From a virus (Duplodnaviria > Heunggongvirae > Uroviricota > Caudoviricetes): a DNA stretch of 43,794 nt. The notes beneath the pieces are model-generated. The model searched no databases and had not been told where the DNA came from. It saw only the letters and a list, made by a program, of their open reading frames with translations. Where the stretch lies: the IMG/VR virus record IMGVR_UViG_2734482574_000013. One strand, given 5' to 3'. Below are positions 1-43,794 of the stretch, in pieces (positions within the stretch are counted from its first letter, which is position 1; every line of letters begins with the position of its first letter). Made by a program: the position numbers and the translations under genes.

Positions 1-1236
1 CTACGATAACCGCGCATTCAACATGGCTACCTGTTCGTCGTTCATGTCATCAATCCACATACCGTAAATTTCATACACCATCTGCGCAGTTTCATGCCCC
101 ATCTGGCTGGCTATAAACGCCGGGTTCGCTCCTGCCGTCAACAGCCAGCAGGCAAAAGTATGCCGCGTATGGTACGGATTACGGCGGCGAATACCAGCAC
201 GTTTTACTGCTGCATTCCATCTCGCACCCAAACTGCTTACCGAGTAATAAGGTTTCTGTTTTCCGTTACACACTCTGGGCATGAAAACAAAATGCAGTTT
301 TTGCTTTTCGGTTCTGCCGTACTCCCGATGATAAAAAGTGATTTCGCTTTTGCGATGATGCCCGGTCAGTTTGTATTGCTCCTTCAGTGCTTCAAGAGCA
401 GGCTGCAGTAGTGTTACCGTCCGGATCCCCGCATTTGTTTTTGGGGGACCGAACATATCCAGTATCGTCAGGTTTCTTCTGACATTCACAACTCCCTTCT
501 CGAAATCCACATCCTCCCACGCCAGAGCAGCCAGTTCCCCGTGACGAAGCCCGGAGTATACGGCAAATTTCCACAAGTTCTGGCTCTGTCCTTTTTCACT
601 TTCCATTAATGCATTGAATTCTGTTTTAGATAACGGGTCAGGCTTTATTCTGTTTCTCTGTAATTTCTTTACTCCTTCAAATGGTTTGGTTGATATAAAT
701 CCCGACTGATACGCAAAACGTAACAACGAACAGAGCAGGGCGATATAGTTATCAACTGTGCGCACGGTTCTTCCTTTTTTGTTGGATCTTGGATTATCCA
801 GGTAAAGCGTTTCTCCATGCAGCAGTTCATTCCGGTAGTTTAAGATATCGCTATAACGAATATGCGATATCGGAGTACTCTCACAAATTATTATCCTGAG
901 TGTTTTTAATTGTGATTTCGTTTTCTTCATTGTGTTTGTTGTTAACTCTGTTTCTTTAATTTTTGTCCAGATATCACAAAGCTCCCCGAACGTTTTTATG
1001 ACCCTCGTTGTCACCATTTTTGCCCCAGTGCTGGACTGGGGAAAACGTCTTAAATACTCAAACTCACCGGAATTGATTTCATGAACTATCAACGCTCTTA
1101 AATTCCCGGCTTTTTTAATGTTACTGTTAGTAACCTCCCAGCCTTTCAATGTTTCCCGACATCGTTTTCCTCGAAACATGAACCAGATGCGAATGTATTT
1201 ACCTCGAATCTCGACACCTGTTGGTAATTTAGACAT
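1..1236 (-). CDS. intR: Phage integrase, tyrosine recombinase (411 aa); stop codon at positions 1-3
   Basis: Full ORF; C-terminal R..HxxR..Y-type catalytic region (HTRHTFACWLL...YEIYGMW); first gene of the early-left operon next to an excisionase-like gene; matches recalled Rac IntR length. Confidence 0.93.
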   Translation of the reverse strand: MSKLPTGVEIRGKYIRIWFMFRGKRCRETLKGWEVTNSNIKKAGNLRALIVHEINSGEFEYLRRFPQSSTGAKMVTTRVIKTFGELCDIWTKIKETELTTNTMKKTKSQLKTLRIIICESTPISHIRYSDILNYRNELLHGETLYLDNPRSNKKGRTVRTVDNYIALLCSLLRFAYQSGFISTKPFEGVKKLQRNRIKPDPLSKTEFNALMESEKGQSQNLWKFAVYSGLRHGELAALAWEDVDFEKGVVNVRRNLTILDMFGPPKTNAGIRTVTLLQPALEALKEQYKLTGHHRKSEITFYHREYGRTEKQKLHFVFMPRVCNGKQKPYYSVSSLGARWNAAVKRAGIRRRNPYHTRHTFACWLLTAGANPAFIASQMGHETAQMVYEIYGMWIDDMNDEQVAMLNARLS

Positions 1237-1237
1237 A

Positions 1238-1453
1238 TCATGAGTCTTTGATAAACTGATTTATCTTTGGATAGTTATACCAGATAATCCCTCGCTTACT
1301 GTCTGGCTTCCCTAAAGGAGATACTCGTTTGAAGTGGAAGCCTTCCACCCAACAGTTCTGGCGGTATGCTTCAATTTGTCTGGCCCCCAGACCAGTGCGA
1401 AGCATCAGGCCGTATTCAACCATCCACTCTTCATTAAAGATTACTTGTGCCAT
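1238..1453 (-). CDS. ydaQ: Excisionase-like small protein (71 aa from MAQVIF start)
   Basis: Small ORF directly upstream of int with 1-nt spacing; RBS GAGGTGA 5 nt before the ATG at 1453; track ORF 1238-1477 is a longer N-extended version. Confidence 0.75.
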
Positions 1454-1552
1454 CGCATCACCTCTGGCAGGCGCCAATGTTAGACTTAAATTGACGCCCG
1501 ATGTTGATTATTAATAATCAGCTATGAAGTTTTAATTTGAATACAATGCAAT

Positions 1553-1741
1553 TCACGAGGACTGAAGTTTCTCGCAATTAAAATTTATCAGTTTTACTTT
1601 CTGCTCTCTGGAAACGCCTGCTTCTTTTTTACCTGAGAGCATTTTTTCGCATTCTGATTTCGTTAGTTTAGATTTTGAATATCTTGTCCAGTTAGTAGGA
1701 GTGCCACCTTCCTTTTCAATAGTGGCGGTAATTTTATACAT
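1553..1741 (-). CDS. ydaC: YdaC-like small phage protein (62 aa, starts MYKITAT)
   Basis: Strong RBS GGAGG 5 nt before the ATG at 1741; the track ORF 1553-1813 is an upstream extension overlapping ralR in another frame. Confidence 0.7.
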   Translation of the reverse strand: MYKITATIEKEGGTPTNWTRYSKSKLTKSECEKMLSGKKEAGVSREQKVKLINFNCEKLQSS

Positions 1742-1940
1742 GAACACCTCCATTATTATTTCCAGTGGTTCGTTTATTTCATCGTTCGAGTGCTTCTTTT
1801 TCACTTCCACCATAACCGGTTCGGGATTCGCATCCGTTACACTTCGCTCGGTAATATCCTGAAATGGCTTTCACCGTTACTGATGGACAACCACAAAATG
1901 GACATGGTTTAACATTGTCATATCTCATAATTTTTCTCAT
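1734..1940 (-). pseudogene. ralR: Restriction-alleviation protein RalR/Lar interrupted by an in-frame TGA (plus-strand tca at 1779-1781)
   Basis: Minus-strand reading MRKIMRYDNVKPCPFCGCPSVTVKAISGYYRAKCNGCESRTGYGGSEKEALER-stop-NKRTTGNNNGGVHV-stop; Cys-rich zinc-finger-like pattern; counted from MRYDN (ATG at 1928) an intact product would be 64 aa, the length I recall for RalR. Confidence 0.6.
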
Positions 1941-1983
1941 AAAAATATTTCAAGTTGGCGGTGCATTACACCGCCAGGCTGAA

Positions 1984-2793
1984 TTATTCCTCTGAATTAT
2001 CGATTACACTGTATTCCCCGGTTAATACAGAGGAATCTGCAGGATCGATTGTCAGTGGTTCCTTTTCATCCATTGATACTGCACGCTGGATCTCAATTGA
2101 TACGGGCAGATATTTGAACAGGCGACGAATAGCCGTTTTCTTTGCCATTTCTTCCCAGTGAGTTACCCACGGCCCGTTATTACCAGCTTTACTCTGGCTG
2201 CGCACCAGCTCAATCTGTTTGCGCGTCATAACTTCAAACTGAGTACCTCCGTCTTTCAGTCTTGCGACAGCATAGACGTGGGTAACAGGGGCATCTTCGT
2301 TTTCTCCTGGGCGGTGTATTAACTTTTCATCAAGGCCAAATTCGAAATTAAACTCGTCACCTTCACGGACAACACGGGCTGACAGGCTGGCGATTTGACC
2401 TGAACGGCGAGCCAGATCAATCATGCCGCGATAGCCAATGATTAGCTGAACGTTTTTTTTACCGCTCTTTTCGTTTTTATTACCAAAAGGCAGTAAATAT
2501 GCATGACCGAGGGCGCTACCGGGCTCAAGTCCGAGCTGTGAACACTGTACGATTGCACTGACAAAACTCATAGTGTCACAGTTTCCTAACGCCGGAACTT
2601 TACGAATTTCTGTGGTGGCGATACGGATCATACGTTCAGCCGTCATATGGCGTGGAAGAGCTGCTGCCAGTTGCTCTTTCATTGATGGCTGGTTAATAAA
2701 ACTAATCACGTCGTTATTTTTAATTGCTGCTGGTGCACGGTTTCCCTGAGTTTTTTGCAGATCGGCTTTTGCGATTGGTGGTTGCTTAGTCAT
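1984..2793 (-). CDS. recT: RecT single-strand annealing recombinase (269 aa)
   Basis: Translation from [14 protein letters not shown] matches recalled RecT; RBS AAGGAA upstream of the ATG at 2793; 8-nt overlap with recE. Confidence 0.93.
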
Positions 2794-5386
2794 TTGCATA
2801 TTCCTTAGCCCAGCGGGGCAGTGATAACGTCTTAATAGCTGGCCATTCATCGGTATTGAGGCAGTCAGCCAGGGTTCGCAGATTGCGGTGATATTCCAGC
2901 TGACCTGCCAGTTTTGCTTCTTCGCCCATCATGAAAATTTCAACCGGATAACGTCCGCATTCAATAGTTGTGCTGGCAACCAGAAAAACGAAAGTTGGCT
3001 GCACTCCAAACTGTGCTTCATAACCGTCACTGTAGAATGCATCCTGAACGTGATAGCGGTAGTCGTAATAAGCGGTTTTGAATCGTTGAATATCCGCCGT
3101 AGTTTTCACGTCCATGATCCAGTGAAATTCAGGGATAATTTTGTCCGGACGGCACCGACACAAAATTGCTGTTTCAGGATCTTCCCAGTAAATTGATGAT
3201 TCAGCGTGTCCGGCGCTTTCAACAAGCCATTGCCCCAGCGGCAAAGCCATAACGCTCTGATACATGAGTTCAATTTTCCGGCCTTCTTCGGCAGTGATAA
3301 CCGTTTTTCCTGTGCTTGCGCATTCCCTCAGAAACGCTTTCTCTTCTTCTTTTCCGGAGTTTGTCCGGCGGTTAAATTCAGGTGCTACGATAAAGCGGTT
3401 ACTGAATTCTTCCGGCTCAAGTACCCGGCAGTGGAAAGCGGTTCCTAAATCGAGCGTTTTTGTCTTTGTGGTGTCCACGGGGGCATTTTTACGCCACAAA
3501 TACAGTGCCGGAGTATCAGCAATGTCATCGAGCTGAGACTTACTGACACCGGGACCCGCGTGGTAATTCTCATTCGAAATTCCGTAATAAATACCTGGCT
3601 CTATGTCTTCTACGATTACGGGATCTGCGACTTCGCCAGTTTCATCACTGCAATCGCGATGCGGATCGCTGCCAGCATTCTCATTGTGCGGATGTTCAGC
3701 GCCTTCCATTTCCTCCGGATCATTTTCCTTAGCTTCAACCTGACTCTCTTCATCGAATGTTTCCTGGTATGTTGCGTCGCCCATCACCGCACCACAGTCA
3801 GGGCAGTTATCCCCGCCAGTCTGGCCGCAGGCATTGCAGGCTATTTCCGGTTCCTGTTGCACTACTGGCTCAGGTTGATTCATATCCGGGCTGGTTTTTT
3901 CCGTTTCTGGCTGGTTCTGGTACACACAATCGCGAGTCTGGATCCCCTTTACCCATTTCGGATCGTTCGGGTCGCTAATTCCGTCAACAAATTCACCACG
4001 TGATGCAGCAAGCAATTTATCGGCATCGACAGGATTTTTTGATGGAATGTTTTTCCGGGCTTCATGGAGTTCTGCCCGCAGTTCCTGATATTTCGCATCA
4101 ACAGAATTTACCTGTGACTGAGCATCCAGCGGCTGCGTGTCCTGATGATGTTCAGTTGCGTCCGGTTCCATTGTTTCAGCCTCTCCCTGTTCAACTGCCG
4201 TTGTTCCAGATGGTTGCGGTTTTTCTTCATCATCCTGTTTTCCTTCTTCTGTTACTCGCTGCGGCATCGGGGCAGAGGAGCGACCGCAGGCAATATCCAC
4301 GATTTCCGGATCAGGGTTGGCATGATCGGTTTCAGTCAGTACTTTGTTCAGATATTCAGTGACGTGCGCGGGGATGACCTCGATCCCAATTGGTGCTTCT
4401 TTTACGGACGCAACCACGATGGCGCGGGAATAATCCAGCCCGCCAGGCATGGTGATGAATTTGTCGCGGAAAACAGAAAAGGGCGGTTTATTTTCAGCGA
4501 TAATTTCCTCAATGCGTTTAGCGTGTGCCGGATGAAGGTTATAGATGTCCAGATCCATTGAACGGGCCAGTACGCCAGTGGCTACGTCCCGCGCCAGTGA
4601 CGTCAGATCGTGTACGAAACCTTCGCCGCGATCGGTGAGGTTTCCGCCGCCAGCATTAGCACCGGAAGCCGTGCGAGTGATGTGTGAAACACGATTACCC
4701 TTCATCCACTCTTTTGTCAGCAGTCCTCGATCGGTGTAGTCAGCGTTCAGGTATGCTTCGAAAAAAGCAGTTATCAGTCCCAGGTTTGAATTACCAGGAT
4801 TAGGGAAAACTTTGTCAGTGTCACGAACCAGTTTGTGGAGTTCGCGAATTTCCAGCGGGTCGAGCAGGCTGGTTTTGTGGGAAACAGCCAGGGCAGTAAC
4901 AGCCGGTAGTTCTTCAGCCCGAGCAATGTGTAATGCCTGGAGTCCGTCGCGTGAAACGTGCGTTACCGGTTTTTCGCTGCCGTGTTGAGCAAGCCAACGA
5001 ATGGGCAGTTCCTGGCCAGAAATTGGGAGTAGCATATTCTCCTCAATCTCAGTCATGTCTTCGCCGTTGACGTTGGTATTGCCTTGATAGTGAGCGTTGT
5101 CTGGTGCTGCTCCCGGTTTTAGTTCCCATGTCATGGAGTCTTTGCTGAGTTGATAGCGTTCACTCCAGGTAAAATCGATCTCACCTTCAGCGGGCAGGTC
5201 ATTAACGACAGGAAAATTCGTGGCAACAGCTTTAAAATAGCTGCTCAGTTTTTTACCTGACTTAACGATCAGGTAGTCCAGAGTGGCACAGGTCGATTCA
5301 AAATCGTTGCTTGCCCACAGGACGACGTCAGGTTCACCGGATGATTTTTTCGCTTTCCGTAACAGGAAGAGTGGTTTTGTGCTCAT
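2786..5386 (-). CDS. recE: RecE exonuclease VIII (866 aa)
   Basis: 866-aa ORF upstream of and overlapping recT; acidic central region and C-terminal nuclease region typical of RecE. Confidence 0.93.
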
Positions 5387-5487
5387 TGTTTTTTAACCTC
5401 AACTCAGATTAAAATTCGTTTTGTTCAGTGAATGATCTTGCCGGATACACACTGTTCATAGCCTGCGCCATACGCAGGCTATTTCTT

Positions 5488-5763
5488 TCAGATTTCACCT
5501 TTTAATTTCATTGCAATTAGAGTTGCCAGAAATTCGGCTTTTTTTTCTGCGGGCAGATTCTTTCCGATATGCACCAGGCACATTTTTTTGACACCTTCAT
5601 CAAGTGTTTTTACGTTGCCTGATGGACCATCGATATCAACCACAGTGAATGGGGTTTCTTTATTTTCTGTTTTAATTACGTAGCCAATGCGCTTTCCTTC
5701 CAGATTCACCTCGTGAACAATGTCATCGGTAGTTACAACAGTGGCTTCATAATTGGTAATCAT
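5488..5763 (-). CDS. racC: RacC-like small protein (91 aa, starts MITNYEAT)
   Basis: Strong RBS AAGGAG before the ATG at 5763; position between recE and ydaE/kilR as in Rac. Confidence 0.8.
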   Translation of the reverse strand: MITNYEATVVTTDDIVHEVNLEGKRIGYVIKTENKETPFTVVDIDGPSGNVKTLDEGVKKMCLVHIGKNLPAEKKAEFLATLIAMKLKGEI

Positions 5764-5837
5764 GTTTTTCTCCTTAATTAAGGTTGAGCGAATACCTGCC
5801 ATTTCTGGCATAAATTCAGTTTCGAATAGTCAATTAA

Positions 5838-6008
5838 TTAAAGTTCATGTGCCATCTGGTCTTTTTCGGCACAAGCTTCACTGCAATATTTTCTCGGTTC
5901 GTCTTTTGATAAAATCCCGTGCATGAAGTGAAGCATTCTTTCAATAGCTTTGCTTTCTTCAACGTCTTTTTTGCAAAGGTGGTAAGCACATTTTATTTTC
6001 TTAGTCAT
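5838..6008 (-). CDS. ydaE: YdaE-like Cys/His-rich small protein (56 aa, [14 protein letters not shown]...)
   Basis: Below the ORF-track length cutoff; found by reading the minus strand. Start ATG overlaps the kilR stop (TGATG). Confidence 0.75.
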   Translation of the reverse strand: MTKKIKCAYHLCKKDVEESKAIERMLHFMHGILSKDEPRKYCSEACAEKDQMAHEL

Positions 6009-6229
6009 CACCATGACTCCGCCTTTACAGGTAAACCATCACGACCGAGGAAGACTTTAATCATGCGGTCAGTAATGCATGTTTTTGTGGTCAGGTTACG
6101 AATATATAGTTTTCGCTTTTTAATATTGTTTGCCGAGGCAATATATGTCCGGCCTTCATGAAGAACATAATCGCCAGGAGTCACACACTGACGTGGTATT
6201 TCATCAGTTCCGAAGTGATGTGCAATCAT
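6008..6229 (-). CDS. kilR: KilR, FtsZ-inhibiting killing protein (73 aa, starts MIAHHFG)
   Basis: RBS GGAGA before the ATG at 6229; sequence matches recalled KilR; track ORF extends 4 codons further upstream. Confidence 0.8.
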
Positions 6230-6670
6230 AATTATCTCCATTTTTACAAATGAACTTTGTTGATGCGGTGCCTGGTGCCTCCAGGTGACTGCAACCAGTT
6301 AACAATTACAGTCGGCTTTCCCACCCAAACCAATAAGGACTAACATGACTTTTAACTGTGCCACGTGCGCTTAGCCGCATTCACCGCATCACAAAATTCA
6401 CTTTAAAAAGGGCGGACATCAGCCGAACTTCAAGAAAAAAACTGATGCCGCCAGGACTACACACAGCAATGTCGTTATTTACAACCGGAGGCGCACTCCC
6501 ACCATTTAAATTTAACAGACAAGACCGACTCTTTATGGATATCGGAAATGCGCCTTCGTGTTGTGCCCGGTTTTATTTCACCACCTCCGGGCTTCGGTGG
6601 TCTCGGCTATACCCCTACAGCGAGAGCTTGTGTTAACATTTCAATACCCTTACAGTTGAGAGTTATTGAT

Positions 6671-7159
6671 ATGTTGGATGTATTTACTCCATTGTTGAAA
6701 CTTTTTGCTAACGAGCCACTCGAAATACTTATGTATACGATTATCATTTTTGGTCTCACTCTCTGGCTGATACCGAAAGAGTTTACTGTCGCATTCAATG
6801 CTTATACTGAAATACCTTGGCTCTTTCAGATTATCGTTTTTGCCTTTTCTTTCGTGGTCGCCATTTCCTTCTCAAGATTGCGAGCACATATTCAAAAGCA
6901 TTATTCATTACTACCAGAGCAACGAGTATTGCTTCGTTTATCTGAGAAAGAAATCGCTGTATTTAAAGATTTCCTTAAAACAGGAAATCTTATTATCACT
7001 TCTCCTTGCCGTAACCCGGTTATGAAAAAATTAGAACGGAAGGGCATCATTCAACATCAGAGTGATAGCGCAAACTGTTCTTATTATCTCGTCACCGAAA
7101 AATACTCCCATTTTATGAAGTTATTCTGGAACAGCAGGAGTAGACGTTTTAATCGTTAG
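6671..7159 (+). CDS. sieB: Superinfection exclusion protein B (162 aa, starts MLDVFTPLL)
   Basis: Hydrophobic N-terminal membrane segments; matches recalled SieB; the track ORF from 6548 is an N-terminal extension. Confidence 0.82.
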   Translation: MLDVFTPLLKLFANEPLEILMYTIIIFGLTLWLIPKEFTVAFNAYTEIPWLFQIIVFAFSFVVAISFSRLRAHIQKHYSLLPEQRVLLRLSEKEIAVFKDFLKTGNLIITSPCRNPVMKKLERKGIIQHQSDSANCSYYLVTEKYSHFMKLFWNSRSRRFNR

Positions 7160-7311
7160 CTTACTGTGTGCTTCTCCAACCATCGGCGCGCACCAGTTTC
7201 GGTTTTAAATGTTTTGCTTTTGGTATACGTCATGGCAGTGAACGTTCCATCCTGGTTGGGGAACACGCCGCACACCAGGGATTCGTTGTTGCCGAGGTCG
7301 ATTTTTTGCAT
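7156..7311 (-). CDS. ydaF: YdaF-like small protein (51 aa, MQKIDLGNNESLV...)
   Basis: Below the ORF-track cutoff; read from the minus strand; convergent with and overlapping the sieB stop. Confidence 0.65.
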   Translation of the reverse strand: MQKIDLGNNESLVCGVFPNQDGTFTAMTYTKSKTFKTETGARRWLEKHTVS

Positions 7312-7321
7312 TTTGCGAATC

Positions 7322-7456
7322 TCACATCTTGTTGCTGTGTATAGCGACTTCTGCCTGCCAGAGATCCCAGTCGTTGCTGCGTAAAGCCTGCACAGCCTGG
7401 TTGTAAGTGATACCGCAACAATCCATCAAATACTGAACTACTTCGTAATGCACCAT
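7322..7456 (-). CDS. ydaG: YdaG-like small protein (44 aa, starts MVHYEVV)
   Basis: Strong RBS GGGGAGAG before the ATG at 7456; the track ORF 7322-7504 starts at an upstream GTG. Confidence 0.65.
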   Translation of the reverse strand: MVHYEVVQYLMDCCGITYNQAVQALRSNDWDLWQAEVAIHSNKM

Positions 7457-7599
7457 CTTATCTCTCCCCTTAACGCCGGGTGGCGGAACTGAAACCTGCT
7501 GCACTGCAAAATCTGAACCCTGCCGTCATGTTCATACGCCTCGGGCTGGCTACTTAACCCCTGACCACTGCCTGGTAACTCGAAGTATTGCCCTGCGTT

Positions 7600-7700
7600 C
7601 TGTGGGGCGGGGTGGGTTGGTAGGTATATAATGTACTTTGTGTTCATTGATGTAAAGTACTATAAGTACATTTTGTGTGTAAAAAAATGAGATGGGATAA
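7600..7700 (-). promoter_or_regulatory. Putative early-left promoter/operator region with repeated ATGTACT-type motifs
   Basis: ATGTACT at 7631-7637, palindromic AGTACT at 7656-7661 and inverted AGTACAT at 7666-7672; on the minus strand a TTACAT ... TATATA promoter-like pair overlaps them, directed toward ydaG. Confidence 0.4.
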
Positions 7701-7746
7701 AGTGAAGCACAAACCCGGAGGGGGACGCTACCGGATTTATGCTGGT

Positions 7747-8184
7747 TTAAGAGGCTTTTTGTTTTTTCTTTCGTGCTAGCTCTTCGTAAATTGCATTGTA
7801 CTTCTGTTTTTTCTCCTCAAGAGTTTTTAAAAGTTCATCTGTCTCACTGTCAGGGAGCTCGTCCAGAAGGTCAATGATGATTTTTTGTCTTGGATTTAAC
7901 TCCTGATAGAAACGTACCTGTCCACTTTCTTCTGTATCCTCTCCCAAAAGATAGGTTGGTGTTGTTCCAATGAGTGTTGCTAATTCCCTTAATTTCTCTC
8001 GGCGAGGAATTGTTTCGCCATTAAACCATTTGCTAACCGCTTTTGGTGTTAATTTCATTCGACGGGCAATTTCTGCCTGCCTTCCATGTTGTTCATAACC
8101 AGCGTTTTCACAGGCTAGCGCAAGCCTACTGGCGAACTCTTTACGCGCTTTATCTTCATGAACCATAAGTTCAATGATATTCAC
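7747..8184 (-). CDS. racR: Prophage repressor RacR, XRE-family HTH (145 aa from GTG at 8184)
   Basis: HTH segment (QAEIARRMKLTPKAVSKWFNG); divergent from ydaS-ydaT; no obvious SD, so the start (GTG 8184 or ATG 8166) is uncertain and the mRNA may be leaderless. Confidence 0.82.
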   Translation of the reverse strand: MNIIELMVHEDKARKEFASRLALACENAGYEQHGRQAEIARRMKLTPKAVSKWFNGETIPRREKLRELATLIGTTPTYLLGEDTEESGQVRFYQELNPRQKIIIDLLDELPDSETDELLKTLEEKKQKYNAIYEELARKKKQKAS

Positions 8185-8245
8185 TCTTGAATGTACTGTC
8201 AGTTCTGTTATAGCATGTACTCAAAGTTCACATTGTGAGGGTGAT
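8185..8245. promoter_or_regulatory. racR / ydaS divergent control region with two direct ATGTACT motifs
   Basis: ATGTACT at 8191-8197 and 8215-8221, 24 bp apart, between the divergent starts of racR (8184) and ydaS (8246). Confidence 0.45.
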
Positions 8246-8500
8246 ATGAACCAGAAAACACTTGAAGATGTAATCAAAACTGTTCGCGTTTCTGTTGTGG
8301 CCGACGTTTGTGGTGTCAGCCAAAGAGCAATCTACAAATGGATGGATAACGGAAAATTGCCTCGCACAGAATATACCGGCGAAACAAATTACGCTGAAAA
8401 AATCGCTCATGCATCAAACGGATTATTTTCTGCTGATGTAATTTTAACTATTGGCAGAAATAAAACTACTACGAAAAAGCTGATGGGAGTTGATTCATGA
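8246..8500 (+). CDS. ydaS: Cro-like HTH protein YdaS (84 aa from MNQKTLED)
   Basis: RBS GAGGGTGA before the ATG at 8246; HTH segment VADVCGVSQRAIYKWMDNG; divergent from the repressor; track ORF starts further upstream at 8174. Confidence 0.78.
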   Translation: MNQKTLEDVIKTVRVSVVADVCGVSQRAIYKWMDNGKLPRTEYTGETNYAEKIAHASNGLFSADVILTIGRNKTTTKKLMGVDS

Positions 8501-8919
8501 AAATCAAGCATGAGCACATCGAGTCAGTGTTGTTAGCCCTGGCAGCCGAAAAAGGGCAGGCATGGGTAGCCAATGCCATTACTGAAGAATATCTGCGCCA
8601 GGGGGGCGGCGAATTGCCCCTGGTACCAGGCAAGGACTGGAATAATCAGCAGAATATCTATCACCGTTGGTTGAAAGGTGAAACGAAAACGCAAAGAGAA
8701 AAAATTCAGAAGCTGATCCCAGCAATTCTGGCAATCCTTCCGCGCGAGCTGCGTCACCGACTCTGCATCTTCGATACCCTGGAACGCCGTGCATTACTGG
8801 CGGCGCAGGAAGCGTTAAGTACGGCAATTGATGCGCATGATGATGCAGTCCAAGCCGTTTACCGGAAAGCGCATTTCAGCGGCGGCGGGTCTTCCGACGA
8901 TTCTGTCATTGTTCATTAA
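8497..8919 (+). CDS. ydaT: YdaT, CII-like / toxic protein (140 aa)
   Basis: 140-aa ORF overlapping the ydaS stop by 4 nt; length and sequence match recalled YdaT. Confidence 0.82.
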   Translation: MKIKHEHIESVLLALAAEKGQAWVANAITEEYLRQGGGELPLVPGKDWNNQQNIYHRWLKGETKTQREKIQKLIPAILAILPRELRHRLCIFDTLERRALLAAQEALSTAIDAHDDAVQAVYRKAHFSGGGSSDDSVIVH

Positions 8920-8931
8920 GCAAAAGTTTCC

Positions 8932-9789
8932 ATGCTGTTTGTGCTTATTCTAAGCCACCGGGCAGCATCATACGGGGCAATTATGGCCGCATTACCATAC
9001 ATGCAACTGTACATAGCTGATTACCTGGCTGACACCATGCATTTGTCAGCAGAGGAGCATGGTGCGTATTTGTTGCTGATGTTCAATTACTGGCAAACAG
9101 GAAAGCCAATACCTAAAAACAGGCTGGCAAAAATTGCCCGTCTGACTAACGAGCGATGGGCTGATGTTGAACCATCCTTGCAGGAGTTTTTTTGCGATAA
9201 CGGCGAGGAATGGGTGCATCTTCGGATTGAGGAAGATCTGGCATCAGTCAGGGAAAAATTAACCAAAAAATCAGCCGCAGGAAAAGCATCTGTTCAGGCC
9301 AGAAGAAGCAGAAAGGAAGCAGATGTTCAAACAAAACAAGAGAGAAATTTAACAGGTGTTCAAACAGATGTTGAAGTGGTGTTTGAACATGATGTCAACA
9401 CAAAGGCAACTAATAAAGATACAGATAAAGATCTAAAAACAGATCCCCCCCTAAATCCCCCCCGGGGGAATCGAGGTGTCAAAAAGTTTGACCCTCTGGA
9501 TATTGCTTTGCCGAACTGGATTTCTGTCTCGCTTTGGCGTGAGTGGGTTGAATTTCGCCAGGCATTGCGAAAACCGATTCGAACGGAGCAGGGCGCTAAC
9601 GGGGCGATACGGGAGCTGGAAAAATTCCGCCAGCAGGGTTTTTCACCTGAGCAGGTGATTCGACACAGCATCGCCAATGAATACCAGGGCTTGTTCGCGC
9701 CGAAAGGTGTTCGACCTGAGACGTTACTCCGACAGGTTAACACCGTCTCGTTACCGGATAGTGCGATCCCGCCAGGCTTCAGGGGGTAA
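8932..9789 (+). CDS. ydaU: YdaU replication-initiation-like protein (285 aa)
   Basis: Position ahead of the DnaC-like gene; length matches recalled YdaU; contains two C7 homopolymer tracts. Confidence 0.8.
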   Translation: MLFVLILSHRAASYGAIMAALPYMQLYIADYLADTMHLSAEEHGAYLLLMFNYWQTGKPIPKNRLAKIARLTNERWADVEPSLQEFFCDNGEEWVHLRIEEDLASVREKLTKKSAAGKASVQARRSRKEADVQTKQERNLTGVQTDVEVVFEHDVNTKATNKDTDKDLKTDPPLNPPRGNRGVKKFDPLDIALPNWISVSLWREWVEFRQALRKPIRTEQGANGAIRELEKFRQQGFSPEQVIRHSIANEYQGLFAPKGVRPETLLRQVNTVSLPDSAIPPGFRG

Positions 9790-9795
9790 CTGACC

Positions 9796-10230
9796 ATGAA
9801 AAATATTGCGACAGGCGACGTTCTTGAACGTATCCGCAGACTGGCCCCGTCACATGTAACCGCGCCATTCAAGACGGTAGCGGAGTGGCGCGAGTGGCAA
9901 CTTTCCGAAGGCCAGAAACGTTGTGAGGAGATCAACCGTCAGAATCGTCAGTTGCGGGTGGAAAAAATTCTGAATCGCTCTGGCATCCAGCCATTGCACC
10001 GCAAATGCTCGTTTTCGAATTACCAGGTGCAGAACGAAGCGCAGCGATACGCGTTGAGTCAGGCGAAATCCATCGCTGATGAACTGATGACCGGGTGTAC
10101 AAATTTTGCGTTCAGCGGAAAACCTGGTACCGGGAAGAACCACTTAGCGGCAGCTATCGGGAATCGCCTGCTGAAAGACGGTCAGACAGTGATTGTGGTT
10201 ACCGTGGCTGATGTTATGAGTGCCCTGCAC
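9796..10230 (+). CDS. ydaV: YdaV, DnaC/IstB-like AAA+ helicase loader, 5' part only (3' end lost in N-run)
   Basis: Walker A motif GKPGTGKNHLAAAIG; the ORF runs directly into the N-run at 10231. Confidence 0.8.
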
Positions 10231-10569
10231 NNNNNNNNNNNNNNNNNNNNNNNNNNNNNNNNNNNNNNNNNNNNNNNNNNNNNNNNNNNNNNNNNNNNNN
10301 NNNNNNNNNNNNNNNNNNNNNNNNNNNNNNNNNNNNNNNNNNNNNNNNNNNNNNNNNNNNNNNNNNNNNNNNNNNNNNNNNNNNNNNNNNNNNNNNNNNN
10401 NNNNNNNNNNNNNNNNNNNNNNNNNNNNNNNNNNNNNNNNNNNNNNNNNNNNNNNNNNNNNNNNNNNNNNNNNNNNNNNNNNNNNNNNNNNNNNNNNNNN
10501 NNNNNNNNNNNNNNNNNNNNNNNNNNNNNNNNNNNNNNNNNNNNNNNNNNNNNNNNNNNNNNNNNNNNN
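10231..10569. other. Run of 339 N (masked or unsequenced); hides the ydaV 3' end
   Basis: Literal n characters in the sequence. Confidence 1.
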
Positions 10570-10593
10570 AATTTTTACCGGGAGGAAATTTTT

Positions 10594-11355
10594 ATGGAGA
10601 CTGTTTTTGACGCACTGAAAGCAATGGGAAAAGCCACATCCATAGAACTTGCTGCGCGACTTGATATCAGTCGTGAAGAAGTGCTGAACGAACTATGGGA
10701 ACTGAAAAAAGCTGGTTTCGTTGATAAAAGCGCGTACACCTGGCGTGTGGCTGATAACAACGTTCAGCAGGAACAGCCAATGCAGGCAGAACTGCCGGAA
10801 GAAACCACCACGGCAACTGTAGTGAAAATCTCAGAGTGCGATTTAACCGCGACGATTGAACAACGCGGACCACAAACGGCGGATGAACTGGCTACGCTGT
10901 TCGGTACAACATCCCGCAAAGTTGCTTCAACGCTGGCAATGGCAATCAGCAAAGGACGCCTGATTCGCGTAAACCAGAACAGTAAATTTCGTTACTGCAT
11001 GCCGGGCGATAATTTACCAGCAGAGCCGAAAGCTGCATCGGTAGCGGAAACTGATGGTAAAGCCTTTCCTCAGCCAGCCGGTGTTGCGTTACCAGTACAG
11101 GAAGCGGCAACACAGGAAGATATTAAAACAGAAACTGTGGCGGACATTGTGCAGTCGCTGCCATCGTTTACTGAAACGCAAGCGGATGACCTAGTTTTAC
11201 CATCGCTGCATATGGCAAACCGCGAACTGCGTCGGGCGAAAAATCATGTCCAGAAGTGGGAGCGAGTCTGCGCCGCGCTGCGGGAGCTGAACAAGCACCG
11301 GGATATTGTCCGACAGATTGTCGATTCCTCCAGTCGTATTGTGTCGGAAAAGTGA
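10594..11355 (+). CDS. ydaW: YdaW-like protein (253 aa, starts [12 protein letters not shown]), apparently intact
   Basis: RBS GGAGG 8 nt before the ATG at 10594; follows the replication genes; the ORF-track fusion with ydaV is an artefact of the N-run. Confidence 0.65.
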
Positions 11356-11370
11356 TTGCCGGAGGCGCTT

Positions 11371-11787
11371 ATGGCAAAAGTTTTTACACAGGAAGAGCGT
11401 GAAAAAATTAAGGAGCAGGTTGTTGAGTTGGTACGCCAGAGTGGGCGCGAGACGTTAAGGCAACTGGAGGCCAAGACAGGTGCGACAAGATATCTGATGA
11501 GCATTCTTGCCAGAGAGTTGGTTGCCAGTGGCGATGTATACAACTCTGGCTATGGGTTATTCCCGTCTGAACAGGCTCGTAAGGATTGGAAAAACGCCCG
11601 CAAAAAACTATCCAGGGCAAAGGTGAAAAAAACGGTTGTGGTTGATCCTGACCTTATCTGGTCATTACCAGACGGAGAAATACGCCGCTATGACAGGCGT
11701 CAGAACATAATCTGTCGCGAGTGCCGGAAGAGTGAAGTTATGAAACGTGTACTGGCATTTTATCAAGGAAATCTTCGGTATTTATAG
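11371..11787 (+). CDS. Hypothetical protein (138 aa, MAKVFTQEEREK...), basic with a C-terminal CRECRK motif
   Basis: RBS GGAGG 6 nt before the ATG at 11371; the track ORF starts at an upstream TTG. Confidence 0.55.
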   Translation: MAKVFTQEEREKIKEQVVELVRQSGRETLRQLEAKTGATRYLMSILARELVASGDVYNSGYGLFPSEQARKDWKNARKKLSRAKVKKTVVVDPDLIWSLPDGEIRRYDRRQNIICRECRKSEVMKRVLAFYQGNLRYL

Positions 11788-11985
11788 ACGTTACTAGATC
11801 AAAGAGCATTAGTTCATATGTAAATTGACATTTTTCTGGCACAGGGGAGAGCTAGCGTGGTTGTCCGCTTTGTGCCAATAGCGGACATTGCTGGCTCATG
11901 GTATGTTAGTTTAAGGAGGCAGGTTATGCCCTGTATTTCGCTGTGGTATAATAGTTGCGCAATTGATACAAGGGAGCGTTACATC

Positions 11986-12948
11986 GTGAAAATTGTTTTC
12001 GAGGTTAATGGAAAGAAAGTTCCACTAAAATCTTTAAAATACATAAGCAAAAAAGATCAACTCGAAGTAATGAAAAACTGGTTCTTTGAAAACTTTGAAG
12101 ATCCGGCAAATGCTTGTCCGTATGAAAGTAGAGAAGGTGGCTATGCTTACATATATGGCGGGCCGTATGATGCGAGCGAAGAACTACAATCCATCTTCGG
12201 TCAATATGTTAAATCTGAGTATATTGAGGAATTAGTAGATGAATTACAAACACAATGTTTTGACTGGTCTGGAAACTCAAATAATATAGATGATTGGTAC
12301 GATGATGATATCTACGACGCTGTAACGTCTTCCGGTAATCCGTATTTAAAATTCATTGATAATATCGATAAAATAAAAAAACTTGCAAAAGATAAAACTG
12401 AACAACAGCAAAAAAACCACTTGCTTAGTTTGCTCTACACGAATGTTATTACAGCTTTGGAAACGCTTTATGTTGAGCTATTCATTAATTCTATAGAGAA
12501 AGATGATGTCTACATAGCCAATTGTATAGAAAAAGGTAAGACTGAATTTAAAGTAAGCAAAGATATTGCTGCGTTGCCTTTCAAGGGTGAACCCATCGAG
12601 AAAATTAGGGGAGAGCTAATCAGGTCAATCAAGGAACACTTGATCAGTGCAAGCTGGCATAGCACTAAAAAGGTAATCGACCGCTATGAAGCTACATTCG
12701 ATATAAAAGTACAAAAAGACTGTCCGATAGAAGCTATTGAATTGGCAACCCTCAATCGAAATCACTTAGTGCATCGTGGTGGAAAGGATAAAGAAGGGAA
12801 CCTCGTAGTGATTACAGACCAGGATCTTGAAACGCTGATTGAAAATGCATCGAACCTGGCAATTATGCTCTACAACAGTTTAAATGTAGCAACGAATAAA
12901 ACCACCATTTTGCAACCAGATGACAAACCGTTCATTCATGAATTTTAA
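11986..12948 (+). CDS. Uncharacterized protein with a C-terminal HEPN-like RNxxxH motif (320 aa from GTG; alternative ATG at 11926 with AGGAGG RBS)
   Basis: AT-rich coding sequence; RBS AAGGGAG before the GTG at 11986; extended -10 TGgTATAAT at 11944-11952; motif RNHLVH encoded at 12757-12774. Confidence 0.6.
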   Translation: MKIVFEVNGKKVPLKSLKYISKKDQLEVMKNWFFENFEDPANACPYESREGGYAYIYGGPYDASEELQSIFGQYVKSEYIEELVDELQTQCFDWSGNSNNIDDWYDDDIYDAVTSSGNPYLKFIDNIDKIKKLAKDKTEQQQKNHLLSLLYTNVITALETLYVELFINSIEKDDVYIANCIEKGKTEFKVSKDIAALPFKGEPIEKIRGELIRSIKEHLISASWHSTKKVIDRYEATFDIKVQKDCPIEAIELATLNRNHLVHRGGKDKEGNLVVITDQDLETLIENASNLAIMLYNSLNVATNKTTILQPDDKPFIHEF

Positions 12949-12963
12949 TAGCGCAGGTCATAC

Positions 12964-13965
12964 ATGGATATTCGCACACGAAAGACAAAATTTTTAGAGT
13001 CGTTAGATTCAACTGAAGTGATACGCAAAGCAGTAAGTCTCGCTATAGATTGCATTATTGATAATCATAATAGTAATGAAGATACCCCCTTAGTTATTAC
13101 CAGCTATGATGATCTCTGTAGAATCCAGGTGCTAAATTATGTACAGGAGTTTTGCGAAGCTGCATTCCCTGATATGGATGAATATTACTTTAGTCCTAAC
13201 ATACTTCGCATCAACGGCAAGACTAGTGAAGAAGCTTGTATTAACTTAATTAAACTCTTAAGAAGTACAAAAGGCATGCTATTCTGGTCCGATGCCCCAT
13301 CGTGGTTCGCTAGCCTCCCCGACGGATTATTCCATGTTGTTAACATTGATCAAAAAATCGTTACTCGCGGCCTTAATAAGAAAAACTCTAAGCCGACAAT
13401 AATCAATAAAGATTACAGTGTAGATACACTACTATCAGAGCTATTTTTGAATGGCGCACACATGGAGCAACCCAACGTACACAACGTTTCTGAGGGAAAC
13501 ATGAAGTTCTATGATGAATGCCATGCTGGATTAATCAGACCAATACCCGCTCCAATAGGCGCGTCATACGATGAAGAGATCACAATTAATTCTCCAGATT
13601 GGCAAAAGCTCGCGTGTGTAGCTTTACGCCGCTATCAGTCGAAGGAATGTCATGACGGAATGCAATGGGATACAACCGATCATGGTTGGACTGATGTAAT
13701 CGCGTATCCATTCGTCGAAGAAATACAATCAATGGATAATAGTGGTTATCGACAATGTTTAGTTGGGCTGGTCACAATAAACAATTCAAATGCAAATTCT
13801 CCGTACCTATCTACCGTTTGGATACATCCATTTTATCGCAGGAGAGGGTTATTAAGTAAGTTATGGCCAAAATTACAAGAGTTATATGGAAGTAACTTCG
13901 AAATTGAGCGACCTAATGAAAATATGAAAGCATTTCTGAAAAGTGCGAAACACGCAGATTACTAA
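12964..13965 (+). CDS. Uncharacterized protein with a GNAT-like acetyltransferase-type C-terminus (333 aa)
   Basis: Starts 15 nt after the upstream gene stop (operon-like); AT-rich; C-terminal segment LVGLVTIN...VWIHPFYRRRGLLSKLW resembles the GNAT acetyl-CoA-binding motif. Confidence 0.55.
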   Translation: MDIRTRKTKFLESLDSTEVIRKAVSLAIDCIIDNHNSNEDTPLVITSYDDLCRIQVLNYVQEFCEAAFPDMDEYYFSPNILRINGKTSEEACINLIKLLRSTKGMLFWSDAPSWFASLPDGLFHVVNIDQKIVTRGLNKKNSKPTIINKDYSVDTLLSELFLNGAHMEQPNVHNVSEGNMKFYDECHAGLIRPIPAPIGASYDEEITINSPDWQKLACVALRRYQSKECHDGMQWDTTDHGWTDVIAYPFVEEIQSMDNSGYRQCLVGLVTINNSNANSPYLSTVWIHPFYRRRGLLSKLWPKLQELYGSNFEIERPNENMKAFLKSAKHADY

Positions 13966-14151
13966 TTTATGAATCAGTCTGTGGAGTTAGGGTTGGTGTG
14001 AACAAGTAGGGTAAGAGCCTCAACGTGATGCTATGCCGACCTGCTCCCTGAGAATTCACACAGAAGGCTGCTAGCAATGTCTGCAGATCGCTCAAAGCGG
14101 ACTAAAATGTTGGCTTGTTTCTGACTTAGAGCATTTAAGGAAGTGCTGGTG

Positions 14152-14367
14152 GTGACTGGTTGTTGTGTTCCATTTCTACAGAATAAAATCACAGAAACTA
14201 TACCCAATAGTTGTATTGAATCACTGACGAGACAGCCTCATATTTATCAGGACTGGTGTGCGTCTAATACAGGGGGTTGTCGTGCTGGTTCTCAAATGTG
14301 CGCTGGCTATTGCGGCTGTAATGGCAATTTATTGTCTTGCTGTTGTTCTTATGGAGCGGCTTTCTGA
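14152..14367 (+). CDS. Cysteine-rich small ORF (about 72 aa, 11 Cys; ends ...CAGYCGCNGNLLSCCCSYGAAF), speculative
   Basis: SD AAGGAA at 14137-14142 with GTG starts at 14149 and 14152; no ATG start; unusual Cys density. Confidence 0.3.
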   Translation: MTGCCVPFLQNKITETIPNSCIESLTRQPHIYQDWCASNTGGCRAGSQMCAGYCGCNGNLLSCCCSYGAAF

Positions 14368-14585
14368 TTGATTACATACTGGCTAGAAAAAAGGTGTTAC
14401 CTTGGTTTATCTTTGTCCGGCAAGGTGCGCTCATTAATCTTAAGTAAATTTATTGCTCAAGTATTCAGATTACTTCTTATGGTTGAAGTCTCCTGTCAAT
14501 GTAGAACCAATATATTTACAAAAATGAGACCCGTCGGGGATAGCCCTGCCGGGTCTGACTGTTAAAGCATTTTTAATATGATCAT

Positions 14586-14924
14586 CTATTTTTTGGTGCT
14601 ATAGACTTTTTCGCCCGAAAAGTCTGGAGCGACCCAAAAGTTAATATTAAACTGAGCATCATCGCTTAGTTCAACACGGTGCCAGTATTGTGGTGGGCTT
14701 GTTGCAAAAGCGCCAGCATTAATGACTACTTTTATCTCCGGTTCAGTAGCATTCTCATCAGTAAAACCATAATATGTTACAGTGCCTTCCATTACGCACA
14801 ACTGCCCAAAAACACCTGCTGCTGTATTATGATGTGTTAATAACGCTGAAGGTACGTTCTCTTTTGTGAAGAACGGAGTTGAGCGTTTGATTACCCAATC
14901 TTTAGGAATTCTCTTGTGTGTCAT
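14586..14924 (-). CDS. YeaR-like DUF1971 family protein (112 aa from MTHKRIPKDW)
   Basis: Strong RBS GGAGGAGG before the ATG at 14924; sequence (RSTPFF...CVMEGTVTYYGFTDENATEPE...FNINFWVAPDF) resembles recalled E. coli YeaR. Confidence 0.7.
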   Translation of the reverse strand: MTHKRIPKDWVIKRSTPFFTKENVPSALLTHHNTAAGVFGQLCVMEGTVTYYGFTDENATEPEIKVVINAGAFATSPPQYWHRVELSDDAQFNINFWVAPDFSGEKVYSTKK

Positions 14925-15737
14925 AACCACCTCCTCCAAAACATGCATTAAAAATGCATCTTTTGGAGGGTTATGTCAAGCTGTTATGAAACACATAATT
15001 GATATGTTGATTAGAGGAGAAGATAGAATAAATATGGTTGTTTTTCGTATAACTATTTGTTTTACTTTTAGTTTATGCATTCTGTGTGTTAGGAATAAGT
15101 TATTAAAGTTTAATCAAAAAATCTCGATGTAGTCCACATAGATTACTGTTACTGAACCTTATTGTGTGTATTAGTTGTGTTCTGAAATTTCAGCTTAATT
15201 ATTTATGATGTATTTTTTAACGATAAATATTTTCCCAGGATACCTTTACTGTGTATATAAATAAATTATATACGCATAAATAATGTAAAGGCGTCCTTTT
15301 AGATATATCTTATCAAATGTTAATGACTTGAGTGGGAAATATGATTCCAGCAACTTATCATGTGGCTACTTTATAAAAATAATGCCCATATAAAACAACA
15401 AGCGAAAAGGATTACGGATAAAAAAGGAGCGAGATGTGCGAACTTGTTATTTTCCATGTTTAACCACCTTAAATAATTGATGATGACGGGATGATTGCAT
15501 CTGTAATGCTTTTATTGAAATGTTATGATAAAAAAGAACTTTTGCATAACATTAAAATGTAATTTATCTAATCGTTTTTAATAATAAGTGTCGTATTTCT
15601 ATCCTTGTACCAGCTATTTGATATGTAGTGTTTGTTCATGCTATGTGGGGCTTTACACCATAGCCAGTTTATTTATACTTTATTCGTCAGCCTGAACAAC
15701 TGGCATCTGCTGCGCTGCGCCATCGAGAGATTGAGAA

Positions 15738-16337
15738 ATGGCGCATATACAACTGGTCAAACAAACCTCTTCTGGTTTACTTCTCCCGGCGACGCCGGAG
15801 AGTTGCGATTTTCTGCATCAAATCAAAATAGGTGAGTGGATACACGCAGACTTTAAGCGTGTGCGTAACTACGCATTCCACAAGCGTTTTTTCAAACTCC
15901 TGCAACTGGGATTCGATTACTGGACTCCGGTCGGTGGGGCGATCACGCCTCGCGAACGAGAACTGCTGTCTGGTTTCGTTGATTACCTGTGCGAATCAGT
16001 TGGTCGGGAACACACGCCAGCCCTGAGTGATGCCGCAGAGCAATACCTTAACACCGTTGCGACTCGTAGAACCCGGGATACGGCGTTGCTAAAGTCGTTT
16101 GAGGCTTTCCGCGAGTGGGTAACCATTCAGGCCGGATTTTACACCGAGCATATTTATCCGGACGGTAGCCGTGGGCGTCGGGCAAAATCCATCGCTTTTG
16201 CGAATATGGACGAAGTCGAGTTTCAGCAGGTTTATAAATCTGTACTGAATGTGCTGTGGAACTGGATTCTGTTCCGTAAATTCTCCTCTCAGGAGGAAGT
16301 TGAAAATGTGGCCGCACAACTACTGGAGTTTGCGTAA
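15738..16337 (+). CDS. Nin-region protein, DUF1367-like (199 aa)
   Basis: Position upstream of Q in a nin-like block; family assignment is from memory. Confidence 0.6.
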   Translation: MAHIQLVKQTSSGLLLPATPESCDFLHQIKIGEWIHADFKRVRNYAFHKRFFKLLQLGFDYWTPVGGAITPRERELLSGFVDYLCESVGREHTPALSDAAEQYLNTVATRRTRDTALLKSFEAFREWVTIQAGFYTEHIYPDGSRGRRAKSIAFANMDEVEFQQVYKSVLNVLWNWILFRKFSSQEEVENVAAQLLEFA

Positions 16338-16627
16338 TGGTGAATTTACGTAAAGCGGCTAAAGGCCAGATGTGCCAGATCAGAATCCCTGGCTACTGCA
16401 ATCACAATCCCGAAACCTCTGTGCTGGCGCATTACAGGCTGGCGGGGACGTGCGGAACAGCGACAAAACCACATGATATGCAGGCGGCGATAGCCTGTAG
16501 CTCATGCCACGATCTAATCGACGGGCGGGTAAAAACCAGCGATTACACCAAAGAAGAATTGCGCCTGATGCATGCTGAAGGGGTTTTTCGCACACAAGAA
16601 ATCTGGAGAAAGAAAGGTCATTTATGA
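16337..16627 (+). CDS. Nin-region Cys-rich putative zinc-binding protein, DUF1364-like (96 aa)
   Basis: Start overlaps the upstream stop (ATGA); several Cys/His clusters (CQIRIPGYC...CSSCHD). Confidence 0.55.
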   Translation: MVNLRKAAKGQMCQIRIPGYCNHNPETSVLAHYRLAGTCGTATKPHDMQAAIACSSCHDLIDGRVKTSDYTKEELRLMHAEGVFRTQEIWRKKGHL

Positions 16628-17166
16628 TTTACCCAACGAATACAGGAAAAAGCGGAGAACACCTTCGCCTCACCACGCTGGAAAGTGTCTGGATTCAGGG
16701 AAAACTACGTATGTGGGGGCGCTGGTCGTATATTGGCGGTGGCAGGTCAGGGAATATGTTCAATCAGTTGTTGGCATCCAAAAAACTGACGAAAACAGCC
16801 ATTAATGAAGCCCTGCGCAGAATGAAAAAAGCGGGAATAGAGAAAGCTGAGCTGGAAGCGTTTTTGCGAGAGATGATCAACGGCAAGCAAAAGAGCTGGC
16901 TGGCGCATTGTACTGATGCAGAGGCGTTATGTATTGATCGAGTCATAAGTGAGGTGCTGGCAGAGCATCCAGGATTGATTTGCATTCTCCGGCAACGCTA
17001 TGAAGGGCGGGGGATGACTAAGCGCAAAATGGCTGAATTGCTAAATGATGCACACCCAGAGTGGTGTTTTAGCACATGCGAAAAACGGATTGCTAATTGG
17101 TTAGCTGTTGCTGAGTATGCCCTATATATTCCCATGCGTGAATCATTTGCTGAGAAAATGGCTTGA
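16624..17166 (+). CDS. Late-gene antitermination protein Q (phage 21/82-like, 180 aa)
   Basis: Last gene before the late terminator and lysis region; Cys/His cluster and overall resemblance to lambdoid Q proteins. Confidence 0.75.
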   Translation: MIYPTNTGKSGEHLRLTTLESVWIQGKLRMWGRWSYIGGGRSGNMFNQLLASKKLTKTAINEALRRMKKAGIEKAELEAFLREMINGKQKSWLAHCTDAEALCIDRVISEVLAEHPGLICILRQRYEGRGMTKRKMAELLNDAHPEWCFSTCEKRIANWLAVAEYALYIPMRESFAEKMA

Positions 17167-17246
17167 TTTCTTACGTATAAACTGCTTCAATTTTGCTATG
17201 CTTCGCAAAGCTGTATCGCGAGGCGGATTGCAGACATGGACATCGT

Positions 17247-17273
17247 AAAAAAACCGCTTAATGCGGTTTTTTT
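17247..17273. terminator. Bidirectional intrinsic terminator (A7-CCGC-ttaat-GCGG-T7), tR'-like, downstream of Q
   Basis: Perfect stem flanked by an A7 run and a T7 run. Confidence 0.7.
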
Positions 17274-17593
17274 ACGTCAGGAAAGCAGGGGAGAATGCTG
17301 CTAGTTGGGCAACTGGTCTTTCTGCTCCAAATTATAACAGAGACCAGTTATAGTTTCGGTGCTGTGTTTTTTTTACAATATTGTGATAACACATTGCTGG
17401 CGGGAGTTTTGATATTTCTTGGCAGGGGCTGATGATGCGTTATCCTGATGTCGTCAACTCATATAAAATGAGATGAGAGATCATTGCAGGGTGGTTTGTA
17501 ATTCGCTGTTTAGCGGGACAATATGTTGTCTGATACAAGACACCCGACGCCTCAGATTACTATAATAAAGACGAAGCATCCTTTGTATTGACC

Positions 17594-17620
17594 AACCGCC
17601 TGTTTAGGCGGTTCTTTTTG
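17594..17620 (+). terminator. Intrinsic terminator (AACCGCC-tgttta-GGCGGTT followed by CTTTTTGG)
   Basis: 7-bp GC-rich stem followed by a T-tract. Confidence 0.6.
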
Positions 17621-18210
17621 GGCTGGTTTATTGTATGCCAAATGATTATTAAAAAGGTTGTGTTAATAACAAGATCCGAAATAATATGCCTGCATATTTT
17701 TATCTTGCTTATATTCTGCATATTGTGCATAGCAGGCTCATCCCTGCAATCAAAACTGTATGATGAGTATTTTTTGTTTTCCTTTTTTCCAGTCATCTGA
17801 TGATGACCTGCTTCTTTTTAATCCGGATCGACATCAGTTTTTTAAGATAATTCCTGCGAGTTATATGCATAAATGCCACAAACTCCGCATTTTATGTGGT
17901 TGGGAGTTGCCGGGCGCGCAGTGAGTTTGCTAAGAAAACTCCTGCATGGTGAATCCCCCTGTGCGGTGGGGTGATACCATTAACCTTTTCTGTCGCCGAC
18001 AGGTATCACGAACATTTTGTTCACCGGGAGGCACCCGGCACCATGCACTTCAATAGATTCTCTCCACATTATGGATATTCTTTCAGAATATCCCACGCAG
18101 ACTTTGTGTAAATGTTAACAAATGTGCGTTTTATTTGATCTGATTCGCTGTTTGAGCGTCCAAAACAACGGTATATATAATCCTTTACTATATGACATAT
18201 GTGAGGAAAA

Positions 18211-18639
18211 ATGGGTTTTCGTAGCGCATCAATTCTTACGTTGATTATTAGTGGGATTATTATCGGGTGCACTGATGCTGTATCGACAAATTATCATGAC
18301 CGTACATCATATTACTCCGATAAAGCAATAGAGACACAGTATGTGAGTTCATCTGAACGTACTTCTGATGTTAGTGAGGATATCCGTCTGTATGCCCATC
18401 AAATCAAGAGCGCCATCGAAAAACAGTTCGGGGATGCGAGTAAGTATTCAGGAAAAGAGTGTACACTGAGAATGCATATGGCCCCGAATGGCCTTCTACT
18501 GGAGGTTAAAAGAGAAAGTGGAGACCTCGATTTATGTCGTGAAGCGATGAATGCGATAAAGAATGCTGATATACCTGCCCCCCCTTCGCCGGAAGTATAT
18601 AAAGTATTTCAAAATGGGGTGCTGGATTTTAAACCCTGA
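18211..18639 (+). CDS. Lipoprotein with TolA C-terminal (domain III)-like domain (142 aa)
   Basis: Lipobox IIGC after a hydrophobic signal; C-terminal 85 aa (YAHQIKSAIEKQF...CTLRMHMAPNGLLLEV...VYKVFQNGVLDFKP) closely resembles the recalled TolA C-terminus. Confidence 0.75.
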   Translation: MGFRSASILTLIISGIIIGCTDAVSTNYHDRTSYYSDKAIETQYVSSSERTSDVSEDIRLYAHQIKSAIEKQFGDASKYSGKECTLRMHMAPNGLLLEVKRESGDLDLCREAMNAIKNADIPAPPSPEVYKVFQNGVLDFKP

Positions 18640-18789
18640 TATTTATTGTTTTGTAATAAACGGTTTCGGCTTAGGTTTGTTCTGACACAGCTACGGCACT
18701 GAGCTAAATTTAGCGGATAGTCAGCTCTGAGCCAGTGGCGGACGTAACAACTACTATTGCTGAGATTTTAATGGATTGAGGAGCAAGAA

Positions 18790-19185
18790 GTGGGATTAAA
18801 GAAAATCGTTATGTTGACTTTTTGGGTCGGTTTTGTTGCGGGATGCACACCTTTACACCCTTCAGATTGCCACAAAACTACTGCTACAGGTAGTTGCAGT
18901 TCAGGACGCTGGGATGATCAGGATGAATGGGGGGCGCAAGCGCGGGGAATCAGAGCTGCAATTAATGCCAAACTTGATGAGCCGCATAACTGGAAAGGGA
19001 AAAAATGCAGGTTGCATATGGAATTCTCTCAGGATGGCACGGCGTTAAAAATATCTACCAGTAACGGTGATAAAGCCTATTGCGAAGCGATAAAGTCCGC
19101 AGCTCATAAAGCCAAATTTCCGGCCTTCAACAATCCGGAAGTCTACAGAGATTTTCAGAAATCTGGCTTTGACATGCGAGGTTAG
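18790..19185 (+). CDS. Second, more divergent lipoprotein with TolA C-terminal-like domain (131 aa, GTG start)
   Basis: Lipobox VAGC; shares the C..L.M..G...GD..C.A...A..A.FPA...PEVY..FQ pattern with the upstream paralogue; GGAG before the GTG. Confidence 0.65.
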   Translation: MGLKKIVMLTFWVGFVAGCTPLHPSDCHKTTATGSCSSGRWDDQDEWGAQARGIRAAINAKLDEPHNWKGKKCRLHMEFSQDGTALKISTSNGDKAYCEAIKSAAHKAKFPAFNNPEVYRDFQKSGFDMRG

Positions 19186-19436
19186 CTCTTCAATTACTAT
19201 ATCTCATTCATAGCAAACTGACAGATTTGATGATGTTCTATATACGAAACCTGTGATGTCAAGTCTGAGCTAATACAAATAAACATAATATCAGAGAAAT
19301 ACATTTTATTAGCTCGCTACGGCGAGCTTTTTATATTGCATCGTCTCCAGCATATATATCAATTAAGGCTCTGATTGATGTGTCTGAAAGCCTACACATA
19401 ATAACTATGCCATCCGTTCCGTGCGGAGGTGAGGCT

Positions 19437-19652
19437 ATGAAATCCATGGACAAAATTTCAACAGGCATTGCCTACGGCACCTCCGCAGGCAGTGCTGGCT
19501 ACTGGTTTTTACAGTTGCTCGATAGAGTAACTCCGTCACAGTGGGCTGCAATCGGTGTGCTGGGTAGTCTGGTATTTGGCCTGCTGACGTACCTGACAAA
19601 CCTTTATTTCAAGATTAAAGAAGATAAGCGCAAGGCTGCGAGAGGTGAATAA
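19437..19652 (+). CDS. Phage-21-type pinholin S with dual start (71 aa from MKSMDK; 68 aa from the Met at 19446)
   Basis: MKSM dual-start motif followed by two transmembrane segments and a charged C-terminus; matches recalled S21. Confidence 0.88.
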
Positions 19653-20143
19653 TGCCTCCATCATTACGAAAAGTCGTTGCTGCTGCTATTGGTGGCGGAG
19701 CAATTGCTATAGCATCAGTGTTAATCACTGGCCCAAGTGGTAACGATGGTCTGGAAGGTGTCAGCTACATACCATACAAAGATATTGTTGGTGTATGGAC
19801 TGTATGTCACGGGCATACAGGAAAAGNNNNNNNNNNNNNNNNNNNNNNNNNNNNNNNNNNNNNNNNNNNNNNNNNNNNNNNNNNNNNNNNNNNNNNNNNN
19901 NNNNNNNNNNNNNNNNNNNNNNNNNNNNNNNNNNNNNNNNNNNNNNNNNNNNNNNNNNNNNNNNNNNNNNNNNNNNNNNNNNNNNNNNNNNNNNNNNNNN
20001 NNNNNNNNNNNNNNNNNNNNNNNNNNNNNNNNNNNNNNNNNNNNNNNNNNNNNNNNNNNNNNNNNNNNNNNNNNNNGCAATGGAAAGGTCTCATGACTCG
20101 TCGTGAGATTGAGCGTGAAATCTGTTTGTGGGGTCAGCAATGA
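19652..20143 (+). CDS. SAR (signal-arrest-release) endolysin, phage-21 R-like; central part hidden by N-run
   Basis: N-terminal SAR segment [27 protein letters not shown]; start overlaps the holin stop; C-terminus [21 protein letters not shown]. Confidence 0.85.
19827..20076. other. Run of 250 N inside the endolysin gene
   Basis: Literal n characters. Confidence 1.
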
Positions 20144-20604
20144 ACAGAGTAACCGCGATTATCTCCGCTCTGGTTATCTGCATCATCGTCTGCCTGTCAT
20201 GGGCTGTTAATCATTACCGTGATAACGCCATTACCTACAAAGCCCAGCGCGACAAAAATGCCAGAGAACTGAAGCTGGCGAACGCGGCAATTACTGACAT
20301 GCAGATGCGTCAGCGTGATGTTGCTGCGCTCGATGCAAAATACACGAAGGAGTTAGCTGATGCGAAAGCTGAAAATGATGCTCTGCGTGATGATGTTGCC
20401 GCTGGTCGTCGTCGGTTGCACATCAAAGCAGTCTGTCAGTCAGTGCGTGAAGCCACCACCGCCTCCGGCGTGGATAATGCAGCCTCCCCCCGACTGGCAG
20501 ACACCGCTGAACGGGATTATTTCACCCTCCGGGAACGACTGGTAATGATGCAGGCCCAACTTGAAGGTGCTCAGCAATACATAACCGAGCAGTGTTTAAA
20601 GTAA
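20140..20604 (+). CDS. rzpR: Rz i-spanin (154 aa from MNRVTAI)
   Basis: ATG overlaps the endolysin stop (ATGA); N-terminal transmembrane segment then coiled-coil-like sequence; appears intact here. Confidence 0.85.
20360..20545 (+). CDS. rzoR: Rz1 o-spanin lipoprotein (61 aa) embedded in the +1 frame of Rz
   Basis: Lipobox VVGC and proline-rich mature region ([15 protein letters not shown]); lies wholly inside Rz. Confidence 0.85.
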
Positions 20605-20741
20605 AATCTTAACTACAATATGATTCATTTTGATGATTGTTTCATAAGGAACAGTGAAGTAAGATCTAAGAGGAGTTAAATTTTATACAGTATAATCATA
20701 ATATTGCAGCAAGGTGGTTATAATTGAAAGAATATTTAGAT

Positions 20742-22199
20742 ATGAATACATCTCATGTAAGAGTTGTTACTCATATGTGTGGGTTCCTGGTTTGGCTCTA
20801 TAGTCTTTCAATGTTGCCACCAATGGTTGTAGCATTGTTTTATAAAGAAAAAAGCCTGTTCGTTTTCTTTATAACTTTCGTTATATTTTTTTGCATTGGT
20901 GGCGGAGCGTGGTATACAACTAAGAAATCTGGCATTCAATTACGTACCCGTGATGGGTTTATTATAATTGTAATGTTTTGGATTTTGTTTTCTGTTATTA
21001 GTGCATTCCCTTTATGGATTGACTCAGAACTTAATTTAACGTTCATTGATGCTCTGTTTGAAGGGGTTTCTGGAATAACAACAACAGGAGCAACTGTAAT
21101 TGATGATGTTAGTTCATTACCTCGGGCATATTTGTACTATCGGTCACAGTTAAATTTTATAGGTGGTTTAGGAGTTATTGTTCTGGCGGTTGCAGTATTG
21201 CCATTATTGGGTATTGGTGGTGCAAAGCTTTATCAGTCAGAAATGCCGGGGCCATTTAAGGATGACAAACTCACTCCCCGCCTGGCCGATACGTCACGGA
21301 CACTGTGGATAACTTATTCTTTATTAGGTATTGCTTGTATTGTCTGTTATAGACTTGCAGGAATGCCTTTGTTTGATGCTATTTGTCACGGGATTTCCAC
21401 AGTTTCGCTTGGTGGTTTCTCAACTCATAGCGAGAGTATCGGATATTTTAATAACTATTTGGTTGAGCTGGTGGCTGGTTCTTTTTCCCTGCTATCGGCT
21501 TTCAACTTCACTCTTTGGTATATTGTTATTAGCAGAAAAACGATAAAACCTTTAATCAGAGATATTGAACTTCGTTTCTTTCTGTTAATAGCCTTAGGGG
21601 TGATCATTGTTACCTCTTTCCAGGTCTGGCATATAGGTATGTATGACTTGCATGGAAGTTTTATTCATTCGTTTTTTCTTGCCAGCTCCATGCTCACTGA
21701 TAATGGTTTAGCTACGCAGGATTATGCAAACTGGCCCACGCACACGATAGTGTTTTTGCTGTTGTCAAGTTTCTTTGGGGGATGTATAGGTTCAACCTGT
21801 GGTGGAATTAAGTCACTTCGATTTCTTATACTTTTCAAACAAAGCAAACACGAGATAAATCAGCTTTCTCATCCCAGAGCGTTGTTGAGTGTAAATGTAG
21901 GAGGGAAGATAGTTACAGATCGTGTAATGAGGTCTGTATGGAGTTTCTTTTTTCTTTATACTCTCTTCACGGTGTTTTTTATACTGGTGTTAAATGGTAT
22001 GGGATATGATTTTCTTACATCATTTGCAACAGTGGCTGCATGTATTAATAATATGGGATTAGGTTTTGGGGCTACTGCATCGTCATTCGGAGTGCTTAAT
22101 GACATTGCAAAATATTTAATGTGCATAGCTATGATTCTTGGTCGCCTTGAAATTTATCCTGTTATTATATTGTTTTCAGGTTTTTTTTGGCGCTCCTAA
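20742..22199 (+). CDS. trkG: Trk potassium uptake protein TrkG (485 aa from MNTSHVRVV)
   Basis: Multi-pass membrane protein matching recalled TrkG; visibly AT-rich relative to its flanks. Confidence 0.93.
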   Translation: MNTSHVRVVTHMCGFLVWLYSLSMLPPMVVALFYKEKSLFVFFITFVIFFCIGGGAWYTTKKSGIQLRTRDGFIIIVMFWILFSVISAFPLWIDSELNLTFIDALFEGVSGITTTGATVIDDVSSLPRAYLYYRSQLNFIGGLGVIVLAVAVLPLLGIGGAKLYQSEMPGPFKDDKLTPRLADTSRTLWITYSLLGIACIVCYRLAGMPLFDAICHGISTVSLGGFSTHSESIGYFNNYLVELVAGSFSLLSAFNFTLWYIVISRKTIKPLIRDIELRFFLLIALGVIIVTSFQVWHIGMYDLHGSFIHSFFLASSMLTDNGLATQDYANWPTHTIVFLLLSSFFGGCIGSTCGGIKSLRFLILFKQSKHEINQLSHPRALLSVNVGGKIVTDRVMRSVWSFFFLYTLFTVFFILVLNGMGYDFLTSFATVAACINNMGLGFGATASSFGVLNDIAKYLMCIAMILGRLEIYPVIILFSGFFWRS

Positions 22200-22336
22200 T
22201 ATATGGCTGATTTATAATTGTGAGTTTAATATTATGTTGACTCACTCATTGATCCAATACCTAACTTTACCAGCAACACCTCCGCCCCCAGTAGCACTGG
22301 CTGCTGGGGTGCGTTTTATTCATAAAGCAAGGCTGT

Positions 22337-23125
22337 ATGAGCGAGAAATTAAAGATAGTCTATCGCCCATTACAAGAATTGTCACCGTATGCGCACAACG
22401 CCAGGACGCACAGTACTGAGCAGGTGGCACAACTGGTAGAAAGTATTAAGCAATTCGGCTGGACTAATCCGGTGCTGATTGACGAAAAGGGCGAAATTAT
22501 TGCGGGTCACGGTCGTGTTATGGCGGCTGAAATGCTCAAAATGGATTCTGTTCCGGTCATTGTTCTGTCTGGCCTGACGGATGAGCAGAAAAAGGCGTAC
22601 CGCCTGGCAGATAATCGCCTGCCGATGAATGCTGGCTGGGATGAAGATCTGTTGCGGATGGAGCTGTCGGACCTAATCAATGCTGATTTTGATGTCTCCC
22701 TGACAGGCTTCATCCCGGCAGAAATTGATGAACTGTTGACGGATGTTTTGCCCGGTACAGGAAATGAGGAGGAGCCGTATACGACGAAAATTGATACGCC
22801 TGTTTATGAGCCGTCAGGCGGTAAACCGGATATCAGTGAACTGTACGACGATACGAAAACTCAGGAGCTGATCAGCCGGATACGTTCGGCGTCCCTTGAT
22901 CCTGATATTGAGAAATTCCTCCTGTGTGCAGCAGAACGTCACACGGTGTTTAATTTCAGCAGAATTGCGGACTATTACGCTCATGCCCCCGCTGAAATTC
23001 AGTGCCTTTTCGAGGAGTCGGCGCTGGTGATCATTGATTATCAGCAGGCTATTGAAAATGGATTTGTCCGAATGACGCAGCGCATGGTGGAGATCATGCA
23101 TGGCGGGGAGGAGGAATATGCGTGA
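22337..23125 (+). CDS. ParB N-terminal-like nuclease domain protein (262 aa)
   Basis: ParB/Srx-type GHGR motif (GEIIAGHGRVMAA); N-terminus resembles the short K-12 Rac remnant ynaK as I recall it. Confidence 0.75.
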   Translation: MSEKLKIVYRPLQELSPYAHNARTHSTEQVAQLVESIKQFGWTNPVLIDEKGEIIAGHGRVMAAEMLKMDSVPVIVLSGLTDEQKKAYRLADNRLPMNAGWDEDLLRMELSDLINADFDVSLTGFIPAEIDELLTDVLPGTGNEEEPYTTKIDTPVYEPSGGKPDISELYDDTKTQELISRIRSASLDPDIEKFLLCAAERHTVFNFSRIADYYAHAPAEIQCLFEESALVIIDYQQAIENGFVRMTQRMVEIMHGGEEEYA

Positions 23126-24050
23126 TGATTTTTGCGCCTTTATTCTGACTCACGGGCGACCGGACAAAGTTCTGACTTACCGGACGTTGCGTCGTGCTGG
23201 CTATACCGGGAAAATTTTTATCGTTGTTGATGATGAAGATAAGACACGGCATCAGTACATGGCTGAATTTGGTGAACAGGTGCTGGTATTTTCCAAAGCC
23301 GATATTGCTAGTCGTTTTGACGAAGCCGATAATTTTAGTGACCGCCGCTCAATTTTTTACGCCCGTAATGCCTGTTTCGACCAGGCAAAACTGGTCGGGT
23401 GTAAATACTTCATTCAGCTCGATGATGATTATCACGAGTTCCAGTTTCGGGTGGATCGCAACTATGACCAGGCCTATTTCCCGATAAGGAAACTGGATGA
23501 GATCCTTTCTGAAATGCTTGCGTACTACGAATCAATACCTGCTCTTTCCATCGCTATGTCGCAGGGCGGGGATTTTCTTGGTGACAATGGCGGCCATGCT
23601 TCGTGGGTGAAACGCAAGGCAATGAACAGCTTTATCTGTTCGGTTGATCGACCGTTCTCATTCATGGGGCGCATTAACGAGGATGTGAATACGTACACGA
23701 ATCTCGGTCGCTGTGGTGAATTGTTTATGACGATCGGTGCTGTCCAGTTAGGGCAGAAACAGACGCAGAAAAACAGCGGCGGAATGACCGAGCTGTATCT
23801 GGATTCCGGAACCTACGTTAAAAGTTTTTACTCCGTCATGTATGCGCCGTCGTGCGTAAAAATCTCACTTATGGGTGCCAGTCATAAACGCATTCACCAT
23901 CAGGTCACCTGGAACAACGCTGCAGTAAAAATCCTTCACGAAAAATACAGGAAGAAGACACCCTGCATATCAATGGGGGTGACAAATGATTCCGTATTCG
24001 AAAGTCGAGTCTCTGGCAGCGTGCCGGATGACTGCACAACAAATCGCTGA
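23118..24050 (+). CDS. Hypothetical protein (310 aa from MRDDFC) with a DxD-like motif
   Basis: RBS GGAGGAGG before the ATG at 23118; overlaps the ParB-like gene end; motifs IFIVVDDED and FIQLDDDY. Any glycosyltransferase-like assignment is tentative. Confidence 0.5.
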   Translation: MRDDFCAFILTHGRPDKVLTYRTLRRAGYTGKIFIVVDDEDKTRHQYMAEFGEQVLVFSKADIASRFDEADNFSDRRSIFYARNACFDQAKLVGCKYFIQLDDDYHEFQFRVDRNYDQAYFPIRKLDEILSEMLAYYESIPALSIAMSQGGDFLGDNGGHASWVKRKAMNSFICSVDRPFSFMGRINEDVNTYTNLGRCGELFMTIGAVQLGQKQTQKNSGGMTELYLDSGTYVKSFYSVMYAPSCVKISLMGASHKRIHHQVTWNNAAVKILHEKYRKKTPCISMGVTNDSVFESRVSGSVPDDCTTNR

Positions 24051-24237
24051 CGTTCTGGATGTTGATCTGAACCGACTGAAAGAAAATCGGGAAGCAATGA
24101 CAGATTTTTATGCGGCCATCCGTAAGGGCAGAGCGAAAGGTGAAGCCGAGTTACGAGCGGCATTGTTTAAGCTTGCCAGAAAAGGGGATGCCTTTGCTCT
24201 GCGCGAACTACTCAGGGTGGATAAAAATCAGGACTAA
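23986..24237 (+). CDS. Small hypothetical protein (83 aa) upstream of terminase
   Basis: RBS GGGGGTGA before the ATG at 23986; overlaps the upstream gene by 65 nt. Confidence 0.4.
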   Translation: MIPYSKVESLAACRMTAQQIADVLDVDLNRLKENREAMTDFYAAIRKGRAKGEAELRAALFKLARKGDAFALRELLRVDKNQD

Positions 24238-24240
24238 CTG

Positions 24241-25335
24241 ATGAGCAGACCGGACTGGGGGGCGTTGCAGCAGGAGTATATTGCTGAATACACCCGCTCC
24301 GGTATATCTCCGGTGGCATGGTGTGAAGCAAGGGGACTGAATTACGCAACAGCCCGTCGTTACATCAAAAAAACTCCGAAAAATGCGCAGACAGAAATGT
24401 GCAAAACTGCGCAAAAAAGTGCGCAGAAAAAATCTGCGCAGACTGCACAAAAGCGGAACGAAAAATCTCAGGAAAAAAAGCCAGTATTCGATGCGGGCCT
24501 GAATGAGGGCGACGCGGAGGAATTTTCGTTCTGTCCCGATGAATTCGGCATTTCTGACCAGCAGGCTAAGTTTGCGATGCTTGTTGCTCAGGGTAAAAAG
24601 CCGACAGAGGCGTACCGACTAGCCGGTTATGAGGGGCAAGGTGCGACAGCTAACAGCAACGCCAGTCGTATGCTTAGAAATGCCAGGGTTTTTCGCGCTA
24701 TCAGCTACTTCCGCAATCAGTACCAGAAACGCTATACCGCAGACCTGGATTTACTAGTGAGTCAGTTGATGGCTATTGTCCTGGCCGACCCCAATCAGCT
24801 TGCACAATTTCGCCGTGTTAACTGCCGTTATTGCTGGGGCGAGAATCATCTCTACCAGTGGCGCGATATAGCAGAATTCGACAAGGCAGCGGCGCAGGCT
24901 TCCAGAGATGGCAAACCCGAACCGGAATATGGAGGCCTCGGCTTTGTTGATAACGCCATACCCAATCCGGACTGCCCGAAGTGCTGCGGTGAGGGAACGG
25001 GACAGCTTTATATGGCTGATACCACTCTGCTTGATGGGGATGCGCGGCAATTATATGCAGGGGCAAAATTCGGAAAATTCGGCGTTGAGATCCTGCTGGA
25101 GGATAAGGCTGCCGCCCGGCGTGAATTGTTGCGTTTGTTTTCTGCTGGCGGGGCTTTATGTGCAGATAAGCGGCTACGGGAACTGGAAATTGAACGGCGC
25201 AGAATGGAAAACCAGAAGCTGCGCAAAGAGATCGAAACGGTGGAAGATAATGAACATCCCCAGCCTGTGGCGATCAATATTAATGTGGTTGATGCCAGAG
25301 TAAGGAGTGATGAAGATGATCTCTCCGACGCTTAA
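24241..25335 (+). CDS. Terminase small subunit (364 aa)
   Basis: Segment AGYEGQGATANSNASRMLRNARV typical of phage small terminase; immediately upstream of the large terminase. Confidence 0.75.
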   Translation: MSRPDWGALQQEYIAEYTRSGISPVAWCEARGLNYATARRYIKKTPKNAQTEMCKTAQKSAQKKSAQTAQKRNEKSQEKKPVFDAGLNEGDAEEFSFCPDEFGISDQQAKFAMLVAQGKKPTEAYRLAGYEGQGATANSNASRMLRNARVFRAISYFRNQYQKRYTADLDLLVSQLMAIVLADPNQLAQFRRVNCRYCWGENHLYQWRDIAEFDKAAAQASRDGKPEPEYGGLGFVDNAIPNPDCPKCCGEGTGQLYMADTTLLDGDARQLYAGAKFGKFGVEILLEDKAAARRELLRLFSAGGALCADKRLRELEIERRRMENQKLRKEIETVEDNEHPQPVAININVVDARVRSDEDDLSDA

Positions 25336-26617
25336 TGTGCCTCAGGCGCGATTTCTTTCAATGCCCCATAAATTTAAAGCCTATATTGCTGGTTTTGGCT
25401 CGGGCAAAACATGGGTTGGGTGTGGCGGCATATGCAAGGGGATTTGGGAGCATCCAGGTATAAATCAGGGATATTTTGCGCCAACGTATCCCCAAATTCG
25501 CGATATTTTTTACCCTACAGTGGAAGAAGTTGCTGCTGACTGGGGATTGAACGTAAAAATTAATGAGGGAAATAAAGAGGTTCACTTTTATTACGGACGC
25601 CAGTATCGGGGAACCACTATCTGCAGATCGATGGAGAAGCCACAAACGATCGTCGGTTTCAAAATTGGTAATGCGTTGGTGGATGAACTGGACATTTTGC
25701 CGAAGGAAAAAGCCAGAACGGCGTGGCGCAAGATAATTGCACGTATGCGTTATAAGATTGATGGACTTCGCAACGGTATTGACGTTACAACCACGCCGGA
25801 AGGATTCAAATTTGTCTACGAGCAGTTTGTTAAAGCCGTGCGTGAAAAAACAGAGCTGGCCTCACTGTATGGTCTGGTGCAGGCATCTACTTTCGATAAT
25901 GAAAAGAACCTGCCAGCAGATTACATTCCTTCGCTTCTTGAATCATACCCTCCAGAGCTGATTAAAGCCTATCTTCGAGGACAGTTTACTAACCTGACAA
26001 GTGGTACTGTTTACCATCAGTTTGACCGGAAACTGAATAATTGCGAAGAAGTGGAGCAGCCAGGGGAGCCGATTTATATTGGGATGGATTTTAACGTTGG
26101 AAAGATGGCGGGAATCGTCCATGTGCTGCGTTTGGGGCTTCCATGTGCGGTAACTGAAATCATCAATGCCTACGATACGCCGGATATGATCCGCATCATT
26201 AAAGAACGCTTCTGGCTGTATGATGGGAATGATTACCGGAAAGTGAGGGAAATTTATATTTATCCAGATGCTTCCGGGGATTCCAGAAAATCAAGTAACG
26301 CAAGTACGACGGATATAGCCCAGCTTAAGCAGGCTGGTTTTAACGTTGTGGTGAACAGCTCGAACCCGCCAGTAAAAGATCGCGTTAACTCAATGAATGC
26401 AATGTTCTGCAATGCCAATGGTGAGCGTCGCTATAAAGTTAATGTGAAGCGTTGCCCGTTATATGCCGAATCTCTGGAGCAACAGGTCTGGGATGAGAAG
26501 GGGGAGCCTGATAAAAAATCTGGCAATGATCACCCGAATGATGCCGGAGGTTATTTCATCGTTAAGCAATTCCCTATTGTCAAACCGACCGGAAGAGTCA
26601 CATCACTTCGGATTTAA
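25307..26617 (+). CDS. Terminase large subunit (436 aa)
   Basis: Walker A-like AGFGSGKTW near the N-terminus; followed by the portal gene. Confidence 0.88.
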   Translation: MMKMISPTLNVPQARFLSMPHKFKAYIAGFGSGKTWVGCGGICKGIWEHPGINQGYFAPTYPQIRDIFYPTVEEVAADWGLNVKINEGNKEVHFYYGRQYRGTTICRSMEKPQTIVGFKIGNALVDELDILPKEKARTAWRKIIARMRYKIDGLRNGIDVTTTPEGFKFVYEQFVKAVREKTELASLYGLVQASTFDNEKNLPADYIPSLLESYPPELIKAYLRGQFTNLTSGTVYHQFDRKLNNCEEVEQPGEPIYIGMDFNVGKMAGIVHVLRLGLPCAVTEIINAYDTPDMIRIIKERFWLYDGNDYRKVREIYIYPDASGDSRKSSNASTTDIAQLKQAGFNVVVNSSNPPVKDRVNSMNAMFCNANGERRYKVNVKRCPLYAESLEQQVWDEKGEPDKKSGNDHPNDAGGYFIVKQFPIVKPTGRVTSLRI

Positions 26618-26619
26618 TT

Positions 26620-28026
26620 ATGGCTGATATATCAACACCCAACCTCGACTATAACGATATGCTGGAGGCGTGGGATATTAACGACGCACTGATGGGCGGT
26701 ACGCTTGAAATGCGCAGGCAGGGGGAAAATTATCTCCCAAAATGGCCTAACGAAGATGAAGACGCTTATAAAAAACGCCTGTCTGTGGCTACGCTACTTC
26801 CTGTGTATGAAGAAAGCATCAAGCAAAATATTGGGCGCATATTTGCAGAGCCGACAGTATTGAGTGAGGAAACGCCGGCAAAAATCAGGGAATATGCAGA
26901 AAATATCGACATGGAGGGGAGCCGACTGGATGTGTGGGCGCAGCAATTTTTCAGCCTCGCATTTCAGTATGGTGTGGCACATGCGCTGGTGGACTATCCA
27001 CGAACGGATATGAAAGAGATTCGGACAAAAGCCGATGAAAACGCGACCGGTGGTCGTCCGTACGTTACGATGCTGAATCCACGCCAGGTTATTGGATGGA
27101 AATCGAAAGTTGAAAAAGGGAAAGTTGTTCTCACTGATTTGCGTATAAAAGAGGTCATCATTATTGATGGTGATGATTTCGGGCAGAAGAAGGTGGAGCA
27201 GATCCGCCATATTATGCCCCGTCGAGTTGAAATTTATCGACGTAGCGAAGGCACTAATGGCGAATCTGTCTGGACGCTTCATGAGTCATGGAATACCAGC
27301 CGTGATGATATTCCTCTGGTAACACTGTACACGAAGAAAACAGGATTTATGCGTGGTACACCGCCATTGCTTAATCTTGGCTTGCTGAATATCAAGCACT
27401 GGCAAAGCCAGAGCGAGCAGGACAATATTCTTCATGTTGCCCGCGTTCCATTGCTGGTGGCCTACGGGCTGGACAGGAATGAAGAACTGACGGTTGGTGC
27501 ATCCACCGCTACGATTTTTGAGGACAGAACAAAAAATGGCCTCGAATATGTTGAACATAGTGGCGCAGCGATAGAATCTGGCGAAACATCACTTGAGAAG
27601 CTGGAAAATCAGATGCGTCATGCCGGCGCTAAACTTCTGCGTGCTGAAAATACATCCACCAAATCTGTTGATCAGACTAATGAAGAGCGAATGCAGGAAA
27701 ACTCGCCGCTTTATACAATGGCGAACTCCCTCGAAGATGCCCTCGATAATATTCTCCAGATAATGGCGGAATGGATCGGAGAGAGTTGCGGTGGCAATGT
27801 GGATGTGCGCACTGAACTGGATGTATCTGCCCAGGTGTTTGACTCATCCTCCGCGCTGGCTGTTCAGTCATTGCGTCAGGGCGGTGATATACGTCAGATT
27901 GATGCGGTTCGGGTGTTGCAGGCGTTGAAATTTATCGATCAGGATTCCCGTCCAGAGGAAGTGATCGATGAATTAAAAAATCAGAGTGTAATGCTGATGG
28001 AAATCAATGATGCAAACCGTGAATGA
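26620..28026 (+). CDS. Portal protein (468 aa)
   Basis: Size and position directly after the large terminase. Confidence 0.78.
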   Translation: MADISTPNLDYNDMLEAWDINDALMGGTLEMRRQGENYLPKWPNEDEDAYKKRLSVATLLPVYEESIKQNIGRIFAEPTVLSEETPAKIREYAENIDMEGSRLDVWAQQFFSLAFQYGVAHALVDYPRTDMKEIRTKADENATGGRPYVTMLNPRQVIGWKSKVEKGKVVLTDLRIKEVIIIDGDDFGQKKVEQIRHIMPRRVEIYRRSEGTNGESVWTLHESWNTSRDDIPLVTLYTKKTGFMRGTPPLLNLGLLNIKHWQSQSEQDNILHVARVPLLVAYGLDRNEELTVGASTATIFEDRTKNGLEYVEHSGAAIESGETSLEKLENQMRHAGAKLLRAENTSTKSVDQTNEERMQENSPLYTMANSLEDALDNILQIMAEWIGESCGGNVDVRTELDVSAQVFDSSSALAVQSLRQGGDIRQIDAVRVLQALKFIDQDSRPEEVIDELKNQSVMLMEINDANRE

Positions 28027-29122
28027 ACGGCTGCGTGATGAATCAATTGCTCATGCAGTCTGGATATCCCGCTATAGCACTGGCGTGGCTGCCAGAATGG
28101 TGAAAATACTGAATGACAGCGATGCGGAACTTACTGCTCGCCTGCTGATAGCACTGGACAGCCTCGATCCAGGTAGTTTTACCGTTAAGCGCCTGGAGTC
28201 ACTTCTGGCGAGCGTCAGAGAGGTTAACCGCACTGCTATTAACAGCATGTTTACCAGTCTCTCCGGAGAGCTGAACGAGCTGGCAATTTATGAGGCTGGT
28301 TATCAGTTAAGTCTGTTTGATTCTATGCTACCTGATTTTGTTGCTGATGTTCACCCTCTGGTTGGTATCTCTCCTGATGCACTTTATGCCGCTGCAATGG
28401 CGCGACCATTCCAGGGACGACTGCTCAGTGAGTGGGCCTCAGATCTTGAGGCGGATCGGCTCAGACGCATAACAAATACAGTGCGTCAGGGTTTTTTGCT
28501 GGGGGATACCAATGAGCAGATCGCAAGAAAAATTCGGGGACATGTCAGTAAGGGATTTCAGGATGGTGCATTGCAGATGAGCCGGGCTAATGCGGCCAGC
28601 ATTGCAAAAACAGCGGTTGGACATCTTGCTGCTACTGCCCGTGAGAGTTTTGCCAGCGCGAATAATGATTTGATTAAGGGTAAGCAATGGTTATCAACGC
28701 TTGATAATCGTACTACGCCACAATGTCGAATCAGGGATCGCCTCAAATATACGCTGAATAATAAACCTGTAGGTCACAGCGTGCCTTATTTGCAGGGGCC
28801 GGGAAAAATTCATTTCTGCTGCCGCTCAACGGAAACGTTCATTCTGAAATCAGCGAAGGAACTGGGTATTGATGTTCGCGATATTTCCCCGGCTGAGCGG
28901 GCCAGCATGGATGGCGTGGTGGCCGGAGATACAACCTACAGGGAATGGTTTTTGCGTCAGCCTTACACCAGACAAAAACAGATTGTGGGGGAAAGCCGAG
29001 CAAAGCTGATTCGGGATGGTGGTATGTCGCCAGATGAATTTTACACCGATAAAGGCGAATGGCTGACGCTGAAGCAGCTCCGTGAGCGTGATGCACAGGT
29101 ATTCAGAAAAGCAGGGATTTAA
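28007..29122 (+). CDS. Head morphogenesis protein, Mu F / SPP1 gp7-like (371 aa)
   Basis: Conserved-looking segment LSTLDNRTTPQCRIRDRL...HFCCRS; position after the portal gene. Confidence 0.72.
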   Translation: MMQTVNERLRDESIAHAVWISRYSTGVAARMVKILNDSDAELTARLLIALDSLDPGSFTVKRLESLLASVREVNRTAINSMFTSLSGELNELAIYEAGYQLSLFDSMLPDFVADVHPLVGISPDALYAAAMARPFQGRLLSEWASDLEADRLRRITNTVRQGFLLGDTNEQIARKIRGHVSKGFQDGALQMSRANAASIAKTAVGHLAATARESFASANNDLIKGKQWLSTLDNRTTPQCRIRDRLKYTLNNKPVGHSVPYLQGPGKIHFCCRSTETFILKSAKELGIDVRDISPAERASMDGVVAGDTTYREWFLRQPYTRQKQIVGESRAKLIRDGGMSPDEFYTDKGEWLTLKQLRERDAQVFRKAGI

Positions 29123-29141
29123 ATAAATCATTTATTACAAC

Positions 29142-29168
29142 AGGCTACCTTCGGGTGGCCTTTTTTAT
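29142..29168 (+). terminator. Intrinsic terminator (AGGCTACC-ttcg-GGTGGCCT then T-run)
   Basis: 8-bp stem, TTCG tetraloop, T6 tract. Confidence 0.6.
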
Positions 29169-29226
29169 TGCTGCGATCCGGATGGTGAGCAGCGTAACTG
29201 TCGGAAGACTTAAACCAGGTACTAAT

Positions 29227-29991
29227 ATGAAACTGAAAACGGTCGAGATTAACGGAAAACAATACGCAGAAATTGATACTGCTGGCCTGCCAGTTTATGT
29301 GCACGACGATGGTAAAGAAATTGGCTTCGATGCACCGCTGGCGACAAAAAAAATTACAGAGCTTAATGGCGAGGCAAAAAATCATCGCCTGGCTAAAGAA
29401 GCTGCAGAGGAAAAACTGGCTAAGTTTGCCGCTATCGAAGACCCGAAGAAGGCGATCGAGGCACTGGAAATGCTGTCAAAAATCGACCAGAAAAAGCTGC
29501 TCGATGCGGGACAGGTTGACCAGGTTAAGGCAGAAATTACGAAAAATTTTCAGCAGCAATTAGATGAAGAAAAGCAACGCTCTCAGATGCTGGAGAAGCA
29601 GCTTTACGATTCTATGATTGGCGGTAGTTTTGCGGGTTCAAAATATATTGCCGATAAAATTGCGATCCCGGCAGATTTATTACAAGCCCGCTTCGGGCAG
29701 GCATTCAAAGTGGAAGAAGGGAGGATCGTTGCTTATGACGCTTCCGGCAACAAAATTTATTCCCGCGCGAAGCCTGGCGAACTGGCGCAGTTTGATGAGG
29801 CGCTGGAGTTCCTTGTCGAAAATTACCCTCAGAAAGACTACATCCTGAAAGCCAGTGGCAACAATGGCGGCGGCTCCCGTCCGACACAGCATGATATTGG
29901 TCAGAAAACGATGAAACGCTCTGCTTTTGATGCACTGGATGTTGCAGGTAAGCAAAACGCATTGAAAGACGGTATCACAATCGTTGATTAA
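29227..29991 (+). CDS. Probable scaffolding protein (254 aa from MKLKTVEING)
   Basis: Charged, helix-prone, low-complexity sequence between the head morphogenesis and capsid genes; the track ORF start at 29155 lies inside the terminator. Confidence 0.55.
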   Translation: MKLKTVEINGKQYAEIDTAGLPVYVHDDGKEIGFDAPLATKKITELNGEAKNHRLAKEAAEEKLAKFAAIEDPKKAIEALEMLSKIDQKKLLDAGQVDQVKAEITKNFQQQLDEEKQRSQMLEKQLYDSMIGGSFAGSKYIADKIAIPADLLQARFGQAFKVEEGRIVAYDASGNKIYSRAKPGELAQFDEALEFLVENYPQKDYILKASGNNGGGSRPTQHDIGQKTMKRSAFDALDVAGKQNALKDGITIVD

Positions 29992-30089
29992 CACATTTGT
30001 CAGCTTCCGGATGGGAGCTGGTGTCAGGGCTGGATAGCTCATTACTCCATCTATTCACAATTACGCAAATTTTTAAGGAATATTTAATT

Positions 30090-31229
30090 ATGGCTGGAAA
30101 TACCCTGACCGGGTTGATCCCGACTATTTATACCGCCCTGGATGTTGTATCCCGTGAGCAGGTAGGTTTTATCCCTGCGGTAGCAAAAAACGCAAAAGCT
30201 GACGCCGCAGCAAAAGATCAGACGGTAACCGCGCCAGTTGCGCCTGAGGCGAAAACCGAAGATATCGTACCGGGGCCGTCAGCTCCGAATACCGGTGATC
30301 AAAATATTGGCACTGTTGATGTAAAAATTACTAAATCCAAAATGGCACCGGTTAAATGGAATGGTGAAGAACAACTGGCTCTTGGCCCTTCAGGGACTTA
30401 CAACACCATTCTGGCTGATCAGTTCAAGCAGGCTTTTCGCGCCCTTGCAAACGAGGTTGAGGCTGATCTTGGTGCGTTGTATTTCGGTGCTTCCCGCGCC
30501 GTGGGAACCGCAGGGACAACGCCGTTTGGTGTTAAAGATGATCTTTCTGATGCTGCTCTGGCTCGTCAGGTTCTGGAGGATAACGGCGCACCGACAACCG
30601 ATCTGCAGATGGTGCTTGGCTCCACTGCCATTGCTAATTTGCGCGGAAAACAGTCTGTATTGTTTAAAGTGAATGAATCCGGCACTGAACAGCTACTGCG
30701 TGAGGGCGTGTTGGGGCGTCTGGAGGGATTCAATATTCACAGTTCGGCAGGTGTGAAACGAGCGCCAAAGGTTGCTGCAACTGGTTATCTCGTGAATGGA
30801 GAGAAAAAAGAAGGCGATGTTCTTATTTCCATTGATACTGGTTCGGGGAGTATTTCTGCAGGTCAGATTGTTACGTTCGCTGGTGATCCGAATCAGTATG
30901 TTGTGGCAGCAGCGACCAGCAATCTGATTACTCTTGCAGCGCCCGGACTGCGTCAGGATCTGGCCGATGATACTGCCATCACAGTTGTTGGGGCCTTTAC
31001 TGCAAATATGGCGTTTGATCGCAACGCGTTTCTGCTGGCATCCCGTACTCCGGCAATGCCGGAAGGTGGCGATAATGCTGATGATGTAATGAATGTTACG
31101 GACCCGATTTCAGGGATTACGTTCCAGATTGCACTGTATCGTCAGTATCGCCAGGTGCGCTATGAAGTTGGACTGGCATGGGGTGTTTCATCAGTGAAGC
31201 CGGCACATGGTTGTCTGATTCTTGGTTAA
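30090..31229 (+). CDS. Major capsid protein (379 aa from MAGNTLTG)
   Basis: RBS AAGGAA before the ATG at 30090; size and position; followed by a strong terminator. Confidence 0.78.
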   Translation: MAGNTLTGLIPTIYTALDVVSREQVGFIPAVAKNAKADAAAKDQTVTAPVAPEAKTEDIVPGPSAPNTGDQNIGTVDVKITKSKMAPVKWNGEEQLALGPSGTYNTILADQFKQAFRALANEVEADLGALYFGASRAVGTAGTTPFGVKDDLSDAALARQVLEDNGAPTTDLQMVLGSTAIANLRGKQSVLFKVNESGTEQLLREGVLGRLEGFNIHSSAGVKRAPKVAATGYLVNGEKKEGDVLISIDTGSGSISAGQIVTFAGDPNQYVVAAATSNLITLAAPGLRQDLADDTAITVVGAFTANMAFDRNAFLLASRTPAMPEGGDNADDVMNVTDPISGITFQIALYRQYRQVRYEVGLAWGVSSVKPAHGCLILG

Positions 31230-31239
31230 ACATTCAAAC

Positions 31240-31260
31240 GGGGCTTCGGCCCCATTTTTA
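31240..31260 (+). terminator. Intrinsic terminator (GGGGC-ttcg-GCCCC then ATTTTTA) after the capsid gene
   Basis: GC stem with TTCG tetraloop and T-run. Confidence 0.6.
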
Positions 31261-31271
31261 ATGGGGGGCAT

Positions 31272-31448
31272 ATGGCCGGATTAACTAAAGAGCAAAGAGC
31301 ACAGCGTGAAGCCGCACAAAAAACGCAAATTGAGTTAGTGGTTATGGTGACCGATTATCAGATGTTTCCCGGCGCACCAACTATCGCTAATGTTCATCCT
31401 GATGAAGTTGACAACTGGAAGGCTATGGGCTGGAAAACTCAGGAGTAA
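31272..31448 (+). CDS. Small head-associated ORF (58 aa, MAGLTKEQRAQREAAQKTQ...)
   Basis: Below the ORF-track cutoff; fills the gap between capsid and connector genes. Confidence 0.35.
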   Translation: MAGLTKEQRAQREAAQKTQIELVVMVTDYQMFPGAPTIANVHPDEVDNWKAMGWKTQE

Positions 31449-31451
31449 CAC

Positions 31452-31847
31452 ATGATCACTTACGTGACCTGTGATGACGTTGATAATGCGTTTGGGAACG
31501 CCTGGACGAGTGAGAACGCTAAAAATAAAGCTGTTTTAATGGCTAATGCCTGGCTTAATGGCTTCAACCTGAAAATTAACCCATCCCGTATTCCGGAAGA
31601 GGTAAAACTTGCGGGAGCATATGCAGCCAGAATTGCCTCATTCGGTAAGTTGTTTCAGCAGAAAAATGATTCTGGCGTTGTTATCAGTAAAGCCGTGTCG
31701 GCTGACGGGGTCAGTGTATCGAAATCATTTTCTGAGTTGCCAGCAAACAGCACTGCATTGCTTGAACCCGATTTACAGCTTGCGATAGCACTGCTGAAAC
31801 CGTACGGACTTAGTCGCTCACAAGTCAGGGTTGTGAGGGGGGGATAA
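31452..31847 (+). CDS. Head-tail connector / head completion protein (131 aa)
   Basis: Position and size; start 3 nt after the upstream stop. Confidence 0.55.
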   Translation: MITYVTCDDVDNAFGNAWTSENAKNKAVLMANAWLNGFNLKINPSRIPEEVKLAGAYAARIASFGKLFQQKNDSGVVISKAVSADGVSVSKSFSELPANSTALLEPDLQLAIALLKPYGLSRSQVRVVRGG

Positions 31848-32230
31848 TGGGGCTTCGTGAAGAGATTCAGTCAGAGGTTGCCGCTGCTTTTGATGAGGAT
31901 TTAGCGGACGCCGTGAGTGATTTTTCTGGTTCTTACGTTACGCACCGGCACTGGGATCCTGTGACGGAAACTGGCGGCGAATCAACCGCAATCTATACCG
32001 GGCGAGGCGTGTTGACACGTTATAAGCTGGGCAGAATTGATGGGATTAATATTTTGCATGGTGACCTTAAATTAACCGCTCTGGTATGCGAGGTTACGGA
32101 TAAACCAGCTGTCGACCATATTATTGAGATTTATGATCCTGTATCAAGGCAGTTACAACGATACGAGGTAATTACAGCAAGTGTAGATCCTTCCGCATCA
32201 GTTTACTCTATCCAGTTAAGGAGAGCGTAA
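31847..32230 (+). CDS. Head-tail joining protein (127 aa)
   Basis: Start overlaps the upstream stop; position in the neck module. Confidence 0.5.
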   Translation: MGLREEIQSEVAAAFDEDLADAVSDFSGSYVTHRHWDPVTETGGESTAIYTGRGVLTRYKLGRIDGINILHGDLKLTALVCEVTDKPAVDHIIEIYDPVSRQLQRYEVITASVDPSASVYSIQLRRA

Positions 32231-32611
32231 ATGGCAAAGGCATGGGATATAGAACCGTCAATATTTGCCGGGATGATTGAGGAAGATGTAGGGCTGAAGA
32301 TTCGCTACATCGCTATGCAGATTCTTACTGCTATTGATATTGCTGCTCCGGTTGATACCGGACGTTTCAGAAATAACAACCTGGTGTCGTTACAGCATCC
32401 CGATTTTGGTATATCTGATAACGTGGATCCGAACGGTACGATTGCTGTTCAGCGTGGGATCGGGGTTATTTCGAAAGCTGCAAATTACGGGGTTATTTAT
32501 ATCCAGAATAACCTTCCTTATGCAGAGGCTCTTGAAAACGGTCATTCACAACAAGCGCCAACTGGCGTGTATGCCAACGCTTTTCATGGTGTTTTACAGG
32601 CTTACAAATGA
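32231..32611 (+). CDS. Tail completion / neck protein (126 aa)
   Basis: Tightly packed with neighbours in the neck module. Confidence 0.5.
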   Translation: MAKAWDIEPSIFAGMIEEDVGLKIRYIAMQILTAIDIAAPVDTGRFRNNNLVSLQHPDFGISDNVDPNGTIAVQRGIGVISKAANYGVIYIQNNLPYAEALENGHSQQAPTGVYANAFHGVLQAYK

Positions 32612-33000
32612 AGTTTACTGAAATCAGAAATACGGTTATTTCCAGAATGACGGCACAGACGATTATTGATGGAAAAGACGTATTGTATCCGAACGGGCCA
32701 ACGTTCGATCCTTCCGGTAAGTTAATCTGGGCGCGGTTAAGTAATATTCCCGGGCAGGCTGGAGTTAATGAAATTGGCGCGGGGCCGGTTGTTTATCGCA
32801 CGGGGATAATCATTATTCAGTTATTTGTCCCCGCAGGTTCTGGTTCAAAACTCATTACTGAGACAGCCGATAAATTGCGGGAACTGTTTGAGTTTCAGGA
32901 TGACGATCGTCTCAGTTACCAGGCTGTTTCCTCAATAGCCGTTGGCGAAAAGAATGGCTGGTTCCAGCTTAATCTTCAAATTCCATATCGCGCGCTCTAG
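32608..33000 (+). CDS. Tail terminator-like protein (130 aa)
   Basis: 4-nt overlap with the upstream gene; immediately precedes the major tail gene. Confidence 0.5.
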   Translation: MKFTEIRNTVISRMTAQTIIDGKDVLYPNGPTFDPSGKLIWARLSNIPGQAGVNEIGAGPVVYRTGIIIIQLFVPAGSGSKLITETADKLRELFEFQDDDRLSYQAVSSIAVGEKNGWFQLNLQIPYRAL

Positions 33001-33026
33001 CGCAATTAATGACATAGGAGGCTCCT

Positions 33027-33989
33027 GTGAGTTCAGGTGCAAAGGTTATCTCGGCATTTATCCGGGAGACGGTTGCAGGCACTACGCCAGCAAGTGGTGA
33101 CTGGAGTTTATTAAAACGCACAAGCTGGGGAGTAAAACCCACCCAGAATAAAGGCGAAAATAATGAGATTGGTGGCTCCCGGATGGCTCAGGGGGCGACG
33201 CCTGGCACTGTGGATGTCGGCGGTGATGTTGGTACCAAATTTCGCTGGGGTCAACATGATGATTTTCTTGCATCCTGTTTCGGCGCGGAATGGTCAGGCG
33301 ATTCTCTGACAATGGGGAATGAGCGAATAACATTTTCTCTGGCGACCTATGCGTCCGATGTCGGAATTGCCTCTGTCGTCAGAGGAGCGCAGGTTGGCTC
33401 ATGGAAAATGCAGATCCCTAACGACGGCGATATTACAGCGACCGTAACCTTTGCCGGACTGGACTGGGAATCAAAGGCCGATGATACGAATTTTATCAAA
33501 GGCGAACCTGTGGATAGTGCAGGAAAGCTACGTTATTCGTTTAAGGAGGTTTCAGCAGTAAGCCTGAATGGTGTTGCCGGAGGTAACGGTTTTTGTATCG
33601 ACAGTTTTGATATTCAGTTCGATAACAAACTCCAGACACAGCGTTGTATCGGGACTGGCTCGCCTTATGCAGGAGCAAATATTCCGACTACTTTTACACC
33701 GTCCGGTACGGTGACGCTTTCATGGTCTAAAGCCGCGTGGGAAATCTGGAGTAAAACACTGACTGGAGAAACAGTTCCGTTCAGCTTCACGCTTTCGAAT
33801 GGAGAGGGGGCATACACTTTCAGTTTCCCGAAGGTTCAGGTGTCAGGTGAATGGCCTGATGGGGGTAATAGCGACATTATCCAGGTTCAATTGAGCATTA
33901 CCGCAGCAGATGAAGCACCTACGATAACCAGAAAAAAAAATTCCCCGGCTGCCGTGATCGCAAAAGCCAGTGCTGAGGCGATTAGTTGA
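33027..33989 (+). CDS. Major tail (tube) protein (320 aa)
   Basis: Position directly upstream of the tail assembly chaperone; contains an A9 tract at 33932-33940. Confidence 0.68.
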   Translation: MSSGAKVISAFIRETVAGTTPASGDWSLLKRTSWGVKPTQNKGENNEIGGSRMAQGATPGTVDVGGDVGTKFRWGQHDDFLASCFGAEWSGDSLTMGNERITFSLATYASDVGIASVVRGAQVGSWKMQIPNDGDITATVTFAGLDWESKADDTNFIKGEPVDSAGKLRYSFKEVSAVSLNGVAGGNGFCIDSFDIQFDNKLQTQRCIGTGSPYAGANIPTTFTPSGTVTLSWSKAAWEIWSKTLTGETVPFSFTLSNGEGAYTFSFPKVQVSGEWPDGGNSDIIQVQLSITAADEAPTITRKKNSPAAVIAKASAEAIS

Positions 33990-34037
33990 TTTTCCGTTAT
34001 TCCTCCTGTGGTACTGCCCTACAGGGGGACGCATTGA

Positions 34038-34499
34038 ATGAGGTTATGGATGTTTATTCTTAATCAGAAAATTATCATTGGTGGAGAACGCTGGTTTACG
34101 CCAATGAAGGACTTAAAACCTGTAGACGGGTTAAAACTGTTGGTGGCAAGCAGCGATAACGATCAGTATCGCTCCCGTAATGCATTAATCCGTCGCCACA
34201 TTGAGAAAATGGATGCCAGTTTGCACGTCGGAACGAAGGAGTTTGATATTTCAAAGGTTTCCGAGGTGGATTCTGTTGATGATTTACTCATTGATAATGC
34301 CGCTCGTTATCTGCTGAAAGACTGGAAAGGGGTTGGTGAACTGGTTAATGGTGTTGAGGTTGCACTGGAATATACGGCAGAACGAGGGATCGCGCTGCTT
34401 AAGCAGAATCCAGAGTTGTACTGGCAGATCCTTGCAGAAGCAGCCAGCATCGCCCAGGGTAAAGAGCAGCAGAAGCAGGATACGATAAAAAAGCCATAG
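34038..34499 (+). CDS. Tail assembly chaperone, lambda G-like (153 aa)
   Basis: RBS GGGGGA before the ATG; slippery heptamer A AAA AAG at 34487-34493 just before the stop. Confidence 0.75.
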   Translation: MRLWMFILNQKIIIGGERWFTPMKDLKPVDGLKLLVASSDNDQYRSRNALIRRHIEKMDASLHVGTKEFDISKVSEVDSVDDLLIDNAARYLLKDWKGVGELVNGVEVALEYTAERGIALLKQNPELYWQILAEAASIAQGKEQQKQDTIKKP

Positions 34500-34807
34500 C
34501 TGCCCAGCGGTGGTTATCGGAGTTCGGGGGAGAAAGGGGGGAAAAGGCAAGATGGAAGCGAGAAAAACTCAGGTTGCCACCGATACCGGAACCAGAAATA
34601 GACCCGGTGCTTAAGGAGTTGTTGTACGCCTATTCGGTAATATCCCGTGCCCGACGTTATGCTGGAATGGCTGGGGTGCCTTTGCCTTTATCTCTGACAG
34701 AGATAAATGAATATTTAGCCACTCATCCGGTATTGATTGAGCGCGATGAATTTGAAGCAGTGATCTTTGCACTGGATGACCAGTATTTTCAGGAGCAGTG
34801 TGTGTAG
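34038..34807 (+). CDS. Predicted G-T-like fusion made by programmed -1 frameshift at A AAA AAG (34487-34493)
   Basis: The -1 frame from the heptamer is open and joins in frame to the track ORF 34574-34807; arrangement matches the conserved chaperone frameshift. Confidence 0.6.
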
Positions 34808-34927
34808 TTGTTAATTACGTACACTCTGTTACAGAGATGTGATGGTGTCTTTAATTAAATCGATGATGCTCCTGGAGAAAAGCATTGCGTGGCCTCGTAA
34901 TCGCTATATCTACTATTATGTCGCCTG

Positions 34928-34952
34928 AAACCCACTTCGCGGTGGGTTTTTT
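34928..34952 (+). terminator. Intrinsic terminator-like hairpin (AAACCCAC-ttcgcg-GTGGGTTT then T-run) before the tape measure gene
   Basis: 8-bp stem with T-tract; followed by the tape measure RBS and ATG at 34973. Confidence 0.5.
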
Positions 34953-34972
34953 GTTGTCAGGAGTTTTAATAA

Positions 34973-37900
34973 ATGGCAGAGCAAACCTCGCGTCTCGCAA
35001 TAATTATTGATAGCACTGGAGCGAAAAATAATGCTGACAATCTGACCTCCTCATTAGTCAAAATGACGCAGGCTGGGGAAACTGCTGCAAATAGCGCAGG
35101 GAAAGTGACTAAGGCAACAGAAGATGAGAAGAACGCGCTCGCAAAATTAAAAGCAGCTATTGATCCAGTTGGTGCCGCAATTGATACTGTCGGTCGACGC
35201 TATTCTGAATTAAAGAAATTTTTCGATAAAGGGCTTATTGATAAAGAAGAATATGAATTTCTTGTCCGTAAACTTAATGAAACCACAGAGGAATTGAGCG
35301 GGGTTGCGCAAGCGCAGAGAGAAGCCGAGAAGGCCGGAAAACTTGCTGCCGCCCAGCAGGAAGCGCAGGCTCAGGCCTTTCAAAGAATGCTGGACAAGAT
35401 CGACCCTCTGGCTGCGGCGCTAAGAAATCTTGAACAACAGCATGATGAACTTAATGCTGCGTTTGCATCCGGGAAAATAAATGGTTCTCAGTTTGAGAAT
35501 TATAGCCGAAAAATACAGGAAACACGGCGAGAGCTTACCGGAGAGGCTCAGGCAGAGCGAGAAGCAGCAAAAGCGCATGATGAACAGGTTGTTGCTTTGC
35601 AACGTCTGATTGCTCAACTTGATCCTGTCGGAACTGCTTTTAATCGTCTGGTAGAACAACAGAAACAGCTCAATGAAGCAAAAGCTAAGGGGATGCTTTC
35701 TCCTGAAATGTATGAGGAGCTTTCTGGAAAACTTCGTGCTATGCGGAGTGAGCTTGAGGTTACTCAATCACAATTAAGCAAAACCGGAATGTCGGCAAAA
35801 CAAACGGCTTTTGCTATGCGCATGTTGCCTGTACAAATGACGGATATTGTTGTTGGGTTGTCCACTGGTCAGTCGCCATTTATGGTGTTAATGCAGCAGG
35901 GCGGCCAGCTAAAAGATATGTTCGGTGGGATTGGCCCGGCGATCAAAGGTGTAGGTTCTTATGTGCTGGGATTAATTAATCCTTTTACCCTGGCCGCAGC
36001 AGCCGTTGGGGTCTTAGGACTGGCTTACTATAAAGGCTCTCAGGAGCAGGACGAATTTAATAAATCTCTTATTCTTACCGGAAATCAGTTGGGGACAACC
36101 AGCGGGCAATTGGGCGATATAGCTCAACGTGCCGGGAATGCGGCTGATTCGACAACTGGTGCTGCGGCGGCAGTATTAAATCAGCTTGTGCGTTCGGGAA
36201 AGGTAGCGAGCAGTTCGCTGGAGCAAGTGACGACAGCGATAGTAAAAACGAGCGAAGTAACAGGAATATCAACCGAACAACTGGTTAATGACTTCAATGA
36301 AATTGCAAAGGATCCTGTCAGTGCCATATCAAAACTTAATGATCAGTACCATTTTCTGACACTTGCGACTTATAACCAGATTAAGGCGCTACAGGATGAA
36401 GGGAACCAGCAGGAGGCCGCCCGCATTGCGACAGAAGAATACTCATCCTCAATGATCCAGCGCACCAACCAGATTAAAGAAAATCTTGGTTATCTTGAGA
36501 CTGCATGGAAAGCTGTCGCAGACTCCGCAAAATGGGCATGGGATTCCATGCTGGATATTGGCCGTGAGGCCTCCCTTGATCAAAAAATCTCAGATGTTCT
36601 CCGTCAAATTGATGAAATAGAAAAAAATACCCGACCCGGAGTTTTCGGGTTAGGTGGCATTGGAGATGGCGGAGCTCAAAATAAAAGGCTGGCACGATTA
36701 AAGCAGCAATTGGGCGTACTTCAAGCAGAAAAAATTGCTCAGGACGTACTAAATTCATCAATAAACGATTACAACAAGCGACAACAGGAAGGAATTGAAC
36801 TCAGACAGAGAGCAGATGCCTTTTCAAAACAATATCAGACCCGGGAGCAGCAGAGAGCTAGTGAACTTGCAAAACTGGAAAAGCTAAAGAATCAGTATTC
36901 AAAGGAAGAATATAATAATCTTATCGCTCAAATAAATGAGCGTTATAAAGATCCAAAGCAACCAAAGGCGAAAGGTTATTCTGATGATGCAGCCCAACGA
37001 ATGATTGATCATCTGAATCAACAGAATGCGTTACTAAGTTCACAAGCTGAGTTGACCGTTAAATTAAGTTCCTCTGAACAGGAACTGGTTAAGTGGCGTC
37101 AGCGGATTGCCGACCTAGAGTCACGACCATCATCGAAATTAACCCAGGATCAGAAATCGCTTCTCTTACACCGGGAAGAAATAACCACGTTGATGGAGAA
37201 AAATGTTGCGATTGAAAAAAATAACAGGCTAATCAAGGAATCCGCCGAAATAACAGCATGGCGTGATTCATTGCAGGCTTCGATTGATAATCGTCAGCAG
37301 GGGTATGATATTCAGATTGCTGGTTATGGGGTTGGCGATAAAAATCAGCAACGCCAGCAGGAATTACTGCGGATTGAACATGGATATAACAATCAGCGTC
37401 TGCAACTTGAACGTGACTATGCAGATAAATCCCGTGGAATGTCAGATCATGTTTTTCAAGAGAAAATGCAGGCTCTGAATGATGCTCTGGAACGGGAAAA
37501 AGAAATTGTCAGACAGAAAAACGAGCAGCTCGATATTCAGGCAGGAGACTGGGTTAGTGGTGCCTCCCAGGGATTCAATAACTGGCTGGATGACACTAAG
37601 GATATCAGTGAGCAGATAAAATCAACCACGACTCAGATGTTTGATGGGATGACCGATGCGCTGGGTGATTTTGTCACGACAGGCAAGGCAAATTTTCGTT
37701 CTTTCGCTACTTCCGTGATTTCGGATCTTAGTCGAATAGCATTAAAGGCTTCAATTACTGGGATTTTCGACAGCATTAGTAACAGTTCTTCTGGGGGGAT
37801 TTTAGGAACTATCGGGAGTGCTATTAGTAAATTTATTCCGAATGCAAAGGGCGGTGTTTATGAGTCTCCGTCATTGAGCACGTATTCGAACGGTATTTAT

Positions 37901-38206
37901 GATTCCCCGCAATTTTTTGCTTTTGCAAAAGGGGCTGGTGTTTTTGGTGAGGCTGGACCGGAAGCCATTATGCCATTAACACGAACTTCCGATGGTTCTC
38001 TTGGTGTCAGAGCTATTAATAGTAAAAGTGGTAATGGAGGCGGAGATATTACCTATGCCCCTGTATACCAAATCACTATTCAAAATGACGGCCAGAATGG
38101 AGAGATTGGCCCTCAGGCAATAAAAGCACTTATGGGGATGGTTGATCAGCGGGTGCAGGGCAATCTGTTAAATATGCGACGTGATGGGGGAATGTTAAGT
38201 GGCTAA
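34973..38206 (+). CDS. Tail tape measure protein (1077 aa)
   Basis: Very long coiled-coil-rich ORF following the chaperone pair. Confidence 0.9.
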
Positions 38207-38537
38207 TACGGAAGAATTTCACTGGTTACCAGAGGATGGAATGAAAACAGAAAATAAACCATCGATAAAAACTGTAAGATTTGGTGATGGTTATGAGCAA
38301 CGAAGTCCAAATGGACTTAATCATTCTCTGCGCGTTTTCACCTGTGATTTCAAAGTTGAGGCGAATGAACGTGATTCATTTGAAAAATTTTTAGCCCGGC
38401 ATGAAGGCTATAAATCTTTTTTTTGGCGCCCGCCGGGTATTAACAGAAAAATCAGAGTGGTGTGTCGAACGTGGTCAGCGACAGAACATATCACCTATAC
38501 CGATTTTTCGTGTCAGTTTGACGAAGTGGTGATCTGA
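38199..38537 (+). CDS. Minor tail protein, lambda M-like (112 aa)
   Basis: Segment [16 protein letters not shown] resembles recalled lambda gpM; overlaps the tape measure stop. Confidence 0.82.
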
Positions 38538-39235
38538 TGCAGGACATACAACAGGAAACGCTGAATGAATGCATTCGTGCGGAGCAGTCGGCCAGCGTGG
38601 TGCTCTGGGAAATCGACCTGACCGAGGTAGGCGGGGATCGCTACTTTTTCTGCAATGAGCAGAACGAGAAAGGAGAGTCTGTCACCTGGCAGAGTCGGCA
38701 GTATCAGGCCTATCCCATTCAGGGGAGTGGATTTGAGATGAACGGCAAAGGTGCCAGTGCAAGGCCAACGCTGAAAGTCTCTAATCTGCACGGCATGGTC
38801 ACCGGGATGGCGGAAGACCTGCAGAGTCTGGTCGGCGGAACGGTGGTCAGGCGTAAGGTTTACGCCCGTTTTCTGGATGCGGTGAACTTCGTCAACGGAA
38901 ACAGTGACGCCGATCCGGAGCAGGAGGTGATCAGCCGCTGGCGTATTGAGCAGTGCAGCGAACTGAGCGCGGTCAGTGCCTCCTTTGTACTGTCCACGCC
39001 GACGGAAACGGACGGCGCTGTTTTTCCGGGGCGCATCATGCTTGCTAATACCTGCACCTGGACCTATCGCGGTGATGAGTGCGGTTATCACGGTCCGGCT
39101 GTCGCGGATGAATATGACCAGCCAACGTCCGATATCACGAAGGATAAATGCAGCAAATGCCTGAGCGGTTGTAAGTTCCGCAATAACGTCGGCAACTTTG
39201 GCGGCTTCCTTTCCATTAACAAACTTTCGCAGTAA
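38537..39235 (+). CDS. Minor tail protein, lambda L-like (232 aa)
   Basis: Position and size in the lambda M-L-K-I-J order; C-terminal Cys cluster. Confidence 0.85.
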   Translation: MQDIQQETLNECIRAEQSASVVLWEIDLTEVGGDRYFFCNEQNEKGESVTWQSRQYQAYPIQGSGFEMNGKGASARPTLKVSNLHGMVTGMAEDLQSLVGGTVVRRKVYARFLDAVNFVNGNSDADPEQEVISRWRIEQCSELSAVSASFVLSTPTETDGAVFPGRIMLANTCTWTYRGDECGYHGPAVADEYDQPTSDITKDKCSKCLSGCKFRNNVGNFGGFLSINKLSQ

Positions 39236-39240
39236 ATCCC

Positions 39241-39984
39241 ATGACACAGACAGAATCAGCGATTCTGGCGCACGCCCGGCGATGTGCGCCAGCGGAGTCG
39301 TGCGGCTTCGTGGTGAGAACACCGGAGGGGGAAAGATATTTTCCCTGCGTGAATATTTCCGGTGAGCCGGAGGAGTATTTCCGGATGGCTCCGGAGGACT
39401 GGCTGCAGGCAGAGATGCAGGGTGAGATTGTGGCACTGGTCCACAGCCACCCCGGTGGTCTGCCCTGGCTGAGTGAGGCCGACCGGCGGCTGCAGGTGCA
39501 GAGTGATTTGTCGTGGTGGCTGGTCTGCCGCGGGGCGATTCACAAGTTCCGCTGTGTGCCGCATCTCACCGGGCGGCGCTTTGAGCACGGGGTGACGGAC
39601 TGTTACACGCTGTTCCGGGACGCTTACCATCTGGCGGGAATTGAGATGCCAGATTTTCATCGTGAGGACGACTGGTGGCGTAATGGTCAGAATCTCTATC
39701 TGGATAATCTGGAGGCTACAGGGCTGTATCAGGTGCCGTTGTCAACGGCGCAGCCGGGCGATGTGCTGCTGTGCTGTTTTGGTTCATCGGTGCCGAATCA
39801 TGCCGCCATTTACTGTGGTGACGGCGAGCTGCTGCACCATATTCCTGAACAACTGAGCAAACGAGAGAGGTATACCGACAAATGGCAGCGACGCACACAC
39901 TCCCTCTGGCGTCACCGGGCATGGCACGCATCTGCCTTTACGGGGATTTGCAGCGATTTGGCCGCCGCATCGACCTTCGTGTGA
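39241..39984 (+). CDS. Tail assembly protein, lambda K-like (247 aa)
   Basis: HSHP motif (VALVHSHPGG) and C-terminal Cys/His region; order after L. Confidence 0.85.
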   Translation: MTQTESAILAHARRCAPAESCGFVVRTPEGERYFPCVNISGEPEEYFRMAPEDWLQAEMQGEIVALVHSHPGGLPWLSEADRRLQVQSDLSWWLVCRGAIHKFRCVPHLTGRRFEHGVTDCYTLFRDAYHLAGIEMPDFHREDDWWRNGQNLYLDNLEATGLYQVPLSTAQPGDVLLCCFGSSVPNHAAIYCGDGELLHHIPEQLSKRERYTDKWQRRTHSLWRHRAWHASAFTGICSDLAAASTFV

Positions 39985-40529
39985 AAACGGGGGCCGAAGC
40001 CATCCGGGCACTGGCCACACAGCTCCCGGCATTTCGTCAGAAACTGAGCGACGGCTGGTATCAGGTGCGCATTGCCGGGCGTGATGCAGGCGAAAATGAA
40101 TTATCTGCCCGTCTTAATGAACCGCTGGCAAATGGTGCCGTGATCCACATCGTTCCGCGTCTGGCGGGTGCCAAAAGTGGCGGTGTGTTTCAGGCGGTGC
40201 TGGGTGCGGCGCTGATTGCGGTGGCATGGTGGAACCCTGTGGGCTGGCTGGGGGCCGCGGCTGTATCGGGTATGTATGCAGCAGGGGCCAGTATGATCCT
40301 GGGTGGTGTGGCGCAGATGCTGGCACCGAAAGCCAGGACGCCCACGGCAGCCAGTACAGATAACGGCAAACAGAACACGTATTTCTCGTCACTGGATAAC
40401 ATGGTTGCCCAGGGTAATGTTCTGCCTGTTCTGTACGGGGAAATGCGCGTGGGGTCACGTGTGGTTTCTCAGGAGATCAGCACGGCAGACGAAGGGGATG
40501 GTGGTCAGGTTGTGGTGATTGGTCGCTGA
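39882..40529 (+). CDS. Tail assembly protein, lambda I-like (215 aa)
   Basis: Starts MAATHTLPLASPGMARICLYGDLQRFG, overlapping the K 3' end as in lambda; matches recalled lambda gpI termini. Confidence 0.82.
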   Translation: MAATHTLPLASPGMARICLYGDLQRFGRRIDLRVKTGAEAIRALATQLPAFRQKLSDGWYQVRIAGRDAGENELSARLNEPLANGAVIHIVPRLAGAKSGGVFQAVLGAALIAVAWWNPVGWLGAAAVSGMYAAGASMILGGVAQMLAPKARTPTAASTDNGKQNTYFSSLDNMVAQGNVLPVLYGEMRVGSRVVSQEISTADEGDGGQVVVIGR

Positions 40530-40546
40530 TGCAAAATGTTTTATGA

Positions 40547-40570
40547 GAAACCGCCTGCGGGCGGTTTTGT
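40547..40570 (+). terminator. Terminator-like hairpin (AAACCGCC-tgcg-GGCGGTTT) upstream of J
   Basis: 8-bp stem; downstream T-run is short (TTTTGTCGTTT), so it may be weak. Confidence 0.45.
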
Positions 40571-40589
40571 CGTTTATGGAGCGTGAGGA

Positions 40590-43500
40590 ATGGGTAAAGG
40601 CAGCAGTAAGGGGCATACCCCGCGCGAAGCGAAGGACAACCTGAAGTCCACGCAGCTGCTGAGTGTGATCGATGCCATCAGTGAAGGGCCGGTTGAAGGT
40701 CCGGTNNNNNNNNNNNNNNNNNNNNNNNNNNNNNNNNNNNNNNNNNNNNNNNNNNNNNNNNNNNNNNNNNNNNNNNNNNNNNNNNNNNNNNNNNNNNNNN
40801 NNNNNNNNNNNNNNNNNNNNNNNNNNNNNNNNNNNNNNNNNNNNNNNNNNNNNNNNNNNNNNNNNNNNNNNNNNNNNNNNNNNNNNNNNNNNNNNNNNNN
40901 NNNNNNNNNNNNNNNNNNNNNNNNNNNNNNNNNNNNNNNNNNNNNNNNNNNNNNNNNNNNNNNNNNNNNNNNNNNNNNNNNNNNNNNNNNNNNNNNNNNN
41001 NNNNNNNGGAAAAAGACATCACCATTAAGGGCAAAACCACCTCGCAGTATCTGGTCTCGGTGGTGGTGNNNNNNNNNNNNNNNNNNNNNNNNNNNNNNNN
41101 NNNNNNNNNNNNNNNNNNNNNNNNNNNNNNNNNNNNNNNNNNNNNNNNNNNNNNNNNNNNNNNNNNNNNNNNNNNNNNNNNNNNNNNNNNNNNNNNNNNN
41201 NNNNNNNNNNNNNNNNNNNNNNNNNNNNNNNNNNNNNNNNNNNNNNNNNNNNNNNNNNNNNNNNNNNNNNNNNNNNNNNNNNNNNNNNNNNNNNNNNNNN
41301 NNNNNNNNNNNNNNNNNNATACAGCGGTATCTGGGACGGAACGTTAAAACCAGCATACAGCAACAACATGGCCTGGTGTCTGTGGGATATGCTGACCCAC
41401 CCGCGCTACGGCATGGGGAAACGTCTTGGTGCGGCGGATGTGGACAAATGGGCGCTGTATGTCATCGGCCAGTACTGCGACCAGTCAGTGCCGGACGGCT
41501 TTGGCGGCACGGAGCCGCGCATCACCTGTAATGCGTACCTGACCACACAGCGCAAGGCGTGGGATGTGCTCAGTGATTTCTGCTCGGCGATGCGCTGTAT
41601 GCCGGTATGGAACGGGCAGACGCTGACGTTCGTGCAGGACCGACCGTCGGATAAGGTGTGGACCTATAACCGCAGTAATGTGGTGATGCCGGATGATGGC
41701 GCGCCGTTCCGCTACAGCTTCAGCGCCCTGAAAGACCGCCATAATGCCGTTGAGGTGAACTGGATTGACCCGGATAACGGCTGGGAGACGGCGACAGAGC
41801 TTGTGGAGGATACGCAGGCCATTGCCCGTTACGGTCGTAACGTCACGAAGATGGATGCTTTTGGCTGTACCAGCCGGGGGCAGGCACACCGCGCCGGGCT
41901 GTGGCTGATTAAAACAGAACTGCTGGAAACGCAGACCGTGGACTTCAGCGTGGGCGCAGAAGGGCTTCGCCATGTGCCGGGCGATGTCATTGAAATCTGT
42001 GATGATGACTATGCGGGTATCAGCATCGGCGGGCGCGTGCTGGCGGTAAACAGCCAGACCCGGACGCTGACGCTCGACCGTGAAATCACGCTGCCATCCT
42101 CCGGTACCATGCTGATAAGCCTGGTTGACGGAAGTGGCAATCCGGTCAGCGTGGAGGTTCAGTCCGTCACCGACGGCGTGAAGGTGAAAGTGAGCCGTGT
42201 TCCTGACGGCGTTGCTGAATACAGCGTGTGGGGGCTGAAGCTGCCGACGTTGCGCCAGCGCCTGTTCCGCTGTGTGAGTATCCGTGAGAACGATGACGGC
42301 ACGTATGCCATCACTGCCGTGCAGCATGTACCGGAAAAAGAAGCCATCGTGGATAACGGGGCGCACTTTGACGGCGACCAGAGCGGCACGGTGAATGGTG
42401 TCACGCCGCCAGCGGTGCAGCACCTGACTGCCGAAGTCACCGCAGACAGCGGGGAATATCAGGTGCTGGCGCGCTGGGACACGCCGAAGGTGGTGAAGGG
42501 CGTGAGCTTCCTGCTCCGTCTGACCGTAACAGCGGATGACGGCAGTGAGCGGCTGGTCAGCACGGCCCGGACGACGGAAACCACTTACCGCTTCACACAA
42601 CTGGCGCTGGGGAACTACAGGCTGACAGTCCGGGCAGTAAATGCGTGGGGGCAGCAGGGCGATCCGGCGTCGGTATCGTTCCGGATTGCCGCACCGGCAG
42701 CGCTGTCGCGGATTGAGCTGACGCCGGGCTATTTTCAGATAACCGCCACGCCGCATCTTGCGGTTTATGATCCGACGGTACAGTTTGAGTTCTGGTTCTC
42801 GGAAAAGCGGATTGCGGATATCAGGCAGGTTGAAACCACAGCACGCTATCTTGGCACGGCGCTGTACTGGATAGCCGCCAGTATCAATATCAAACCGGGC
42901 CATGATTATTACTTTTATATCCGCAGTGTGAACACCGTTGGCAAATCGGCATTCGTGGAGGCTGTTGGTCAGCCGAGTGATGATGCATCCGGTTATCTGG
43001 ATTTTTTCAAAGGCGAGATAGGGAAAACCCATCTGGCTCAGGAGCTGTGGACGCAGATTGATAACGGTCAGCTTGCGCCTGACCTGGCTGAAATCAGGAC
43101 GTCCATTACGGATGTCAGCAATGAAATCACGCAGACCGTCAATAAGAAACTGGAAGACCAGAGTGCGGCAATTCAGCAGATACAGAAGGTTCAGGTTGAT
43201 ACAAATAATAACCTGAACAGCATGTGGGCTGTGAAGCTGCAGCAGATGCAGGACGGACGCCTTTATATCGCGGGTATTGGTGCCGGTATTGAGAACACCC
43301 CTGACGGCATGCAGAGTCAGGTGCTGCTGGCGGCGGACAGGATTGCGATGGTTAATCCTGCGAATGGCAACACAAAACCGATGTTTGTTGGTCAGGGCGA
43401 TCAGATATTCATGAACGACGTGTTCCTGAAACGCCTGACGGCCCCCACCATTACCAGCGGTGGAAATCCATCGGCATTTTCCCTGACTCCGGACGGAAAG

Positions 43501-43794
43501 CTGACCGCTAAAAATGCGGATATCAGTGGCAGTGTGAATGCGAACGCCGGGACGCTCAACAATGTCACGGTAAATGAAAACTGTACGATTAAGGGCATGC
43601 TGGAGGCGACTCAGGTCAGAGGTGACTTCGTTAAAGCTGTATCCAAATCATTTCCGAAACAGGCTGGTACGTGGGGTAACACGGAAACACCAAACGGGAC
43701 GGTTACAGTCACCATAAGCGATGATCATAACTTTGACCGCCAGATTATTATTCCGCCCATTATTTTTAACGGTATAGCGTATGACGATCCGGGG
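40590..43794 (+). CDS. Host-specificity / tail tip protein, lambda J-like; truncated by window end and interrupted by two N-runs
   Basis: N-terminus [34 protein letters not shown] and later segments match recalled lambda J; the reading frame changes after the gaps because N-run lengths are not multiples of 3; open to position 43794. Confidence 0.9.
40706..41007. other. Run of 302 N inside J
   Basis: Literal n characters. Confidence 1.
41069..41318. other. Run of 250 N inside J
   Basis: Literal n characters. Confidence 1.

Follow-up and report, generated by a model that had tools for sequence, protein, structure and literature searches.

Organisation of the ralR locus

The window, the whole 43,794-nucleotide stretch of DNA that was analysed, is a Rac-type prophage of full size that is integrated beside ttcA. 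E. coli NCTC10444 matches its first 25 kb at 100.0% identity over 98% of the query, and in that genome the region runs intR-xisR-DUF1187-ralR-recT-recE-racC-kilR-sieB and on through ydaS/T/U/V-like genes to the lysis, trkG, terminase, capsid and tail genes. The prophage in the window likewise carries terminase, P22-like capsid, tail and lysis genes together with trkG, unlike the 23-kb Rac of K-12, and the NCTC10444 annotation gives ynaK and a tolA-like fragment as pseudogenes. A full-length sRNA of the STnc100 family (RF02076, 86.6 bits, gathering score 47) also lies within the prophage, at 17914-18100 on the plus strand.

The ralR (lar) reading frame is on the minus strand, where 49 sense codons (MRYDNVKPCPFCGCPSVTVKAISGYYRAKCNGCESRTGYGGSEKEALER) run from an ATG at 1928-1926 to an opal TGA at 1781-1779, giving a truncated coding sequence at 1779-1928 that has the same extent in RefSeq (150 nt). 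Past the TGA the frame stays open for 14 further sense codons (NKRTTGNNNGGVHV, 1778-1737) up to a TAA at 1736-1734, and this orphaned 3' end (1734-1778, N51 to V64 and the original stop) meets the following gene in the octamer ATGTATAA (1741-1734), which contains both the old ralR TAA and the ATG of ydaC/rcbA (1741-1739). Translation bears out the layout proposed by the first-pass annotation, an in-frame TGA in ralR followed by 14 sense codons and a TAA that overlaps the ydaC start, while the upstream limit given there, 1940, is an extra in-frame ATG (MRKIMRYDN..., ORF 1779-1940, 53 aa); the start in both RefSeq and K-12 is the ATG at 1928.

The adjoining ydaC/rcbA gene (1553-1741, minus strand) encodes 62 aa, of which residues 2-62 align to positions 1-61 of the 61-position Pfam model PF06688 (132 bits), and identical genomes carry it under the name DUF1187 family protein. 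A Shine-Dalgarno-like hexamer, GGAGGT, precedes its ATG by about 4 nt (1746-1751, minus strand) and lies inside the orphaned ralR tail, so that ydaC probably initiates independently of ralR translation. Antisense to ydaC is the RalA antitoxin sRNA (1557-1735, plus strand), which matches Rfam RF02694 over its full length (positions 1-179 of 179 in the model) at 225.1 bits, the gathering score being 170; it occupies the same position as b4714 in K-12 and has no internal difference from it. RalA blocks RalR through a 16-nt pairing inside the ralR coding region (PMC4041452), and both published sequences are present and identical to K-12, the site in the ralR mRNA (AAGTGAAAAAGAAGCA, 1791-1806, minus strand) and the complementary repeat in RalA (TGCTTCTTTTTTACCT, 1619-1634, plus strand). 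A SNP that breaks RalA pairing was considered and rejected, as the ralR site ends 10 nt upstream of the altered base and is unchanged. On the other side of ralR, between it and the recT stop, lies a GC-rich hairpin conserved in K-12 (GGCGGTG TAATG CACCGCC, 1957-1975, minus strand), which might act as a terminator or attenuator and hold down transcription of ralR from the recET operon.

In the Rac prophage of K-12 MG1655, ralR (b1348) has 195 nt including the stop and encodes 64 aa (NP_415864.1), the length that the first-pass annotation gave for RalR; it overlaps rcbA by 8 nt, and the sRNA gene ralA (b4714) is antisense to rcbA. Alignment of the window with K-12 reveals four differing places across about 500 nt. 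Just upstream of ralR, a T-run directly preceding the first in-frame ATG (1941-1945, minus strand) has five T against six in K-12; the R49 codon (1782-1784, minus strand) is CGA against AGA, a synonymous change linked to the stop; codon 50 is TGA in place of the Trp codon TGG, the altered base being 1779; and ydaC/rcbA ends in TGA where K-12 has AGA. Only two bases, at R49 and codon 50, distinguish the 195-nt ralR reading from K-12, so its likeness to ralR reflects homology and not chance, and past the premature stop 45 of 45 nt are the same. This is exactly the change that the first-pass annotation had supposed, TGG to TGA through a plus-strand C to T at 1779, with 15 residues cut from the product. 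At the fourth place, the ydaC stop (TGA at 1553-1555, minus strand) gives a 62-aa protein that fits the full DUF1187 model, whereas K-12 RcbA has seven more codons (69 aa); as the O145-type allele likewise has TGA here, the K-12 protein looks like a stop-loss extension. The SNP in this stop (1555) is 2 nt upstream of the RalA 5' end.

Conservation of the lost residues and distribution of the allele

The position of the stop was compared with the Lar family by a profile search of 1.84 billion representatives, which returned 3,968 members at E<=0.001; residues were counted in 201 aligned domains out of the best 145 of these proteins. W50 is present in 192 of the 201 domains, the other nine being gaps, N51 in 187 and R53 in 168, and these three residues are conserved to the same degree as the four zinc-ribbon cysteines (C9 in 194, C12 in 193, C30 in 191 and C33 in 194). 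The family alignment stops at about residue 54-56, leaving T55 to V64 as a non-conserved tail. Salmonella and Citrobacter homologs read L-x-R-W-N-[KR]-R at the stop point, none of the other members among the 201 domains has a stop in the W50 column, and in the wider sample no family member ends before the W, E. coli truncation variants excepted. Because the W is conserved across the family and WN[KR]R is found in Salmonella and Citrobacter, TGG is the ancestral state.

At 49 aa the product is 77% of the full RalR length of 64 aa. It lacks W-N-x-R, as W50 is the stop and N51 and R53, which with K52 are still encoded in the orphaned tail, lie downstream; the stop in this way takes from the protein the signature C-terminal motif of the Lar family. 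All four cysteines of the predicted zinc ribbon (C9, C12, C30 and C33) are kept. Pfam PF14354 scores the truncated protein at 39 bits against 53.5 for the untruncated one (cutoff 28.6), and TIGR03655 at 40.3 against 55.3 (cutoff 39.6, a marginal pass by 0.7 bits). The RalR equivalog model NCBIfam NF007260 gives 126.9 bits, covering only model positions 1-49 of 64, against 166 for the 64-aa read-through sequence (cutoff 113).

The allele is not confined to the window. A 601-nt query around ralR has matches of 100% identity in many finished genomes, and allele frequencies were counted in a sample of 5,426 complete E. coli genomes using 55-mers with the SNP at position 28, each 28-nt megablast seed being forced to include the SNP base. 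The TGA allele is present in 310 of the 5,426, in every case as the exact CGA-TGA 55-mer (100% identity), and its carriers include O157:H7, O26, O111 and O103 and isolates of human, bovine and poultry origin. TGG is found in 1,631 genomes, 1,154 of them with the exact AGA-TGG 55-mer of K-12, and the exact CGA-TGG haplotype in 123. The opal allele is carried by about 6% of complete E. coli genomes and roughly 16% of those with ralR. An AGA-TGA haplotype was not seen among the 310 TGA genomes, and as every TGA sits on CGA the haplotype counts fit a single origin of the stop on the CGA (R49) background. The one-step ancestor, CGA-TGG on the same backbone, was not found in the four CGA-TGG genomes examined of the 123 (O145 RM9467, O157:H7 7.1_Anguil, L73 and ML35), in all of which the RecT module is a different one and the 5' end of ralR diverges more.

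The exact 49-aa protein occurs on at least 1,000 contigs of a large protein collection, under the standard RalR/Lar names. RefSeq has it as an intact reading frame (WP_001443846.1) named 'type I toxin-antitoxin system endodeoxyribonuclease toxin RalR', with the same extent in the 100%-identical genomes, and it bears this name because its NF007260 score is still above the cutoff. The allele is already catalogued, widespread in E. coli, natural and inherited, and the passages on RalR in the most relevant RalR and O157 literature do not discuss it. Reference alleles that end at the same codon, which the first-pass annotation had expected to tell against a truncating mutation, do exist (310 complete genomes and the RefSeq 49-aa CDS); the reading as a nonsense mutation stands, and what these alleles dispose of is the option of a sequencing error and any idea that the change is special to the present genome. 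The practical significance is for annotation only, where RefSeq presents the 49-aa product as the RalR toxin without a flag. As the label is given despite the absence of the motif, the most conserved one of the family, and of residues that toxicity has been shown to require, surveys of RalR/RalA probably over-count functional toxin-antitoxin systems, in O157:H7, O26, O111, O103 and other strains.

Consequences for RalR and alternative readings

The first-pass annotation named ralR for restriction alleviation, which is only part of the current picture, as current annotation makes the gene product a non-specific DNase that serves as toxin in the RalR/RalA type I pair (PMC4041452). Over-production of RalR is toxic, with a ~10^3-fold loss of CFU, and its cleavage of DNA is non-specific (Guo et al. 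2014, PMC4041452). In the same study changes at residues 14, 37, 39, 49, 51 and 52, obtained by error-prone PCR, lower toxicity, and a purified residue-52 mutant does not cleave DNA (PMC4041452); residues 51 and 52 fall past the premature stop. A 64-aa homolog modelled with AlphaFold2 from five aligned sequences (mean pLDDT 70, moderate confidence) has strands at 17-22, 25-30 and 36-39 and a helix at 43-58, and the stop would cut this predicted C-terminal helix roughly in half. Because the removed residues reduce toxicity or abolish DNase activity when singly substituted, and because the helix is cut, the 49-aa product has most likely lost all or most of its activity as a toxin, and the published residue-51 and residue-52 mutants argue against DNase toxicity of the truncated form. 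The published work is inconsistent in naming its inactive mutant A154G, for which the text has 'K52Q' and the plasmid table 'K52G' (PMC4041452); an A154G change in the codon AAA (codon 52, 1775-1773 in the window) gives GAA, K52E, which is consistent with the residue number and not with either substitution label.

What 'loss of function' means here hinges on which function is real, since the DNase assignment comes from a single study and is at odds with the earlier report of restriction alleviation, of which Guo et al. report none for RalR (PMC4041452). If the function of Lar/RalR is revisited in the light of this conflict, the allele offers a ready-made natural C-terminal truncation. Sequence searches of solved structures gave chance matches to CbpD only. 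Foldseek with the model of the 64-aa homolog returned nothing at E<=0.001 and nothing resembling a known nuclease fold. A likeness to the zinc ribbon plus helix of ELOF1/Elf1 (best full-length superposition TM about 0.6, E>0.2) was too weak to use; a weak NCBIfam Elf1 match (E = 0.004) parallels it.

The window holds a natural W50-to-opal allele of ralR with RalA, its 16-nt target and ydaC untouched, and we consider it highly probable that the stop is of single origin and that the toxin has been disabled first. One G to A change (plus-strand C to T, 1779) on the CGA background would have created the opal codon, and the loss of W50, N51 and R53 would leave a 49-aa product that is non-toxic or strongly attenuated, and so a toxin-antitoxin pair in which the toxin is knocked out first and the antitoxin persists. 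We regard the gene as an ordinary nonsense-disabled prophage toxin gene. Other independent lesions of ralR in the databases lend anecdotal support to recurrent disabling: W50 is replaced by S in one variant, the frame shifts after T54 in another, and in two further proteins RalR is fused to YdaC. One fusion, of 67 aa, joins ...GGSEKEA straight to GVSREQKVK..., the junction falling exactly on the two 16-nt RalR/RalA repeats (about 1619-1806 in the window), and the other, of 96 aa, joins ...SEKE to GGTPTNW...; these fusions look like deletions via short-repeat recombination, which would remove or truncate ralA.

Several other readings of the allele can be weighed against this one, of which the strongest takes the 49-aa protein for a functional short form, kept by selection for zinc-ribbon restriction alleviation or DNA binding without toxicity. 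Retention of the whole zinc ribbon and passing scores with the RalR, Lar and Pfam models (NF007260, TIGR03655 and PF14354) do count against loss of function; residues 1-49 are unchanged, RefSeq makes no pseudogene call, and the allele is common and lies in an apparently complete prophage. That it has spread over a number of STEC serotypes, and over other lineages too, would equally suit a neutral or even advantageous short form that keeps some activity. We nevertheless think this unlikely, as such a form would have to do without W50, N51 and R53, nearly invariant over about 200 diverse family domains, when single changes at 51 and 52 suffice to reduce toxicity or DNase activity (PMC4041452), and only E. 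coli truncation variants share an end before the W; E. coli ralR sequences are themselves too alike for testing selection on the short form. It is more improbable again that the opal allele, rather than being simply dead, is tuned in dosage, yielding ~1% of wild-type RalR by UGA-to-Trp read-through, or is a separation-of-function zinc ribbon that binds DNA or EcoKI and has no DNase toxicity. If true, either form could explain why the allele persists in major STEC lineages and in a Rac-type phage that is apparently complete, and with tuned dosage the level of RalR could depend on the RF2 allele and growth state of the strain.

Among the stop codons of E. coli UGA is the leakiest, and tRNA-Trp misreads it, so that rare read-through would restore the exact wild-type 64-aa RalR at a low level; an A right after the stop, as here, is not a strong termination context. 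The ralR tail (1734-1778) has no translation except by such read-through. Programmed recoding, in which the UGA is read as Trp or selenocysteine at a regulated rate to give dosed full-length toxin, might draw on the return of the wild-type residue by near-cognate tRNA-Trp and on the 45 undamaged nucleotides downstream. The ribosome-binding site and start of ydaC and the 3' end of RalA, however, place other constraints on the tail, and divergence within E. coli is low, so that the intactness of the tail is uninformative on translation, and a stop in the W50 column is absent from the other family members among the 201 domains. A selenocysteine or structured read-through signal was rejected: the fold of the 76 nt that span and follow the UGA is no more stable than that of shuffled sequences (MFE -8.3 kcal/mol, z = 0.07) and contains no SECIS-like hairpin, and Rfam finds only RalA there. 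Programmed recoding is on this evidence very improbable. As no SECIS-like structure is present, any full-length protein could arise only by background read-through of the UGA, and nothing suggests programming. There is hardly any probability left for an error of sequencing or assembly at 1779, since although a single base separates the window from the K-12 reference at this codon, the identical 55-mer is found in the 310 independently finished genomes, the exact protein recurs on contig after contig of the protein collection, and a second, synonymous SNP lies 5 nt from the stop and is linked to it. Equally negligible is the reverse direction of change, in which TGA is ancestral and a stop-to-Trp change lengthened the K-12 protein by 15 residues; K-12 does have one stop-loss extension next door, in rcbA, but W-N-x-R is found at the same position in Salmonella, Citrobacter and thousands of Lar-family proteins, and the Pfam and TIGR models run through it.

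Relation to known systems

The natural nonsense allele is most directly compared with the RalR/RalA pair of the K-12 Rac prophage (b1348/b4714; PMC4041452), with which it shares the gene order recT-ralR-ydaC/ralA-xisR-intR next to ttcA. Residues 1-49, RalA and both 16-nt repeats are identical in the two; the window differs in a product without W50-V64, in CGA at R49, in one T fewer upstream and in a ydaC seven codons shorter, and its prophage of about 45 kb has head, tail and lysis genes whereas Rac of K-12 is a 23-kb remnant. With the Lar family (PF14354, TIGR03655) the 49-aa product has the CxxC...CxxC zinc ribbon in common, but it ends just before the invariant C-terminal W-N-x-R motif.

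In 1995 King and Murray reportedly described Lar as a functional analogue of lambda Ral, active in alleviation of EcoKI restriction and in enhancement of modification. Lambda Ral has a similar early-region position in a lambdoid prophage. It is not a sequence relative, the identity quoted by Guo et al. being 24% (PMC4041452).

A further comparison is with the hok-like loci of E. coli K-12, chromosomal type I toxins that are mostly inactive and decayed (cited in PMC4041452). As in those loci, the toxin gene is disabled by a simple lesion and the antisense-RNA partner persists; unlike them, the lesion here is one nonsense codon common to many lineages, and inactivation of the toxin is deduced from the residues lost. 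A toxin that is knocked out while its antitoxin persists is a familiar course for chromosomal and prophage toxin-antitoxin loci.

Follow-up and report, generated by a model that had tools for sequence, protein, structure and literature searches.

An AT-rich gene pair with predicted HEPN and GNAT folds in a Rac-like lambdoid prophage is the published defence system DS-33

Introduction

What does a pair of AT-rich genes do in the middle of a lambdoid prophage, and has the pair been described before? The question is posed by a 43,794-nt stretch of DNA from a virus of the Caudoviricetes (IMG/VR record IMGVR_UViG_2734482574_000013), the whole of which is referred to here as the window. Two co-directional genes, A and B, lie there 15 nt apart on the + strand (Table 1). 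A first-pass annotation, made from the sequence alone, had read A as a protein with a HEPN RNase motif and B as a GNAT-like protein, and had put the two forward as an undescribed defence or toxin module. The idea of a defence module was well founded, as phage protection by the same two genes is published under the name DS-33 (DeWeirdt et al., "DefensePredictor", Science 2026; PMC13092281). The idea that the system was undescribed was not. How the two proteins divide the work, and whether they need each other, is considered below.

Table 1. Features of the cassette, in window coordinates.
Feature	Position	Strand	Basis or remark
Extended -10 element TGgTATAAT, no good -35 (putative promoter)	11944..11952	+	Read in sequence
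Shine-Dalgarno sequence AAGGGAG	11970..11976	+	Read in sequence; 9 nt upstream of the GTG of A
Gene A (DS-33A), 320 aa: PF18870 N-domain and RiboL-PSP-type HEPN domain	11986..12948	+	ORF
N-terminal domain of A, ~aa 1-135: HEPN/RES N-terminal domain 1 (PF18870)	11986..12390	+	Pfam; family alignment
HEPN domain of A, ~aa 140-308	12403..12909	+	Predicted HEPN fold
HEPN motif R258-N-H-L-V-H263-R264 (RNHLVH at 12757-12774)	12757..12777	+	Sequence; alignment
A-B intergenic spacer	12949..12963	+	15 nt; read in sequence
Gene B (DS-33B), 333 aa: family-specific N-domain and GNAT-fold C-domain	12964..13965	+	ORF; WP_000354966.1
N-terminal alpha/beta domain of B, ~aa 1-195	12964..13548	+	Relatives only within its own family
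GNAT-fold domain of B, ~aa 196-333	13549..13962	+	Predicted fold
Partial acetyl-CoA loop of B, R292-R-R-G295-L-L	13837-13854	+	Sequence; alignment

The Cassette and Its Setting

The cassette differs from its surroundings in composition, as the first reading had noted. Its GC fraction is 0.378 (0.361 for A and 0.391 for B), compared with 0.465 for the whole window and ~0.49 for both the replication and the nin/Q-type module on either side, and it ranks in the lowest 2% among 1980-nt windows. The placement between these two modules is confirmed by an identical locus in E. coli FORC_081, which is annotated as a Rac-like prophage. Upstream lie, in order, recET, kilR, sieB, repressors, ydaT/U and the replication genes (DnaC-like, DUF1627 and DUF977), followed by two "hypothetical proteins"; downstream lie DUF1971, the nin/Q-type genes (DUF1367, DUF1364 and DUF1133), lysis genes and trkG. 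APEC O1 also carries this cassette after DUF977, but in a different, DicB-type lambdoid prophage. Among the phages of INPHARED the cassette is absent, and only ~90 nt of its upstream flank are shared. An Rfam scan of positions 11000-16000 matched zero RNA families and so gives no evidence for an RNA antitoxin.

The extended -10 element reported at first reading is present, and it is kept as TGnTAnAAT in the copies from E. coli, Serratia, Enterobacter and Aeromonas. The Aeromonas copy is homologous from window position 11927 onwards, and its sequence farther upstream is unrelated. A consensus scan for -35/-10 promoters and terminators stayed at background level and picked up neither this element nor a terminator after B. 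The Shine-Dalgarno sequence of A has counterparts in the Aeromonas and Serratia copies (AAGGAG/AATGGAG). The cassette is a moron with its own putative promoter in a Rac-like lambdoid prophage, at an accessory hotspot.

Three starts can be considered for A, as the longest ORF opens at 11857, an ATG occurs at 11926 and a GTG at 11986. In the Aeromonas copy a TGA closes the frame upstream of the GTG, which supports the GTG start and the promoter, and the 320-aa GTG product is also the call made by PGAP and the choice made for the published clone. Judged by this comparison of copies, the conserved unit is the GTG start with its promoter and not the ATG at 11926. The latter, which has a strong AAGGAGG and would give the 340-aa product seen in PHROG 17908 and cluster P0001, was rejected because the Aeromonas copy has a stop codon in frame at that point and no such Shine-Dalgarno sequence.

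Identity with DS-33

In the work of DeWeirdt et al., the pair was cloned and validated as a defence system. Table S6 of that paper lists the clone under the working name "GNAT", marks it "defensive TRUE" and gives it the final name DS-33 (PMC13092281). The clone (NZ_QOWT01000046.1, 6922-8901) encodes WP_014639476.1 and WP_000354965.1, with A at 6922-7884 and B at 7900-8901, such that genes, order and 15-nt gap are those of the window. Protein A of the window is identical to WP_014639476.1 and to the A sequence of Table S8 (320/320 residues), whereas B matches at 332/333, the sole difference being P289L (P289 in the window, L289 in the clone). The cassette is DS-33 and is already known. The first-pass annotation was to be given up if the pair matched a characterised system, and the two proteins do so. 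In its main text the paper only counts DS-33 among four systems with HEPN domains, and it reports only a remote HHblits link to PD-T4-2 / PD-T4-5 / PD-T7-3 / ApeA (PMC13092281).

The functional data are found in Table S7 of the same paper, as -log10 efficiency of plating (EOP) in two replicates for T7, T3, Bas67, Bas26 and T5. The wild-type operon gave values of 3.8/2.6 for T7, 3.3/2.4 for T3, 4/2.0 for Bas67, 5/5.9 for Bas26 and 0.8/0.1 for T5, and thus cut plating of the first four by 2 to 6 logs. With the HEPN gene deleted, values fell to about 0 for T7, T3 and Bas67, 0.5/0.3 for Bas26 and 0.5/0.1 for T5. Substitution of the motif arginine, an experiment that had been suggested from the sequence, has the same outcome, as R258A reached at most 0.8 on all five phages in both replicates. 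Deletion of the GNAT gene left 4.8/4.3 for T7, 3.3/3.3 for T3, 4/3.3 for Bas67, 5/4.9 for Bas26 and 1.7/0.5 for T5 (all PMC13092281). From the two deletions it follows that the HEPN protein is necessary, and is sufficient without B, for the phages tested. Since loss of the GNAT gene does not harm defence while loss of the HEPN gene or of R258 abolishes it, the earlier picture of an obligate HEPN and GNAT pair is unsupported; both families, moreover, occur mostly alone. These measurements apply to the published clone, with which the window shares an identical A and a B that differs at residue 289.

Among complete E. coli genomes, the A sequence and the B sequence each occur in 209 of 5426 (~4%). 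Nearly all of these copies are at least 99% identical, and A is full length in 205 genomes. As a discovery, then, the locus adds little, the operon being a validated defence system. A modest residual interest attaches to the consensus allele of B and to the N-terminal domain of A, as a module common to HEPN, PIN and RES proteins.

Protein A and Its Family

The HEPN assignment made at first reading stands. R258, H263 and R264 of the motif are invariant in 52 A homologues with identities down to 26%, as are W224, H225 and E159. The C-terminal domain is predicted to adopt the all-alpha HEPN fold, it carries the Rx4-6H motif, and HepT toxins (8xdj, 5yep and 7ae2) are among its best structural matches. 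At the level of profiles, PF18735 (RiboL-PSP HEPN) is matched by 26 of the 52 homologues (best E 7e-11), with no match for the window's own A at E up to 1.

Conservation within the family peaks in the N-terminal domain, where the motif reads WFxxNFEDP...PYESREGGYxYIYGGPY and includes W32, E38-D39-P40 and G58-G59-P60; its WF..NFEDP and GGY...GGPY portions are invariant across the family. PF18870 is matched by 49/52 family members. The window's A aligns to it over aa 26-92 (E 1.9e-4) with 22.2 bits, below the gathering cut-off of 27.4 bits. Among the loci fetched, the same domain also occurs fused to PIN_8/PIN_12 and to an uncharacterised C-terminal domain. Outside E. coli, members of the A family occur in many phyla and stand alone; across 80 loci no conserved neighbour was found, and B adjoins only the closest copies.

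A published parallel in architecture is aRES, a group of defence proteins of E. coli, Klebsiella and Enterobacter that carry a RES domain and are encoded alone (Osterman et al., bioRxiv 2026, 10.64898/2026.01.28.702374). These proteins deplete NAD+ on infection, cause growth arrest and are found in defence islands, and the rule for their detection uses PF18870. The A family is likewise single-chain and stand-alone, with a PF18870 domain followed by a toxic effector. The effector of aRES is a RES NAD+ phosphorylase, whereas that of A is a predicted HEPN RNase domain, and no RES domain was matched in A. As its effector is HEPN and not RES, A is not a member of aRES, and no NAD+ chemistry is expected of it. 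The A family at large is partnerless, as aRES are; the clade to which the window's A belongs has a (dispensable) B downstream. DS-33A can be grouped with a wide range of stand-alone immune proteins in which a PF18870 N-domain is joined to one of several exchangeable effectors (HEPN, PIN or RES), and judged by these fusions the N-domain is a candidate common sensor or regulator of them. The aRES preprint itself gives the PF18870 domain no function.

Other HEPN defence proteins are less similar. PD-T4-2, PD-T4-5, DARNA (PD-T7-3), ApeA and HepS likewise have a HEPN domain of the RiboL-PSP/Abi type, but none has a PF18870 N-domain. In DARNA the order of domains is different, with HEPN at the N-terminus and a Pds5-like C-domain. 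At E values up to 1, none of the PADLOC models of these systems matched A, and those for PD-T4-2, PD-T4-5, PD-T7-3 and ApeA did not match B either. PADLOC and NCBIfam scans at large gave no meaningful match for the two proteins, and a PHROGs scan of both matched only families of unknown function.

Proposed Mode of Action

Very probably, DS-33 is a moron in which A alone confers protection, through its PF18870 N-domain and HEPN RNase domain, with B as an accessory. A constant N-domain joined to interchangeable toxic C-domains in partnerless genes is the signature of a single-chain sensor-effector, from which we infer that A would be auto-inhibited in uninfected cells. The shuffling of domains further suggests that the N-domain may sense, directly or indirectly, a cue from the phage, which would free the HEPN site, probably in a dimer, and the freed site would then cut cellular RNA. 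By analogy with other HEPN defences, the substrate would most likely be tRNA or mRNA; DARNA, HepS and ApeA cleave tRNA anticodon loops. Cutting of RNA would stop translation, and the infection would be aborted. B would be a co-transcribed GNAT-fold accessory that is not required for defence, acting either as a mild brake on A or as an independent conflict gene. The Pfam scores of the window's own A, which lie under the curated cut-offs, speak against this picture.

Protein B and Its Family

The N-terminal domain of B has no detectable relatives outside its own family. Searched as a profile against 1.84 billion representative proteins, it retrieved only 23, and the full-length hits among them (~330-346 aa) all have the same architecture. 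This domain has no sequence match in the PDB and no match in Pfam. The predicted structure of the whole protein (pLDDT 90.6) agrees with the GNAT fold proposed at first reading for the C-terminal part, and its best structural matches are the protein lysine acetyltransferases ATAT, ESCO1, HAT1 and MYST. The window's B scores 19.9 bits against Pfam Acetyltransf_1, under the gathering score of 20.7 bits, and the same profile matches 35/45 homologues at E up to 1 (best 6e-6).

The acetyl-CoA-binding loop is only partly canonical. The GNAT-like segment of B, VWIHPFYRRRGLLSKLW, is present at 13816-13866. Measured against the canonical pyrophosphate-binding loop, taken as R/Q-x-x-G-x-G/A, R292 is found in 45/45 sequences and G295 in 37/45, but the final position is L, M, I or F and never G or A. 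N318 is present in 44/45.

Residue 289 deserves separate mention. All family members compared (44/44) have P here, as do all 39 full-length copies of the E. coli type that could be read by exact match, and the window's B carries this consensus residue. The position falls in the beta4-alpha3 region, which binds acetyl-CoA in GNATs. The published functional test of B used an allele (L289) that is mutated at this otherwise invariant residue, a caveat that is absent from the paper.

Linkage and Natural Disruption

A and B are linked only in one enterobacterial/Aeromonas clade. Every B at ~73% identity or more has A upstream, and in all paired loci the gap measures 15-18 nt, down to A at 83% and B at 78% identity. 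The two genes diverge in parallel (A 97%/B 93%; A 92%/B 84%; A 83%/B 78%), and both are under purifying selection, with dN/dS of 0.12-0.21 for A and 0.19-0.46 for B. On an Aeromonas mobilisable element the pair is accompanied by a SIR2 gene. Beyond the clade the linkage ends on both sides: A homologues of 63-76% identity, like all those more distant, have no B, and no B homologue of 62% identity or less adjoins A. The first-pass annotation had asked whether homologues co-occur in defence islands. Solo copies of B do occur there, but the A-B linkage itself is limited to this one clade.

The settings of solo B are diverse. For instance, copies lie next to a PrrC-like AAA_13 gene (the PADLOC candidate PDC-S06), a HerA gene or an Abi_2/PD-T4-5-like HEPN gene. 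Another is found next to Mrr_cat and HEPN_Toprim_N, after a TerB/BrxCD-like/helicase trio and with SIR2 and SoFic nearby. Further copies occur in a Mu-like phage, at a tail-fibre moron site and in an ICE. Their ORFs are intact, with dN/dS of 0.25-0.5, similar to that of paired copies.

In a B clade at ~86-91% identity, A has been lost in three independent ways, with B intact each time. Internal deletions correspond to window positions 11920-12906 in Mangrovibacter and 11963-12886 in Enterobacter, both of which retain the upstream region of the cassette, while a 5' truncation in Citrobacter/Enterobacter leaves the last 64 codons of A. B therefore has an evolutionary life of its own, being solo in defence islands and retained after the loss of A. 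Insertion sequences have also disrupted the cassette. In AHB12, A is truncated by IS1 with B intact; in MB56, two copies of ISSen4 bracket A. In E. coli SF-173, IS1 lies within B while A is intact, and the strain is viable.

Possible Roles of B

Comparison with toxin-antitoxin systems sets the bounds for what B might do. HepT-MntA (type VII) is similar in that a HEPN RNase gene lies beside an enzyme that could modify it. There the MNT antitoxin is essential, and MntA AMPylates HepT. The partner in DS-33 differs, being a GNAT-fold protein and not an MNT nucleotidyltransferase, lying downstream, and being dispensable for both viability and defence. An essential-antitoxin role for B is excluded, and the reading as an obligate toxin-antitoxin system was downgraded, because B knock-outs, namely the published deletion and SF-173, are viable. 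The GNAT toxins AtaT, TacT, ItaT and KacT share only the fold with B. In the type II systems AtaT and TacT, a toxin of ~170 aa is accompanied by an adjacent small DNA-binding antitoxin. B, at 333 aa, is twice as long, has a unique N-domain and no small antitoxin gene beside it, resembles protein lysine acetyltransferases more closely in structure, and is tolerated alone. That B is a toxin of this kind, acetylating aminoacyl-tRNA with A as its partner, draws on the fold and general precedent; it is already contradicted and highly improbable.

Three roles remain for B: it may restrain A mildly, serve as a conflict gene in its own right, or be a passenger. A passenger is disfavoured by operon structure, co-divergence, purifying selection, the persistence of B where A has been lost, and its solo occurrence in defence islands. 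A looser version of the toxin-antitoxin idea, with MntA and HepT as its model, would have B acetylate or bind the HEPN toxin and hold it off until infection relieves the inhibition. Such an arrangement would suit the 15-nt operon with its single promoter, the parallel divergence (A 83-100% and B 78-100% identity) and the structural likeness of B to protein lysine acetyltransferases. The repeated loss of A with B kept, together with the IS1 truncation in AHB12, shows the imbalance that a costly toxin would be expected to produce. Deletion of B, moreover, left defence equal or up to 1.7 log stronger in 9/10 comparisons, and the published allele, with P289L, may have been weak already (PMC13092281). 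Against this, the GNAT-deletion strain is viable and defends, and SF-173 is viable with a disrupted B and an intact A; A at 63-76% identity and beyond does without B, and B at 62% or below is never beside A. Table S9 of the same paper also gives no A-B interface score. On balance, regulation of this kind is unlikely. The gain in defence after removal of B is small and mostly positive, which fits a brake but could also be an effect on expression.

That B is instead an independent conflict gene (for defence with a different phage range, counter-defence or exclusion) travelling with A in a two-gene mini defence island is a better prospect, though still a tentative one. It accords with the solo copies beside known or candidate defence genes and in mobile elements, their intact ORFs under selection, the upstream region retained after deletion of A, and a published DefensePredictor log-odds for B that is weakly positive at 1.08 (PMC13092281). 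It is opposed by the HEPN-deletion construct, which still carried B (as the P289L allele) and gave no protection against five phages, by the failure of any PADLOC defence family to match B, and by an acetyl-CoA loop that is only partly canonical. A related and somewhat more doubtful proposition is that consensus (P289) B is a protein acetyltransferase that either tunes the HEPN effector or acts as a stand-alone immune or counter-immune gene, and that its published dispensability is partly an artefact of P289L and of the five phages used. If the former were true, a HEPN immune RNase would be restrained by acetylation, a kind of brake not seen before; the latter would give such a role to a gene of a family found only in gammaproteobacterial mobile elements. 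Against the view that A acts alone stand the tight 15-nt operon and the co-divergence of the two genes across more than 40 loci, neither of which would be expected were B functionally unrelated to A.

The Tested B Allele

Proline occupies position 289 of the GNAT-fold protein B in the window copy and in 44/44 members of the family, and the residue adjoins the acetyl-CoA loop. In contrast, B in the clone of DS-33 that was tested, the published defence system with the same two proteins, has leucine at this position (L289; DeWeirdt et al., Science 2026, PMC13092281). The published conclusion that the GNAT protein is dispensable thus comes from a mutated allele, altered at an invariant residue.

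The PF18870 Domain and the Genes Next to B

Conservation across the whole family of the HEPN protein A peaks in one stretch of its PF18870 N-domain, residues 41–60, in which P45, G58, G59, and P60 are invariant. The same residues are the lowest-confidence part of the A model (block pLDDT 57–63). Top conservation combined with the poorest model confidence hints that the domain may adopt a conformation dependent on a ligand, a partner, or oligomerization. In the alphaproteobacterial loci L060–L082, many proteins join the PF18870 N-domain to a C-terminal domain of ~170 aa that bears a GIGHNxPP motif and has no Pfam match; this is possibly a further effector type of the PF18870 class.

Distant homologues of B are followed, 3–50 nt downstream, by variable co-directional genes. 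Their products are a 754-aa AAA_13/PDC-S06 PrrC-like protein in L159 and L160, a 273-aa protein with no family match, seen twice, in L091 and L161, and a 148-aa YunG-like protein in L089. Such variety could reflect the pairing of B with different effectors, or it could be no more than defence-island crowding.

Gene Loss, Insertion Sequences, and Flanking Regions

Gene A has been deleted or truncated three independent times, with B intact in each case, and two of these losses are internal deletions that join the cassette promoter region directly to B. In E. coli MB56, one copy of ISSen4 lies in the A promoter region and a second in the first codons of B, such that the pair encloses the HEPN gene alone in a unit resembling a composite transposon.

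An inverted repeat directly 5′ of the cassette promoter is kept in E. coli, Serratia, and Enterobacter copies and partly in Mangrovibacter copies, also where gene A has been lost, and is missing from the Aeromonas copy. It could serve as an operator, or it could end transcription of the upstream module.

Coordinates of features in the window and in homologous loci (L-numbers)
Feature	Location	Coordinates	Strand	Detail
Codon 289 of B	window	13828–13830	+	encodes P289
A residues 41–60	window	12106–12165	+	PYESREGGYxYIYGGPY
Inverted repeat	window	11871–11894		GTCCGC-N12-GCGGAC
AT-rich accessory stretch, 3′ of cassette	window	14586–14948	−	
		15001–15500		
N runs (masked)	window	10231–10569, 19827–20076, 40706–41007, 41069–41318		
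Gene A deletion/truncation	L092	4885–4990		
	L093	4817–4930		
	L095	4752–4982		
ISSen4 pair around gene A	L099 (MB56)	1719–5081		
Genes 3′ of distant B	L159	2387–3667		
	L160	6049–8310		
	L091	5021–5839		
	L161	3199–4017		
	L089	4999–5442		

Downstream of the cassette, a further AT-rich accessory stretch holds a DUF1971/TehB-like gene on the minus strand, whereas the equivalent site in APEC O1 carries hokD; the hotspot therefore carries several independent morons. Apparent GC dips at four positions in the window, as well as the X-runs in the DnaC-like ORF (9796–11355), are due to masked sequence. Finally, proteins 100% identical to A and B of E. coli are encoded on a 3.3-kb contig (L003, JAIHTM010000277.1) of a “Collinsella sp.” MAG; although binned as this actinobacterium, the contig is in all likelihood a piece of an E. 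coli prophage that was placed in the wrong bin.

Follow-up and report, generated by a model that had tools for sequence, protein, structure and literature searches.

The late region of a Rac-type E. coli prophage contains two tandem genes, ORF A and ORF B, each encoding a small predicted lipoprotein whose sole folded portion is a copy of TolA domain III (TolAIII). Group A colicins and filamentous phages enter cells through this long-studied domain, which within the Tol-Pal machine is the end that delivers force. We tentatively propose, as a reading that falls somewhat short of probable, that motor-less TolAIII copies tethered to the outer membrane would compete for the ligands of TolA, leading to tolerance to group A colicins and filamentous phages. 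Both genes lie within a stretch of 43,794 nucleotides that was analysed as a whole (the window); coordinates are compiled in Table 1. Full-text literature searches yielded no study of stand-alone TolAIII lipoproteins, functional or otherwise, and there is apparently no functional description of a natural, lipid-anchored, motor-less TolAIII copy, although annotation pipelines give these genes the label 'TolA'.

ORF A and ORF B encode TolAIII behind a lipoprotein signal peptide

Both proteins passed the 25-bit cut-off of the Pfam family for the TolA C-terminal domain (PF06519), ORF A with 82.6 bits (E 2.4e-23) and ORF B with 54.6 bits (E 1.3e-14). An earlier note, made from the letters of this DNA alone, had likened the C-terminus of ORF A to that of TolA and had named an alignment to TolA residues ~330-421 as the check. 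This alignment bore out the likeness for both proteins. Residues 55-142 of ORF A align without gaps to residues 334-421 of E. coli TolA and reach the last residue of both (E 5e-28 against PDB sequences; VYKVFQNGVLDFKP in ORF A, VYEVFKNAPLDFKP in TolA), while residues 50-129 of ORF B align to TolA 341-419 (E 5e-9). The AF2 model of ORF A (residues 52-142, pLDDT ~90) superposes on 2x9a_B with an rmsd of 0.6 Å at 59% identity, that of ORF B (residues 40-131, pLDDT >90) on 3qdp with 1.1 Å at 31% identity. For these predicted structures the TM values to TolAIII, normalised to the target, were 0.96 and 0.92, respectively. ORF A also matched Pfam TonB_2 with 23.6 bits, and both proteins matched the entire 128-position profile of PHROG 5772, a family with no assigned function (E 1.6e-62 for ORF A, 6.7e-65 for ORF B).

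Neither protein is a TolA in the usual sense. TolA comprises domains I, II and III in ~350-430 aa, ORF A 142 aa and ORF B 131 aa, and against full-length TolA models both match only the last 80-97 model positions. The scores obtained with NF007065 (107.8 for ORF A, 53.7 for ORF B) stay below its cut-off of 213. The cut-off of TIGR02794 (59.45) is passed by ORF A (75.6) and failed by ORF B (47.2), which explains the PGAP name 'tolA' for ORF A. Moreover, the genes do not lie in a tolQ-tolR-tolA-tolB-pal-cpoB cluster; they are flanked by a Q-like antiterminator and an sRNA on one side and by a holin and an endolysin on the other.

The two lipoprotein signal peptides that had been read from the sequence (lipoboxes IIGC and VAGC) were confirmed by a PROSITE PS51257-type rule, namely a positive n-region, a hydrophobic h-region and a lipobox [LVI][ASTVI][GAS]C with the Cys at 15-35. 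The signal peptides are MGFRSASILTLIISGIIIGC (Cys20) for ORF A and MGLKKIVMLTFWVGFVAGC (Cys19, given the GTG start) for ORF B. PGAP places the start of ORF B at an internal ATG (18811), which would cut off the n-region of the signal peptide; hence, the GTG start suits the B family better. This lipobox pattern recurs in 25 of 30 full-length members of the A family and in 116 of 120 of the B family. Asp at +2 is absent in all family members checked, and both ORF A and ORF B carry Thr at this position. Under the established +2 rule of Lol sorting, A and B are thus predicted to be outer-membrane lipoproteins. The linker between lipobox and domain is disordered and rich in Ser, Thr and Tyr in ORF A, and contains a conserved Cys-loop (C27...C36) in ORF B.

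The genes form a cassette between a Q-like gene and the lysis genes

Table 1. Positions of the two-gene cassette, its parts and its neighbours in the window.
Feature	Position	Strand	Evidence or remark
Q-like late antiterminator gene, upstream neighbour	16624..17166	+	PHROG 753 'anti-termination protein Q-like', E 2e-79
Promoter-like AAGACA-18-TATAAT, then hairpin and T-run	17537..17625	+	consensus scan; hairpin -14.3 kcal/mol, z -1.7
STnc100/PasD-family sRNA, directly upstream of ORF A	17914..18100	+	Rfam RF02076, 86.6 bits, full-length
Sigma-70-like promoter TTGAGC-18-TATAAT, 30 nt upstream of ORF A start (candidate)	18152..18181	+	consensus 10/12
ORF A, 142-aa prolipoprotein (predicted)	18211..18639	+	ATG start
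ORF A, lipobox IIGC, Cys20	18268-18270	+
ORF A, linker, residues 21-54		+
ORF A, TolA domain III, residues 55-142	18373-18636	+
Promoter-like CTGACA-17-TAAATT upstream of ORF B	18682..18710	+	consensus scan 9/12
ORF B 5' leader and Shine-Dalgarno	18750..18789	+	cross-context conservation
ORF B, 131-aa prolipoprotein (predicted)	18790..19185	+	GTG start, GAGGAG 6 nt upstream
ORF B, lipobox VAGC, Cys19	18844-18846	+
ORF B, linker, residues 20-45		+
ORF B, TolA domain III, residues 46-131	18925-19182	+
Intrinsic terminator ending the two-gene cassette, upstream of holin (candidate)	19311..19338	+	7-bp GC-rich stem, then UUUUUAUAUU
P21-type holin gene, essD-like	19437..19652	+	Pfam Phage_holin_2_1; PHROG holin

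As the earlier note had placed it, the cassette lies between Q and the lysis genes. The upstream Q-like gene, identified by PHROG 753, also matches Pfam DUF1133 and, as a borderline hit, Phage_antitermQ (26.1 bits, cut-off 26). Downstream, the lysis genes comprise a P21-type holin, an endolysin and Rz/Rz1. The site at 17537 is possibly the late promoter with a first terminator, an assignment of low confidence made from pattern matches. The sRNA upstream of ORF A scores well above the gathering score of RF02076 (47). Weak isrK matches, far under the gathering score, occur at 17200-17328.

The promoter-like site in front of ORF A is identical in phage mEp460 and is not conserved upstream of the 66% A allele. 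Upstream of ORF B, the CTGACA block is also conserved in the B copies of I-complex plasmids, and ~40 nt of the ORF B leader are common to phage, plasmid and chromosomal copies from Enterobacter, Serratia and Citrobacter. The putative terminator behind ORF B folds with -13 kcal/mol (z -3.25); a folding scan found no comparable hairpin between ORF A and ORF B. A promoter-like site, two ORFs and a strong candidate terminator support the view that the cassette has the anatomy of a moron. With such elements of its own inside the late operon, it could be active in the lysogen and again late in infection, then through Q-antiterminated read-through. The GC content of the cassette is 39-46%, versus 48-55% in its flanks.

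Among prophages, the cassette belongs to a common block with a left edge at the sRNA (17882-18020) and a right end at the holin, at 19653 in most IMG/VR prophage loci. This block is found behind different Q genes, and in other prophages nanS-p or other genes fill the slot. The slot had been equated with the position of the Stx toxin genes. Its location in the late region stands, but the correspondence with stx is no closer than that with the nanS-p esterase gene, which in Stx-type phages follows an STnc100/PasD-type sRNA. In contrast to many Stx-phage late regions, no tRNA genes were found in the window.

Two lineages with different distributions

Genes of the ORF A type occur only in E. coli/Shigella prophages. 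The ORF B clade is found on the chromosomes of Enterobacter, Serratia, Citrobacter and Klebsiella as well as on I-complex plasmids and pO157; it is old, separate from A, far wider in distribution and strongly conserved in many Enterobacterales. The initial view of B as a diverged local paralogue of A had to be given up, since B is 29% identical to A (E 2e-18) and 31% to TolA and falls into this separate clade. A tandem duplication leading from A to B was rejected on the same low identity and because the nearest relatives of B are all B-type. Likewise, ORF A is not a recent capture of host tolA: enterobacterial TolA is its nearest relative, but the identity to E. coli TolAIII is only 59% and other short family members are nearly as near (50-53%). 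Two further candidates were discarded. 'EDL933_2012 (TolA)' of CP-933O, which is 32-fold induced by ciprofloxacin (PMC11125564), is a tail fibre protein according to the supplementary table and is not TolA-like, and Salmonella 'partial TolA' profile matches are fragments of real tolA adjoining tolB-pal-cpoB.

The A and B pair is present at an identity of at least 99% in 776 of 5,426 complete E. coli genomes (14%) and in 77 of the 80 IMG/VR loci carrying ORF A. K-12 lacks both genes, the pair having been deleted from its Rac prophage. Many carriers of the cassette are defective prophages; the viable phage mEp460 also carries it. A tblastn search of the GenBank phage collection (50,697 records) found either gene in a single record, mEp460_ev081, and consequently offers no comparative series from isolated phages. 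A structure search of BFVD gave no viral match at E < 1e-3.

On IncB/O/K/Z and IncI-typed plasmids, B-type genes directly follow nikA-nikB, at a constant 68 nt after nikB, and IncB/O/K/Z-type plasmids with a family gene number in the hundreds. Their pili are dealt with below. An intact B-type copy is also kept on pO157, though this plasmid is non-conjugative and has a truncated nikB; a link to pili is therefore not obligatory. Chromosomal relatives occur in Enterobacter, Serratia, Klebsiella, Citrobacter, Kosakonia, Rahnella, Hafnia and Erwinia. Outside the plasmid and prophage settings, family members are single genes at differing chromosomal sites, one Serratia copy adjoining GmrSD and HEPN defence genes. 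The defence models of PADLOC-DB v2 gave no match to ORF A or ORF B at E up to 1.

Both genes are under purifying selection, with dN/dS values of 0.04-0.12 for ORF B and 0.24 for the ORF A domain. In B the low value spans the whole mature sequence across genera, including the linker CxPLHPSxCHKTTAxGSC, at saturated dS.

Conservation of the ligand-binding surfaces

In TolA, the beta3 strand L417-P421 forms backbone hydrogen bonds to g3p and ColN and, as has been inferred, also to TolB; the substitutions D418P and K420P abolish binding of g3p, ColN and TolB (PMC4339652). This strand is identical in ORF A (LDFKP) and conservatively changed in ORF B (FDMRG). Among 75 short family representatives, D418 is kept in 70% and F419 in 78%. 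The beta2 strand is kept in ORF A (LLEVKR versus LLDIKP in TolA). Of the three lysines engaged in cation-pi contacts at the ColA site, two are kept in ORF A and none in ORF B. The helix-1 motif K351-F352-Y353, whose Tyr (cited as Y352) is implicated in TolB binding, is conserved in genuine TolAs and relaxed in the short family, reading Q-F-G in A and K-L-D in B. The ligand set of the short proteins may hence differ from that of TolA. Pal, which the earlier note had counted among the contacts of TolAIII, cannot be taken as a settled ligand, direct TolAIII-Pal contact being disputed in the current literature (PMC7391070).

A candidate decoy for colicins and filamentous phages

According to our proposal, A and B would be exported by Sec, lipidated at Cys20 (A) or Cys19 (B) and sorted by the Lol system by virtue of Thr at +2, which would leave the TolAIII-like domain suspended on the periplasmic side of the outer membrane. 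As A and B have neither TolA domain I nor domain II, they have no connection to the proton-driven TolQR motor. The tethered domain would bind the beta-strand ligands of TolAIII but could not pull on them. Captured ligands would be the translocation domains of group A colicins and related bacteriocins and the N1 domain of filamentous-phage g3p, and a lysogen or plasmid host would become tolerant to the captured agents. There is a precedent for such a motor-less TolAIII: Levengood-Freyermuth et al. (1993) reportedly observed colicin tolerance with periplasmic TolAIII. Export of TolAIII behind a signal sequence also serves to release periplasmic protein from E. coli (PMC6195910, citing Wan & Baneyx 1998 and Levengood-Freyermuth 1993). 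Published affinities of TolAIII are ~1 µM for ColN and g3p and ~40 µM for TolB, and a cell contains only 400-800 copies of TolA (PMC8928145). Given this difference in affinity and the scarcity of TolA, a modestly expressed decoy could outcompete TolA for the invaders while barely touching TolB.

The pili of I-complex plasmids are the receptor of phage IF1, and its co-receptor is TolA-C (2x9a; PMC7911016). The retained beta3 strand, the location of B-type genes on plasmids with IF1-receptor pili and the affinities are consistent with the functional proposal and lend it some support, and the distribution of B-type genes and other family members fits a protective accessory gene. The purifying selection on both genes and the prevalence of the pair in E. 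coli likewise speak for it. More broadly, TolAIII-copy lipoproteins might constitute a widespread mobile defence family of the Enterobacterales, decoy co-receptors against Tol-dependent bacteriocins and filamentous phages, with prophages protecting the lysogen and I-complex plasmids protecting their piliated hosts from IF1-type phages. We consider this general version doubtful.

Alternative functions

The main rival of a decoy function is modulation of Tol-Pal itself. By occupying the TolB N-terminus (or CpoB), a tethered TolAIII could disconnect TolB-Pal from the TolQRA motor; with the late operon on, the outer membrane would loosen, vesicles and leakiness would increase and lysis and phage release would become easier. 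The retention of the TolB-binding strand beta3 is in line with this, as are the position of the cassette directly upstream of the lysis genes, in one block with the holin (17882/18020 to 19653), and the high late expression that Q-dependent read-through would bring. The leakiness of E. coli cells that export TolAIII (PMC6195910) speaks for it as well. A review of Tol-Pal adds that vesicle production could be regulated by modulating the interactions of TolB (PMC7391070). However, the low affinity between TolA and TolB (~40 µM) would call for high copy numbers, and neither A nor B preserves the K-F-Y motif associated with TolB binding. Most of the family, B-type genes included, is encoded on plasmids or chromosomes without neighbouring lysis genes, other genes stand between the 66% A allele and the holin, and the Rz/Rz1 spanins that are present normally suffice. 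We judge modulation of Tol-Pal unlikely. For B especially, an old accessory outer-membrane lipoprotein with an endogenous, non-TolA ligand has to be considered, the TolA/TonB-like fold and the Cys-loop linker binding this ligand and phages and plasmids carrying B as a general fitness factor. The constraint on B over its whole mature sequence, linker included (dN/dS 0.04-0.12, dS saturated), its non-mobile-looking chromosomal positions in Enterobacter and Citrobacter, the 5' leader conserved in all contexts, the intact copy on non-conjugative pO157 and the changes relative to TolA at the ColA site and, in part, in beta3 all argue for such a partner. Indeed, with 31% identity to TolAIII, the ColA lysines lost and a very strong constraint, B looks more like the fixed partner of an endogenous ligand than like a decoy in an arms race. 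On the other hand, gene neighbourhoods differ in every genus and no candidate partner emerges from them, the scattered, island-like occurrence as single genes is typical of accessory protective rather than housekeeping genes, and the binding surfaces of ORF A clearly resemble those of TolA. Overall, we regard a conserved partner of its own as likewise unlikely.

The constant distance of 68 nt to nikB on IncB/O/K/Z and IncI-typed plasmids could indicate a role of B in conjugation, be it mating-pair stabilisation, entry exclusion or passage of the relaxosome through the envelope, with the phage copy as a bystander. Near relatives (84-88% aa identity) are nevertheless found on chromosomes and in phages devoid of transfer genes, pO157 retains the gene despite its truncated relaxase, and I-complex plasmids have dedicated exclusion genes, making this role very unlikely. 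Finally, the genes might be non-functional passengers, captured tolA fragments hitch-hiking in the late region. ORF A is annotated 'tolA' and is nearest to enterobacterial TolA (59%), and many carriers are defective prophages. This explanation is disfavoured as extremely improbable: each gene has gained a lipoprotein signal peptide that its family conserves, dN/dS is well under 1, 776 genomes carry both frames intact at 99% identity or more, and a viable phage, mEp460, contains the cassette.

If A and B act as decoys, they would represent a new and simple envelope-level immunity, receptor mimicry on mobile elements, with effects on colicin ecology, phage-display hosts and phage-based strategies against plasmids. 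Should they tune Tol-Pal instead, they would be the first natural regulators at the TolA-TolB contact. As K-12 is free of both genes and all assays exist, the question is directly testable.

Comparison with known systems

A and B share with TolA domain III (TolA ~330-421; PDB 1TOL, 1S62, 2X9A, 3QDP/3QDR) the fold (rmsd 0.6-1.1 Å), the disulfide pair C363 and C388 and the C-terminal beta3 strand, identical in A. In place of domain I, the anchor coupling to TolQR, and domain II, the long helix, they have a lipoprotein signal peptide, and their genes lie outside the tol-pal cluster. Whereas TolA is anchored in the inner membrane, the predicted anchor of A and B is in the outer membrane, and they would thus transmit no proton-motive force. 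The C-terminal domain of TonB has a distantly related fold and also works by beta-strand augmentation; it gave weaker fold-search matches for A and B, far below the similarity to TolAIII, and A and B contain neither a TonB-type proline-rich region nor its membrane anchor.

Engineered fusions of a signal sequence to TolAIII (Levengood-Freyermuth et al. 1993; Wan & Baneyx 1998) are, like A and B, motor-less periplasmic TolAIII, and disturb outer-membrane integrity (PMC6195910). Their mechanism is the one proposed for A and B, but they are artificial, soluble and overproduced, whereas A and B are natural, predicted to be lipid-anchored, diverged and located on mobile elements. In cells infected by filamentous phages, g3p blocks the contact between TolAIII and g3p and so prevents superinfection and colicin entry. 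The same contact would be blocked by A and B, in mirror image: there a phage ligand saturates the host receptor, here a receptor copy would saturate the ligand.

Akin to A and B, Cor, Llp of T5, Bor of lambda, TraT and TrbK are small outer-membrane lipoproteins from accessory genes of temperate phages or plasmids. They protect the carrier cell at its envelope, and several, being morons, bring their own promoter and terminator. In sequence they are unrelated to A and B, whose only PHROG match is 5772. While these proteins block a receptor in the outer membrane, A and B mimic a co-receptor domain located in the periplasm.

Two predicted lipoproteins with a TolA domain III fold

Both genes of the cassette, ORF A and ORF B, encode C-terminal regions that match the Pfam family "TolA C-terminal" (A, 82.6 bits, E 2.4e-23; B, 54.6 bits, E 1.3e-14; cut-off 25) and, along the full profile, the phage protein family PHROG 5772, whose function is unknown. 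By these profile matches, A and B are members of both families. Against PDB sequences, residues 55-142 of ORF A gave an ungapped alignment with residues 334-421 of E. coli TolA, reaching both C-termini (E 5e-28), and residues 50-129 of ORF B paired with TolA 341-419 (E 5e-9). AlphaFold models gave a confident domain at 52-142 in A (pLDDT ~90) and at 40-131 in B (pLDDT >90), the region N-terminal of it being predicted disordered in both. Superposition on structures of TolA domain III (TolAIII) yielded an rmsd of 0.6 Å for A (2x9a_B, 59% identity) and 1.1 Å for B (3qdp, 31% identity). Pfam, the PDB alignment and the superposition thus all agree with an earlier note, made from the sequence alone, that had described two ORFs with TolAIII-like C-termini and suggested aligning them to this domain. 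The alignment is significant for both, and the C-terminal motifs given there for A and TolA are correct.

The N-termini of ORF A (MGFRSASILTLIISGIIIGC) and ORF B (MGLKKIVMLTFWVGFVAGC) conform to a PROSITE-type lipoprotein rule, in line with the lipobox signal peptides that had been read in both. The feature is real, and the original observation was correct in all checkable details. A strict regular expression for this rule matched 25 of the 30 full-length proteins in the A family and 116 of the 120 proteins in the B family; those misses that were inspected by eye were mostly over-extended, truncated or fused gene calls. Asp at position +2 was absent from every one of these 30 and 120 proteins. 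Under the established +2 sorting rule for bacterial lipoproteins, this absence predicts an outer-membrane anchor, and we infer from the sequences that A and B are anchored there. PGAP starts ORF B at an internal ATG (18811), which loses the Lys-Lys n-region and leaves the Cys at position 12; judged by the family alignment, the GTG start fits better.

That A and B are TolA orthologues was rejected, as neither has the architecture of full-length TolA and neither gene lies in a tol-pal context. The PGAP gene name "tolA" for A is an over-annotation, given because A passes the TIGR02794 cut-off.

The cassette in its prophage

The window is a Rac-type prophage beginning in intR, and long stretches are 99.9-100% identical to ttcA-adjacent prophages in many E. 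coli chromosomes. Its immunity and replication region (7482-14054) differs, save for a 500-bp match, from an otherwise near-identical reference prophage (L001), a divergence that is mosaicism typical of lambdoid phages.

Features of the cassette region
Feature	Position	Strand	Details
Promoter-like site and hairpin	17537-17625		Pattern match only
STnc100-family sRNA (Rfam RF02076)	17914-18100	+	Full-length match, 86.6 bits vs gathering score 47
Promoter-like TTGAGC-18-TATAAT	18152-18181		5' of ORF A
ORF A	18211-18639	+	142 aa
ORF B	18790-19185	+	131 aa; GTG start; GAGGAG 6 nt 5'
Intrinsic terminator, strong	19311-19328		3' of ORF B; -13 kcal/mol, z -3.25, then UUUUUAUAUU

The cassette is preceded by genes for a NinB-like protein, an HNH/YbcO protein and a Q-like late antiterminator (PHROG 753, E 2e-79; Pfam DUF1133; Phage_antitermQ borderline); the first site in the table may be the late promoter with its first terminator. 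The STnc100-family sRNA lies directly 5' of ORF A. This prophage sRNA family, recently tied to PasD, usually sits between Q and the lysis genes, beside nanS-p esterases (bioRxiv 10.64898/2026.05.13.724894). The hairpin at its end (-12.8 kcal/mol) has no U-run behind it, so that transcription may read through into ORF A, and no terminator was seen in the intergenic stretch between A and B. The terminator behind ORF B falls within a 250-nt spacer (19186-19436), ~110 nt 5' of a P21-type holin gene. In Stx-type phages, the PasA/PasC sRNAs sit just upstream of the holin. Endolysin (partly N-masked), Rz/Rz1 and trkG follow. Of four N-runs in the window (10231-10569, 19827-20076, 40706-41007 and 41069-41318), the second falls within the endolysin ORF (19652-20143); in the reference genome NZ_CP047658 an IS2 insertion interrupts the endolysin gene at about this position. 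At 39-46% GC, the cassette lies below the flanking phage genes (48-55%). With its predicted promoter, the cassette would have the anatomy of a moron, an accessory phage gene with its own promoter and terminator.

IMG/VR holds ~125 near-identical copies of each gene, and B follows A in 77 of 80 A-carrying loci, the other three ending at contig edges. Homology of those prophages to the window most commonly begins either at 17882-18020 or farther 5' (15370 and beyond), its right end lying at 19653 or at the N-run. The left edge of the shared block falls at the sRNA. These edges indicate that sRNA, A, B and holin move as a unit, with different Q genes in front of them. Of 5,426 complete E. coli genomes, 776 carry the pair at an identity of at least 99%. 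Phage mEp460, which is lambdoid and viable, has it as well and is the only record with either gene among 50,697 GenBank phage records. In Rac of K-12 MG1655 (L182, NC_000913.3 1411899-1434958), ydaW is directly joined to the rzpR pseudogene, with the Q-like gene, sRNA, both TolA-like genes, holin and endolysin deleted, a loss that probably explains why these genes have not been studied.

A and B belong to separate families

B had been taken for a diverged paralogue of A. At 29% identity, B is no closer to A than to E. coli TolAIII (31%; A, 59%), and on this measure the two are different things, belonging to separate families. With 46 clusters, the A family is small, and its members are restricted to E. 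coli and Shigella; its alleles share 91%, 74% and 66% identity with ORF A. In other lambdoid prophages, the allele at 66% stands alone in this interval between Q and holin, in one case beside a nanS-p esterase gene; set against A, it gives a dN/dS of 0.24 for the domain and 0.50 for signal peptide and linker.

The B family is large, comprising 370 clusters, of which the 120 listed all show 78-99% identity. Among the matches listed, the genera are Citrobacter, Enterobacter, Serratia, Klebsiella and Raoultella, where the genes are single, chromosomal and in non-phage contexts. In Serratia marcescens (L009 8957-10736), a GmrSD-family and HEPN-domain defence pair lies immediately 3' of the B-type gene, between nrdDG and an ArsP-family (PF03773) gene followed by phn genes. 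A B-type gene also occurs on ~600 E. coli/Shigella plasmids (88% nucleotide identity), 68 nt 3' of the nikA-nikB relaxase genes in the IncB/O/K/Z- and IncI-typed plasmids examined. On pO157 (L181 6001-6428; E. coli O157:H7 NZ_CP017441.1 73942-74373) the gene is intact and adjoins a truncated nikB, close to toxB. Mature B, including the Cys-loop linker CxPLHPSxCHKTTAxGSC, has a dN/dS of 0.04-0.12 (dS 0.2-1.1), by which measure it is under very strong purifying selection. Comparison of the window with regions upstream of B-type genes in five loci (L003, L004, L005, L009, L175) revealed a ~40-nt stretch (18750-18789; TATTnCTGAGnTTTAAATGGATTGAGGnGCAAGAAGTG) conserved in phage, plasmid and chromosomal copies of different genera, which may be a regulatory leader. 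Gene callers at times run the B-type ORF through it.

A search of 1.84 billion representatives with a profile of A and B yielded 593 proteins at E <1e-3. Among the 148 newly fetched top matches, 78 were 100-170 aa long, 55 of them with a strict lipobox. Named members belong to Erwinia, Klebsiella, Serratia, Dryocola, Citrobacter, Rahnella, Hafnia, Kosakonia and Pluralibacter. Each is labelled "cell envelope integrity protein TolA" or "colicin import membrane protein", and their genes occupy unrelated chromosomal sites, such as after icd (Serratia) or between fliE and yedD (Pluralibacter). The short proteins retain the TolAIII core and beta3 (L417 66%, D418 70%, F419 78%); helix-1 K351-F352-Y353, conserved in long TolAs, is relaxed. 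On Serratia proteamaculans-type contigs (L183/L184 6001-6444) a 147-aa TolAIII lipoprotein is encoded directly after icd, and no phage genes are visible nearby on these contigs. In E. coli, icd is an integration site of e14 and phage 21.

Binding surfaces and possible function

Beta3, the C-terminal partner-binding strand of TolAIII, takes up an added strand from the ligands g3p-N1 and ColN and, by inference, from TolB, and D418P or K420P in TolA abolishes binding of all three (PMC4339652). ColA adds its strand at beta2 (L375-P380), with K368, K379 and K396 as cation-pi lysines (PMC3365938). When residues are matched (A, TolA minus 279; B, TolA minus 290), the beta3 sequence LDFKP is identical in A and FDMRG in B, beta2 reads LLEVKR in A and ALKIST in B for LLDIKP in TolA, and A keeps two of the three lysines, B none.

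The earlier note had proposed a lipid-anchored decoy or a perturbation of Tol-Pal, an interpretation that is partly supported: domain, fold, lipobox and position bear out its structural part, and its functional part we infer. We rank first, as a tentative reading that falls somewhat short of an even chance, that A and B act as decoy co-receptors. Lacking TolA domains I and II, they cannot be energised. Linkers of ~34 (A) and ~26 (B) residues would tether the domains beneath the outer membrane, where they would meet incoming ligands ahead of TolA. Exported TolAIII reportedly confers colicin tolerance (the work of Levengood-Freyermuth, 1993). It is also known to perturb the outer membrane (PMC6195910). 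The affinity of TolAIII is ~1 µM for invader ligands, against ~40 µM for TolB (PMC4339652), and a cell holds only 400-800 copies of TolA (PMC8928145), so that a modestly expressed copy should preferentially capture invaders. Phage IF1 uses IncI pili and TolA-C (2x9a; PMC7911016), a dependence that would offer a selective rationale for plasmid copies of B-type genes.

Modulation of Tol-Pal, ranked second, seems unlikely. Ranked third, and improbable, is a conserved partner of their own, mainly for B, which is so strongly conserved and so diverged at its surfaces that it does not resemble an arms-race decoy.

Comparison with known systems

Genes of the A and B type are already visible to annotation pipelines. 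None of the PADLOC defence-system models covers A or B, and a literature search aimed at such proteins found no paper. A and B each consist of a stand-alone TolAIII with a predicted lipid anchor, encoded on mobile elements. As decoy co-receptors, A and B would functionally resemble Cor, Llp, Bor and TraT, lipoproteins of morons and exclusion systems to which they have no sequence relationship; they would differ from these in principle by mimicking a periplasmic co-receptor.

Follow-up and report, generated by a model that had tools for sequence, protein, structure and literature searches.

Hypermodification of their DNA shapes the arms race of phages against CRISPR, glycosylase and restriction defences, and is a source of epigenomics tools. 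To our knowledge, all characterised TAGT-type glycosyltransferase reactions use a hydroxyl on 5hmC, on 5hmU or on a sugar, and ordinary DNA has no known acceptor for them. Iyer et al. in 2013 (NAR 41:7635) are said to have defined the TAGT family and to have discussed ParB. Among its characterised members, the T2/T6 enzyme β-glucosyl-HMC-α-glucosyltransferase (PMC13216743; PMC13390438) and the metavirome GT-A enzymes (bioRxiv 10.1101/2023.12.21.572611) glycosylate DNA. The known enzymes act on 5hmC or on glucose attached to 5hmC, and the 5hmC is supplied either by a methyltransferase and a dioxygenase or by a dCMP hydroxymethylase. Recent surveys found no such partner pathway for the majority of phage GT-A genes or for hundreds of TAGT genes, called 'solitary', and left them unexplained (10.1101/2023.12.21.572611; PMC13216743); the solitary genes were found in 288 of the 753 TAGT-bearing phage genomes (PMC13216743). 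GREB1 and the kinetoplastid base-J glucosyltransferase (JGT) are reported relatives in the same GT-A lineage. JGT uses 5hmU made by JBP dioxygenases and GREB1 is a large eukaryotic protein with a reported protein substrate (PMC7968844); neither has a ParB-type partner.

A second line of work concerns ParB-fold proteins that serve DNA-modifying enzymes. ParB176 activates the phage thymine dioxygenase 5mYOX176 specifically on dsDNA, where the enzyme depends on it (O'Toole et al., PNAS 2026, PMC13229309), and a subfamily of ParB domains is fused to DNA methyltransferases (PMC12704722). In this study, we analysed a gene pair of an Escherichia coli prophage that encodes a ParB-like protein and a TAGT-family glycosyltransferase. 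The family of the transferase and the domain label of the ParB-like protein were already known; what is new is the obligate pairing, the C-terminal domain of the partner and the absence of acceptor-making enzymes. We propose, at roughly even odds (about 0.5), that the pair is a late-expressed, post-replicative DNA glycosylation module in which the ParB-like protein tethers the transferase to dsDNA or activates it there.

Organisation of the locus

The window, that is, the whole 43.8-kb stretch of DNA analysed, comes from an intact E. coli Rac-like prophage, in which the pair stands just 5' of the DNA-packaging genes (Table 1). The original prediction, made from the sequence, had described a 262-aa protein with a ParB N-terminal domain and a GHGR motif, a 310-aa protein with acidic motifs overlapping it, and an 83-aa ORF followed by the small terminase. 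This description proved accurate in every part: the first motif reads AGHGR at residues 56-60, the acidic motifs of the 310-aa protein are KIFIVVDDED (residues 32-41) and FIQLDDDY (residues 98-105), and the genes follow each other in that order. It had also stated that K-12 Rac keeps only short remnants at this place, and indeed ynaK of MG1655 is an 87-aa stump that runs straight into ydaY.

Table 1. Features of the ParB-like/transferase locus (positions in the window)
Feature	Position	Strand	Basis or remark
Terminator-like GC-rich hairpin with T-run	22286..22309	+	Consensus scan: 10-pair stem, 7 GC pairs; function predicted
ParB-like partner, 262 aa, pI 4.5	22337..23125	+	ORF; Pfam ParB_N; phrog_620; intact form of K-12 ynaK
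ParB/Srx nucleotide-binding domain and two helices, residues 1-135	22337..22741	+	AF2 model, Foldseek, PDB sequence matches
Linker motif Y148-T-T-K-I-D-T-P155-V-Y157-E-P159	22778..22813	+	In segment predicted disordered
Helical C-terminal domain of partner, residues 170-254	22844..23098	+	No Pfam family
Shine-Dalgarno GGAGGAGGAA and transferase ATG (23118)	23107..23125	+	Within last ParB-like codons; sequence read
TAGT-family GT-A glycosyltransferase, 310 aa	23118..24050	+	
DxD metal/nucleotide-sugar motif D102-D103-D104 in QLDDDY	23421..23429	+	Invariant in homologue alignment
Basic C-terminal segment of transferase, residues 217-288, pI 9.7	23766..23981	+	High conservation
83-aa basic ORF between transferase and small terminase	23986..24237	+	PGAP start at 24028
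Small terminase (24241-25335) and large terminase (25307-26617)	24241..26617	+	Terminase_2, Terminase_6N, Terminase_6C

The first ATG of the transferase ORF is at 23100, which would give 316 aa; the conserved start MRDDFCAF corresponds to the ATG at 23118, which is preceded by GGAGGAGGAA. The TGA stop of the ParB-like gene occupies 23123-23125 and the transferase ATG lies 8 nt inside the ParB ORF, an overlap that suggests translational coupling. Both proteins align end to end with their homologues and are thus intact. In strain EC2, which is 100% identical, the PGAP annotation has just a 'partial' ynaK of 86 aa, the remaining ParB ORF being unannotated. At least 80% of positions 22000-25400 is carried by 840 of 5426 complete E. 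coli genomes (~15%); this frequency and the recurrence of the pair across phyla argue against a chance arrangement. The hairpin upstream of the pair lies 3' of the trkG cargo gene and 27 nt 5' of the ParB-like start, so late transcription of the pair would need read-through.

The 83-aa ORF matches phrog_309, 'terminase small subunit', at positions 145-218. An ORF of 82-85 aa is found at the equivalent place in Yersinia, Pantoea and Serratia loci and is absent from other phyla; it is part of the packaging genes and not of the conserved pair. In PADLOC and NCBIfam searches, neither the transferase nor the 83-aa ORF matched a defence system or a named family. Elsewhere in the window, a 519-aa ORF at 9796-11355 was discarded as an artefact of an N-masked stretch.

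The glycosyltransferase

The 310-aa protein matches the Pfam family TAGT (PF20691) with 118.8 bits against a cut-off of 27.5, over profile positions 4-205 of 205, and phrog_842 at 8e-104; RefSeq names it "GREB1-related protein". Its AF2 model and fold searches gave a confident GT-A fold, and its best structural matches in BFVD are TAGT proteins. The original prediction had proposed to look for a nucleotide-sugar transferase by profile and structure searches, and this is what was found, rather than a structural or packaging family lacking enzymatic motifs, which it had allowed as the contrary outcome. Its statement that the function was unknown overstated the novelty, since both Pfam and PHROGs have a curated entry for the family and RefSeq has a name for the protein.

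In an alignment with 30 homologues (58-82% identity), aspartates D38, D41 and D102-D104 never change, nor do R14 and E188-D189...Y193. R14, D102-D104 and E188-D189...Y193 fit the R...DDD...EDY/F pattern that has been described for the active sites of GT-A DNA glycosyltransferases from phages (bioRxiv 10.1101/2023.12.21.572611). Judged by its sequence and predicted structure, the transferase is a full-length member of TAGT with fold and catalytic motifs intact. It has the Pfam family, the GT-A fold and the active-site pattern in common with the T2/T6 and metavirome enzymes. TAGT DNA glycosyltransferases are phage-encoded and often lie near ParB and terminase genes, as is the case here. The T6-type enzymes are only remotely similar to it (22% identity for that of Aeromonas phage 65; E 2.7e-5 for the Klebsiella phage PKO111 structure) and, unlike them, the subfamily here comes with an obligate partner and carries an additional C-terminal segment that is conserved and basic. 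This segment, residues 217-288, lies mostly beyond the Pfam model, has pLDDT <50 at residues 217-273, and is a candidate acceptor- or DNA-binding region. The transferase homologues as a whole are basic (median pI 8.8). UDP-galactopyranose mutase genes (4 ORFs) and tandem second transferases near homologous pairs point to real nucleotide-sugar chemistry.

Temperate phages often carry glycosyltransferases that modify the O-antigen. The transferase fold also resembles GT2-type enzymes that act on many acceptors, including TarP, and other GT2 genes stand beside the capsid genes of the related phage L086. Such observations would suit an enzyme with another target, such as the glycans of the host envelope, in lysogenic serotype conversion, or else virion proteins, RNA or a nucleotide. 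This is the least probable of the readings that we considered: no flippase or membrane partner gene of the GtrA/GtrC type was found in the window or the conserved neighbourhood, the gene lies in the late region and not beside the attachment site, its obligate partner is of the ParB type, and hosts with unrelated envelopes, as well as an archaeal virus, share the pair. A serotype-converting transferase of the gtr type was ruled out by the lack of membrane partners and the late-region position. Queuosine in tRNA as a universal acceptor was ruled out as well, because the pair is present in a haloarchaeal virus and archaea, as far as we know, lack queuosine.

The ParB-like partner

The 262-aa protein matches ParB_N (PF02195) with 29.3 bits (cut-off 26.3) and phrog_620 over its full length (1.7e-90). 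N21, R23, S36, G41, G57-H-G-R60 and N93 are present in its ParB-like domain, G57 and R60 being the conserved positions of the Box II GxxR, and Foldseek matched the domain to ParB-CDP, Noc and PadC (E 3e-6). None of the nuclease families was matched in profile searches. The 'ParB-like nuclease' of the original prediction is an old domain label, and the domain corresponds to the ParB/Noc CTP-binding fold with no sign of a nuclease.

This fold is common to canonical ParABS ParB, Noc and KorB. Canonical ParB, however, comes with an HTH/parS-binding domain, a ParA gene and a ParA-binding motif region, whereas the partner has none of the three and is acidic. Structural and sequence matches end at about residue 145 and no HTH or other DNA-binding domain was found in the partner, no parA was found in the prophage, and the NCBIfam model TIGR00180 scored 38 bits, below its 58-bit cut-off. 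Identity as a partition ParB of a ParABS system was ruled out by the lack of HTH and ParA. The hydrolysis glutamate of MxParB is His or Asn in the partners, as matched by position and not by structure-based alignment.

ParB-methyltransferase fusions of phages and prophages, which commonly stand at the start of late operons, are closely related to the partner over its N-terminal 140 residues. Residues 10-144 match the N-terminal part of the PADLOC 'Type II methyltransferase' (MTase_II) at 1.5e-38, a region that corresponds by sequence to the ParB domain of such fusions, and the N-terminal ~140 residues match phrog_498 at 6e-51. In the fusions the ParB domain is covalently joined to an enzyme that transfers methyl groups. 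In the present case it is joined to a putative adaptor domain, and the enzyme is a separate, apparently translationally coupled gene for glycosyl transfer; no DNA methyltransferase domain was found in the partner polypeptide, the rest of which is a family-specific C-terminal domain.

The AF2 model of the partner consists of a nucleotide-binding domain (NBD) and helices up to residue 134, a segment predicted to be disordered at 136-169 (pLDDT <50) and a helical part at 170-254. The predicted layout agrees with that published for proteins of the ParB176 type, namely an NBD, a short helical segment and, after a disordered linker, a C-terminal domain; a DNA-binding domain is lacking (PMC13229309). 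N14, R16, S29 and R56 of ParB176 correspond to N21, R23, S36 and R60 of the partner. ParBs of this type are encoded beside a post-replicative DNA-modifying enzyme and often near the terminase, and the partner likewise lies by the terminase. The enzyme differs: 5mYOX176 is a dioxygenase, whereas the gene adjacent to the ParB-like gene here encodes a glycosyltransferase and no 5-methylpyrimidine dioxygenase is next to it.

The most constant part of the partner lies behind the ParB domain. In 47 of 47 partners from many phyla, Y148, P155 and Y157 do not vary and residue 149 is either T or S, giving the consensus Y-[TS]-x-K-I-x-x-P-x-Y before the C-terminal domain. Within that domain, which has no match in Pfam, L195, R201, Y214, E226 and D234 are invariant across phyla. 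The Box II arginine is kept in only 36 of the 47, and the C-terminal domain stands alone, with no ParB domain, in L100, L126, L139, L141 and Vibrio phage pv27 and also in 40 of the 77 viral loci. The universal partner is thus the acidic C-terminal domain with the preceding motif, not the ParB nucleotide-binding domain, and this points to the unannotated domain and motif as the real specificity element. The idea that the motif binds the β-clamp or PCNA was dropped, because the motif departs from the consensus of such binding motifs and is also kept in the full-ParB forms.

An invariant Tyr/Thr motif in a segment predicted to be disordered would also suit the main rival explanation, in which the transferase glycosylates its own partner, with the motif as acceptor and the C-terminal domain as recognition element, much as glycogenin-type or peptide-modifying glycosyltransferases do. 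The product would be a glycosylated acidic protein, for example an injected or regulatory factor. That the motif and C-terminal domain are the only part always present and that no enzyme generating a DNA acceptor is linked to the pair agree with this explanation. The family relative GREB1 is reported to O-GlcNAcylate protein (PMC7968844), which also weakens the DNA reading. In addition, a 320-aa radical-SAM enzyme is encoded 3' of the transferase in 18 viral loci, and its best matches, which are weak, include peptide-maturase radical-SAM/SPASM families; the gene is, however, absent from this window and from most loci. Glycosylation of the partner would account neither for the ParB domain of the DNA-methylase-fusion kind in most partners nor for the terminase or polymerase/clamp genes as neighbours, and an invariant motif is equally expected of a docking or activating peptide. 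We therefore consider it unlikely, and prefer a transferase that acts on DNA.

Pairing, distribution and neighbouring genes

The partner is encoded immediately upstream of the transferase in 59 of 64 species genomes, and the five exceptions are truncated or at contig ends. Conversely, when viral contigs were retrieved through the partner alone, each of the 77 had the transferase within 2.5 kb. The two ORFs overlap in 40 of 43 loci, and the proteins have diverged in a correlated manner (r = 0.64; Mantel 0/2000). Viral contigs scanned with the E. coli protein gave near-identical Rac-like prophages only; the diversity came from the species-level genome scan and from a scan led by a distant partner sequence. 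On these sequence data, the two genes form an obligate module that spans bacterial phyla and is found in one archaeal (haloarchaeal) virus, and their co-occurrence and correlated divergence are compatible with the enzyme needing its partner to act on dsDNA.

In 48 related loci the pair is followed by large terminases, which belong to four or more unrelated Pfam families. Nocardia phage NTR1 has the pair right against the large terminase gene, and no small subunit is annotated between them. A place directly 5' of the small terminase that is conserved whatever the terminase family might mean that the pair acts in packaging itself, the ParB-like protein marking or organising the start region for the terminase and the transferase-like protein being non-catalytic or regulatory; the idea that ParB acts in packaging has been cited to Aravind and co-workers (PMC8256090). 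We regard this as very improbable. The GT-A catalytic motifs are all invariant across phyla, which argues for an active enzyme, and the partner is acidic and without a DNA-binding domain. Furthermore, many phages have the pair inside replication modules, distant from the terminase, and most phages with the same terminase families do not have it, so it is not a core packaging component. The original prediction had offered DNA modification, anti-restriction or packaging as the role of the module: the first two remain the best-supported reading, and the third ranks low. It had noted neither that the constant part of the 262-aa protein is its C-terminal half nor that the enzymes which usually make the acceptor for this family are lacking.

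Role of the pair and the nature of the acceptor

In the DNA glycosylation module that we favour, the 310-aa protein would be a metal-dependent GT-A enzyme that moves a sugar from a nucleotide-sugar onto DNA, after replication, when the phage DNA awaits packaging. The 262-aa protein would be its obligate accessory subunit: the C-terminal domain and the Y-T-x-K-I-x-x-P-x-Y motif would bind or activate the transferase, and the N-terminal ParB-type domain would tether the complex to double-stranded DNA. The likely benefit would be that the injected genome is shielded from host nucleases, or that the sugar serves as a packaging mark. DNA as the acceptor, the two-protein complex, the tethering role and late expression are the parts of this model that we infer.

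Several findings favour glycosylation of DNA. The transferase has the TAGT family, the GT-A fold and the invariant R14/DDD/ED..Y motifs, and its characterised relatives glycosylate DNA. The NBD of the partner belongs to the subfamily fused to DNA methyltransferases, and the ParB176 precedent, the obligate pairing and the context of DNA-transaction genes agree with such a role, as do the basic character of the transferases and their conserved tail. On the other hand, this reading is weakened by the uniformly acidic partners (pI 4.1-5.2, n=47) that have no DNA-binding domain, and by the lack of both an acceptor-generating enzyme and, in ordinary DNA, an acceptor of the known TAGT type. Tethering by the ParB domain cannot be a requirement of the core reaction, since the Box II arginine is not always kept and many partners have no ParB domain.

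No TET/JBP, thymidylate-synthase-like hydroxymethylase or kinase gene was found in the window, and the complete 38-kb phage phi jlb1 has no TET/JBP or hydroxymethyl-pyrimidine synthesis gene. None of the 25 commonest Pfam families among the 141 + 150 neighbouring ORFs (291) of 144 loci is a 5hmC- or 5hmU-making enzyme, although single genes of rarer families may have been missed. This TAGT gene thus showed no genomic association with a TET/JBP dioxygenase or a pre-replicative hydroxymethylase, and no supplier of the 5hmC used by the known TAGT enzymes was found. No modified base has been reported in any pair-carrying phage. If no hydroxymethyl-pyrimidine is made, the acceptor would be in ordinary DNA, either a base, whether canonical or methylated, or the end of a DNA molecule. 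It is possible, though we hold it to be rather doubtful, that the pair carries out a kind of glycosylation not yet described: either a sugar placed directly on ordinary DNA, or a glycan linked to Tyr/Thr in the conserved motif of the partner's linker.

Either variant, if true, would give a function to many 'solitary' TAGT genes of phages and define a new adaptor domain of enzymes that modify DNA or protein. A large subgroup of the unexplained TAGT genes proves to be a strict two-protein system, and this subgroup spans many bacterial phyla and a haloarchaeal virus, reaches about 15% of complete E. coli genomes and is present in Rac-like phages that can be induced. With E. coli as the host, the question of the solitary-TAGT acceptor is directly answerable by standard genetics and mass spectrometry. 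The pair also extends the emerging idea that ParB-fold proteins are accessory factors of DNA-modifying enzymes.

In the ordinary-DNA variant, the sugar would go to a base, canonical or methylated, or to a DNA end that packaging creates, and the ParB-type clamp domain would hold the enzyme there. In phages whose partner has no ParB domain, the sliding clamp of the replisome may hold the enzyme on DNA instead. In such phages the pair is found between the genes for a family-A DNA polymerase and a β sliding clamp, and a clamp gene is present in 18 of 49 loci without the ParB domain, compared with 3 of 85 full-ParB loci.

Co-occurrence of the two genes

Across genomes, the gene for the 262-aa ParB-like protein and that for the 310-aa transferase form an obligate module. 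A genome scan with the transferase alignment as query, in which each species was represented by one genome, gave 64 loci in Enterobacterales, Bacteroidota, Veillonella, Clostridia, Spirochaetes, Verrucomicrobia, Kiritimatiellae, Alphaproteobacteria, Saccharibacteria and others. In 59 of them, the gene directly upstream on the same strand encodes a homologue of the 262-aa protein, and the remaining five were truncated or at contig ends. Overlap of the two ORFs was seen in 40 of 43 loci, and the divergence of one protein is correlated with that of the other (r = 0.64; Mantel 0/2000). Cultured carriers include Rac-like coliphages, a Salmonella phage, Nocardia phage NTR1, the Lactobacillus phages phi jlb1, c5, LL-Ku and phiLdb, Vibrio jumbo phages and the haloarchaeal virus HHTV-2.

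Viral contigs were searched with the partner motif and C-terminal region alone. Among the loci recovered, 77 had sufficient sequence, and each of these carried a transferase of the subfamily, directly downstream in 70 and directly upstream or at most 2.5 kb away in seven; the ParB domain was absent from 40 of the 77 partners. At two loci (L126:6460-8906 and L164), two pairs lie in tandem with one short partner per transferase, which hints at cognate pairing.

Domains of the ParB-like partner

Residues 1-135 of the partner are a ParB/Srx nucleotide-binding domain. Its score against Pfam ParB_N is slightly over threshold, its sequence matches in the PDB are Noc and ParB, and Foldseek found ParB-CDP, PadC and Noc (E 3e-6). 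The domain is nearest to phage ParB domains fused to DNA methyltransferases (PADLOC methylase model, 1.5e-38; phrog_498), and this kinship agrees with a recent fold survey (PMC12704722). In the model it is followed by two helices, predicted disorder (136-169) and a helical C-terminal domain (170-254) that matched no Pfam family. No HTH domain was found in the partner, and no parA gene in the prophage. The same domain architecture has been described for ParB176, which a phage thymine dioxygenase needs for action on double-stranded DNA (PMC13229309).

Among 47 partners, N21 and G57 are the invariant residues of the N-terminal domain, and the nucleotide-binding R60 is retained in just 36. Invariant in the linker and C-terminal domain are Y148, P155, Y157, L195, R201, Y214, E226 and D234, and the motif Y-[TS]-x-K-I-x-x-P-x-Y falls in the predicted disordered linker. 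Short forms of 113-145 aa, found at several loci and in Vibrio phage pv27, consist only of this motif and the C-terminal domain. Judged by conservation, the C-terminal half of the 262-aa protein, not the ParB domain, is the conserved partner of the transferase. The partners are uniformly acidic (pI 4.1-5.2) and the transferases basic (median 8.8).

Family and fold of the transferase

The transferase is a full-length match to PF20691 (TET-associated glycosyltransferase, TAGT; 118.8 bits) and matches phrog_842 at 8e-104; its RefSeq name is "GREB1-related protein". Thirty homologues (58-82% identity) retain HGR, DDED, DE.DNF, YARN, LDDDY, QGGD, RKAMN, NEDVN.Y, TQ..GGMT, GTYVKSFY and R.HH. The kept motifs include R...DDD...EDY, the pattern of phage GT-A DNA glycosyltransferases (10.1101/2023.12.21.572611). 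Confidence of the AlphaFold model is high over residues 1-215, and among viral models the nearest are those of TAGT proteins (E 1.7e-21). Residues 217-288 are strongly conserved, basic (pI 9.7) and badly modelled. The E. coli protein also has an acidic 22-aa C-terminal tail (23985-24050), whose coding sequence overlaps the beginning of the 83-aa ORF; the homologues (~288 aa) lack this tail.

Gene neighbourhood

Neither the prophage nor the complete genome of phi jlb1 (38 kb) yielded a TET/JBP dioxygenase, a hydroxymethylase of the thymidylate-synthase type or a base kinase; in phi jlb1, all early genes without assignment are shorter than 120 aa. The same three kinds of enzyme were absent from the 25 commonest Pfam families both of 141 upstream ORFs and of 150 neighbour ORFs of the viral loci. 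The only generally conserved neighbours are the small and large terminases, the latter from at least four unrelated families. Sporadic neighbours are methyltransferases, PAPS-reductase-like genes and replication genes, and some loci also have a second transferase or a UDP-galactopyranose mutase.

Two architectures were seen in viral contigs. One is ParB-transferase(-transferase)-radical SAM-terminase. The 320-aa radical-SAM enzyme is encoded in 18 contigs, and in at least 13 (L174, L185-L187, L192, L196, L205, L207, L210, L212, L224, L227, L228; e.g. L207:6208-7167) its gene lies directly 3' of the transferase, before the terminase. The enzyme contains a CxxxCxxC motif and ends in a Cys-rich C-terminus; its matches, to SPASM/twitch, MoaA-like and peptide-maturase families, are generic only. 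Its role could be to ready the acceptor, to change the sugar or to modify the motif of the partner.

The other runs from a family-A polymerase through a ParB-less partner and the transferase to a beta sliding clamp (L159-L169, L175, L180, L182, L190, L219, L226; e.g. L162:4072-6456), sometimes with two or three transferase copies and inverted gene order. ParB-less loci have the clamp gene in 18 of 49 cases and full-ParB loci in 3 of 85 (Fisher 7e-7, relatedness ignored), suggesting that the clamp may take the place of the ParB domain.

Possible function of the pair

TAGT is a known family, and ParB genes have been seen near phage DNA-modification clusters (PMC8256090, 10.1101/2023.12.21.572611). 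The most coherent reading, to which we assign a probability of about 0.5, is that the pair forms a module that glycosylates DNA after its replication. Catalysis and contact with DNA would fall to the transferase, the C-terminal domain and motif of the partner would bind or activate it, and the optional ParB domain would hold the module on DNA, as the replisome clamp might in other phages. In the prophage the pair lies downstream of the Q-like antiterminator, the lysis genes and a terminator-like hairpin, just upstream of the terminase genes; from this position we infer late expression, during packaging.

Less probable are a role purely in packaging and a target in the envelope, virion or RNA, given that the catalytic motifs are invariant, that the partner is of ParB type and that the pair is spread across hosts. 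The weak spot of DNA glycosylation is its chemistry. Characterised TAGT-family enzymes glycosylate 5hmC, or glucose already on 5hmC, of phage DNA (PMC13390438, 10.1101/2023.12.21.572611, PMC13216743). Since there is no hydroxymethyl handle here, the acceptor would have to be something in ordinary DNA, a kind of acceptor that the family is not known to use. For this reason we retain as a substantial, if rather improbable, rival that the sugar acceptor is the partner itself, at its invariant Tyr/Thr motif. The radical-SAM neighbours are consistent with such an acceptor, as is GREB1, a eukaryotic relative reported to act on protein (PMC7968844).

Many GT-A/TAGT genes without a dioxygenase, thymidylate-synthase homologue or primary glucosyltransferase have been left unexplained (10.1101/2023.12.21.572611, PMC13216743). 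The E. coli locus makes this question of the solitary TAGT testable, which is the main source of its moderate interest. The strict pair, the C-terminal domain and motif of the partner, or a function were not found described in the literature compared, to which the 2013 TAGT-defining paper did not belong.

Annotation and other features of the prophage

The window, a Rac-like lambdoid prophage from E. coli, has the gene order integrase, recET, immunity, replication, Q-like antiterminator, lysis genes, trkG cargo, packaging, head and tail. Region 22000-25400 is 100% identical to strain EC2, and at least 80% of it is present in 840 of 5426 complete E. coli genomes.

Coordinates of the paired genes and the genes that follow them
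Feature	Position	Remark	Basis
ParB-like protein	22337-23125	262 aa	ORF
Transferase	23118-24050	310 aa; 316 aa from an upstream ATG	ORF
83-aa ORF	23986-24237		ORF
Small terminase	24241-25335		ORF
Large terminase	25307-26617		ORF
Portal gene	26620-28026	next after large terminase	

The original prediction had placed the 262-aa, 310-aa, 83-aa and terminase ORFs here, and all were found, together with its motifs GHGR in the 262-aa protein and IFIVVDDED and FIQLDDDY in the 310-aa protein. The true transferase start is the ATG at 23118: the N-terminus MRDDFCAF is kept in homologues, and GGAGGAGGAA lies just 5' of it. This ATG sits 8 nt within the ParB-like gene (TGA stop, 23123-23125). As the prediction also stated, K-12 has remnants only: in MG1655, ynaK is reduced to a stump of 87 aa that is fused to ydaY. 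The label "nuclease" turned out to be an inherited name. In EC2, PGAP calls the intact gene (L001:20338-21118, equal to 22337-23117 of the window) an 86-aa 'incomplete' ynaK pseudogene and leaves ~520 nt of it without annotation, likely because the K-12 stump served as reference. RefSeq annotation counts of the gene are therefore too low.

The low-GC (37.7%) cargo gene trkG (20724-22199) is an insertion that separates the lysis cassette from the ParB-like gene, and a strong terminator-like hairpin 3' of it (22286-22309) ends the insert. In a Yersinia enterocolitica prophage (L088:2180-3332), the same cargo site holds genes for a heat-labile-enterotoxin-like A subunit (Enterotoxin_a / Scabin-like) and an LT-IIB subunit. 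Adjoining ORFs of 363 and 333 aa in a low-GC stretch (11857-13965) have only weak matches, to a HEPN/RES N-terminal domain (22 bits) and a GNAT acetyltransferase (20 bits), and may be toxin-antitoxin or defence cargo; the second is frameshifted in EC2. Immediately 5' of the holin, two ORFs (18211-19185) have a TolA C-terminal domain and are annotated in EC2 as a tolA fragment and a TolA C-terminal-domain protein. There are four masked N runs (10231-10569, 19827-20076, 40706-41007 and 41069-41318). These give rise to spurious long ORFs, among them one of 519 aa at 9796-11355, and break the lysozyme gene.
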